NCBI GenBank assembly: GCA_964016885.1
Contig: OZ024743.1
Span: forward strand, 178,126,001-178,190,000
DNA from: Eledone cirrhosa
Lineage: Eukaryota
Length of the DNA stretch: 64,000 nt
Reading direction: 5' to 3'
Shown: piece by piece, positions 1 through 64,000 of the stretch
Position numbering within the stretch: position 1 is the first letter of the stretch
Layout of the letters: every line of letters begins with the position of its first letter
The notes under the pieces: generated by a model
Database searches by the model: none
What the model saw: only the letters and a program-made list of their open reading frames with translations
Told to the model about the DNA's origin: nothing
Made by a program: the position numbers and the translations under genes

Positions 1-1495
1 TTATTGATAAGATGGTAATGGGGAATTGCAGGAGGAGACACACTGATCTTGCCATGGGATGGATAGACTACAGAAAGGCATTTGACATGGTGCCTCATTC
101 CTGGATCACCAAAAGCCTGGAGATCTTCAGGGTGGCAGATAACATCAGACAGTTGCTAGACAGGAGTATGGGGTCCTGGGAGACAGAGTTGACATCAACT
201 GGAGTATCCTTGGGAAGCGTGAAAATCAAGAGAGGTATCTTCCAGGGAGATAGCCTGTCCCCTCTGTTGTTTGTCCTTGCCCTGATGCCCTTGACCATTA
301 TGCTGCGAAAAGTGAGAGCAGGATACAAGTTGGGAAGGGGAGAGCTTACCATCAATCACCTCCTCTTCATGGACGATCTTAAGCTCTTTGGGAAGAGTGA
401 GAAGGAGTTGGATGTGCTTGTTGACACTGTCCGTATTTTCAGCAGTGATATATGTATGCAATTTGGTATTAGTAAGTGTGGAGTCCTTGTGATGAAGAGG
501 GGTAAATTGAGTAGAAGCAACGAAATCCAGGTACCAACAGGTGAGATGATAAAGGAAGTTGACACTGAAGAAGGATACAAGTATTTGGGTGTTCTGGAGG
601 CTGATGACTTCAAGAACAAAAAAATGAAGGAATTGATAAGATCTGAATACATTCGGAGAGTAAGGAGCGTATTAAAGTCACATCTGAACAGTAGGAATGC
701 CATAAGTGCAGTAAATTCCCGAGCTGTTTCTATTATTAGGTACAGTGCGGGAATTCTGAGATGGAATGTTGCTGAACAAAAAGAAATGGATAGGAAGACT
801 AGGAAGTTATTGACTATCTACAACATGTTTCACAAGAAGAGTGATGTCGATAGACTCTATTTAAGGAGATCTGAAGCTGGAAGAGGTCTTATCAGCATAG
901 AGGACTGTGTTCAGATGGAGAAAAACAACCTACACAAATACGTGACTGATAGTAGGGAGCCAATGCTCAGAATTGTACTGAAGGAGAGGACAATAGACCA
1001 GGGGATGTCCAAGGAGGAAATAACAAGAAGGAGAAAGAGCAGCCTTCATGAAAAATCCCTTCATAGTACCTTCTTTGAGAAAACGGAATTCAGAGATCCT
1101 CAGACATGGAACTGGTTGAAAAGGGGCGACCTTAAAAAGGCTACAGAAGGAATGCTAATGGCTGCGCAAGAGCAGGCCCTCAAAACGAAGTGGCTGAAAC
1201 ACCATATTTACAAGGAGGAGGCTAGCCCACTGTACAAGATCTGTGGAGAGAGAGAGGGGACTGTTGCTCACATTGTATCCGAGTGTAAACACCTAGCCCA
1301 GACTCACTATAAAGGCTGGAGACATGATGTGATGGGCAGGGTGATCCACTGGCACCTATGCAAAGTAAACAATTTACCACATTCTGAGAAGTGATATGAG
1401 CATAAGCCAGAGTCGGTGATGGAAAACAATCAGGTGAAGGTGCTGTGGGATTTTAGGATACAGACGGACAAGAAATTAGAACACAATAGGCCATA
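1..1495 (+). mobile_element. R4/Dong-like (RLE-type) non-LTR retrotransposon fragment: RT, zinc knuckle, start of restriction-like endonuclease
   Basis: ORF 12..1394 has IDYRKAFD, GIFQGDSLSP, HLLFMDDLKL and YKYLG, a degenerate CCHC (YKICG..HIVSEC) and RHD. The TGA at 1392 sits at a W position and the frame continues YEHKPESV..LWDFRIQTDKKLEHNRP before a SINE cuts it. Confidence 0.88.
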
Positions 1496-1499
1496 ACTA

Positions 1500-1680
1500 T
1501 AATTGTTTCTACGTTAGGCACAAGGCCAGCAATTAACAGTTCATTACTGGTACTTTATTTTATCGACCCCGTAAGGATGAAAGGCAAAGTCAACCTCGGC
1601 GGGATTTGAACACAGATCGTAAAGGGACGTAACTATGCTGGAAAGCATGGCGTCCGACTCTCTACCGATACTGCCAAACC
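1500..1680 (-). mobile_element. tRNA-derived SINE with Nin/Deu-like central domain (family A)
   Basis: Reverse complement has an A box (TGGCAGTATCGG), a B box (GTTCAAATCC), the core CTTTCATCCTTACGGGGTCGATAAAATAAAGTACCAG and an (ATT)n tail. Confidence 0.8.
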
Positions 1681-1694
1681 ACGTATAATAATAA

Positions 1695-1880
1695 TCTCCT
1701 TCTAATATATAACCAGCAATTTCTCTGTTTGTCTATCTGTCTGTCCGACAGTGGAAACACGTGCGCGCGTGCGAATATTTTTTACGCACGCGTAGAGAGA
1801 GAGTGAGAGTGAAAGAAAGAGACAGACTACGAGAGGGGGATAGCGGGAGGGAGAGAGGGAGAGAGAGTGAATAGACGCTA
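1695..1880 (+). mobile_element. 5' part of non-autonomous Helitron-like repeat (second copy at 60427)
   Basis: A|TC start followed by near identity to 60427-60605. Confidence 0.55.
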
Positions 1881-3150
1881 AAACACTTAGCTTCTACCCT
1901 CAATGAGATAGGCCTTAGGATAACAGTAGCCACCAACCTCTCTAGCGTAGATTTCTTAGACATTAATTTAGACCTTCGCCCACACACCTACAGACCCCCC
2001 CCCCTCCATAAGCTAAACGAGAAACTTAATTACATTCACAAGGACTCATGCCACCCTCCCACTGTTTTTAGAAACTTCGTTAAGAATATCAGTACTAGAA
2101 TCTCAAACCTCTCCTCTAATAAGGCTATCTTTGACAGGGCGGCACCCTACTATAACACGGCGTTGGCTAACAGCGGCTTCTCACAACCATTCACCTACTC
2201 TCCCACTAGCAACAACACCATTAAGAAAAATAAGCGCATCAATAGACAAACTATCTGGTTCTCTCCTCCCTTCTCATTCAACGTTTAAACCAATGTAGGA
2301 AAAATATTTCTAGCCTCTTAGATAGACACTTCCCCATAGGTCATAAATACCGCTTCATCTTTAACCGACACAAAGTTAAACTAGGATACTTCTGCGCTAA
2401 GAACATGAAGGCCCACATCACCAGCAACCCTAGGAGCAACACCCTACCAGGGTGCTCCTGCCGTAAGCCTGAAGCTTGCCCCCTTCAACAGCAATGCAAC
2501 ACACCAGCTGTAATCTATGAAGCTGTGGTCACTTCCAACCGACCAAACGAACCACAGGAGATCAAATCCTATGTGGGCATGGCGGAGGGCTGATTCAAGG
2601 AGCGTTTCCTGAACCACCAGTCTACCTTCAGATACCCGGACAGACGTTCATCCACGAAACCGCGAGCCACGTATGGTCCCTCAAGGACTCAAGTATAGGC
2701 TACTCCATTCAATGGAAAGCCATCACTATGTCCAAGCCATACGCAAGGGGAAATCTGACGTGTGGCGTATGTATTGACGAACGAATAACTATCCTAAAGA
2801 GATTACGCAATAGTGATTGCCTAAACACGAGAAGTGAATTTTTCACACGTTGTCCACACGTCACCAAACATCTATTGCATAACTACAAGTCCGGACTGAT
2901 TCTTTGTAATTTTATTTTTAATTTTTTAAATTTTATTTTCAACCTAAAAACTTTCCGGACTTTCGCAATTATCTCCCTTACACCTCCCGCACGCAGTCTA
3001 GTATTGCCTGTGTAAAGTGACTGAGTTTCTGCGCATGCGCGTTCGTACGGTTGTCCTTCCTGTTCCTAGAACCATACACATCCCGAGCTGAAGATCCGCG
3101 AATGGTGAAACAATTGTTCTCGGTATGGTGAACTAACTGTTGTGTAACCA
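1880..3150 (+). mobile_element. 5'-truncated Naiad-type Penelope-like element (RT thumb, GIY-YIG, 3' pLTR with HHR)
   Basis: Broken frames read VDFLDINLDL..YHKLNEKLNYIHKDSCHPP, IWFSPP, CSC-x5-CPL-x3-C, IYE..YVG, CGVC..E and LNTRSE..CPH. Stops and frameshifts are present. Confidence 0.85.
3083..3123 (+). ncRNA. minimal type I hammerhead ribozyme
   Basis: CCGAG-CTGAAGA-short stem II-GAAA-CAATTG(palindrome)-TT-CTCGG. Confidence 0.7.
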
Positions 3151-3885
3151 CTTATATATATATATATAAGAATATAAGACAGTATGTAGATAAAAAAAAA
3201 TACACAAAGAAGTATGTGTTCAATTATAGTGGATAGAATACCACCAGAGTGAAAAACATATTCTCTATATCGTCTACGAAAGGGATGGAGAATACATATC
3301 AATTAAAAGAATAAATTAAAATACACAAACCATCCGTATTATAACTATAACACCTGGACAAAAAAGGGAATGTTTCGCCATAAAAAGTGAAGTTTCCATA
3401 TTGTAGAAGGGTTTATCAACGTTTTATGGCGAAATATTCTCTTATTTGAGTTTGTCCAGGTGTTAAAGTTATAATTTTTTCTACTTTTTGGCACAAGGCC
3501 AGCAATTATCCAGTGCATTACTGGTACTTTATTTTATCGTCCCCGTAAGGATGAAAGGCAAAGTTAACCTTGTTATAGTTATAATACGGATGGTTTGTGC
3601 ATTTAAATTTATTCTTTTAATTGGTATGTTTTCTCCATTCCTTTCGTAGACAATATGTTTTATACTCTGGTGGTACTCTATCCACTATAATTGAACACAT
3701 ACCTCTTTGTGTATGTTTCTCTATATACTGTCTATATAGTCTCTTATAAAGAGCCCGGATTCTATTCATTGAGCTCATTAATTTATAGGTGATTAACGTG
3801 AGTCTGTAACTCCGTTTTTTAATTTGATATATATATACCATCATCGTTTAGCGTGGAAGATGGGCATTAAACGATGATGATGATG

Positions 3886-3937
<52 letters not shown>

Positions 3938-3941
<4 letters not shown>

Positions 3942-4189
3942 CAAATAAAGATTCAGCGAGAATCGCATTTCGGCGGGCAGGAAAAGCGAAGCGAAACGCA
4001 AAAATCAGAAATGATACTGGCAAAGTGCTCAATAGTTAAAAACCAGAGCTAAACAATGTGTTAAGAAGCCATACAAAACTAAAAAGGTGGCCAAGAAGGC
4101 ATTAACCACCCAAGCCAAAAAACAAATCAAGCTAAACAGGCCAAAACAAAATAAATGATAAAAAATAAATGATAACCAGACCTGGACTC

Positions 4190-4192
<3 letters not shown>
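3938..4192 (-). repeat. truncated copy of the non-coding family at 52770-53270
   Basis: Near-identical reverse complement of 53017-53270, between (TA)n and (TG)n. Confidence 0.85.
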
Positions 4193-4286
<94 letters not shown>

Positions 4287-4454
4287 TGTGTCTGTGTGTG
4301 CGTGTGTGTGTGTGTGTGAAAGCATGCCTGCTATAAAGGTTTTCCGTTGAGGGACGAAAGAGAATCAGAGTTACTTAATACGTGAAATAGAAAGTGTACA
4401 CACTTAGAAATAGAAATTACCTCTACAAGACTAGCACTGATTCATTCGGTAGAA

Positions 4455-4762
4455 ATAATAATAATAATAATAATAATAATGAAATTATTGTGTACAGAGC
4501 TCAGGTGCACTACAACTCGTCAAAGGTGCATATATAGTACATAGAATAACGTACAAATATCAGGAAAGTGAATAGTGTATGAGTCATGATATACATGTGT
4601 GCGTGTGTATGGAGGGGGGGGGATATCATATGTAGTGTTAGCGAATTTCAGAAAGCATGGAGGTTTTAAAGGATGCAGTGTCTCGGCAGCTAACAACTGA
4701 TGCAGGTAATTTGTTCCATGCTTCAGCAACTCTGAGCGTAAAAAAATGTTTTCGAAAGTCAA
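4455..4762 (-). mobile_element. CR1-type LINE 3' end
   Basis: FRKHFFTLRVAEAWNKLPASVV is a typical CR1 C-terminus, followed by a 3' UTR and (TTA)n tail. Confidence 0.75.
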
Positions 4763-4769
4763 ACATAAA

Positions 4770-5097
4770 GATTAGTGGCACTCCGTCGGTTACGACGCCT
4801 AGAATTCCTATTGATTCGATCAACGGAATAGCTTGCACGTGAAATTAACGTGCAAGTGGCTGAGCATTCGACAAACTCGCGTCTCCTTAACTTAGTTCTC
4901 AGGAAGATTCAGCGTGATAGAGAATGTGACAAGGCTGGCCTTTCGAATTACAGGGTGCAACTTATTTTTTCAGCTGAGTGAACTGGAGAAACGTGAAATA
5001 AAGTGTCTTGCTCAAGGACACAAGGCACCACCGGTCATCGAAATTAGGACCTTACAATCGTAAACCAAACGCCCTAACAACACGCCACGCACCTTCA
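4770..5097 (-). mobile_element. tRNA-derived SINE (family B, V/Meta-like domain)
   Basis: tRNA-like head followed by GTGTCCTTGAGCAAGACACTT. Confidence 0.65.
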
Positions 5098-5259
5098 TAC
5101 ATAAAGATTACATAACATAAAGTCACTTCAGCCCTGATAGAGTCGTCATTTATTGTATTTAAAACACGGCGGAGCCTTACTTCTCTCCAGGACTTTATTT
5201 TACTTTCATTTTGTTTCAATTATTTTACATGATTTATTTTATTTGTTGATTATTTTAGT

Positions 5260-5445
5260 AGATTGGCAGTATCGGTAGAGAGTCGGACGCCATGTTTTGC
5301 AGCATAGAATTACGTCCCTTTACGTTCTGAGTTCAAATCTCACCGAGGTTAACTTTGCCTTTCATCCTTACGGGTTCGATAAAATAAAATACCAGTAATG
5401 CACTGGATAATTGCTGGCCTTGTGCCAAAAGTAGAAACAATTATT
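5260..5445 (+). mobile_element. SINE family A
   Basis: Same A/B boxes and Nin-like core as 1500-1680. Confidence 0.8.
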
Positions 5446-5487
5446 TTATTGTTCATATTTGTTTCTGTTTTAGCTGAATGAATTGTT

Positions 5488-5700
5488 AGGACACGAGCGG
5501 GCTCCTGTTTAATTTACAAATCAATCTAGCTATCTTTCTATCCCTCTACCTATCTTGTCACGATCGGGCCCTCGTTTAATTTAGCGAGCGATCTAGCTAT
5601 CTTTATATCCGTCTATCTACCTATCTATCCACTTATCTATCTTGTTACGATCGTCATCCTGTTCAATTTAGCGATCGATCTAGCTATCTAGCTATCCTGT
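5488..5700. repeat. ~70-bp diverged tandem repeat, about 3 copies
   Basis: Repeated ACGA(G/T)CG..TTTAATTTA..ATCTAGCTATCT blocks. Confidence 0.6.
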
Positions 5701-6269
5701 CTCACACCTACAACTCCCTAACCCTAACCCTGCCCAATACACCCACTTACAACTCCTTAACCCTTCTTCACATCTCCCCATCTTGCCCTACTCAGCCACC
5801 AGCAGTTACATTTAACCTGTTTCCTCTCCTCCCTCCATCGTTACCAACATATGTCTCACCTTGCCTGGCAGGTAAACAATCAGCCCTCTCCCTTTCACCA
5901 TCTACTCACCCGGACATTAACTTAATTTATTAACCGTCTCTACGTTTCTTATCAACCACTTACTAGAATTCTTCCCCCACTCCATCATAATTCCCTCACC
6001 GCCTCCACCGTCACTTACCATACATAATGATCATCACAACCACAGCTACTTCTTTGAACTCAAAACGTAAAAGGACGTAAGTAAATGAATTGACTAATAT
6101 TATCTGGATTTCCTGGTGATTTCAACTGAAAAAGACAGTGCTAGTCCTATAGATGCGATTTCTCTTTGGAATAACTTACATTTCTAGAACTTTCCTGTCT
6201 AAAGATATTCTACCTTTGCCTGGCCCCACATTAAATACTGTTGTCCGCTGTGGATCCCACTCGAAACAG

Positions 6270-6403
6270 ATAATGGCAATTAGATCTGATTGAAGGCATG
6301 TCCGGTCACTCACTCCATTGATGACTTTCTGGAGCTTGGAATCATCTGCAAAAATTCTTACGTTGCTGTGCTTGATGATGTCAGTAATGTCATTGATATA
6401 GAT
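6270..6403 (-). mobile_element. CR1/L2-like RT fragment
   Basis: IYINDITDIIKHSNVRIFADDSKL..LQSDL. Confidence 0.7.
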
Positions 6404-6560
6404 CAGTGATTCTCAACAATTGTGCAGCGGCACACAGGTGTGCCGCGAAATTTTGAACGGCACACTAAGAAAATGCGAAAAACCACGTGATCCCAATTGA
6501 GTATTCACAGTCTGTGGTGTTACATGTTGCACCACATAACTTTATTCATTTAGGGATGAG
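6404..6560. mobile_element. hAT (Charlie-like) DNA transposon end
   Basis: CAGTGATTCTCAAC terminus with subterminal GCGGCACAC/GTGTGCCGC palindrome. Partner TIR not found. Confidence 0.5.
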
Positions 6561-7407
6561 CGAAATGTTTCAAAATGTCGCATTGATAAAAATTCTATAT
6601 CTTTTGTTGTTTCGTTCATCATAAGTATTGATCATATGAATGGATATTGATCAATACTTGTCTTAAGGTTGGATCCCCCCCCCCCCCCCCCGAAAGAAAA
6701 AATATTATATCATGAATCCTTTTTTCACTTTTATGGTAGAATCTACCTCTAAAACTGAGACAAATGATATATTTCTTTTTCCTCTAAACCTCATTTTTGA
6801 TGAGATATAACCAAAATTGGTTGAAAAATAACGTAATTTTCAGAGTTCAAATTTTTCATATATATTTAGCCAGGTGCATATTGTAGCAACTTTCCAGGGA
6901 CACCAATGGTGTGTGTGTGTGTGTGTGTAAAAAGTAAACAGAAATAACAAAGCAAACGACAGAATATATACAGTAAATATATATATATATGTATACTGCA
7001 TATAGGAATCAATGCATACACACATGTACACAGACACACAAACTCATCCACATTTATATATATGTGTGTATATGCATAGACTACATAAAATAAAAAAGAA
7101 TGGATTTCCTAATGTAGATACTAAAAATGCGCTTGTCATAAGGGCAAACGTCCAACCACGTCCTTTATTCATTATAATATCTGCCGAATCTCTTGTATCG
7201 CCTCAAAATATTTAGATAGCAAAGAATAAAGCTAATAAATTTAATTATCTTTTAGTATATCCGGAAGAGAAGGAATAACGTATAAAAAGATTGGGTTTGT
7301 TAATCTGCTCCGGGCGGATACTAATGGCTGCCAATGACCACAATAAACTTAATACCAGCCATGTAAGACGCAGTTGCGATATGCCTAAGAGGAATGTATA
7401 CACAATG

Positions 7408-7460
<53 letters not shown>

Positions 7461-7461
<1 letters not shown>

Positions 7462-8398
7462 GTTTTAGTCTCGAGAGTTTTTCTTCCAGCTCGCGGTTGG
7501 CAGGCGGTGGATAGAGTGGGCGATCTAGTTGGTATATCGGGAATCTGGGTGTGGTGGATTCCGCGGTGTTGTTGTCGAGAGTCGATATCCATTTCAGTTG
7601 GTAGGCAGTCCGACAGAAATCCGTTTCTATGTCGAGCCATAGTCTGTCGTCCAGTCTCTGTTTCAATATGAACTTGGGACCCAGGCTGAGGAGGTCTAAT
7701 TTCTCTCGGGAGAGGGATCCTGTCAAGTCTGTGACGAGGTGTTTTGCGTCAGGTGTGTTGTTGGTCGGCGTGCCGCTAGGTTCGGTGTTGGTAACGTATT
7801 GTTCGCCTCTGTTGGTGTTTAGCGTTGGGATGTTGTTAAGACAGTTGGCCGTCCTGAGTTTGAGAAATTTTTGTGTTAGGCGTATTTTCTCGTAGTCTCG
7901 GCGGTGGTGGTATGACCTGTCTATAGTGGCGGAGATGACCTTGGACAGAGGTTCTGGGGTTTCAGCGAGTTGTGGTACAAGGCTGGAGATAGTCCGTATG
8001 TGATGTTGTAGCGTGCGGTGTAGGTGTTGTATGAGTTTTCTTAGGCAGAATTTTTGTATGTAACTGAGTGATCGTTTGAGGCCTGGTGATTTGAAGCATG
8101 TTGGTAGGTGTAAATTTTTGATGGTTTGGGGAATGATGTTGTTATTCAGGCATCGTTTTAGGAAATTTATTTGGCAGCCGGCTTTGGCGCGCTTTTCAGA
8201 TAGCTGGAAGAGTTTCTTTACAGTTGTGAACTGGGCCTGGCTCAGGCGTAATGAAAGGAGGAGGTTATAGTTCACTTGAAGCATTGTGTAATGAGGTATA
8301 AACGTTAGAATATGTGTAATAAGGCCAAGACAATGCAGGTATGGACATAGAAAAAAGAATGCAATAGTGAAAGATATTGATGTAAATTCGTCTTTCAC
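7461..8398 (-). pseudogene. N-terminal part of a Penelope-like element ORF, 3'-truncated by (TA)n
   Basis: QINFLKRCLNNNIIP and LSREKLDLLSLGPKF resemble the PLE pre-RT region. An HHR motif lies immediately upstream. Confidence 0.7.
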
Positions 8399-8416
8399 CT
8401 TGAATTTATTTAAATG

Positions 8417-8454
8417 TCCTTAATTTTCGAGATAATATCTCTTCTTCGGAGGGA
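8417..8454 (-). ncRNA. very minimal HHR-like motif (CCGAAGA core)
   Basis: TCCCT-CCGAAGA-AGAGAT/ATCTC-GAAA-AT-TA-AGGA. Confidence 0.45.
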
Positions 8455-8631
8455 AGTAAAGGTCTCAAACCAGCGTCTTAAATCTCTAATCAAGCCATGC
8501 TGACCGGAAATAGTATAGAGTATATGTTCTAACTTTAATATCAAAGAATTAAAATTAGGTGGATAAAGAGTAGTCTCCCTTTAAGAGGGGTTTGTTTATG
8601 TTTTTTTTTTGTTTTTTGTTTTTTTAAAACA

Positions 8632-9359
<728 letters not shown>

Positions 9360-9362
<3 letters not shown>

Positions 9363-9603
9363 AATGAATAATAACAGGTAGACATCATAAAAAGGTAATT
9401 TATTCTGTGTGCTTACAAATGTTTCCACAGTGGTTATACAGCCTAGTTATGCTATGTGCAAATTTATAACTATTTGCAAAACTCAATTATCAAATGCTGT
9501 GACCACTGTATCATCAGTGCAGAATGGTTAAAATGTAAAATGTAAATACCCTTAAGTGAGGTTATTGGGGAAGTTAGGGTAGAAAAGAAAGAGAGAAAAG
9601 AAG

Positions 9604-9655
<52 letters not shown>

Positions 9656-11245
9656 GGGGTTGGAGAAATGGGAGAGAGTGGTTTGTAGATATCTTAATCA
9701 AAATGATGTGGTAGGGGTTTTATTTTACTGGTTACTCTTAAGCGATGCGTTGATAGTCAAGGTTGGAATTATTTATTGCCACAGAGGGCAGGTTCATAGT
9801 TGTGGAGAAGGAGGGAGGTGGACCTAGGGTGAGAGTGAGAGAGAGGGGGTGGATAGAGAGGGAGAGATAGAGAGGGGACATACGAAAGCCATGGGATGGG
9901 TGTACATTGAGTTCATAGTAGTAGGCTACAAATTGCACTAAGTTTCCATTTATAGTGATAAGCAGGGTATTGTCTTGTAGAGTGGGGGAAGAGAAAGTGG
10001 TTAGCTAGAAAGCAATGTTATAGTTACGGGTTCGAATGTTAAGTTATTTTATAGTGAAAGAATTTAGCCTTCAGTTTGTGGTTGCAGTATAATGATCGTT
10101 CGATTCTCTCATTTAGTAATTTATTTTTTGATTTTAAGATGTAAAAGAGTTCAAGGTTACATAACCTACAGTACTTCAATCCACTCCGATATGCACTAGC
10201 GCTGGAAAGTATATCCCATTTCAAGGTGAACTGTTGGTTGCGTTCACGGAGTTGCCAGGTCTTGTTGGCGAGCGTGGTCACAAAACGGTGATTAGGATGT
10301 TTAATTGAGAATCGATGACGATACCAGCGAGATTTAAAGGAGGTAGTGGTAGACCCGATGTAATACCATTTCTGGTCGTTCGATTCAACAGTGCATTGGT
10401 AAACAATGTTGGACTTTAGGCATTTATTCTTCAATGGACATCTTTCAGGTAGGTGGCAGTTACAGTTTTTATTGTGGGTAGCGGGTATACCATGGATAGG
10501 TTGGGATAGCAGTACAGGTGGGTTGTGTAATACCCGTCTCCCATTTAGTGGTTGGGAGGCCGATATTACGTTATGCTCATCTGTTATTAACATATTTTGT
10601 TTTGTAGTCTTGTTTAATTGCTTTAAGTTAAGTTTTTATGTATGATTCAAGGTTTGGTGCCGTGGAGTATGATAGTTTAATAGTTTTAGAGTTCAGAATG
10701 TTACTGTATTTATGGGAACTAGGGAAATGCTTGTTGATTAACTTAAAGAATGAAGGAGATAGTTTTGTACTAATCGAAGCATTATAAATGGGATTATACC
10801 AGATATACTTTCTACAACGTGATTTATTTGGTGATGATTTTCTATTATTAGTATGTCTGGTGGTACTGCGTGTGTGCGCTTGTATTTCAGTACCCCGGTT
10901 ACGTATTCTTTGATTTCGTGTAGACCTATGTGTGTTATGGAGATACTTATCAATGTATTCTATTGTATCCCGGTGGTCGGCATTCCTTAATTTATTATTA
11001 TAGTATTCAGCATGTTCACTGAAAATCTCAGAGTAAGACGATAGGCGAGAGATTCTAAGAGAAATACTACGGGGAACCGATTTGATTATGGAAAGTGGGT
11101 GGTTTGAGTTAAAATTGATATAGGTAAGGTTTTTCCGTAGCCTTTCAAGATTTTGGTTATTTAAGTTATTAACTAATAAGAGCCCGTCATCTCTATATAT
11201 TCACCCCTGTAGATTACTAAATTTACCATGTAGTATGTGGGCTAT
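9360..11245 (-). mobile_element. Naiad-type PLE fragment (RT to GIY-YIG, 3' UTR, HHR)
   Basis: IYRDDGL at ~11190. ORF 10039..10593 has CNCHLPERCPLKNKC, IVYQC..YYIG, CRLCNLE and CNH. Confidence 0.88.
9402..9525 (-). ncRNA. HHR with long stem II
   Basis: CTGATGA-TACAGTGGT..ACCACTGTG-GAAA-CATTTG-TA. Stem I is imperfect. Confidence 0.7.
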
Positions 11246-11459
11246 GTAAATTCCCACAAGATCGGTGACCTCTGCTGAGTCGTTGGAGCCCATGGTAATG
11301 TCGAAGTTTGTGGGTCTGTCTTTACGTTCCCAGTAGCAGTTACCAAACTTGTCAGCTTTATCTCCCCTGTTTGCTGAAAATTTAAAGTAAGTGAGACTGT
11401 CACTACTCTAAAACAATAGTGTAAGGTCTTCGAAATGATTTTAATTAAGCATACAGTGT

Positions 11460-11567
<108 letters not shown>

Positions 11568-11592
11568 ATATTAAATAAATGGAAATTATATT

Positions 11593-11653
11593 TATTCTAT
11601 TATATATATTTCAAGGGTACCAAAACTTTGGTACGCTCTCAGCAGATAAAATA
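11593..11653 (-). ncRNA. HHR motif, core mutated (CTGCTGA)
   Basis: TATTTTAT/ATAGAATA stem I, GTACCAAA/TTTGGTAC stem II, GAAA-TATATA-TA. Flanks resemble 48690-48830. Confidence 0.6.
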
Positions 11654-13239
11654 CAAACTTTGTTTTATAAATATTGACATAACCAGGAAAGAAGAACTTA
11701 ACGGTTCAAGTTTTTCCTGGATAGTAAAGATAAGAACGGGAAAGAGAAGAAAAGTCAAATATTTCAAAATATTAGGATGAGTATGCAAATGAGGTTGAGG
11801 TATAATGCTGAAAAAAAAAACGTTATCGTTAGACGCTATATAGATTTAAATAATTATTAGGATATATGTATGTATGTGTAGGAAGAAGAAAGAGAAAGAA
11901 AGAAGAGCTTGTATTTACGTTAATTTAAAAGGAATTAACAGTTTGTAGGAATGGTGGAATATGATTCCAGAATTTTAAAAAATTATTTAGCTATATTATG
12001 ACTTATAATATTGTATATATAATCAATTAGATTATATGAATAATTATGGTTATAAGTACATTTTATCTTATTACATTACAATAGGTTGTAAGTGTATAAA
12101 TATCTATATACATTAATAATTGTGCAAGTATAAGTATTATTGGTGATTTTATAGAAATAAATCACAATTATTAGTTGTTTACATTTCTCATATGAGTTAC
12201 GAAGGATGTTGATTTTGTATTTTACATTAAAAAAAGACGTAGTTCAAGTTGTCAGAGGAGAAACAATTTGTAGATTCAAATATCTTGTTCCAACATTGAA
12301 AATGGTTTCAGAATATTGTTAATTTATCGAAGTTATATAGTTTATCATCCAGGTTATAGTATCTATGTTTGCTCAATTGTAAGGGAAAAGATAACTCCAA
12401 TCTTATTTGCTAACCGTTAAATACTCAGAAAGTATGTAAAGAAAATTATATATTATTTTGTGTGAGATTAATTTTTTTTCAAGGATGAGAATTTCAATTA
12501 CATATTATTTAAGTCAAAAGATGTGTGTTATGAGGGAGGTCTGGCCAATAGGCCGTGCCATGCCTTGCACACAATGAAGGAAATAAATAAATTGTTACAG
12601 TCTGCAATGAAAGGTAAAGTCAATGATCGAGTTCGATATTTTTTGTTGTTCCTCTTTTCTCCCCCTTCTTCCTCCTCCTCCGCCTCGCACAGTCGTGGCA
12701 CTCTGACCGAACAGCAATCAAGTTGCACCACGAGTTGTGAGATTTCAAGTGTAAAATACTTCCCCATGTCTATACGAACGTTTAAATTGATTAAATAAAT
12801 AATTAAATACATTCCACTCCTCTGACATTATATGTAAGTGATAGTTAGAGACCCAAATATTTGAGAAACGACAGCTTTGCTCTTTCCATTATAACTACGT
12901 TGTCTTTTAATTCCGTGTGACATATAAGTGATATTTACCGATATATCAATCCATCCAGTTTTGTTATTTAAAAGATGGTGCGATATTTTATTTTCCGAAG
13001 TTCACAGTTGTATAAATAACGTTGCAAATTGTTTATAATTCTTACAGTATGAAAATATAAACACAGATATCAATACATAATAAATGCAATTAATTATTGC
13101 GATGAACCTCACAAATATAAAGCACAAAAATATATGATGAAATAGGTAAAAAGAAAAATCCCGATCAATTCACCATTAAGTGCGACAATCAGCCACACAT
13201 CACATCGCAAGGTTCAACGGAAATTTTTGAGGCAAGCCA

Positions 13240-13730
13240 ACTCACTAGCAACATTACTGCTAGTGATGGCGAGGCTAAAACACTGGAGCAGCCAGGCACC
13301 CTCATGGGCATCACCTGATACCTCAGTAAGACTGGGTGATGGCGAGGTTAAGGTGCTGAAACAACCTGGCATCCTCACAGGCATCACCTGACACCACGGT
13401 AAGACGAGCTGCCAACGATGACAAGAACTTTACTGTCAGCGGCCCAACTCCACCGAACATCTTGAACGCCACAGGCTGGAAAAAATAGTTATTTGATAGT
13501 TCCCGGTATTTTAGGCTTTTATTCGGTTCGGCAACGGAAGCAGTGACCCCCACATTTACCACGACGTCCATGATGTGGGAGGGAGTAAAGAGTCACGACG
13601 TCCCAGATGATACACCTACCTCTTAGCCAAGGACAAAGGGTAAGGCCATCAGGTCTCTTCCCATCACTTCTGGATAATCCAGTCGGCTCCAGAACTGAGG
13701 GGATATATACCCGAGCTAGGGCTCGCTTAT
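13240..13730 (-). mobile_element. CRE-like non-LTR retrotransposon 3' fragment (RLE)
   Basis: RALAR..PSVLEPTGLSRSDGKRPDGLTLCPW..WDV, KY..L..FQPVAF and RLFQHLNLAI. Confidence 0.75.
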
Positions 13731-13829
13731 AAATATAGTTTTGTTATTTGAAAGTGTTGGTGCAGTATACTAACTATTGTTCCTACGTTGATACTTCATT
13801 CATATTAAGTAGTTATAGAAATTAAATAT

Positions 13830-14035
13830 AATGATTTCTACTTTAGGCACAAGGCCGGCAATTTGGGGGAAGGGAAAATCGATTAAATCGATCCCAGTGG
13901 TACTTTATTTTTATCGATACCGTGGGGATGAAAGGCAAAGCTAACCTCGGCAGGATTTGAACTCAGAACATAAAGGACCATAACTCTATGCTGTAAAGGA
14001 TGGTGTCTGACGCTCTACCGATTCTACTGCCAATC
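13830..14035 (-). mobile_element. SINE family A
   Basis: Same core as 1500-1680. Confidence 0.8.
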
Positions 14036-14274
14036 CAAATAGTAATTAAATAGTAGACACAAGGAAATTATAACAGATGGTAGATTTTCTCGATGCGGAA
14101 TGGACCTCCGTCGGATGCGAGGATGAGCGCTTCAGTTGTGCGATAAAACGGAACAGCATTCTCATGAAATTATTTTGAACATTTAAATCAAGCCAGACAA
14201 GAGAGCCTCAATGCGATTGTTTAACCTGCTAGAAATAGCAACCAAACTACCCGCAAATTACACCTTAATATCCT

Positions 14275-14497
14275 AGAATAATTGTTTCTTTATATAGGCA
14301 CAAGACCAGCAATTTTGGGGGAGGAAAAAGTCGGTTAAATCGACCCCAGTGCGTGATTGGTACTTTATTTTATCGACCCCGTAAGGATGAAAGGCAAAGT
14401 TAACCTCGGCGTGATTTGAATTCACATCATAAAGGACCGTAACTGTGCTGCAAAGCATGGCGTCCGGTCCTCTACCGATACTGCCAATCCGCCGCCC
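14275..14497 (-). mobile_element. SINE family A with apparent TSD
   Basis: Full copy flanked by a repeated TAATATCCTAGAATAAT. Confidence 0.82.
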
Positions 14498-15344
14498 TAA
14501 TATCCTAGAATAATAAAAACATATTGGATAATGTATTGTTGGATACATAGATACGTACTCTCGAGTCGCGAATAATACCCCGCCCCCATTAATTTTTCAG
14601 ATTTTTTTTCAACCCCTCCTCTGCTCTTATTCTAAGATTATCAAATGTTGCTAATCTATCTCCGGTGAAATTTTATGGTAGCATTCCTGCCACAACTAAT
14701 TTTCTTTAGACATTAAAAAACATTATACACGACAAAAAATGTACATTACTAGAAATCCCATATTATAAAATAAAGAGGATGGTAAACTACACGGCTAATT
14801 CTGTTTTTTTTTTAATCAACGGAGACAACCAAGAAAAATTACCGATTTTCCAACAAACCACGCTTATCCCCAACCCCGACCCCTGCATATTCCAACCCCA
14901 TCCCCGAGTTTTAAAATGCTAGAGAAATGCTTTGTTTCAATACAGCGTCCCTGCGACTCTCCCAGGAGTTACGGGACCATCCATCCATCCAATATTTTTT
15001 CTATGCACTTCAATGTACTATTTCAGAACTACTGCACAAGTCTGATTTAACGAGATTTGGTAAGGGTTAGGGTGTTGAATGAACATGTGCACATCTCACC
15101 ATTCTAGCTCACAATCTCTTCAGATTGCTCTATGTGAAATAAAAACAAGAGAAGCAAAGCTGAGCCATATATTTGGCATATATGGTCTCGTAACTCTAGA
15201 GGAAGTCGTTTGGGGGCTGTATTGACAAAAGGATATTTTAAAACTTGGGGTAGTTCCTCCCTCTCCAGGTTTGAACATAGCAGATTTCTTCCAGAGAAAG
15301 ATTAAGAGTGAGGGAAAGTTGGATAGATGAAGAATTAGCTCCAG

Positions 15345-15490
15345 TCCTAGACTGGTACGCTTTTTATCGACATCGAAATAATGAAAGGCAAAGTTGACTT
15401 CGGTGGGATTTGAACGCAGAGGTCAGAGAGCTGGGCCTAATGCCGCAAAGCATTCTATCCGACATTCGAACGCCTCTGCCAATTCACTCT
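15345..15490 (-). mobile_element. diverged SINE family A
   Basis: GAAAGGCAAAGTTGAC..GGATTTGAAC core. Confidence 0.65.
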
Positions 15491-15915
15491 CTTTGACATA
15501 TGTTTAGGGTCTTCTGAATACGATAGTATTCAAATCTCACCATTTGCTTGCTCTGTTTCATTCTATCGCTAAACCACATTTATTTTAATCATTTTTCCTT
15601 CTTCAAATGTACGTTTGGATAGAGACAACTTTTTCTATCGGTAATCGTAGTGGAGGTAATAATAGAGGAGATAATGGGGACGTGATAGTGGTGGTTGTGG
15701 AGCTGGTGGTGGCCGCCGCAGTGTGGAGAGGGGAAACAGGGAACCAAACGATTGTTTAGGACATGCGAAAGTACAATTTGTCAGTTAAGGACATTTTTTT
15801 GAAAATATTTTGATAAAATTTCATTAAGAAATATTGAGGAAAATATTTAAAAAAGAAACATTCAAGGGTTTCTTCTGACAGGACCCGCTGGAAAGTGTGC
15901 TTCAGGACTCTTCCT

Positions 15916-15916
<1 letters not shown>

Positions 15917-15946
<30 letters not shown>

Positions 15947-15980
15947 AAGAAGAAGAAGAAGAAGAAGAAGAAGAAGAAGA
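15917..15980. repeat. (AAG)n microsatellite
   Basis: Directly visible. Confidence 0.97.
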
Positions 15981-16246
15981 GGAGGACGAGGGGAGGACGG
16001 GGAGGAAGAAGGGACTATCCAGTGAGTAGTGAGTTCCATCTTTACTAAATAGAGAGAAAACTCGAAATATATCACGATCATATTGGGTATCTCTAATTTG
16101 TACTTTTAGAGTTACCCCCCTTACTTTTTTATTACTACATTTAATCATTAAACTTAATGGTTATTTCTCCTCACTACAAGTTTTATATTTATTAATACAA
16201 AAATGTTTGATTCATGACAAATATATATAGCTCCCATTTTAGTATA

Positions 16247-16573
16247 CAGTGGAACCTCGGGTCACGAACTTAATTCCTTCCTGAAGGCTGTTCGTAATCC
16301 GAAATGCTCGTTAATCGAAACTTTTATCTATATGTAATGTTGAGAGAAACACAATGAAAGAGAAACTGTTTGTGAAAGACAGATAGATATCACCACTACA
16401 CAGCAACTGACGCTTTCCCGCCGATACTCCCATCTTGTTGCCACCTGTTGTTGCCGAAATGTATGTTCGTTACTCGAAACACCATTCGTGTACCGAGACA
16501 TTTTATGTTCGAAAAATTGTTCATGAACCAATTTATTCGTAATGAGAGGCGTTCGTGATCCGAGATTCTACTG
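16247..16573. mobile_element. Tc1/mariner (Tigger/pogo-like) MITE
   Basis: TA|CAGTGGAACCTCGGGTCACGAAC ... GTTCGTGATCCGAGATTCTACTG|TA: ~23-bp TIRs with TA TSD. Confidence 0.85.
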
Positions 16574-16749
16574 TACAGATTTTTTGTGCCTCTGGTCATT
16601 TAGATTACAGAGCCGTAAGTAAATACCACAAGGTATTGTCTGAAGCTCGCGTGATTCTGTCTTTTCACTAATGTAACGAGAATCACAAATCTAATGAGAA
16701 ATAATTATATCGGGAAAAAAATTATATTATCTCAATTACTAATATTACT

Positions 16750-17510
16750 TTAGATTGCCCGTAGAATCGGTAGACCGTCGGACAACATGCTTTGCGACTT
16801 AGGTTCTGAATTCAAATCCCGCCGAGGTTAACTTTGTCTTTCATCCTTACGGGGTCGATAAAATAAAGTTACCAGTAATGCACTGAGGTCGATTTAATTG
16901 ACTTTTCCCTTCCTCAAAATTGCTGGCTAGCAATTTTAAGGAAGGGAAAAGTCAATTAAATCGATCTCAGTGCATTACTGGTAACTTTATTTCTAGGCCA
17001 ATTTAAAACAATGATTTCTAGTATACTAGAAATCATTGTTTTAAATTGGCCTTAGAATAGGTACAGCGTCGGATAACATGCTTTGTGGTATATAGTTAGG
17101 GCTATTTATGTTCAGAATTCAAATCCAGCTAAGGTTAGCTTTGCCTTTCAACCTTACGGAAGCTGATAAAATACAGTACTAGTAAAACACTGGGATCGAT
17201 TTAATTGACATTCCTCACCGCAAAAAAAAAAAAAATGATCGCTGGCCTTGTGTTTTAATCATTATTTTATTCTTTTGGACAAACAAGGTAGACAATTACG
17301 TATATAGATTAAGTCTTAGATTTCTTCAGTTAAGCATATATTATACTTCATCGTTTATGGTGAAGTAATAATGCCTTCGATTAAATCGACCCCAGTGCAT
17401 TACTGGTGTTTTATTCGATCGACCCCGTAAGGATGAAAGGCAAAGCTAACCTCGGCGGGATTTGAACTCAGAGAGTAAAGGATTTGAACTCTGCCAGTCC
17501 ACCGCCCTGT
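16750..17510. mobile_element. cluster of three SINE family A copies with two fold-back palindromes
   Basis: Copies at ~16750-16930(+), 17060-17255(+) and 17380-17510(-). Palindromes at 16861-16992 and 16993-17056. Confidence 0.8.
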
Positions 17511-18854
17511 GGTAAAGTAATAATGAAAGGATCACTACGTAGATGTGCAATATTATACAGGCATAGACAGTAGTAACATTAATATAAAACAATAAATAAA
17601 TCAATGATAACCGAGCGGTGTGGTGATATGATACAAAAGACCCGCCCACCATGACAAACACTGCAACACTAAACATATGGTGAGAGAGTGTCTGGCGATC
17701 GAACAAAGCCAGTATAGGGACTAAGAGGACTCTGCAGTCTAGACAACCATATGGTAACCTCTTTAGTGTTGGTGCTTTGAAAAAATGCTCCCAGTCCGTC
17801 TTGTAAAGTGATAGTATTTGGTACCACGATAAAACGTTCCCAGTCTACGCTTTAAAGTAGTAGTGGTGGTGCCACGATAAGATGCACCTCGTAACCATGT
17901 AAGGCAGTTGATGTTATGAAGGACACCCATCAGTAAATATCATGTCTAATAAGAAAGGAAATGATGTTTCCAGCATTTTTTACGTCGTTACCCACTTTCA
18001 CGTGCAAAACTATTCCACCGCCCACCTGTATAGTAAATATTTAAAAGTATACCAAAAATGTTTGGTAAGAGATTGTTACTCGTTCGTTATTCCCATTTAG
18101 CATCCTGTTTTGTTTTATACAGGTTCTTTGCATATCTTCTTTGAATATTTTCTTTTCGGGTAGCATATGTCGAAATACCTTTTTGATACTGAAAATGCTA
18201 TATCATCCACCAGTTTCCAATCACCCACCATTTTTTGTTCAGTTGTTCATCGTCCACAGGCTGGTGATATCGTCCAGTTTGGTACACACTGCTCTAATGT
18301 ATCTGGTCTCGAATCTGGTCTCCAATCTAGGCCTGTGTGAAAAGAGGACGTTAGAACGATGTCGATGTCTAGGTTAATTACTTAATTATCAAAGCTACCT
18401 TTCTTTGTTGTTATTTTTTTCTGTCATACATTGTTTTTCTTAATTTAAATATTCCTTTTTCGCTACATAATGGTGTTTTCTATTTTACTCGAGTCATAAT
18501 AATTTCAATCTTTCCCAGGTGTATCATTTTGTTTTTATTCCCATCTTATTCATTTTTATAAAAATATAAAAATTTGTTAGTTCAAAGTCAAGAAAGAAAA
18601 ATGTTTTCTCCGATCCCAGAGTAATTACTCTAGTTTGACAGTAATGTGACAGCAGTTAATATTGTCTCAAAAGCTACCAACGCTCCCATTTTAAAACTAC
18701 ATTTTAAAAAAAGTAGTATTTTTTATTAATATTTGTTCCTTTCTTTGTTTAACATTACATTACTTTTCATTTTAACGATTTAACTCACTTGATGAGAATA
18801 TATTGTAATACAAGGACCCGCATGTGATTATATAAAAGTGACAATGTACGTCAA

Positions 18855-19010
18855 GGCGGCGAATTGACAGAGTCGTTAGAATGTTGGATAGAATGTTTTG
18901 CGGTATTCGTTACGGCTATCTGCTCTCTGAGTTCAAATCCTACCCAGGCCAACTTTGCCTTTCCATGCTAGGTCGATAAAAATAGTACCAGACCAGTAGT
19001 GGAGTCGATT
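18855..19010 (+). mobile_element. diverged SINE family A
   Basis: GGCGGCGAATTGACAG..GAGTTCAAATCC..GTCGATAAA. Confidence 0.7.
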
Positions 19011-19498
19011 CTTCCTCTATATCACTTTCTCACTTCCATTCTCTCACTTTCTATCCTACTCTGGAGCGATATCTGTTGTATTCAGAAATGTAAAAGATGC
19101 CCAAGAAACACCGTATATCAATACAGCCTCCCTATGACTCCCTCAGGCGTTATGGGATCATAAATGTCAATGTAAGTTAATATTTTGGAGGAACCATAAT
19201 GTCAAATCCTTCTAAGTCTGCGGGAACTCAGGAAAAGAATATAGTAGCTTATAAGGTTTCTTTTAGGGCAAGACGTTAAACGTTTCACAGCTTTTTTTGC
19301 TCTTCTTAACAATATATTTCGATTGCTTATGACCCAAACCTTCTTCTTTAAAAGCCATATATAAAGTTCAGGTTATGCCACTGTTTCGCAGCGAACTTAA
19401 TTTCCACGTGTGATTATATAGGTGTGTTGAGCGGACATGAAAGCCAGTCAATATGTATTTATACAAATGTTTATACGTATATGTGCGTGGGTGGGTGG

Positions 19499-19572
<74 letters not shown>

Positions 19573-19799
19573 AAGAAATGGGGCGGGTTGAATGGATGGA
19601 GGGTTGGACGAATATACAAAGAAAGAAAGAAAGAACATAAACAAATGTGATTAAGTATTGAACAAAAGTCGGCAAAACTAAATAGTTATTTTGTAAAACC
19701 TGTATCAGAAGGAGGAAAAGCAGAATAAATTATGACCACAGATTCTGGTTGAGTTAATATTTACTCAAGATGCGAAGATGGTTAAGTTGAATCAATCGT

Positions 19800-20260
19800 A
19801 GAGTGTTGAGTTAAACATACAAACTGACAAATTGAATAGACTGTCGTTCACACAGACTTGATTTCTGATGATTGGACGTAAAGATAGGAAGAACTGTTAT
19901 AACCAAATATAACCACAGCTGACAGGGAACGAAGAATCCAATGGTTGGAGCACAAGCGTATCAGCAGTTTGCTACATATCTCGTATACGGAGCACAAAAC
20001 AAACAGTTTTATCTGGTAACAAGTTAATAAATATGCTGGCAGACAGAAACCACTCTTTGAGATGGTGAAAAGACGGAAGCTTGCCTGGTGTGGTCATCTA
20101 TCCCGCCACAACTCCTTGTTTAAAACTATCCTTCAGTCGAGGGACGGTGAAGAAGAGGCAGACAAAGAAAATCCTGGTCCGACAACATCAAAGACTGGAC
20201 TGGTCACAACACCGACACCCTTCTATGCATGACAGAGAATAGAAACCAATGACAACGACT
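19800..20260 (+). mobile_element. RTE (BovB-like) LINE 3' fragment
   Basis: VKRRKLAWCGHLSRHNSLFKTILQ..RGRQRKSWSDNIKDWTG. Confidence 0.75.
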
Positions 20261-20281
20261 AACGGCAAAGGCTGTGCTTGT

Positions 20282-20565
20282 GGTACATTTAGAGTGGCAC
20301 CCCACCGAGTGACTGCACCCGTGGCACATCTAGAGTGACACCCCAGTGACTGGCTGCACTCGTGGCACATCTAGAGTGCGGCACCCCAATGACTGGCTGC
20401 CCCCATGGTACATCTACAGTGTTGCACCCCAATGACTGACTGCACCCGTGGCACATCTACAGTGCCGCCCCAACGACTGACTGCACCAGTAGTACATCTA
20501 GAGTGGCACCCCAACGACTGGCTGCAACAGTAGCATGATATCCCAACGACTGGCTGCACCAGTAG
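20282..20565. repeat. ~42-bp minisatellite
   Basis: About 6-7 copies of GGCACATCTAGAGTGGCACCCCAATGACTGGCTGCACCCGT. Confidence 0.85.
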
Positions 20566-20604
20566 TGGAAACAACATCCTGATAAACCAGTTGTGGAAAC
20601 GGGA

Positions 20605-21110
20605 TCGATAAATAAAGCACCAGTAATGCGCTAGGGTCGATTTAATCGACTTTCTCCCTCTCCCGCTAAAATTGTTGGCTCTGTGCCTAAATCAGAAACC
20701 ATTATTATTATTAAGGCGGTGGATTGGCAGTATCGGTAGAGGGTCGGACGCCATGCTTTGCAGCACAGTTACGTCCCTTTACGGACTGAGTTCAAATCCC
20801 GCCGAGGTTAACTTTGCCTTTCATCCTTACGGGGTCGATAAAATAAAGTACCAGTAATACACTGGAGTAATTGCTGGCCTTGTGCCAAATGTAGAAACAA
20901 TTATTATTATTATTGGTGAATTGGCAGTATCGGTAGAGGGTTGGACGCCATGCTTTCTAGCATAGTTACGTCCCTTTACGGTCTGAGTTCAAATCCCGCC
21001 GAGGTTAACTTTGCCTTTCATCCTTACGGGGTCGATAAAATAAAGTACCAGTAATGTACTGGGTAATTGCTGGCCTTGTGCCAAAAGTAGAAACAATTAT
21101 TATTATTATT
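20605..21110 (+). mobile_element. head-to-tail array of SINE family A (one partial, two full)
   Basis: Copies at 20605-20710, 20714-20905 and 20914-21110, each ending in (ATT)n. Confidence 0.85.
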
Positions 21111-21409
21111 TATAACATGCTCAAAAGTGAGAAAGAATTGATTCCTCTTCATGGATATAGAATTACAGATATTTTTCGATGGGAGAAAGGAGATGTTTTT
21201 CCCAATGGTGCTAACCAGGTTCATAAAAATCTTCCTTTTATCTCCACAGGTTTGTCTGCAAATTATTATTGATTCCTTTTAAAGCTATTAAATAGGATCA
21301 AGGCCTCATAGAGATAAGCGAATGTTAGTTCGAGATATCCAGCTATTTATTTTGTCCAACAATTTTAATGACAACACAAAGTCAGGCGGGGACAACCTAT
21401 TTTAAGCTG

Positions 21410-21965
21410 TAGGCCACATATAGGGTATAGCTCAATATCAGGCAGGCCACATATAGTATATAGCTCATCATGAGGCAAGCCACATATAGAATATAATCTC
21501 TTAAAAGGCGGGCCACATATAGAATATAGCTCATCATGAGGCAAGCCACATATAGAATATAACCTCTTATAAGGTGGACCACATATAGAATATAGCTCAT
21601 TATAAGACAGGCCACATATAGACTATAGCTCATCATGAGGCAAGCCACATATAAGATATAGCTCATTATAAGGTGGGCCACATATAAGATATAGCTCATT
21701 ATAAGACAGGCCACATATAGTATATAGCTCTTCATAAGGCAGGCCACATATAAGATATAGCTCATTATAAGGTGGGCCATATTTACAATGTAGCCCATTA
21801 TAAGGCCACATATAGAATATAGTTCATCATAAGGTGGGCCACATATAGAATACAGCTCTTCATAAGGCAGGTTACATATACTATAGTATATTATAAGGTG
21901 GGCCATATATATATATATGATATAGCTCATTATAAGGTGGACCATATATAGAATATAGCTCAATA
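21410..21965. repeat. ~33-bp minisatellite
   Basis: About 16 copies of GGCCACATATAGAATATAGCTCATTATAAGGCA. Confidence 0.9.
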
Positions 21966-21999
21966 TAAAAACATTTCAAGACCTTTTTTCAAAAAAAAG

Positions 22000-22562
22000 A
22001 AAGGAGAGGAAAAATGAAAACAAACAGCATTTGCATATGGTAACTGGTATAGAAACAAAGATAGGCTTCAGAGAAGAGTAATAAAACCAAAGAGACCATC
22101 CTGCAAGTCTAGAAATGGTAACAAAGAACAATTCCAAATAGCTTGAGGTGAGACTAGGAGACAGGTATATTTAGCAAAGAGAGAAGCAGAATAAAAAAAA
22201 AATTACACTTGTTCTACATTGTGAAGATGAGAGTTATGAAGTGTTCCAGATTGTGAGATTATTAGAGAAATTCAAGACATGGTTGGGAAAAAGTGTGTCC
22301 GAAATGAAAATAGTGCACTTGCCTTGACTGATGTGGAAAATATAGAGGTAGGGAAAGTCTATTAGGAGAGAATGTTGAACAAAGATAATAAATGGAACAA
22401 TAAGAATCTACTCCATGCTGACCCATATGATAGTCCAGGCTTACAAGTTGATAGCAGTAAGATAAGCAAAGTGATTAAGGAAATTAAGATAGGGAGGACA
22501 GCTAAACGAGCTAGTTTAGTTTCTGAGATGCTCAAAACATCTGGCATGGTAGGTTATGAGCT
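22000..22562 (+). mobile_element. old RTE LINE fragment (further piece at ~23160-23280)
   Basis: Homologous to ORF 27331..28020 (VGKKCVRN, EMLKTSG). Confidence 0.7.
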
Positions 22563-23384
22563 GTCTACATCAGCACATAAGACTACTTCAACTAGTAAAC
22601 TTATTTAACACTAACACAAATTATACTGTTACATATTAGAATTGTATTTAACATCTAAGTAATAGGAAATTATTTCCTTCATTGAGATATTGTTACATGC
22701 AATAAACCAATAAACATAACATTGAAAGAAAGCATTTACTAGTAAATATATCTGATGCAGAACTTTACATCTTAAAATATGTTCTCTTCCGTTCTAACAG
22801 GATAGAAACAGACCAAATGGAGTCCAAATTCTGTTTTAAATTACAAATATTACAGATATAACAACCTCCGCCTCCTCCTCCTTCCTCCTCCTCCATCTCC
22901 TTCTTCACCCACTTATTCCTGAGAGGGTCATGGGGGCAGAGTCCTCAAACACTCCTTCCAGTGGGTCCTATCAGAAGCAACCATCTCCAACTAATCCGGC
23001 TGGATCACCAAGTGAGACCAGCCAAGCTCATCGATGTTATCCAATCATCTTGTTGGGGTCTACCTCTGAGTCTCCAGTTGGTTTTGCCCAGCAAATCTAT
23101 CCACATCTCCCTAATATTGGAGCTAGTTATGAGCTAGTTAGATGCCTAATTAATCAAGGAGTATGTGACAGTCTTATATTCAATTGCTAGTATAGTAATA
23201 TCATTATAAACTGCTTCGGGGACAAAAGGGAAATAACTATAGGGGCATCAAGTTGATAGACCTATACATTGAAATTGTTATAGCACAGCTAATGGCCAGT
23301 GTTGTGCTGATGTTCTCTCTCACTCACTGCCTCTGTCTCTCTCACTCTTCCCATTTCTCACTATTATAAGCAAAGGGAACCCGC

Positions 23385-23462
23385 ATGCTAGCTGCCCTGT
23401 GGCCCCGGTGGACAGAATAGAGAAGGCGTTTCCCTGGAGGATGGGGAGGGAAATGCGTTGGG
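23385..23462 (-). mobile_element. CRE-like 3' tip
   Basis: Reverse complement matches 32173-32240 (QRISLPILQGNAFSILSTG). Confidence 0.7.
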
Positions 23463-23518
23463 GCATAACTAATTTAAGACAACATCAATCTAGAGGAGAA
23501 ATAGACCTAGACATTCAA

Positions 23519-23655
23519 AGGGTTATATCACAGTTAATTAGAGATATCAATCTAGATGAGATGTAGTTTAAGTTAGAAAGGGTTATATCACAGTTAATTA
23601 GAGATATCAAACTAGATGTGATGTAGTTTAAGTTAGAAAGGGTTATATCACAGTA
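23519..23655. repeat. 60-bp tandem repeat, about 2.3 copies
   Basis: GGTTATATCACAG recurs at a 60-bp period. Confidence 0.85.
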
Positions 23656-24787
23656 ATATCGTCTTGAACTTTAGACAATATGCTCTTTGTATATATATTT
23701 AGACAAATGCATATATCTAATTTAATAATACCCTTTTTTAAGTTTAATTATAAGGCCTTTAGATACTTTAAGGCATTCTAATTGTTAATTTTAAATTTTT
23801 AAGGTTATAACTGTAATTATTTTTTAAATTATATAATGGTAATTATTTCAATATAAAAAAAAATGTTAATATAATATAAGATAATATAATTTAATATGGA
23901 TTACCTTCGTGAGGATGAAAGTATTCCTTCTCATGTTTGTAAATACTTTAAATATGATTTTATAAATTAAATATAATAGTATACTTTAATTTCGGCAACA
24001 TGACCCTATTAAATATAATAGTATACTTTAATATTGGCAACATGACCCTCCCAAAGTATAACAGTATACTTTAATATTAATATAGATATTTATAAACTTT
24101 TATAGCCTGAAATATTATACATTTTGATTAATTCATTATTCTGAACTAACATAAATGATTTTAAATTTAACGGTCAGCCGGATACGTTTGGATATATATA
24201 GTGTATATAATTAATTGTTAGTATATTTCTAATTAACTAAGGACTCGAAATTAAACCTTCATATACTTACACCCAGATATATTTAATATTTAGATTGATG
24301 GATACTTCTAGATAATTCAATAATTCAAAGATTCGAGTTTAATCTTTCACAAAGCTATGCCTAAATGCATATTCATGTGTTTGTATAGATATCTATAATT
24401 TTTGCATTATCTAATCAAACCCTATTCATCCACGACAATACAAACATCCCTCCCTATGCTTTATACTGCAAAAATTATTACTCCTTGTCTCTCTATCCTT
24501 GATCAATTCTCTTTTGCTTTCTATACTTCAAGTAACTATATTTTCTCCTCATCTGTTTCTCTCTGTCTTTCTTCTTTCTTCTTTCTTCAATAACTTAAAT
24601 TATTTGAATCTCTAACAATTATGTATATTGCTATTATGTATTTTTAAGCTTTCTCACACGCACCCTCTGTATTATATGTAAATTTTTTCATGTCTCAATC
24701 TTAAGGTATATAAATATTGAGTTTTGTCATATCTTATTCACTACCATGACTGAATCCTAATCATCAGGGTATGTCATGGATCATCTT

Positions 24788-24852
24788 ATTTTATCTGATG
24801 AGGACGTACTGTTGAAGTTAGCTCAGTACCTCTGAAATATGTATAATAAAAT
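24788..24852 (+). ncRNA. HHR (second, window-truncated copy at 63980-64000)
   Basis: ATTTTAT-CTGATGA-..GTACTG/CAGTAC..-GAAA-TATGTA-TA-ATAAAAT. Confidence 0.78.
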
Positions 24853-24991
24853 ATACTTGATCACACGAATGTCTATTTTTGTTAATATTTTGAATTAATA
24901 TTAATAACTCCGGAAAACCATATTTGTTGAGTGCTTCCAATCTATTGTAAAACTAATTCTTTGATTTATTCATTGAACCTTGTTTAACCTT

Positions 24992-25084
<93 letters not shown>

Positions 25085-25150
25085 GTTTACATATACTTAA
25101 GTAAGTGCCGTTCTAAGAGTGAGAAATGTAATTTCGTTTCATTCTATTCC

Positions 25151-25219
<69 letters not shown>

Positions 25220-25460
25220 TATACATATATACGTAGGTCCCGGGTTGAGTCGGGGATAACCACAGTAAGTAAGATACTCAATACATGGCAGAGTAAAATA
25301 TATTTAAAGCACTCTGGCTAATTGACCACTCCCCAAAGAAAAAACGGCCTCTGCCATGTTGTGGTCCTGTGTATCTAAATACCATCCCCCCCCCCGCCAC
25401 CACCCCTCCCTTACCACTACCTAAATGTATAAATACCAGAACTAACTTAATATGACACCC

Positions 25461-25511
25461 AGCTTTCTGAAGATTTCATCTGAATGAAACAGTACTAGTC
25501 CTGTAGAAGCT
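25461..25511 (+). ncRNA. HHR with bulged stem I (partial related copy 52712-52743, minus)
   Basis: AGCTTT-CTGAAGA-TTC/GAA-GAAA-CAGTACTAG-TC-CTGT-AGAAGCT. Confidence 0.6.
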
Positions 25512-25525
25512 CCTTCTATACAATA

Positions 25526-25586
<61 letters not shown>

Positions 25587-25756
25587 TATCTCCGAGGGTT
25601 CTTAACCCCACTATCAGGCTAAATAATTTCTTTAATTTCTTTAGTCAAAATACGGCGATAGCTAACATTTCTAATAATATATACATATATATATATACAT
25701 ATATATACATATATATATATACATACATATATATATACACATACATACATATATGC

Positions 25757-28700
25757 ATCATCATCATCATCGTTTAACGTCTATCTTCCACGTTAGCATG
25801 GGTTTAGACGGGAATTGTTCCACTTGAGGCAAGATTGGTCGTCTCACTCGTATAGGACTGTCTGGCGGGTTTTCTACGGTTGGATGCCCTTCCTAACACC
25901 AACCACGTTTACAGTGTGGACTGGGGGGTTTTACCGTGTTACCTACACGGCCACATTACAGCGTGGACTGTGTTTTTTTTGGTTGTGACACCTACACGAC
26001 CTCATTTATTTAGGACTGGATGTTGTGGTACCAACATAACTTTACAGAGAGAGGGTGGTGTTGATGGGGGTGGGGAATCGGGGGAGGGGAAGGGGGTGTA
26101 TATTTGATTAATAGGTGCCTACTGACTGTAGGTTTCGCTTTGTACTTAGGCGAGGCGGGTTTTCTGTATTACTGCGTAGCGCCAAAGATCTCGGTCCAAT
26201 GACATTGTCTTAGAGATGTGTAAGTGTGTAAGGTCGGAATTTATGAAATCGTCCCAGGTTATTCTGGGTCTGCCTACTCTGTAACTTCCGTTAATTTTGA
26301 TCGCCTGCACTTTTTTTTTATACAGCTGTCGTCTTTCATGCGCATCACGTTACCATACCAACGTAGTCTTCTCTCGAATAAACAGCATCTGATCCCCCTT
26401 ATACCTAATTTCTCACTTAGTTCACTTTGCTGTTCACGTATAGAGGCATTAAATTAATTGACCAGGTCATGAAGGTCACAAAAAAAGTTATGGCGCAACT
26501 GATCTAGACGAAATGCAGTTTGGGTTTGTGTCGGGTAAAAGTACGACAACTACAGAAGTACTTAGCTAAAAGTAAACCCCTATACTTAGCTTTTGTTATG
26601 GCGCAACTGATCTAGACGAAATGCAGTTTGGGTTTGTGTCGGGTAAAAGTATGACAACTACAGAAGTACCTAGCTAAAAGTAAACCCCTATACTTAGCTT
26701 TTGTTGACTTGGAGAAAGCCTTTGACAGAGATCCCGCGCCATTATCTGGTGGGCCCTTAGAAAACTAGGGGTTGATGAATGGCTTGTGAGAGCTATACAA
26801 GCCATGTATAAAGAAACAGTCAGCAAGGTTAGAATTAACAACGAATATAGTGAAGAATTTAGCGTAAAAGTTGGTGTCCGTCAGGGCTCTGTCCTTAGCC
26901 CCTCATATGTATTATTGCCCTTCAGGCTATAACAGAGGATTTCAAGACCGGCTGCCCATGGGAATTTCTCTATGCAGATGATCTAACGCTCATAGCTGAA
27001 TCGATGGCTGAACTAGAGAAGAAATTCCATTCATCAACCCCTAGTTTTCTAAGGGCCCACCAGATAATGGAGCGGGGTCTCTGTCAAAGGCTTTCTCCAA
27101 GTCAACAAAAGCTAAGTATAGGGGTTTACCTTTAGCTAGGTACTTCTCCTGTAGTTGTCGTACAAAGAAAAGGTCGTCTGTAGTACTTTTACTCGACACA
27201 AACCCAAACTGCATTTCGTCTAGATCAATTTTCTCTCTGATTAGTAAAGACAAAACCACGTTTATGGTATAAATGAAGTCGTAGACTAATATTCTATTAA
27301 GCTAAATATATTTGTTATAATTGATACTATTCAGAAAGACAAATAATAATAATCATGGCAATATCTGTATACAGCAACTACAACGGTACGCGATTGCGCC
27401 ATAACTTTTTCTGTGACCTTCATGACCTGGTCAATTAATTTAATGCCTCTATAGTTTCCTCCATCTAGTGCATCTCCTTTACCCTTGTAGCAGTTAATGA
27501 TGATGCTGCTACGCCAGTCATTAGGTATGACTCCGTTCTGTATGACTTGGTTTACTATCCGGGTGACCATAGTGTGTCCCACCGTTCCAGATGCTTTCAG
27601 CATTTCAGCAACTATCTCCGAAGGCCCAGCTGTCTTGCTTGTCTTCATATCTTTGATTGCCTTACTTATTATACTACCTTCAACTTGCACTGCTGGTCTC
27701 TCTATTGGATCGATGTGGGGCAGACTATCTTTGTCACATTTATTCTCCTCATTTAGTAGCCTCTCGTAGTGACATTTCCAAACTATCTTCTTATCAGCGT
27801 CAGTGATGGAAAGTACACCATCATCATTAAGGACACACTTCTCCCCGACAATATCACGGTTGACACATTGCCTAACAATCCTGAACACCTCACGTTTTTG
27901 GTCCTCGCGTTGTAGAACATGCTTGAACTTTCTTTCCTCTGCTTCCCTTCTTGCAAAGTACACTTGTACCCTAGCTTCCCTCCTGGCCACTTGATAATGT
28001 TCTCTACTTCCTCCCATCACGCCATACTTTCCAAGCCTGCTTTTTGGCCTTGATTGACTCCTCCACCTTACTGTTCCACCACCAAGTTACTCTCCTCCTG
28101 CCTATAGGTCTGCTCCAGCCACAGATTTCATCAAAGGTTAACTTTCAGGAATTCCCACTGTTCCTCTATATTGTACGACTCTAATTGCTCTTCCTGACTG
28201 TCAAAAGCATCAAGTAATATGCTTTTAAATTTATTACTGGCTGTGGGGTCCTTTAACTTCCATATTCTTCTCCTTAGGGTAGTCCTCCTCTGTTGTCGAG
28301 TACGTCTCGTCCTGACTAAGAGGTCGCTAACTATGAGGCTATGCTGGGAGGTGCATTCTTCATGAGGGAGGGATTTAGTGTTTACAACAGACACTCTGTC
28401 ACGTCTTCTGGTAAGGATATAATCTATCTGACTGGCATGTTCCCCTGATCTATAGGTGATCAAGTGATTGTCTCCTTTTTTGAAGTTTGTGTTACAGATA
28501 GTTAGGTTATTTGCGTCACAGAATTCCAGGATTCTGGAGCCCTCCTCATTTCTAGTACCAAACCCATAGCCTCCATGGATTCCGTCATAGCCGTCACAAT
28601 GTTGTCCAACATGACCATTTAGGTCACCAGCGATAATTATGTAGTCACTGTCGGTTATTTGGGAGGTAGTGAGCATTAACGACTCATAGAATCTGTCTTT

Positions 28701-29330
28701 TATAACACCAGGCAGTCCGGATTGGGGTGCATACGCGGATATTATTGTCACAGTAGTTCTATTTAGGACAAGTCTTATTTTAATTATTCTGTCGTTCACT
28801 CTATTTACGTCTATTATCTTATCTACCCATTTTTCTGCTAGCATGATTCCTACTCCACCCAGCCCATTGTTATTTCCCACCCAGAAAAGTTTATAGCATC
28901 GTTTTTTACCCACAATGAATCTAGCAGACCCACCCCTCCACTTGATCTCTTGAATACAGCAAACATCAACTTCCTTACGTTCAAGCATCTCTACAACCTC
29001 GTTAGAGCGACTTTTTAAAGTGCCTACATTCATGGTACCAACTCTGAAGTTTTGCATTGCGTTTGGTGGGTGGGAAGGATGAGGCGCAGGGAGGGGTGGG
29101 GGAGATGGGGTTATGTTAGCCATCCGCGGTCGAAATAAAGAGAAGGATTCTCGTCCGGCAACATGAGGTGAATTTATCTTTATCTTTGACATTGTCATAG
29201 AGTGTCCAGATTTTCAGACTCTCCAAAACTCCATAGTCCATCTAGCATATCGAAAAGCAACCAGGTCTAAACTTAAGAAGTGATAGCCCAGGCGGTGGTT
29301 TTATTAAAGAGATTGGTAGGAGAAACATAT
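25757..29330 (-). mobile_element. near full-length, rearranged RTE-clade LINE (APE endonuclease plus RT)
   Basis: ORF 28131..29198 has NVGTL, CIQE, SAYAPQ, GDLNGH, IDYIL and QHSL. RT pieces at 27331-28020 and 27041-27259. The YADD-containing segment 26442-27030 is inverted. The 3' UTR ends in an (ATG)n tail at ~25760. Confidence 0.92.
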
Positions 29331-30024
29331 TATAGCCGCTGATCTGCGAATTCGGTAAACATAAGTTCTGTGAAGACGCAGACGAGAGAGAGAGAGAAAA
29401 AAAATTCATACCGGCTTGGCCAAGAGTGCGCGAGAAAAGAAATCGGACAGGTCAAGCGGGAAGAAAGAGGAGTGGAGGAGAGGTAGTGACAGGGTATGAG
29501 TGAGTGAAAGTTGAGGAAGAGGCTAACAGAGAGAGAGACTGCTAGAAAGGGTAAAGATACAAAGAGAGAAACAGACGGGTGGCAGCAGAGGAAAAAATAT
29601 GTGTAAATATGATAATAATGGAGCTCTCTCGTCTGCGTCTTCACAGAACTTATGTTTACCGAATTCGCAGACCAGACCCCTTCTTCTTCCTCCAGTTAGA
29701 CCTGTGCGAAATTCCTTCCTTGCTCACATTTCAACCAGGTCTGATGGTCTTTATTCTCTAGTTCACGATTTTATCGAGTTTATATTCATAGAAATCTAGG
29801 ACTTGTCTCTTTCCTCTCACTTTCTGTTGCTTAAACCATTTTGTTTGTTCACCCTAACGTTCTCTATATTTACGTGTCCCAACGACTTTTTTTAGCCGTT
29901 GTTCGCACCAACCTGAGGTATATGGCCCTTAAAGCGATGAAATGCCTGGGACGGTTGGAGGGTCACTGATGAAGGACTCACTTTTTTATATGTAACCCAT
30001 TTGCAACGCCGCAGCTCCATTATT

Positions 30025-30118
<94 letters not shown>

Positions 30119-30203
30119 TACATATATATATACATATATATACATATATATATATACACACACACACATATATACACATACATACATATACATACATATA
30201 CAT

Positions 30204-30251
<48 letters not shown>

Positions 30252-30284
30252 GCACATACATATACACACACATATACATATATT

Positions 30285-30356
<72 letters not shown>

Positions 30357-30627
30357 TAACAGATTAAAGTTTAAGCAAAGAATCGCTGCTTTCACCCGTA
30401 ACGGGATTTTCTGAAACTAACAAAGTCAATCTGTAAACGCAGAAGTGGATATTTCAAAAAACGTTGCAACCGGAGGAAGACAGGAAGACGATACTTTGGT
30501 TCTTGGAAACGTTCCCTGGTTCTACGGTTCTTATATATTTGATATATATTTATCCTTATCGAGCCCTCTTTGGATTTTAGTCTTCAAATTTATTATTATT
30601 ACTATATATATATATATTTATATATAT

Positions 30628-31010
30628 AATCAAGGTCTAGCAAATAGAGAAAAAGTTTTAAAGTAAATTTTAAAAAATTCGCAATACTTACTATATGTGC
30701 CTTTACCGCGGTTTCATGCTCCAGAATAAAGAGAAAATCCAAGCGGAATTTCATTGAGAAGGGAGCAATCTTCAAAAGGCTCTTCTCCCTCGGAGAATAT
30801 AAAATTCCCGAGTTCAAATCACAAACTGACGCCATACAAAACCATTCCCAAAATGAGAGCAAATGATGACTGAAAGTGCCGTGTGCAAAGACAAAAGGCA
30901 GGGTGGGCAGGTCCATGTCCTGCCACTAGAAATAGCAGCAGTCCAAACGGCCAAAATGTTATCTCTACCTTAGGGGGAGATCAATAATAATAAAGTATGA
31001 ATTCCTACGT
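30628..31010 (-). mobile_element. non-coding HHR-bearing unit, permuted relative to 55267-55752
   Basis: High similarity to 55386-55752 plus 55267-55292. HHR at 30699-30780 with core TTGAAGA. Confidence 0.75.
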
Positions 31011-31148
31011 ATGTATATATATATACATACATACATACACACATACATACATATACACATACATACACATATATATATACACACATATACACATATATAT
31101 ACATACATATACTCCCAAACACATATATATATATATATATATATACAT

Positions 31149-31187
<39 letters not shown>

Positions 31188-31387
31188 CATACATACACAT
31201 ACATACACACATATATATATAAACACATATACATATATATATATATATACATATACATACATATATATATATACATACATATATATACATATATACATAC
31301 ACATACACACATATATACATATATATATACAAGCATATACATATATATATAATACAATAAGATGGTGAGGTTACATATATCGTTTAA

Positions 31388-31475
31388 TCATAATAATTAT
31401 TTCCACGGTTCTCCATGCAATCGAGATATCCTTCGTATATTTGCTGTTGATTATGAGAACGGTTTCCTCAGATGA
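31388..31475 (-). ncRNA. HHR with long stem II
   Basis: TCAT-CTGAGGA-..GTTCTC/GAGAAC..-GAAA-TAATTA-TT-ATGA. Confidence 0.65.
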
Positions 31476-31644
31476 AAATCGATATATTTGATATGTCGCT
31501 GGCAGGAAAACACACATCCTAGTGCCTGTGCGTCCAGCATACATATGAATTCCTTGAAGGGTTTCCCTGCCGTCGTGTTTGTTAGAAAAAGGAATCAACG
31601 AAAATAAGACGAAAAGAACGTAGTACTGTGTGCAACCAAAACCC

Positions 31645-32245
31645 AATCGGCCTTTCCCTGAGGCTCGGCCTCCGGATCTGCCAGCCACACAAATGTCGCT
31701 GCGGTTCGACCGTGGACTCTTTCGGCCTCCTCCCGCTTTCCTGTCCCCACAGTGCCGGCCGTATTCCACGCCATGTTGCCCTCAACGAGGTCATTAAGCA
31801 TGGCTTGGACGCTGCAGGCTTCCCTTCCCGCTCGAGCCCGTGTGGCTGGATCGAGGGGACGGTAAAAGGCCAGATGGCATGACCATCTTCCCGTTCCACG
31901 GTGGCAAACCCCTCGTCTGGGATGCCACTTGCACCGACACTTTCTGCAGCCGCAGCCTGGTTCAGTCTGAAACTGACCCAGGTTCTGCTGCACGTCGGGC
32001 TGAGGGTGCCAAACACCTCAAATACCGGTCGCTCTCCTACAGGTTTGCGGTCGTACCCCTGGCAGTGGAGACTTCTGGTGTCCTTGGCCTAAGGGCTACC
32101 TCCTTACTCAACGCCATAGGCGCTGAGCTGGTCAGCCGCAGGTGTTAACCCCGCGAGTTGGAGTGGCTTTTCCAGCGCGTCTCCCTTGCCATCCTCCGGG
32201 GAAACGCCTTCTCCATTCTGCCCACCGGGGCTGTGGCTGAGCCCC
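31645..32245 (+). mobile_element. CRE-like non-LTR 3' fragment (zinc knuckle plus RLE)
   Basis: LRLGLRICQPHKCRCG..LSC..RH..LN, DGKRPDG..WDATCTDT, K..KY..PLAVETSG and LFQRVSLAILRGNA. Confidence 0.82.
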
Positions 32246-32899
32246 ATCGCGTACCGTTGCAGTTGTTGCAGAAGAAACAGGAAGACAACAATTGGAAAGT
32301 AGACAGTTGAAGCAACACAAGGAGCTCTGAGAGGGGTGGGGTATATATTTAGTTGACGACCACCTATAGATAACAACTACGACAACAACAAAAACAACGA
32401 CGACGACAACTACAACAACAACAATGACAATAACATCAAACCGCCGACCAAAGTTGTCCACGCTGGTCACAATAGTCGTGGTGATACCACCCCCTATTGA
32501 CAACAACTAAAACAACAACTACAGTAAAACACTTACTACGACAACAACAACAGCAAAATCACAGACCAGCGTCGTGTATACAGGTCATAGTCGTCGCAGT
32601 GACTGTACCACCCTGTTGACCGTAAACAGTGATAACGCCAAAGCAATAAAAAGGAGTTTAGAGGTAGGTGGGTACTCAGAGTTGGTGGTATCAATCACCA
32701 TGACCATAAACAGCAACAACAACAAAGGCAACGGCAACAAGCACCAATACCGCCCATCACCCACCCCGTTCGTCGTAGTAGTGGTGGTATCATCTATGTC
32801 AGTATTAAGCCATTGGTATCACCAATAACAACAACAACACCAGCAATGACCCCACCACGGCGACGGCGGCAACAGGAAAAAAGCCACGCTTCCATGAAA

Positions 32900-35800
32900 A
32901 TTAAACTAACCACAATATTAGTCCGTTGAAACAAGGAAGTGAAAGTAGGATAGAAACATAGATGGGTATTTATATATATAAAAACATTCCCAGTTAATAC
33001 AATCCCCCTCTATCATTGTAAGGCACAAGGCCATATCATAGCATTCAGTCCGAATGATCATAGCATGATCATAGCATTCAGTCCGAACCATAGTGGCAAC
33101 AATACTACCAAAAGGGCTGTTAGGCCATGGAAGAGAGTTACGGGAAGCGAAAGTAGGAACAGGAACAAATAGAAGAAACGAGAACACATATAGAGAACAC
33201 AATAATAAAAGAACGGGACAAAATACATAAAAAACAACAGTAGAGACTCCAGGTGTGCAAAAAAAATATCTAAGGTTCGCCTGACGCTGGGGTTGCCGCG
33301 TGGCCATGCCCGGCTTCCACGGACAAGTTTGCAAAAGTCTTCAACTAGCACCACTACGTTGCTAGTCTATACAGTTTGAGGAAGGTTCCAGAAGACCTGT
33401 GGAGGCAGGTGCTGAAGAGGTTACTCCTTTTATTGATAACTTGAGCTCCCCTCTTGATTATTTCCATAATATCGGTGACACACAAATCGCACCAGTTATG
33501 TCCATCCTCTCTGTAGGGTTGGGCCGATGCTACCTTGGACCACGACAAGGTGAATTCTACGTAATCTTGTTTGAGACGCCACACTAGTTCCGAGAGGGCG
33601 GTGCTGTTTTTCTTATCAGCCCTCCTAAAGGTGTGACTGTGATGGTATCAGCGTTCCTTAAACTTATTAGCCGTGACTTCGATATAGGTGAAGGTATGGT
33701 TGTTGGTATTCACCCTACATTCATATACTAAGCCACTGACGAGGCACCTACTCTCTAGGGGCAGCTATCGGGGTTTCTACAATTACTGCCCGGAGGGGTG
33801 TTTCCGCCTGTATCACCGGAACGCGTTGCATGATTCCCCGGTCTGTCACGGTCCAAGATGTTACCAACAGAGGAAGAGGTATTTGCGTGGTGCGCCTCCT
33901 CACGGTTGCCGTCTCCCCTGGAGTTGCGGACGTTTTTTAATCTACTGCGGTTCAAGGCTTCTATATTTTGTGCTAGGTTTCTAGGTTTAATCGTGTGCCT
34001 GTTGAAGATGGCATGGTACCGGGGTTGCTTATGGAAGTGCTAATCCAAAGCCCTGAAGAAAGAGGCCGCTATGTTGTTGCGTAAACAGACGCAGAAGGGG
34101 GGGGGGGTTAAACCAAATGACATTACGGGAACGGGTTCGTTTCTTGTTGTAGTCACCAGTCCCTGTATCCGTTCCGTCAGAGTACGTGTTATGTATTCGC
34201 TGTGGACGTCTGAAATAGCCATGCGCCCCCAATTCGTCGCTGCCCGTGGGGTTGGTTACACCGATCGGAGCACCCCGAACTGAGTGCTCCCGCTCATAGC
34301 GAGGGAGGTGGTTTGTACCTTCCACGCTCACTCCCGGGCCCACACATGTCCCCCGCGGCTCCACCGCGTCGGCTTCCCTGCTTTCCAAAGTAGGCGAGGT
34401 CCAGTCCCTTCCTGATAAGCCATGGTTAACAGTTCCTCCAGAATTACTCTGTAGTGTGGTATCAGGGACGAGTAATGAAGCCATAGTCGTGTTGGTCCAG
34501 TCGTTGATTCCTACTGATGTGTTACTGTCCGCGATACTGTAATTCATTAGACTGGGTATAAACTTAATTCCTTCCTTGTACCCAGCATTACTATGGGCAT
34601 TATTATAGTAGCTAGCTGACATAGAAGAAATCCTACGGGATACGCTATTAACTATAGCCCTCCTGACTGATCCGGGATGGTTGGAGTTGGCATTCACGTA
34701 CTTGAGGCACTCGTACGGGTAGTAGAGGTCGGATTCTAGATTGAGGGTAAGATGTAGGAAGGTGACTACCTTTCTATTATTTTCTATGTCTATGCTGAGG
34801 CCTAGGTTTTTGAAAAATGTAATCAAGCTCTTTCTAGTCCTATTTAACATGTTGCTGTGGTCGAGTAGCGCAAACATTGCATCGTCCGGTATATTCCACC
34901 GCCTAACGATGGGATGTCAAAATTGTCCGGCCACTCTCTCCTAGTCCAGAGTTCACCGTCGAAACCTATCAGTGTCTTCCTGGCAGTGTGAATAATGTTA
35001 ATTTCATGCCTGGTTAAATCAGTATGCTTGCGTGCAAAAATAAGTGCCTTGTTAAGAACCACCGGCGATATGGATGCATAATAGTTACATATATCTAGCT
35101 GTATAAAATTTGTCCTACCTTTGCACTGCAGGCCGTTAAACCACTCAATCACTTCCCCCGTTCTGGACCATTGCTGTAATTCTAAGGGTTGGTAAGATTC
35201 TGTCCAGTATTTTCTTGCTAATACACCCAATGTCAGACTTTGATGGTACTATAAGTCTGATTAGGAGTTCTGTTCCGAAGTTCGGTTTGTGATCCTTCAG
35301 CAAGATACGGGGTTCTTTGAGTTGGTAAGGCTCGGTCCTATCCGTAATGCTGAGTTTATTTACTAGTCTATTAGTCCGCTCGTTAATGTCGTCAAGGTTA
35401 GTCAGTGTAGTTTTTCTGTAATTCTTTCTAAGTTGCTTAAGTATTAGTTTTCTATAAGTTGCCGCATCCAAGTTATAGAGGTTACCCGTTTTATCTGCAT
35501 GAACGAGAATTCCTTCTGAGCATTTTAGTGCAGAGATCCTATTCGCCAGTTTCTTGAAGTGATGTTGCTCCCTAGATGGGAACCTGTTGAATTTGACACC
35601 TGAAATAATATTGGCCATCTCTTTCTCAAAGTCCTCTATAAGTTTGTTTTGCGGTGGGTTTTTTCTAGATTTAAAACCGAACGTAGAGTCGGGGATGCCA
35701 CTGTTCACATCATTCGTAGGGGTTTTCCTATCATAGTGGAAGGCCTTCCATCGCATTCTGCGTACAAACGAGTCTGTTGTAAGGATTAACTCTCTGGTGC

Positions 35801-35905
35801 ACTCCTTTTTGCTGAGTAACGGAATGTCCTTCAGGGACTCGGAGATGTTAGAAGATTGAATCCTATTTTCAGCTCCTTATTCTCAAAGTGCTCAACAGTG
35901 CTGGA
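32900..35905 (-). mobile_element. near full-length decayed Naiad-type PLE
   Basis: SLKDIP..RRMRWKA, ADKTGNLY, KDHKPNF..RLI, QLDICNYY, frameshifted YRDD, SNHP, VIWFNPP, C4 linker, GIY-YIG and CDLC. Confidence 0.92.
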
Positions 35906-35933
35906 GCTGTATATATATATATATATATATATA

Positions 35934-36730
35934 TCACGATAAATTAACGGAGCCATAGACTCTCGTTATTCCCTGTCAATAATGTGCTCAAAGAAAAAGG
36001 AATCCTGAGCTCTTTAAAATACAATATGTTGAGAAGGTAACACACTAGAGAGAGATAGTACGCCATCAATAAAACAGGGAAAACCACCAGTGTATGGAAT
36101 CTAATCTCTATGGAAGGCAGGGTAGACACAATAATTAAAATTATAAATTAAAATGTATATACGCAACTCTATAACTATATAACACACGCGTACAAATCCA
36201 AAGAGATCTGTTTCGCCAGGAAGTTGTTGACTGAAATGGAATAACCCATGGTTCATCAGCGCGTGCAAGACTATACATTCCAGACAACTCTAAGAGAATC
36301 TAAAGCGACCGTCCAGCTACACGCGGCAGAGAGATGTCACAGCGTGTTTAGGGCAGTAAACCAGTGGTATCTGAGGAACGAGCTGCTAGAAAGGGCAGCC
36401 CAAAAACCACTCAAAGAAGTGTGCTCAACCAAACAGAGAGAGAGAAAAGACTGTTATAAGGAGCGAAATATCACGATAAATTAACGGAGCCATAGACTGT
36501 CGCTATTCCCTGTCAATAATGTGCTCAAAGGAAAAGGAATCCTGTGCTCTTTAAAATACAATATGTTGAAAAGGTAACACACTAGAGAGAGAGTGCGCCA
36601 TCAATGAAACAGGGAAAACTACCAGTGTATGGAATCTTATAGATTCCATACTTCTCGTGGTTTTCCCTGTTTTATTGATGGCGTACTATCTCTCTCTAGT
36701 GTGTTACCTTTTCAAAATATTGTATTTTGT
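35934..36730 (-). mobile_element. non-coding HHR unit with terminal direct repeat and inverted 5' tip
   Basis: 35934-36102 is repeated at 36470-36637. 36640-36730 is inverted. Flanked by (TA)n. Confidence 0.75.
36185..36265 (-). ncRNA. canonical-core HHR with full stem III
   Basis: CACGCG-CTGATGA-ACCA..TGGC-GAAA-CAGATC/GATTTG-TA-CGCGTG. Confidence 0.85.
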
Positions 36731-36786
36731 ATATATATATATCACAGAAAAAAAAGAATCAGTGTTGCGACGAAAGGAATTTATTG

Positions 36787-36881
36787 GACATACTACAATT
36801 GTTTCTCGGGTGACCAGCTCGAGGCACGATTGATGTGGTGATCAAACCTGACTCTGAAATGGCGCGGTCCTCGGATACGTC
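36787..36881 (-). ncRNA. HHR (CCGAGGA core)
   Basis: GACGTAT/GTATGTC stem I and GAAA-CAATTG-TA. Stem II is imperfect. Confidence 0.6.
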
Positions 36882-37779
36882 TCGATTCTACGAAGCAGAT
36901 TTTCCTATTGCCCTTTAACATTGAATTCTTTCGTTTGTTGATTTAGATCCTGTTATTGGCATTCCATGAGTGGTCAAGAATTGTACACCGGTATTTCTAG
37001 CCACTCATGGTTGCGCACTGTTTGGTTCTTCTCCTTCTCCACCTGTCAATCAAAATTTCACCATATATCAGAATTACTACTGTGGTGGGAGAGGGGCTGT
37101 AATCTTGAACGGCTGGCATCACTTCGACTTCTTCATTGTCCTTAGGCGCCCTCGTCCACAACGGTCAGGTACACACCCGCAATTATGTTGTATGCGGCAT
37201 TCATTGTAAATAATGTTTGGAGGGAATTTAAAAAAAAAAAAATTATAGGGGTATTTAGCATAACATTTCTAGGACACAGCCCTAGAATACCCTCCACCAT
37301 ACATATTTCAAAAAGAAAAAGAAAAAAAACCTGTATTAAGAACGTTATTAAATGAAAGCTTGCAACCGCCTTTCAAACATAAAGGCTGTATCAAAGGTGT
37401 TTTCAACAAATACACCCAAGTCTACACTCACACACTGGACTCAGAGAATCGCGCATAGCCAAGACGCCGCACATATACGGACAGATGAAAAAAGAATACA
37501 ACTGTTAGAACATGTTTATACAAACGCACCTACGTACGTTTCACCCGAAAAGTGCTTCTCAAGGGCATACAAATCTATAGAGTGTTCAATACAGAACCCA
37601 GAAGGGGTTTTAAGATGATAAACACATCGATGTTCAAGCTTGATTCAAACAGACATGGTTGTTTGTATCACAGAGCAAGGGGAGTAACTCTGACCGATGT
37701 TTGAATAACTGTCCCTAAATGGCTTATTATAATAAGCCATTTAGGGACAGTTATTAATTATCGGTTCACATGATGATTG

Positions 37780-40380
37780 TTTTCCACTACTATTTTATGG
37801 GTGCCACTTTACTGCTGCTTAGTCAGGCCGGATCTAAGAGGCATAGTTGGTGTACAGATATTTAGTTATGCAACCTGCCCTCCGGCGCGTTATGGTTTGG
37901 TGCAGAGGGACCCAGTTTATGGTGTTCAGGTCTCAACCGGGGTCCAACCATAGAATGACTGCTGTATTCTGTGTCTGTAATTTATCACAGATTCTGCTCT
38001 GCTGTTGATGAGCTCTGGGGTGCTCTTACGATATGGTAAAGTTCCATGAGACAGAGCTGGCACTTCCTCTTGAAGCTGTATGGAGTTGCCAAGCTGATGT
38101 TGGAGTCTTTCAATGTTGTGATGTAGTTGGCGAGTGATGTGGAGTACCTTAGCCTCTTGTTTCTAAAAGAGTGGAAATGCGTTCGAAATCTAGTTTTGAA
38201 CGAGCCAAAGGTGGCCCCTATATAATGCTTGACGCTATTATGGCTAGTTACAGTGCACCTATAAATAACATTGTCTGTCAGGCAACTTCCCCTGAGCGGA
38301 CAGCTTCCTTGGTCTCGACAGTTGCAGTGTCGGCCGCGGTCGCTGCTGCTGCGGTGGCTCCTAGTGCCCGAAGTAAGACTATTACCATCACTACCTATGT
38401 TATTATCTACACCATCGCCGTTATCTCCGTAGTTAGTACTATCTATTATATCCTATGGCGCGTGGGGTAGTACAATTATTACTCCGCGCGCCACAGTGCC
38501 TTCTGTTGCCGCCTCACAACCGGTACAGTTCACCAGAATGCTCCCCAGTCTCACCGCTGTTATGGCGGTTGCGTCTGTTGGAGCTGCCACCAACACTGTT
38601 GGGTGCTGCTAGGGAAACGTTAAGGCTATTAAGGTTGCTGTCAAGTCTAGATCTATCGCTGCTATGGTGCCGTGCTTGGGTGAGTTTACTGTAATTAGTT
38701 ATCCCTATGATGTCTGCTAGATTAGGTGTAGTGGAGAAGGATATTTTAATATTATTCTTATTGAGGATTTTCCTGTACTTTTGGTTGGGTGGGAAGTTCT
38801 TCTCTAATGCTTCGAAGAATATCCTAGGTAAGTGAGAGGCCACACTCCAAGAGTAGGGAGGATGGAACCATAGGACATTACGTTGGCGATTACGGGTCGT
38901 GTTGGCTAGGTAACCGTTCTTATTGTTGCTACTGTGCTGCAGCCTACTGTGATGCAGCCTACTGCGCATCCCCCCTCGCTTTATGCTCGGGTGGACTCGC
39001 CTTCCTTGCGTTACGTTTACGTGTAGCTAAACATCGGTTGGAGGGTGTAGGTAATAGGCCATCGCTATTGTTAATCCTATAGGCAGGGAATAATTCTAGT
39101 AGGTTACAGCAGCTACCGTTGCCCATATCATGACCCTTATTATGCGGTAGGCCTCCCACACCACCACTCAGGTAGTTAACGCTACAGCCGTGTTTCTTAG
39201 TGCGATTCTCTATACTATAATTATTGACTCTATCATGACCGCTGCGTATTTGGTTATAGGTATGGCTTACTATAACATTAGTCCTATGATAAGGCTGGTT
39301 TCTAGAGTCTGCGTTAAGGAAGTAGGAGAATATTCGGTTACATCCGGCATCCAGCAAGGCTTTATTGTAGTAGTCAGCAGCTTGGTTGAAGAGGTCCTCG
39401 TTGGCGGATAGCCTCGAGATCCTATGTGATATGCTATATACTATGGAGTTGAGAGTAGACTTAGGGTGGTTGGATACATAATTAATATATGATAGAATAT
39501 CACCGGGCTTATGGTATGGCTTGTACAGGCCCGTACCCAGCTCCAGGGTCACGTCTAGGAAGTTGACTATCTGGTGGTTGAGGTCTATAGTTACGGATAG
39601 GCCGTATGATTTGAAGAACCTGTGTATGCGTTTGTAAAGGTTCTCTATCCTGCGGAGGCTATGGTTGCTAACGGTAAATAGGGCGTCGTACCTATATACA
39701 CCTCCTTGTCGGACCGGGATCTCGTCCCTAAGTCTATGGAGGAGGTATATTCCAACCAGGTTGGTCGCTTGCGCCGAGTCACTAGACCCCACGATTGGTT
39801 CTGGTCCAATGGGAACCCTCGAACTGGATAATAGTTCTGCGCGCTGCTAGTACTATATCTATTTCTTTTTTAGTGAGGCTTGTGTTAGATCTAGCTAAAA
39901 TAAGGGCCTTGTTTAAGAGTATGGAGGAGATACAGGCGTAGTAGCTGTCTTTGTCAAACTGGATGAACTTTAGAGCTGTCTTATCGAACAACTCGGTGAA
40001 CCAATTAATGACTTGGTCGGTGTTGTTCCAGAGATAGACCTTAGCTTTGCTATTAATTTCAAGTATTACTCTATCGCGGATCACTTTACTAATATTACCT
40101 ATATCTGATGTAGAGGAACATATTAATCTAATAGAGAGGCTTTCATTAAAGTTACATTTGTGATCCTTAAGAGAGAATCTAGGTGTCATAGGGACATATG
40201 GATTAATGTACTTATCTATGTCTAAGCTAGTCACTATATCCTAACCTACTCTATTAATGTCATTTAAGGTACTATTGGGTGTTTTTTTATAATTTTTGTG
40301 TAATTCGTTATAAATGAATTGTTTGTACTTGCTCCCGTTCATCTTATACAGCTTCTTGTAGCCGCTGTGCTTATATTCTC
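37780..40380 (-). mobile_element. decayed Naiad-type PLE
   Basis: LKDHK, IQFD..SYY, MGS.DSA, GGVYRYDA (mutated YRDD), SNHP, LWFHPPYS, CNCRDQGSCPLRGSC, VIY..YIG and CQLC. Confidence 0.9.
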
Positions 40381-40533
40381 GCACACTAAATATTAACGCT
40401 TCAGATATTTAACCCTGTAGGCACAAGTATTGAGCACAAATGCACCAGCTTTTGGCAACTAACTATAGGTATCGCTTAGCCCTTTAAACCTCTACTCTCT
40501 CACGGTACTAAAATATTCTATATATATATATAT

Positions 40534-41365
40534 ATAAGTTATAATAATCAAAGTTCTGTTCAAATCATTTATATGCTTACAATTGTTTCCTCCAAACCGA
40601 GGTTTGGATTCTTCTTCGGAGCAATTTATTAATGAATGATCACATATATGACCTCCTTTTCAACCCAAGAGACATACAGATACATATGCATATATTGTTG
40701 CTTGGTGGATCGACATCCATTATAACATTTAGCTTTTATAACATTCATATAAAAGATATACTACCAGTACAACCCCCTTAATAATCTTTTTTACCCGCTT
40801 AAAGTGCTTGTATTACATGTAACACCCTGCCGCACTATAATATTTATAAATAAGACACACGTGCTTGCCACACGTATAACTGTTGCACACATTTACTGCT
40901 TCTGACTATCCTATCGCATTAATTTCATGTTGTATTTTAACATTAATTTTAATTTTATCCTCTTTTGATATGAATGTAATCTTTAAATGTATACTGCCAC
41001 GCTAAATGTTATAATGGATGTCGACCCACCAAGCAACAATATATGCATATGTATCTGTATGTCTCTTGGGTTGAAAAGGAGGTCATATATGTGATCATTC
41101 ATTAATAAATTGCTCCGAAGGATCCAAACCTCGGTTTGGAGGAAACAATTGTAAGCATATAAATGATTTGAACAGAACTTTGATTATTATAACTTATATA
41201 TAACTGCTCTGTAAAACAACTGATGTTATTACATTGAGCTATTTATCTTACTGGTAATAAGGTAGTAATATATTACTGCCTATCACTATTTAGGGTTTGA
41301 GAAAAAATATGTCTAACTACAAAAGATTTTTGTATATGCATAACCATAAATAGTATCCTTAATAC

Positions 41366-41370
<5 letters not shown>
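40534..41370. mobile_element. non-coding pLTR-like unit with ~195-bp inverted copy, HHR in each arm
   Basis: 40534-40730 is the reverse complement of 41002-41200. HHRs at 40574-40623(-) (CCGAAGA, stem II TCCAAACC/GGTTTGGA, GAAA-CAATTG-TA) and 41111-41157(+) (core damaged). Confidence 0.8.
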
Positions 41371-41416
<46 letters not shown>

Positions 41417-41422
<6 letters not shown>

Positions 41423-42250
41423 AATACATCTACCAACATATGCGTACAGATGTACACTAATACTAGTAAATATATAAGTTATGTCAAAGTACCTAGGTGG
41501 TTCAATGCAGGGGATGCAGAACAATTATATGAAAGACGTAAAATAAGAAAATTTTAAAAATTTAAAATTAACTTACTAAAATTTTCACTCCAACTAATTA
41601 GTTTCTGTAATGGGATAAATATAGTTCCACAATGTAACTATCGAGAATTCATTACGTCATCAGGCAGTCTATTCTCAGCTAAGTTCCCAGGCAATGCGCG
41701 GACACTAGGAACCCATATAAAAATAATAATTCAGTGGATGTAATAAGCTAGCGGGGACTAAATTCCATAGCACTGAAAAAGTTCACTGCCTCTGGTCAGT
41801 GGTGGATTCTAAAAAATCAATCACGTGACACTGAGGTTAGTCAGTTAGGAGGGGGTGGTATTATGACAAGAGCCTACTACTACTACTATGAATTAGCAGT
41901 AGATTTGGCAAGTTTGCTCAACAAATAATTTGGAGATAAATATATAGAATTAATACATCTACCAACATATGCGTACAGATGTACACTAATACTAGTAAAT
42001 ATATAAGTTATGTCAAAGTACCTAGGTGGTTCAATGCAGGGGGATGCAGAACAATTATATGAAAGACGTAAAATAAGAAAATTTTAAAAATTAAAAATTA
42101 ATTTTAGTAAGTAAGTTAATTTTTAATTTTTAAAATTTCTTATTTTACGTCTTTCATATAATTGTTCTGCATCCCCCTGCATTGAACCACCTAGGTACTT
42201 TGATATAACTTATATATTTACTAGTATTAGTGTACATCTGTACGCATATT
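41417..42250 (-). mobile_element. non-coding HHR unit (~530-bp period) with direct repeat and fold-back
   Basis: 41417-41572 is repeated at 41947-42101 and then inverted at 42102-42248. HHR at 41587-41668(-): CTGATGA-GTAATG/CATTAC-GAAA-CTAATTAG-TT. Confidence 0.78.
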
Positions 42251-42267
42251 TTTTCTTATTTTACGTC

Positions 42268-42298
<31 letters not shown>

Positions 42299-42399
42299 GT
42301 ATTAAGGATACTATTTATGGTTATGCATATACAAAAACCTTTTGTAGTTATATATATAGTTATATATATAGTTCCATTAGTACAAATTTACCAGTACTC

Positions 42400-44091
42400 T
42401 TCTTTAAAATAGTTAAGAGACATTTTCCTACATCACACAAATACCACAAAATCCTAAACCCTACCACTATAAGACTGTCATACTCTACAGCGATAAACTT
42501 GAACAACACATAAAAAAGATCAATACTAGAAGGTTAAACGAAAACACTAAAAACTTAAGTACAAAGAACACACAAAAAAAGTAGACAATACACGACAGAA
42601 CATAAATAAACCACACCTATGTTCGTCCGCAATACTACTCCAGAGTAAACCTAACTACAAAACCAACGTACACAACTGTAACTGCACCTATCCTGACAAT
42701 TGCCCCCTCGGCAATAACTGCCGTGAAAAAAATATCATCTATAAGTGTACCATTGAATCCGGAGGCAACGAGTGGTATTACGTGGGATCAACGGCAACAT
42801 CGTTTAAATCTCGATTATATAGGCATTCTTACTCAATAAAACACCAGAGCCAAAGAAATGTAACAACTTTAGCAGAAAAAGCTTGGACGCTCAGGGATAG
42901 CGATCAAAAGTTTACCCTAAAATGGGAGAAATTAGCTAAAACCCAAAGCTTTTCAAGGAGCCAAAATTTCTGCAAATTGTGTAATCTTGAGATTTATTAC
43001 ATAATCACACACAAGAAGAAATTGCTTAATAACAGAATTTAACGAACATTATTCTGCCGTCACCGAACTAAAACCCTTTTTTCCCACTACAAGCTGAATA
43101 TTACATAAAAGAGGGACATCCCCCCCAACTATATAAACCTCAATCTAGTTAGAAAAATATAAAAACAATCTCTTCTCAACATATATATGTATATTAATAA
43201 CCTTAAATTACCACACTAATAATGGATAGATAGGCTGATGAGAATAGGTGCTAATATGCTATAATGAATGTGTCTAAAAGCGACCATATGTATGTGTATA
43301 TATATGTGAAAATGTATATAAATAAGTAAATATATATATATGTTTGATGTGGATAGTTAGATGTATGTGTATTCATGTATTAAAGTGTTTATATATATAT
43401 ATATATACACACATAGACAGGAGTATGTATGTATATATGTGTGTGTCTATACGTGTGTATATGAAGATAAGTTGAGTATGAAAATGTATATACATGAATG
43501 CGTATGTATGTACATATATATATGTGTATATATATGTATATATATATATGTGCAGGTATATATGTATATAAGTATGAGCATGTAAGTATGTGTATGTGAG
43601 TGTATGTATTTTATAGAGGTGAGCATATATGTTTGTGTGTGAATGTGTGGGAGAACGGAGACGTACACTTGAAAGAAAAATTTAAGTCTGAATGTTAATT
43701 AAGTGCAAACACAAAACCAACCATGCATATCTTTACTGTCTGTAATCCTTCTATAGATTTAGAAAAATAACCAACGCCAAATAATGTATTCTATAAAAAT
43801 GTCAAAACAACAGATGGGAATCTAATTACCCACTGCTATCAAAAAAATCTCTATCCACTCCCTTAACTATTTTTCTAAAAACTTCACCCCTCCCTCTTAA
43901 TATTCTCTATAAAAACCAAACAGGTTCTCAATAAAATTATTCTGATGAAATGATAGTTGATAATAACATTGAAATATTGAGTGTCTGCATAATTAATACT
44001 TTGTAGATAGCAGCTGTTTTCAGGTTATGTAACTGTTATTGAAACACATGTCAATAAATTCCTTTTAACTGAACTGTATCCATTTAAATCC

Positions 44092-44095
<4 letters not shown>
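42400..44095 (+). mobile_element. 5'-truncated Naiad-type PLE with 3' HHR at 43935-43994
   Basis: HKYHKILNP, CNCTYPDNCPLGNNC, IIYKC..YYVG and CKLCNLE. HHR AATTATT-CTGATGA-AATG/CATT-GAAA-..-TC. Confidence 0.85.
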
Positions 44096-44139
<44 letters not shown>

Positions 44140-44278
44140 ATGTATATATATATATACATATATGTATATATATATAAATATATATATATGTGCATACATA
44201 TATATATATATATATACATATATACAGTATATATATATATATATACATATATATACATACATATATATATACATATAT

Positions 44279-44350
<72 letters not shown>

Positions 44351-44410
44351 CTTCAGATCGGTGTGGAAGTATATATATATATACATACATATATATGTAT
44401 ATACATCTAC

Positions 44411-44442
<32 letters not shown>

Positions 44443-44458
44443 GTACAAACTTTGATAA

Positions 44459-44505
44459 TGCTCCGATGACTCCGAACGAAAGTTTGGAAGAAACAATTGT
44501 CAGCA
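44459..44505 (+). ncRNA. isolated HHR (CCGATGA core) between (TA)n arrays
   Basis: TGCT-CCGATGA-TCCGAAC-GAAA-GTTTGGA-GAAA-CAATTG-TC-AGCA, related to the 40574 and 41111 motifs. Confidence 0.75.
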
Positions 44506-44921
44506 ATTAAATGATTTGAACATAACTGTGATATCTGTGTAATTTATACATACATATATATATATATTTACATACATATATCTATATATATACATACCTA
44601 TATCTATATATTTACATACATATATCTCTATATATATACATATATCTATATATTTACTTACATATATATATATACATATAGTCGTTCATCAGAATAAAGA
44701 ATGAGAAATAAAATAGATTGAAGGGACGGGCGGGATGGAATTGGAAAAAGTGTCTTTAGATAAAAATAACAGGTCCATTCATGTTCACATCTCTTGCAAA
44801 ACTGTTGGTGCTGGCATTTTGTGTATGATTTGTTTTTTAGTGGATGATGGCAGGCGTCTACCTGAAATGGAAAAAAAACGTTTTATAAAAGGAGCTCTAC
44901 TTGAGCATGTGCGTAAGCATG

Positions 44922-44990
<69 letters not shown>

Positions 44991-44995
44991 GTGCG

Positions 44996-45101
<106 letters not shown>

Positions 45102-45266
45102 CGTCTGTACGTAGCTAAGAAGAAATGTGTGTGTGTATGGAGTGTGTGTGCATGTAAGTACGAAGCTATGAGCAAAAGTATGTTAGACATGTATTAGTAG
45201 TAAGAGAAGCTGCTAATGATCAAGTGAAAGCGATAGGAATCTAGGGGTGTGATAATGGACGGGGTA

Positions 45267-45960
45267 TTAGAGAAATTGGGCAGGTGAGTTGAGTCCAAGA
45301 GGGGAATAGGATCCAAGGCGTTGAATCAAACTATGTTCAGTCCTGGTGCGCGATCCCTGTGATCCATGATGTAAAAGGACACCTAATTCTGAAACATGTA
45401 GGGGAAAATGACCAGGAGAACAGAAATGACGGGCGACAGGAGTATCCAAACCGAGTCGTATGTCCCTCAAATGTTCGGCAAAACGGTCCGCCATACAGCG
45501 CCCCGTTTGTCCGATATATAAAGACCCGCAAATGGAACACCGGAGCGCATAGACAACGTGGGTGGATGTGCAGGTGAAGAAATGGCGGATACGGAAAGAC
45601 CCGTTAGGGCCTGTAAGAGTGGTGAGGGTGGAAATAAAGGGACAAATGTTGCAGCGGGAACGGGAACAAGGATGAGAGCCGGGTGGAGTCGTGGGAGACG
45701 ACGAAAAAGAACTGCAAACCAGAAGGTCGCAGAGGTTTCGGGCGCGCTTAAAAGCAGTAATGGGTGGGTTTGGAAAAAAGCGAGAAGTGACGGGGTAAGA
45801 AGAGAGGACACGAAAGGAACGGAGGATATGTCGCCGGAGTGGTAGGGTGATGGAGTGGTAAGTGAGAGGGAAAGGAACACGGGTGTTGGGAGGGCGTGGT
45901 GCGGTGAGAGGGCTGTGGTGCGGTCTATAACAAGAACGATTGGTTACTCCTTCATTACGT
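45267..45960 (-). mobile_element. Neptune-like PLE GIY-YIG endonuclease 3' fragment
   Basis: FKRARNL.DLLV, CSRSRCNIC, FTCTSTHVVYALRCSICGSLYIGQT, RFAEH, PVARHF and E..LI..LG..P.GLN. Confidence 0.88.
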
Positions 45961-45969
45961 TTATTGGTT

Positions 45970-46056
45970 GGTGACGCGCGTTTCGCCACTGATTAGCTCA
46001 AGTTTCGATCTGTATCGATCCGGCCCGACTCTGCAATCTGTGGCTCCTCAGACGCC
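45970..46056 (-). ncRNA. HHR with long stem II directly upstream of the endonuclease fragment
   Basis: CTGAGGA-GCCAC..GTGGC-GAAA-CGCGCG-TC. Confidence 0.72.
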
Positions 46057-46496
46057 TTGTAATGTTAATGGGAAATGAACATGCTGTATGATAAAGTCAG
46101 ATGTTCCTATGGTGGTTAGTGAAGTTTGTTTTGATTGGTGGATTAATTCATAGGGATATTTTTGCCTGTAATGTCTGTGTGTGTGGAGAGGGGGGCTGAT
46201 AAGTTGGTGATGCCGGCCGTAGGTTGAAGTGGGTGGCAGTGTGGGGGTGCTGGTTGTCGGTAGACAGTTTGGCATGTAGATGTGGCTGATTTTTGTGTGT
46301 GGATGTGGTGTCGTGGTTTATGATAAGTATGAAAGGCTGCAGAGTTTATGGTGGGGTGGGTGATATTTGTGGTAGTGGGCTGTTAAGGGGCTCTTTCTAT
46401 AAGGAGTTAATGTTCTCATTGTATGTAAAAGCACATAAATACATATATACACACACAGCCTGACAAATATATTGTATACATATACATGTGTGTGTA

Positions 46497-46531
<35 letters not shown>

Positions 46532-46532
<1 letters not shown>

Positions 46533-47313
46533 AACATAAATCATCGATATTCGCATTTCGGCCCACGAAATAACGAAAAACAACCTCCGAGATGCGCGGC
46601 AAGTGCTCAATGATTCAGATGAACCAGAGCTATAACAGACGTTAAAGGCCAAACACACTCAGATGATGGTTAAACAATCATTCGGATAGCCAAAAAAACG
46701 ATCAAGTAATTCGGGTATTGAAAATTTACCCGGACCCCTGGAAGGTTGGTAAAATCCAGTATATGGGTTTCTGCGACTCCTAAATCAAGTACCGTACGCT
46801 TACATAAATAATGTCAGGCTTCTGGTAAGATGATTGAACAAGGAAGCCACTTTCTCAACAGGTTTTAGTTCAATGTTAATACAAGGACTGACTATTGCTG
46901 ACCCCACGTGGGGATCAGCAAGGGAGGCAACCCCTATATCAGGCGAATGAATTCAGTTGTGTATATTTTTGCAAGAATGCAAAAACATCACAAATCGAAT
47001 AGAGTTCTCAACAGAAGGGTTAAAATTAACATAAGCCATTCATCAGTTAATAGAATCAACTAAAAAATCAAGAAAATTAACTGGTCAATAGCTAGAGTCT
47101 GGAGAATAATACAAACATAAATTATCGAGATTCGCATTTCGGCCCACGAAATAACGAAAAACAACCTCCGAGATGTGCGGCAAGTGCTCAATGATTCAGA
47201 TGAACCAGAGCTATAACAAACGTTAAAGGCCAAACACACTGAGACGATGGTTAAACAATCATTCGCATAGCCAAAAAAACGATCAAGTAATTCGGGTATT
47301 GAAAATTTACCCG
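46532..47313 (-). mobile_element. non-coding retro-unit, 581-bp period, about 1.35 copies
   Basis: 46532-46732 is repeated at 47113-47313. Contains the variant HHR. Confidence 0.8.
46728..46863 (-). ncRNA. U3-A8 variant hammerhead ribozyme
   Basis: ACCTG-TTGAGAA-long stem II (GTGGC.TCCT/AGGAGTCGC)-GAAA-CCC..CTGGA/TCCAG-GGG-TC-CGGGT. Confidence 0.7.
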
Positions 47314-47870
47314 ATATATCTATAGCCAGTGGGGATGGCGATTGTACAAACATACATACATACAGACACACACACATGAGTTGTTTAGGGTGGGATGCTC
47401 GGCATGGTATGTGTTAGTGATGTTGATGGTTGTGGAAGTGGGGTGATGTGCTTTGTCGTGGTGATGAGTCCGACATGTTATTTACAGTATCGAATGTTAC
47501 GATGGATTACAAGTTAAAAAGTGACAGAGAAAACACAAAGAAAACAATGGTACTGAAATGAGAGATGCTGTGGTACGTTATAGGTGATTATTCCTATTTC
47601 GAGTTCGATTTAGGGTTAGTCCTTGTCACCTGGCCGAATATCTGGGCGTGTTAGTGATGTTGATGGTTGTGGATGTACGGCGATGTCTTTGGTGGTGATG
47701 GGTGCGACATGATATTTACAAGATCGGATCTTACAATGGGTTACATGTTAGAGAAGACAAAGGTACTGAGATGAGGGATGGTGTGGTAAAGGATATATAT
47801 ACATATATATATATATATATAGGAACACGTAAGACCCCGACGGCTGAGCTCAAGCCGTTTCGACGGCTAA

Positions 47871-47910
<40 letters not shown>

Positions 47911-48166
47911 TATATTATATATTTTTTCTTATATTTATTTGTGTGTGTGAGTATTAGGTGTGTGTATATATTTCTATATTTGTGCATGCGTATGTATACG
48001 TGTATATATGTGTGTATGTATGTGTATGTATGTACGTGTGTATATACGTATGATTGTGTGTATGTATGTGTATGTATATATGTATGTATATGTATGTGTA
48101 TGTATATATATATATATATGTGTGTGTGTATATATATATGTATCTGTGTGTATGTAAATGTATGTT

Positions 48167-48220
<54 letters not shown>

Positions 48221-48292
48221 TGTATATGTGTGTGTGTGTATGCACGTTTGTGTATTTGTATGTATGTGTATGTATGGATATGTTGATATTTA

Positions 48293-48326
<34 letters not shown>

Positions 48327-48496
48327 TGTGTATGTATGTGTGTATGTATATATATATATGTGTATGTATATATTTGTGTGTGTGTGTTTGCATGTGTGTT
48401 TTTATTTTTCCTTTCCTTCTTCCTTTTCCAGCCTCACTTTCATATAGATTATATTTTTGTTTTTAAAATCCAACACCAATAAATACACCAGGATTT

Positions 48497-48557
48497 TTTC
48501 ATTCTGATGATTGAAAGCAAAATTTTTTTGCTTTTAAGAAACCACTGGTAAATGAAA
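48497..48557 (+). ncRNA. HHR
   Basis: TTTCATT-CTGATGA-TTGAAAGCAAAA/TTTTGCTTTTAA-GAAA-CCACTGG-TA-AATGAAA. Confidence 0.85.
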
Positions 48558-48650
48558 TAATTGCCTTATGTTGTTTATTACATAACTATTAAGCTCTGTT
48601 ACCTACATAGAGCTCTCTTTTTTCCTGGACTTTTCCGACGGAATTACTTC

Positions 48651-48689
<39 letters not shown>

Positions 48690-48695
<6 letters not shown>

Positions 48696-49159
48696 ATTAA
48701 ATAAATGGAAAACTATATTTATAAAACCATATTTATTTCATTATATATATTTCGGGGATATCATATTAACAATATGCTATGCCTTCATCAGACAAAATAC
48801 AATATAAACAGTTTTATAGATAAATATATTCGACATACCGTAATAAACATCAACTTCATTTGAAGAGGTTTACGCTAGCAGTGAAAATACAGAGAGAAAG
48901 AAAGAGAAAAAGAAAAGAGGGAAAAAAAAAAGAAAGAAAGACAAAACGAAGAAAAGGAAGAAAAAGAAGAAAAAGAAAAAGAAGAAATGCATGGGACAAA
49001 ATAGAGAGATGGAAAAATAGATAAAGCGAAGAGCTTCATGTAAAGAGACAGAAAGATATATATATATATATAGAGAGAGGAAATAGAGATAGATACATAT
49101 ATATATATAGAAAATTAGGTAGTGGGAGGTCATTTTGAGTAAGTGTATCAATGATACAT

Positions 49160-49190
<31 letters not shown>

Positions 49191-52078
49191 GCTCAAGTAT
49201 TAATGTAAGGGAGATATATAGAGATATATAGAGAGATATAGAGAGAGAAAAAAATTTAAAAATAGCCAGACATATTCGAGGCGTAGAAAACCCTATGTTT
49301 TAATGTATTAGTATTTATAAAACTTACACTATATTGTAAATATCAGTATTCCTGAATGAAACAAGTATTCACAATGTGTGAAAATTCATTATCTTATGTT
49401 TAGTTTTAAACAATTCACATGTTTATGTGACAGCTACAAACATCAATGTGAATCCAACTGATTCACTCCGCAAACTCTAAGTTACCGGAAAACATTCTCA
49501 ATGTGGTATAAAAATTTGAGCGTATTATTATTCTTGCGATTACTCTACAAGATTATCTATCAAGCAGAAATAGAGAGCAGATTTCAATATACTAATCGAA
49601 AATATATATTATATAATATATTATATTATAAACAAAGATAACAATAATAATAAAAATATATAAAAATATAGAATAGAAAACTAAAAAAATATTACGAAAG
49701 AATATTACATAATAAAAATATTGGATATTAAAAATACTACGTATTAAAAAATATTACGTATTAAAAATTTACATATAAAAATATTAAAAATAAAATAAAA
49801 ATAAAAATATTATAGAATACTACAATACTAAAAGAATAAAAATAAAAATAAAAATAAAAATAAAAATGAAAATAAAAATAAACCACAAAGAACAACCCTT
49901 CAAAGTTAATTGACAATATATTGCCAAGTTCATTACAAGACAAAGCCAAAAATTATCTATCAAATCACATCTAGCAAAGAATATCGCAAAAAGATTATGA
50001 TGTCCAATAATGTCTACATATGTTCCTATATTTAATATAGAAGTTTATCTAGTGTAAGGTTAATTCAAAAAATTTGGAGCATCGGCTTTTAGGGTAGCTT
50101 AATTTTTCATGAGGAATGTTTAGATAAAAATAAAAATAAAAATAAAAATAAATAAAATAAAATAAACAATAAAAAGAGTAAAAAGAGGGAATCAAAGATT
50201 TAGGAATCAAAAGATTTATCGGCTAGTTCTCATATAAATATAAATCAAACTAAATATACTACATTTTAAATTTAAATTTATATTTAAACGTTGAGTTTAA
50301 TCTATGTTTGCAACAACTGAATAAATTTGTCCGTAGGTTAAGGGAATTTTTAGATTTTAGTATAAAGAATATCTCCTCTGCGCAGAGGTCACATGTCTCA
50401 GAGGATGAATTAAAAGGAATCCCTCTTGAGACTATATTCCAAGCCGTCGAATATCTAACGTTATCTAGCTTAAGTTGCCAGAGTACCCCTGATAGTGCCG
50501 TTGAAGATTTTTTATTTGGATCTGTGAAAGAATTCTTGTGGTTATTATAGCTAATAATTCTTTTAACTAATTCTTTTAACTACGTCGGTTCCACATCGAC
50601 GGAATTTAAACTTCGCTATAATAACCACAAGAATTCTTTCACAGATCCAAATAAAAAATCTTCAACAGCACTATCAGGGGTACTCTGGCAACTTAAGCTA
50701 GATAACGTTAGATATTCGACGGCTTGGAATATAGTCTCAAGAGGGATTCCTTTTAATTCATCCTCTGAGACATGTGACCTCTGCGCAGAGGAGATATTCT
50801 TTATACTAAAATCTAAAAATTCCCTTAACCTACGGACAAATTTATTCAGTTGTTGCAAACATAGATTAAACTCAACGTTTAAATATAAATTTAAATTTAA
50901 AATGTAGTATATTTAGTTTGATTTATATTTATATGAGAACTAGCCGATAAATCTTTTGATTCCTAAATCTTTGATTCCCTCTTTTTACTCTTTTTATTGT
51001 TTATTTTATTTTATTTATTTTTATTTTTATTTTTATTTTTATTTTTATTTTTATTTTTATTTTTATTTTTATTTTTATTTTTATTTTTATTTTTATTTTT
51101 ATTTTTATCTAAACATTCCTCATGAAAAATTAAGCTACCCTAAAAGCCGATGCTCCAAATTTTTTGAATTAACCTTACACTAGATAAACTTCTATATTAA
51201 ATATAGGAACATATGTAGACATTATTGGACATCATAATCTTTTTGCGATATTCTTTGCTAGATGTGATTTGATAGATAATTTTTGGCTTTGTCTTGTAAT
51301 GAACTTGGCAATATATTGTCAATTAACTTTGAAGGGTTGTTCTTTGTGGTTTATTTTTATTTTCATTTTTATTTTTATTTTTATTTTTATTTTTATTTTT
51401 ATTTTTATTTTTATTTTTATTTTTATTTTTATTCTTTTCGTATTGTAGTATTCTATAATATTTTTATTTTTTATTTTATTTTTAATATTTTTATATGTAA
51501 ATTTTTAATACGTAATATTTTTTAATACGTAGTATTTTTAATATGCAATATTTTTATTATGTAATATTCTTTCGTAATATTTTTTTAGTTTTCTATTCTA
51601 TATTTTTATATATTTTTATTATTATTGTTATCTTTGTTTATAATATAATATATTATATAATATATATTTTCGATTAGTATATTGAAATCTGCTCTCTATT
51701 TCTGCTTGATAGATAATCTTGTAGAGTAATCGCAAGAATAATAATACGCTCAAATTTTTATACCACATTGAGAATGTTTTCCGGTAACCTAGAGTTTGCG
51801 GAGTGAATCAGTTGGATTCACATTGATGTTTGTAGCTGTCACATAAACATGTGAATTTTTTAAAACTAAACATAAGATAATGAATTTTCACACATTGTGA
51901 ATACTTGTTTCATTCAGGAATACTGATATTTACAATATAGTGTAAGTTTTATAAATACTAATACATTAAAACATAGGGTTTTCTACGCCTCGAATATGTC
52001 TGGCTATTTTTAAATTTTTTTCTCTCTATATATCTCTCTATATCTCTCTATATATCTCCCTTACATTAATACTTGAGC

Positions 52079-52117
<39 letters not shown>

Positions 52118-52680
52118 AAGTATCATTGATACACTTACTCAAAATGACCTCCCACTACCTAATTTTCTATATATATATATGTATCTATCTCTATTTCCTC
52201 TCTCTATATATATATATATCTCTTTCTGTCTCTTTACATGAAGCTCTTCGCTTTATCTATTTTTCCATCTCTCTATTTTGTCCCATGCATTTCTTCTTTT
52301 TCTTTTTCTTCTTTTTCTTCCTTTTCTTCGTTTTGTCTTTCTTTCTTTCTTTTTTTTTCCCTCTTTTCTTTTTCTCTTTCTTTCTCTCTGTATTTTCACT
52401 GCTAGCGTAAACCTCTTCAAATGAAGTTGATGTTTATTACGGTATGTCGAATATATTTATCTATAAAACTGTTTATATTGTATTTTGTCTGATGAAGGCA
52501 TAGCATATTGTTAATATGATATCCCCGAAATATATATAATGAAATAAATATGGTTTTATAAATATAGTTTTCCATTTATTTAATATTGTAAATATACTCC
52601 AAATATTTGTCGAGTGCTTTTATATCAGTTATAAATATTTACTAGTTGTAACCCAACAATTTTAAATATAACTTTACATG
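48690..52680. mobile_element. head-to-head palindrome of a Naiad PLE 3' end (arms 48690-50551 and 50615-52590)
   Basis: Arms are near-identical. 50581..50907(+) reads YVGSTSTEFKLRYNNH..STALS..CDLCAEE..LN.R..CKH. HHRs at 48734-48799(-) and 52481-52546(+). Confidence 0.92.
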
Positions 52681-52897
52681 TATATATATATATATATATA
52701 ATATAGAAATGGCTTCTACAGGACTAGAACTGTTTCATTCAGAATATATATATATATTCTGAATGAAACATTCGATTTGTGCTATTTATGCTATTTTTTG
52801 CATGATATACACTTACTGAATTACTTTGCCAAAATCTGGGGTTATTCCCCTTGTGATTTCCACACGTGTCATTCACTTATTTGGTACAGAGCGAAAT

Positions 52898-53029
52898 ACC
52901 TGTTGATAACTTGATATTCCTTATTCGATCACTATACCCAAAGCTTATATTTTTAAGCAGACTGTATTTTGATTTAGGTGTCACAGAATCTCTACATCGG
53001 ATTTTAACAGCAATTCCGGGAGTCCAGGT
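52898..53029 (+). ncRNA. second U3-A8 variant HHR (A15.1 mutated to T) in unit 52770-53270
   Basis: ACCTG-TTGATAA-long stem II-GAAT-CTC..TCGGA/TCCGG-GAG-TC-CAGGT. Confidence 0.62.
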
Positions 53030-53413
53030 CTGGTTATCATTTATTTTTTATCATTTCTTTTGTTTTGACCTGTTTAGCTTGATTTGTTTTTTAGCTTGAG
53101 TGGTTAATGCCTTCTTGACCACCTTTTGAGTTTTGTATGGCTTCTTAACACATTGTTTAGCTCTGGTTTTTAACTATTGAGCACTTTGCCAGTATCATTT
53201 CTGATTTTTGCGTTTTGCTTCGCCTTTCCTGCCCGCCGAAATGCGATTCTCGCTGAATCTTTATTTGTATATATATATATATACAGATGCGAGAAAAACC
53301 ACAAACCTTCCATCTCTTCTATTTTTGAAAAGCACAAGATCTGCGAAACCCGTAAAGGAACAAAATAAATATCCTTAAAAAGACTCAAGTTGCATTTTCG
53401 ATTTCATTTTTTC

Positions 53414-55117
<1,704 letters not shown>

Positions 55118-55141
55118 CTATATATACATATATATATACAC

Positions 55142-55190
<49 letters not shown>

Positions 55191-55266
55191 TATAGATATA
55201 CATATATATATACATATATATATATATACACATATATATATACACATATATATATACATATATATA

Positions 55267-55778
55267 TAATAATAAAGTATGAATTCCTACGTGTAAAAAA
55301 TACATATAAGGAAACAAGTATTATCCAACCGTGTGCCAATGTGGTTCTATGGCGAGTTAATAAATTAACAACCAGTACATATAAGATCAAGGTCTAGCAA
55401 ATAGAGAAAAAGTTTTAAAATAAATTTTAAAAAATTCGCTGTACTTACTATATGTGCCTTTACCGCGGTTTCAAGCTCCATAATAAATGAACAGTCCAAG
55501 CGGACTTCCATCGAGAAGGGAAATATCTTCAGAAGGCCCTTCTCCCTCGGAGAATATAAAATTCCCGAGTTCAAATCACAAACTGACGCCATACAAAACC
55601 ATTCCCAAATGATAGCGAATGATGAAAGAAATAATTCTGTTTGGTGCCGTGTGCAAAGACAAAAGGCAGGGTGGACAGGTCAATGTCCTGCCACTAGAAA
55701 TAGCAGCAGTCCAAACGGCCAAGCTTCATCTCTACCTTAGGGGAGATCAATATTCTCTATTTGCTAGACCTTGATTTT
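55267..55778 (-). mobile_element. ~485-bp non-coding HHR unit with short inverted tip
   Basis: HHR at 55456-55537: GCCTT-CTGAAGA-..-GAAA-CCGCGG-TA-AAGGC. 55754-55775 is the reverse complement of 55386-55408. Confidence 0.78.
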
Positions 55779-55789
55779 ACATATATATG

Positions 55790-55891
<102 letters not shown>

Positions 55892-55927
55892 TGTGTGTGT
55901 GTGTAAATATATACATATATATATTTA

Positions 55928-56337
55928 TATAATAACTAGAAATTGCTTAACATATAAATAAACATGAATAATCACAGAAGATAATTTTTATAAGTGTGTT
56001 AGCACACATAGCTAGGTAGGTAACTAAATAAAGTTAACCAGAACTTCAAAAATAGATACCTTATAATATGATTAATCTTCCCTGTATATATTCCATTAAA
56101 GAAATATATTTCACCAATTAATCGAATGGTAAACCACGGATGCCGATACTTGGATTTTCAACAAGGATTTCAAGTATCGGCATCCGTGGTTTACCATATT
56201 ATAAGGTACCTATTTTTGAAGTTCTGGTTAACTTTATTTAGTTACCTACCTAGCTATGTGTGCTTACACACTTGTAAAAATTGTCTCCTGTGATTATTCA
56301 TGTTTATTTATATGTTAATCAATTTCTAGTTATTATA
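55928..56337. repeat. nested inverted repeat
   Basis: Arms at 55928-56070 and 56196-56337, with an inner hairpin at 56126-56197. Confidence 0.85.
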
Positions 56338-56460
56338 AAATGCTCGGACCTATTCGTTAGAATCTTAGAGCTTATTTTGCGGGTGATATGGCGCATGTCT
56401 TTCTGGCATGACACCCATAATTTTGATTTATATTAAATTCATTTTGATTTATCTTAATTT

Positions 56461-56522
<62 letters not shown>

Positions 56523-56525
<3 letters not shown>

Positions 56526-57212
56526 CTTGTACGACAACTACAGGAGAAGTACCTAGCTATACTTAGTACGACAACTACAGGAGAAGTACCCCTATACTTA
56601 GCTTTTGTTAACCTGGAGAAAGCCTTTGACAGAGTCCCCCGCTCCATTATCTGGTGGGCTCTTAGAAAACTAGGAGTGGGAGGATGGCTTGTGAGAGCTT
56701 TTCAAGCCATGTTTCGAGGAACAGTCAGCGAGGTTAGAATTAACAATCAATATAGTGAAGAATTTAGTGTAAAAGTTGGTGTTCATTAAGTCTCTGTCCT
56801 TAGCCCTCTCCTATTTATTATTGCCCTTCAGGCTATAACAGAGGAGTTCAAGATCTGCTGCCCTTGGAAACTTCTATACGCAGATGATCTATCTCCCATA
56901 GCTGAATCTATGGCTGAACTAGAGAAGAAATTCCAAACATGGAAGCATGGCCTAGAATCAAAAGGCTTTAAAGTTAACTTGTCTAAGACTAAAGTTCTAG
57001 TATGTAGAAAGGAAAATAGGGCACAGGTGCCCTCTGGGAAATGGCCATGCTCAGTGTGTAGGAATGGAGTAGGTAGAAATTCCATTCTATGTCCCAAATG
57101 CAAAGTATGGGTACATAAAAGATGTAGTGGGATCACAGGTAAGCTATCTAAGAACGTAGATTTTATACGTGGCCGATGCTCAGGTGCAATAAGTAGCAAG
57201 TGCCACACTCCC
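56523..57212 (+). mobile_element. RTE RT fragment
   Basis: LEKAFDRVPR, LLYADDL and a PHD-like CSVC..CPKC..WVHKRC. Confidence 0.88.
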
Positions 57213-57687
57213 AGATATATATATTGAGTGAGTGTGAAACGCCAAAGGTCATTATTGAAAGCCTCTGGATGTGTATATTTCACAAGGTACTTTATATTTT
57301 TTTTTGTTAGAGAGGGTAAGAACAGTCACTTGCATACTCTACTCTAAATAGCAGTATACTATACATTCACAATTATTTAAAAATTCAATTACAACATTCT
57401 GTATTAATATTTAGTATTACAGTATACTGCAAGTAATATGTACAGTATATATACACTATAATTGGTAAAAAAAAAAATATGCATTTTTTCCGCAAAAATT
57501 TGATTGCACTGTTTTGTTTTCAAGTATGTATTTTTTTTAAATGTTATTTATTTTTTATAAAAATTAAATGATAGCATTATATATATGGGTGGGCCCCCTT
57601 TGTTTCCTGGCAACCAATATTTTAAGACCTAGTCCGACACAGACCAGGGGAATAGTGTTATAGATACATGTATCTAATACAATAGAA

Positions 57688-58125
57688 TCTTAACTATAAT
57701 AAAGAAAGGAGAGCGGGATTGCGTCCAGAATATATTTTTTTACCCCGTTTGTGAAATAAGTTGGATTACTTTGAATAAATAATGAATGAATATTACATAA
57801 TTTATGTGCTAAATTTCGTGGCTGTTGATTGAATATATTTTATAGCTTAAAGACCTTTAAAATTCACTCCTTCAAAATTTTCAAATGTCAACACTTCTGG
57901 TTAGCGGCCGCGCATATTTCCGTCGCTAATTTTCTCCTAATACAGTTTATATGTATCATGGATTACGTTACTGATTACATAGACTTCGTTCAATTTCTGT
58001 GTATATTGTCAATTAAGATTTTATTTGATGTATCATATCTACATGTATATATACTTGCGTATAATATCAATATACACACTACACATGCTAACAGAAAACC
58101 ACCCTTTGGGTGGCTTTTCTTCTAG
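57688..58125 (+). mobile_element. non-autonomous Helitron-like element
   Basis: A|TC start, 3' hairpin CCACCC/GGGTGG, then CTAG|T. Confidence 0.65.
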
Positions 58126-58204
58126 TATACATAATAAAGATAGACAAAGATGTCAATATTATATATATTTTTACAGTTTTGTTTTACAATATTAAATTAA
58201 TTAC

Positions 58205-59762
58205 AGCACGGTAGATAGGGCCATTAGAGACAAAAGACTGGCATGGAAGGCTTGGAAAGATGGTGGGAGTAGAGAAGGATACACAGCCGCTAAGAGAGAA
58301 GCTAGACGTCAGGTGTACTTAGCACGCAGGGAGGCTGAGAGTAGGAGGTTTTCCAATGTTCTGCGACGGGAAGATCAGAGACGTGCGGTGTTCCGCATTG
58401 CAAAGCAGTGTGTCAGTGCAAATCAGGATCTTGTTGGAGATAAGTGTGTCCGGAATGATGCCAGTGTATTTAGTGTCACGAATGATAAAAAAAAGGAGGC
58501 CTGGAAATGTCACTATGAGAGACTGATAAATGTGGAGAATGAATGGGACAGAGAGAAATTACCCCCAGTAGACCCGACAGAGGGACCAGCTATTGAGATT
58601 GACGAATATAGGGTCCAAGAGGCAATTAAGGAAATGAAGAATGGTAAGGCTGCTGGACCGTTGGGGATAGTTGCTTAGATGCTGAAGGCATCAGGAGAAG
58701 TAGGCACTAATTTGGTTGCATACATCACCAATCAAGCTATATATGGTGGTGTCATACCCAAAGACTGGTGCAGCAGTATTCTTATAAATTGCTACAAAGG
58801 TAAAGGGGATACTCTGGAGCAATTATAGAGGCATAAAACTGATGGATCAGGTTATGAAAGTGGCACAGAGAATATTAGAGCAACTGATTAGAGAAAGGGT
58901 CAAATTAGATGAGATGCAGATTGGATTTGTTCCTCGGAAAAGTACAACAGGTCCCCTCTTCTTAGTGAGACAACTACAAGAGAGGTTCTTAGAGAAGAAT
59001 AAGCCACTATACTTAGCTTTTGTTGACCTAGAGAAGGCCTTTGATAGGGTAACCCGATCTGTCATCTGCTGGTCCCTAAGGAAACTAGGTGTTGAGGAAT
59101 GGCTTGTGAGGACAGTGCAAGATATGTACAGGGGTGCTGTCAGTAAAGTGAGAGTAGGAATGGTGTTTAGTGAGGAATTCCAGATACAAGTAGGAGTACA
59201 TCTAGTAGTATCAAGAATAAGGGCGGGTTGGAATAAGTTTAGCGAACTGCTTCCTCTGTTGACAAAGAAGGGTTTCTCCCTGCATACGAAAGGGCGGTTA
59301 TATGATGCCGGTGTGAGATGCGCGATGCTGCATGGTAGTGAGACATGGGCGTCAACTGCAGAGGATATGCGACGACTGGAGAGAAATGAAGCAAGCATGC
59401 TCCGTTGAATGTGCAATGTCAATGTGCGTAAACAACCAAGCATAGATGTGTTGAGAAAGAAACTGGGTATAAGAGGGATAAGTTGGGGTGTGAATGAGAG
59501 AAGACTGAGATGGTATGGACACGTGATGCGCATGGAGGATGACCGCTGGGTAAAGAAGTGCCAAGAAATCCCAGTAGAAGGAAGACGCAGTAGAGGAAGA
59601 CCACATAAAACATGAGCGGAGGTGGTGAGAGCAGACCTCATATCGCTGAAACTCACGGAGGAGATGACGAAGGACCTTGACAAGCGGAGAGATGATGTGC
59701 TGAATAGGACCCGTCCCACCCTTGCAAGCAGGGAAAAGCTGACGTAAAATGATCATAATGAT
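58205..59762 (+). mobile_element. RTE LINE 3' half (second subfamily) with internal deletion of the catalytic region
   Basis: DLEKAFD; VGVH joined directly to ..SRIRAGW; RRLRWYGHVMR; ATG-like tail. Confidence 0.88.
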
Positions 59763-59992
59763 ATATACATGGTGGTGTTTCTACAGATAATTGAATATGG
59801 GGTAATTCATATTTAGATTAAGCAAACAACATGAAAGCCTACTCACAAGAGAATTGTTGCTTTTAGTTTCAGTTCTATTTTTTAATTATTTTACTCAAAG
59901 CCTTAATCATAAAGAGTTCTAATTAGATAACTCTGAATTTAGAACTATGCTATAGTCAGTGTGTATGTGTTTTTATATATGTCTATATATAT

Positions 59993-60135
<143 letters not shown>

Positions 60136-60145
60136 AATATATATA

Positions 60146-60223
<78 letters not shown>

Positions 60224-60300
60224 GAGACATATATAAAGACACATACACACCCTGACTATAGCATAGTTCTAAATTATATATATATATATATATACACACA

Positions 60301-60410
<110 letters not shown>

Positions 60411-60426
60411 AGCGGAATTTTAGTAA

Positions 60427-60863
60427 TCTCCTTATAATATATAACCACCAATTTCTATGTTTGTCTGTCTGTCCGACAGTGGAAACACGTGCGCGCGTGC
60501 GAATGTTTTTTTGCGCACGCGTAGAGAGAGAGTGAGAGTGAAAGAAAAAGACAGACTACGAGAGGGGGATAGCGGGAGGGAGAGAGGGGGGAATTGAGGA
60601 GTGCTACAGAAACATATATACATTTCTGTGTGTGTGTAATATATATATATATATACACACACAGAAATATATATATATACACACAGAAATATATATACAT
60701 TTCTGTGTGTGTAATATATATATATATACACACAGAAATATATATACATTTCTGTGTGTGTAATATATATATATATGTACACACAGAAATATATATACAT
60801 TTCTGTGTGTGTAATATATATATATACTAGCAGAAAACCACCCGGTGGGTGGTTTTCTGCTAG
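60427..60863 (+). mobile_element. Helitron-like element with internal minisatellite
   Basis: A|TC start shared with 1695, ~40-bp repeats at 60605-60825, and a terminal hairpin plus CTAG similar to 58090-58125. Confidence 0.55.
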
Positions 60864-61454
60864 TCTATATATATAAAACTGAAGATGTCTGTCTGTGTGT
60901 GTGTGAGTTTGAATCCCTAAAACTAGAGAACTACCCAACCGGCTGTTTTCAAACTTTACACTTGTAATACTTATGTTTCAGGGAGTGTTCTGAACAAAAC
61001 AAATTTCAAATTGTCAATGCCCTAGGGACCGCATCAGGCGATTTAGCGATCTCTCTCTATAATTCTTAGTCTTTCTCTTTTTAGATAGATACATACATAT
61101 AACGTCGCGCGCTTATAATATCAGTATGTATGCCTGATTGTCTGCATTACGTCACTTCCTACAATCCGCTCTGCGTCCAAAACGCGCCCTTATAATATCT
61201 GTCTCTATGTCTGACTGTCTGCTGCTTCCGGTTATTTACCACCCTTGCTCAAGACAAATCTCATACTCAATCCCCAAACAGTTGGTAAGTGCACACAACT
61301 TCTTCCTCACGTTTTAAGCCACAGTGTTGCTTACTTTCGTACCACCAGACCCTTGCTTCTTTGCCAGCCGTGGTTGTGGCAATACTAAGCTTAGCTAAGG
61401 CGGTTATATATTTCACAATACCTTATCCCGTCCAACGCCGGGTACCACTGCTAG
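60864..61454 (+). mobile_element. non-autonomous Helitron
   Basis: TCTATATATATAAAACT..GTCTGTCTGT start, CCCGTCCAACGCCGGG hairpin, CTAG|T end. Confidence 0.75.
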
Positions 61455-61616
61455 TCTTATATATATTTCTACTACTACTATTTTTTTTATTTTAACATCA
61501 CAAACAACTTCTGCTAATTGTCAATATTATCGTAATGTAAACCTTCTGAAAATATATCTTTAAAATGTATTATGTTACGAGGAAATAAAATCATATGGCA
61601 ACAGTGAACTATAGTT

Positions 61617-61651
<35 letters not shown>

Positions 61652-62016
61652 ATATATATAAACGGAAAAAATGAAACGAAATTTCATTTCCCACTCTTAG
61701 TACGGCTGTTACTTAAATATAAGTATGTATACGTACATACATATATGTATACAGACCTACAGTAGCATGTATATATATATATATATACATACATGCACAC
61801 ATATATATATGCACGTATGGATTCACCGAACATTTATTATAATGCTCGGTGTGTTTGTAAACAAACATCCCAAATTTAGCCGTAGTGTCTAGCAACCATT
61901 GTTGTTCGTTTGTTCAACACTGACAAAGAAACGCTGTACTAGTTTCAAGCTTATTAGCTATCATCAGCAACGTATACCTCCCTGCCAGATGATTGAACGT
62001 CTGAAAGTATATACTT

Positions 62017-63866
62017 TCATCATCATCATCATCATCATCATTTAACGTCCATGTTCCACGCTTTGCATGGGTTTGGACGGGAATTTTCCCACTTGAGGCA
62101 AGAGTGGTTGTCTTGCTCGCATAGGACTGTCTGGCGTGTTTTCTACAGCTGGATGCCCTTCCTAACACCAACCACATTTACAGTGTGGGACTGGGAGGTT
62201 TTTACCGTGTTGCCTACACGGCCACATTACAGCGTGGACTGTCTGTTTTTTTTATCGTGACACCTACACGATCTCATTTGTTTCGGCCTGGATGTTGTGG
62301 CACCAACATAACTTTACATTGAAAGGGGCGGCGTGGATGGGGTGGGGGTAGTGGGACGGGGGTGTATTTTGTTAGAGATGCCTACTGACTGTAGTAGGTT
62401 TTACTTTGTATTTAGGTAAGGCGGGTCTTCTCTATTACTGAGTACCGCCAAAGATCTCGGTCCAGTGACATTGTCTTGGAGAGGTGTAAAAGTGTGAGGT
62501 CGGAATTTATCAGGTCGTCCCAGGTTCTTCTGGGTCTGCCTACTCCGTGGCTACCGTCTATCTTTATTGCCCTGCACTTTTTTATACAGCTGTCGTCTTT
62601 CATGCGCATCACGTGACCATACCAACGTAGCCTTCTCTCGAGTAAACAACATCTGATCCCTCTTATTTCTAATTTTTCCCTTAGTTCGTTTATGCTTTGC
62701 TGTTCACGTATATTACTATTACACAACCAGCGGAGCATGCAAGCTTCGTTCCTCTCTAGTCTGCGTATATCCTCTGCACACAATGCCCAGGTCTCACTGC
62801 CATGCAACATTGCTGTTCGTATGCAGGCATCATACAGCCTGCCTTTCATTTTTAGGGAGAACCCTTTAGCGGCTAATAGTGGTATAAGCTCTCTGAACTT
62901 TTTCCTTCCCGTTCTGACTCTAGCTACTGTACTTTCCGAGCACCCTCCCCCACTGCTGATTTTGTCACCCAGGTAACGGAAGCTGTCCACTATTTCTATA
63001 GAACCCTCTGCGCAATTGAAAGAGCTAGTATTTTGTTGGCACTTGCTGCTACTTATTGCACCAGAGCACTGGCCACATGTAAAATCTATGTTCTTAGTTA
63101 GCTTAACTGTGATCCCACTACATCTTTTATGCACCCATACTTTGCATTTGGGACATAAAATGGAGTTTCTACCTACGCCTTTCCTAAACACTGAGCAAGG
63201 CCATTTCCCGGAAGGAACCGGCGCCTTATTTTCTTTCCTACAAACTAGAACTTTAGTCTTAGCCAGGTTAATTTTAAGGCCTTTTGATTCTAGGCCGTGC
63301 TTCCATGTTTGGAATTTCTTCTCTAGCTCGGCCATTGATTCAGCTATGAGCGTTAGGTCATCTGGACAGCCGGTCTTGAACTCCATTGTTATAGCCTGAA
63401 GGGCAATAATAAATAGTAGGGGGCTAAGAACAGAGCCCTGATGAACACCAACTTTTACGCTAAACTCTTCACTATATTCATTGTTAATTCTAACCTTGCT
63501 GACTGTTTCTTTATACATGGCTTGTATAGCTCTCACAAGCCATTCATCAACACCTAGTTTTCTAAGAGCCCACCAGATAATGGAACGGGGGACTCTGTCG
63601 AAGGCCTTGTCCAAGTCGACAAAAGCTAAGTATAGGGGTTTACTTTTAGCTAGGTACTTCTCCTGTAGTTGTCGTACAATGAAAAGAGCGTCTGTGGTAC
63701 TTTTGCCTGACACAAACCCGAACTGCATTTCATCTAGATCAATTCTCTCTCTGATTAGTTGCGCTATTACTTTTTCCGTGACCTTCATGACCTGGTGGAT
63801 TAATTTAATGCCTCTATAGTTATTCCTATCTAGGGCGTCTCCTTTATCCTTGTAGCAGTTTATGCA
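62017..63866 (-). mobile_element. 5'-truncated RTE LINE
   Basis: ORF 62412..63965 encodes RT with GVHQGSVLSP, but WELLYA is deleted before DD. The 3' UTR matches 25770-26100 and ends in an (ATG)n tail. Confidence 0.92.
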
Positions 63867-64000
63867 TATTAACAGCTTATGCATATTAACGGCTGAGCAG
63901 CCTAATTTCAATTCCAGTACTGCCAATACTGGAATTGAACTATCAAGACAGTTGAGGTATGTCATACATCAATTCATGTATTTTATCTGATGAGGACGTA

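Follow-up and report, generated by a model that had tools for sequence, protein, structure and literature searches.

Introduction

Metazoan non-LTR retrozymes are non-coding, AT-rich elements in which every head-to-tail unit contains a type I hammerhead ribozyme; they reach thousands of copies, co-exist with Penelope-like elements (PLEs) and have well-folded monomers (PMC7229834; bioRxiv 10.64898/2026.07.22.740005). RNA circles have been demonstrated for some of them, while their copying back into genomes is only hypothesised (PMC7229834). It has already been proposed that retrozymes are non-autonomous PLE derivatives (bioRxiv 10.64898/2026.07.22.740005), and the role of the hammerhead in PLEs is stated to be unclear (PMC8557442). 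A U3-A8 pair within the hammerhead core is a compensatory natural variant, of which an engineered form is active in vitro (PMC3088659).

Here we describe an element from a window of the Eledone cirrhosa genome, the window being the whole 64,000-nucleotide stretch that was analysed. By its sequence the element matches a metazoan non-LTR retrozyme in the testable defining features save typical size: its unit of 581–612 nt exceeds the 170–400 nt typical of invertebrate retrozymes (PMC7229834) but falls inside the 51–972 range of Li et al. (bioRxiv 10.64898/2026.07.22.740005). Unlike the metazoan retrozymes described in these sources, it has a U3-A8 core, which a C3-G8 descriptor misses, and long helices II and III, and most of its copies are scattered partial tandems that share a single fixed 3′ end, internal to the unit and set in (TA)n. 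A decoy hairpin is predicted to keep its ribozyme blocked; for the circles of most metazoan retrozymes, by contrast, the prediction is a free ribozyme. While RNA circles are on record for the others, the present element is known here from DNA.

Further likenesses are found outside the retrozymes. The U3-A8 covariation and G10.1-C11.1 are shared with the Schistosoma Cercyon minimal hammerhead (PMC4209133) and with natural variants (PMC3088659), and an additional base separating position 9 from 10.1 is common to the element and the Schistosoma PLE ribozymes (PMC4209133). The latter, for which action as dimers is assumed, are of the minimal type, in contrast to the ~75-nt helix II and ~35-nt helix III domains of the element, which also has, unlike Schistosoma, an extra A before G12; a large helix III is known from fungal and protist PLE ribozymes. 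MRC1 of Chlamydomonas likewise forms pLTR-like partial tandems and multicopy head-to-tail insertions in a microsatellite target, but MRC1-type elements resemble the 3′ end of their autonomous partner, a likeness missing between the element and 86 PLE loci, and Chlamys elements are mostly devoid of hammerheads (PMC8557442). With PAc, a Poseidon PLE of Anolis, the element shares a probable internal start of reverse transcription downstream of the ribozyme and an AT-rich target; PAc differs in being coding, and in vitro it used mainly uncut RNA and gave no ends at the cut site (PMC11167929). New here are a long-helix U3-A8 ribozyme with a conserved decoy, a mapped putative internal start and a 5′-end footprint. 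A search of the open literature, judged from titles and the beginnings of abstracts, yielded no description of this family, which may already be deposited in Repbase or Dfam as an unclassified repeat.

Results and Discussion

Anatomy of the copies in the window

The copy at 46532-47313 comprises one 581-nt monomer and 201 nt of a second unit, thus ~1.34 units on the minus strand. Element positions 1-201 recur at 582-782 with 194/201 identical residues, which gives a period of 581. Homology opens at 47313 with CGGGT, i.e. at +1 after GTC. Since the flank ahead of 47313 (...TAGATATAT) is unlike its counterpart in front of the internal unit (...CCAGGGGTC), the copy begins precisely at this residue; it runs through a full monomer to the next GTC (46733/46732) and from there for 201 nt into the (TA)n tract. 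This is the anatomy given in the earlier note, which had also reported that the related copy at 3938-4192 starts about 8 nt upstream of its own GTC. The latter observation holds as well: this copy opens 8 nt ahead of the cut (CGGGAGTC, of which the first C is common to the (CA)n flank), a misfit with run-off from a cut end. It represents a different subfamily, denoted B, that is ~70% identical to family A of the 46532-47313 copy. A second subfamily B copy was not named in that note. All features are collected in Table 1. Contigs of the sequencing runs X1 and X4 (kind unrecorded) span the stretch; both the long-loop variant and the head-to-tail joint at 581 are present in them.

Table 1. Positions of the element, its ribozyme and the Penelope-like elements in the window.
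Feature	Position	Strand	Details and basis
Full 581-nt family A monomer	46733..47313	-	+1 after predicted cut to next GTC; self-alignment
Partial second unit	46532..46732	-	+1 to ~+201, ending at the fixed 3′ end of the family; 194/201 identical to first unit
(TA)n target tract	46495..46532		3′ end of the 46532-47313 copy; sequence
Type I hammerhead, U3-A8 variant	46728..46863	-	Three-way junction fold, alignment covariation; self-cleavage predicted
Helix I	46863-46859 with 46732-46728	-	ACCTG with CGGGT; hammerhead part
Core	46858-46852	-	TTGAGAA, then extra A; hammerhead part
Helix II	46850-46773	-	Long (~75 nt), then extra A; hammerhead part
GAAAC	46771-46767	-	Followed by long helix III (~35 nt); hammerhead part
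GTC, predicted cut	between 46733 and 46732	-	Hammerhead part
Decoy hairpin (predicted)	46712..46732, also 47313-47293	-	CGGGTA/TACCCG, competing with helix I; folding
Subfamily B copy	3938..4192	-	Predicted cut between 4185 and 4184; flanks (CA)n and (TA)n
Second subfamily B copy	52770..53270	+	Whole hammerhead 52898 to 53029, predicted cut after 53024
Hydra-clade PLE remnant	9360-11466	-	RT before GIY-YIG; type I hammerhead of the canonical C3-G8 kind, with its core at 9517 and the predicted cut after 9381
Neptune-type PLE 3′ end	53287-53418	+	Minimal U3-A8 hammerhead, core at 53325; L248 family by eye; adjoins subfamily B copy

Elsewhere in the window, very long and near-perfect nested inverted repeats are found at 49158-52111 and 53658-54712 (650 nt at 99%, 431 nt at 100% and 512 nt at 94%), which might represent a foldback element or else be an artefact of the assembly. 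Remnants of LINE type lie at 62412-63968(-), 58788-59408(+) and 28131-29213(-), with a reverse transcriptase (RT) with PHD-like finger, an RT fragment and an AP endonuclease, and a 33-nt minisatellite of ~17 copies occupies 21345-21968.

Family size and copy structure

The host genome comprises 3.0 Gb and is rich in (TA)n. A DNA search with the element returned 4,124 first-look candidates, of which 40 were scored; the 39 best-scoring places other than the 46532-47313 copy are 95-97% identical to it over 764-782 nt. A 22-nt ribozyme pattern, with at most one mismatch allowed, occurs at 3,295 genomic places (control: 0), so that the family holds about 3,300 ribozyme copies. Exact patterns of the 3′ end plus (TA) occur at 128, 218 and 195 places for family A and at 299 for subfamily B. 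Unit lengths are 581 (A), ~604 (long-loop A) and ~612 nt (B). Thirty loci chosen by the ribozyme pattern fall into several subfamilies, 65-98% identical to A, and nearly all share the position of the 3′ end.

The copies are dispersed and sited in microsatellites; the 3′ end is fixed and the 5′ ends are ragged, as in partial-tandem (pLTR-like) insertions. They are flanked by (TA)n, in which the large target-site duplications known from some retrozymes would be hidden from the eye. Two whole ribozymes are present in 9/149 family A copies, and tandem arrays of 4.9 and 6.7 units were found as well. The element's own units are ~3% apart. In three loci (L072, L077, L108) one and the same end of a SINE-like repeat lies at monomer position 502, which points to a recurrent target or else to a chimera that was mobilised as a whole. 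A second abundant PLE-like end, GAAAC...GGGGTC followed after ~11 nt by (TA)n (L173:~850-940, L156, L007, L059, L086), shares TA tracts with the element, at times as an inverted pair. A tRNA was looked for in the element and none was found.

The hammerhead ribozyme

Three helices surround the core of the ribozyme and helix I is open, as is the case in type I hammerheads. When the 147-nt region is folded, its structure of lowest energy is the three-way junction, with an energy no better than that of shuffles (z -0.2). For the alignment, 36 of 37 non-redundant copies were employed (L075 was left out). U3 is found in 36/36 sequences, G5 and A6 in 35/36 each; position 8 is A (32/36) or G (3/36), N7 takes G, T, C or A, and there is one extra base on either side of helix II. 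The resulting pattern TTGA-N-(A/G)-A, GAAA, TC matches the type I hammerhead core with position 3 pairing with position 8. In this alignment 95.9% of the cells are paired, and two-sided changes occur in 7/28 pairs, being compensatory in helices II and III. Neither the paired percentage nor the covariation score was reached by any of 500 shuffles, a test in which related sequences can beat shuffles, and slid controls were 28-46% paired. Helix I changes on one side only and is thus less strongly supported than helices II and III. From its fold, near-invariant core and covariation, the motif is a real type I hammerhead with a U3-A8 core that is predicted to cleave itself, which bears out the variant ribozyme postulated beforehand.

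Among the matches listed in an Rfam scan (150 of 171), neither a ribozyme nor any other family attains the gathering score, owing to the long helices and the U3-A8 core. Readings of the GTC region as a type II or III hammerhead, a hairpin ribozyme or an HDV-like ribozyme were rejected by eye, as there is no CUGAnGA after a local hairpin and the pairings show no covariation. A canonical-looking CTGATGA near monomer position 268 is missing from subfamily B.

A conserved decoy hairpin predicted to compete with helix I

Across subfamilies, a decoy arm ACCCG/ACCTG (ACCYG) tracks CGGGT/CAGGT and pairs with +1..+5, while loops of 11 to 96 nt are found. In L175, L179 and L170 a (TA)n tract is expanded or inserted within this loop; the stem arms persist and the loop measures 60-96 nt. 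For the decoy, the predicted pairing probability is at least 0.84 as soon as transcription has passed +21, and 0.98 in the circular monomer. Helix I attains 0.09-0.27 if the RNA ends at +5..+19, no more than 0.02 from +21 onwards, and 0.00 in 8/8 circular monomers. As helix I pairing is lost once the decoy arm has been transcribed, cutting is predicted to be possible only briefly, and the conserved hairpin is predicted to switch the ribozyme off. When the copied part was forced open in five circular monomers, helix I rose only to 0.00-0.09 in these calculations of secondary structure; re-activation of the ribozyme on a circle through unzipping by the RT finds little support in folding.

The fixed 3′ end

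Within the A unit the 3′ end is fixed at ~+200..+208, and in subfamily B it lies ~242 nt after the cut. Three types of 3′ junction are each present on all three common internal haplotypes (weak association at one marker, p 0.02). Because every junction type occurs on every common haplotype, the 3′ end is made anew at each insertion and not inherited. This agrees with the internal start that had been suggested earlier: the fixed end probably marks the point inside the unit at which reverse transcription begins, as has been shown in vitro for the Anolis PLE (PMC11167929).

Distribution of the 5′ ends

The 5′ ends were mapped in copies chosen solely by their 3′ end, namely the first 50 in chromosome order for each of the three family A patterns (150, or 149 after duplicate removal) and 50 of the 299 subfamily B copies. 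In family A, 26/149 ends fall at +1..+24, where 7.2 are expected with weighting for TA/AT microhomology (p 3e-9); the count is 28 if two in-loop ends of long-loop copies, at +28 and mapped into this interval, are included. The fine pattern consists of 0 ends at +1..+4 (1.0 expected), 17 at +5..+11 (1.9 expected) and 11 at +12..+24 (3.8 expected), with 4 at -24..-1 (5.7 expected). The first junction is reached by 122 copies, of which 99 run through it and 23 have their stop at +1..+24; of the 23 copies that get as far as the second junction, 5 stop there. Taken together, these stops include the two ends of long-loop copies at +28. The stop hazard at +1..+24 amounts to 4.2-fold background, and a 24-nt window as extreme anywhere arose in 0/300 simulations. 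In subfamily B, 10/50 ends lie in the interval (5.1-fold; as extreme in 2/300 simulations), and one of the 50 copies starts exactly at +1. The pile-up takes ~19% (A) to 35% (B) of the passes, whereas ~80% cross the junction. Starts 4-10 nt ahead of the cut are seen in 3/150 A copies and in the 3938-4192 copy.

Long-loop variants place 13 of the 19 ends within their first 70 nt at +1..+18 and none at the 3′ arm of the hairpin (~+40..+47). They stop oftener than the others (13/40 vs 23/131 passes), with a p value of 0.049 that is suggestive only. Among the coding PLEs examined as controls, 3/30 Neptune-type copies end at 0..+13 and 2/30 Hydra-type copies at +6 and +12.

According to the earlier note, 5′ ends should pile up at the GTC cut rather than being randomly distributed. 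The excess near the cut stands in both A and B, but not the exact position, as the peak lies at +5..+11; a start exactly at the cut is true of the 46532-47313 copy and atypical for the family. The pattern of family A is what run-off at a cut end would give if 4-15 nt were then trimmed away, and the pile-up is likely the footprint of ribozyme cleavage in vivo.

Coding Penelope-like elements and the candidate mobilising partner

By its sequence, the coding PLE at 9360-11466 is a Hydra element under the definitions of PMC8557442. Full Hydra-type copies contain the DKT, RWK and CxCX5C motifs, and 3′ ends of the family occur at two positions, 26 and ~165 nt behind the cut. In a search for GIY-YIG endonucleases (10,596 candidates, a ranked sample), the best 30 of 150 scored loci all have the endonuclease at the C-terminus and none at the N-terminus. 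Most of these 30 loci carry a CX2-5CxxC linker, by which they are named Neptune-type here, a motif that Nematis shares. At least five Neptune-type families (L217-L266) have a TTGA-N-AA core, as in the element. In one of them the distance from cut to 3′ end is 198-203 nt; given the subfamily B end at ~242 nt, this match in spacing may be chance. Neptune-type copies are 1.0-5.3% apart, with one family at 1.0%; the youngest Neptune-type protein has open frames of 844-938 aa (L248, L249). In one Neptune-type family (L225, L227, L243, L255, L261) GAAAC is replaced by GCAAC, an unusual A13C change.

Comparison of a 30-copy subfamily profile with 86 PLE loci, a ranked sample of tens of thousands, revealed no sequence likeness to a coding PLE end; the only match, L187, is presumably a neighbouring copy of the element. 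The assignment of a partner hence rests on ribozyme type and target, and no direct parent PLE was found among the PLE loci and upstream flanks examined. By analogy, a Neptune-type PLE is, with slightly better than even odds, the mobilising partner. It is unlikely that a Hydra-type element or a Naiad takes this role instead. Of these, Hydra is the possible though rather improbable one: its elements are young (copies 2.2% apart) and abundant (60,675 candidates), with open frames of 784-786 aa in three copies, a (TA)n target, and long helices II and III as in the ribozyme of the element, but the Hydra ribozyme has the canonical C3-G8 core. The Naiad RT and endonuclease, held plausible in the earlier note, are a most improbable choice. 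Naiads do use (TA)n and are recorded from Octopus (PMC8557442 supplement); however, the 30 GIY-YIG loci are C-terminal throughout, the coding PLE of the window is Hydra-type, and Naiads, according to PMC8557442, have no canonical hammerheads, their cephalopod copies being remnants that have long been inactive.

Proposed life cycle and alternative explanations

Judged by its sequence, the element is classed as a non-LTR retrozyme, or non-autonomous Penelope-like element; the retrozyme-like character assumed at the outset thus holds, with non-coding tandem units that contain a hammerhead. The 46532-47313 copy is best explained as a young, 5′-truncated copy of such a retroelement. Some molecules of its RNA are likely cleaved at GUC, and a PLE RT/endonuclease, probably of Neptune type, likely copies the RNA into (TA)n. 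We put the probability of this reading as a whole at roughly 0.6. From the observed anatomy, copy number, conserved fold and end distributions, we infer expression, cleavage, partner and template as follows. Tandem copies would be transcribed, and the hammerhead could fold only until the decoy arm is transcribed; with the folding window closed by this arm, only some sites would be cut, and doubly cut RNA might be ligated to a circle. The PLE protein would nick (TA)n and begin reverse transcription at ~+200 to +208, copying back across uncut or re-ligated junctions in ~80% of passes and falling off randomly, or at a cut 5′ end in ~15-30% of passes above background. The last 4-15 nt would usually be lost as the cDNA end joins by TA microhomology. 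The 46532-47313 copy would be the rare case of no loss, its upstream site having been cut and the downstream site left intact.

Several results speak against this reading, among them the 0/149 family A ends at +1..+4, with a +5..+11 peak that is also where an RT would pause on an uncut ribozyme, the few starts ahead of the cut, and the predicted helix I pairing of just 0.09-0.27 in nascent RNA, as well as the missing likeness to the 86 PLE loci, the spacing in subfamily B and the marker discordance given below. The first of these would be accounted for if the tandem transcript were never cut and the pile-up arose from pausing at the 3′ edge of the ribozyme, i.e. at the edge of helix I, or from a transcription start near +1..+5. 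Precedents for uncut RNA are the Anolis PLE described above and the 8/9 Xenopus retrozyme dimers that stayed uncleaved in vitro (bioRxiv 10.64898/2026.07.22.740005). We nevertheless consider an absence of cleavage improbable, at about one chance in five. Helix I has just 5 bp including a G.U pair and is predicted to be unformed in full-length RNA, and stronger hairpins show no pile-up, as seen on the 3′ side of a GC-rich control hairpin (4 ends vs 4.3 expected) and at the helix II edge (2 vs 5.6). Furthermore, the catalytic core is conserved across subfamilies though N7 and the helices vary, and TA microhomology is commoner at the pile-up ends (21/26 vs 72/123), which fits trimming of a run-off end. 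Far less probable still are a DNA-level satellite and the reading of the unit as a mere UTR or pLTR belonging to some longer PLE with coding capacity. The layout of the unit does resemble that of the local coding PLE ends (ribozyme, 26-200 nt, (TA)n), and a few arrays look as if homogenised at the DNA level. Against this, the copies are dispersed with the ends described above, 99 of the 122 copies that reach the cut run on into the previous monomer rather than an ORF, and the longest stop-free frame of the element is 101 aa. A tblastn search with four PLE ORFs found none adjoining the 5′ end in the upstream flanks of 200 copies; same-strand matches lie only 670-1360 nt away, and the three nearest, upon inspection, are separate elements, each ending in its own TA-rich junction. 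With no contiguous same-strand match in 200 flanks, derivation from the UTR of a coding PLE fails, and the unit is non-coding and self-contained, as had been claimed.

Within the preferred reading, the nature of the RNA template has to be considered. A circle, formed by ligation of doubly cut RNA and copied by a PLE RT rolling round from the internal start, falls just short of an even chance; stops would then stem from linear monomers or re-opened circles. This is consistent with the blocked ribozyme of the circular fold (helix I 0.00 in 8/8 monomers), a monomer that folds better than shuffles (z -4.8), the low number of copies with two whole ribozymes (9/149) and the circles known for other metazoan retrozymes. 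The unit period is preserved across subfamilies 65-75% apart, so the tandems must be regenerated. The 581|1 junctions are seamless in 115/134 cases by BLAST, most others being end substitutions, after eight duplicate loci had been dropped. Adjacent units differ at 22/342 marker sites, where 104 would be expected for independent templates and 10.4 as background; the direction test for recurrent unit-to-unit differences is borderline (p 0.045). These markers disfavour template jumps between different molecules, but at twice the background they also tell a little against a template that is purely circular. The stops at the second junction (5 of 23) are not predicted by an intact circle, and helix I pairing reached only 0.00-0.09 with the copied part of five circular monomers opened. 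Linear sources exist in the 4.9- and 6.7-unit arrays, whose variants are mosaic and not periodic and are compatible with a circle or with DNA-level duplication alike. Partly uncut tandem RNA, which explains the 46532-47313 copy as well as a circle does, is a substantial possibility somewhat below even odds, and a template jump within one molecule appears improbable.

A more far-reaching idea is to regard the element as a viroid-like circular RNA parasite of 580-610 nt that exploits Neptune-type PLEs by means of a kinetic switch, in which the decoy would limit the time for cutting, the length of its loop would tune the frequency, and cutting would happen while the RNA is being transcribed, or a second time as the decoy is unzipped by the RT. 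This is speculative, and we hold it to be unlikely at about three chances in ten. If it were true, the genomic copies would record, base by base, the start of reverse transcription and the cut in vivo, and the genome itself would directly attest that hammerheads of the PLE type have a part in the cycle of retrotransposition. The 4-5-fold excess of 5′ ends behind the predicted cut in two subfamilies makes the role of the hammerhead testable on a 600-nt RNA, and the family supplies a mapped start site, a target and a candidate partner for the re-insertion of retrozymes. Abundant families would escape scans that look for short helices around a C3-G8 core, given that five Neptune-type families here use U3-A8.
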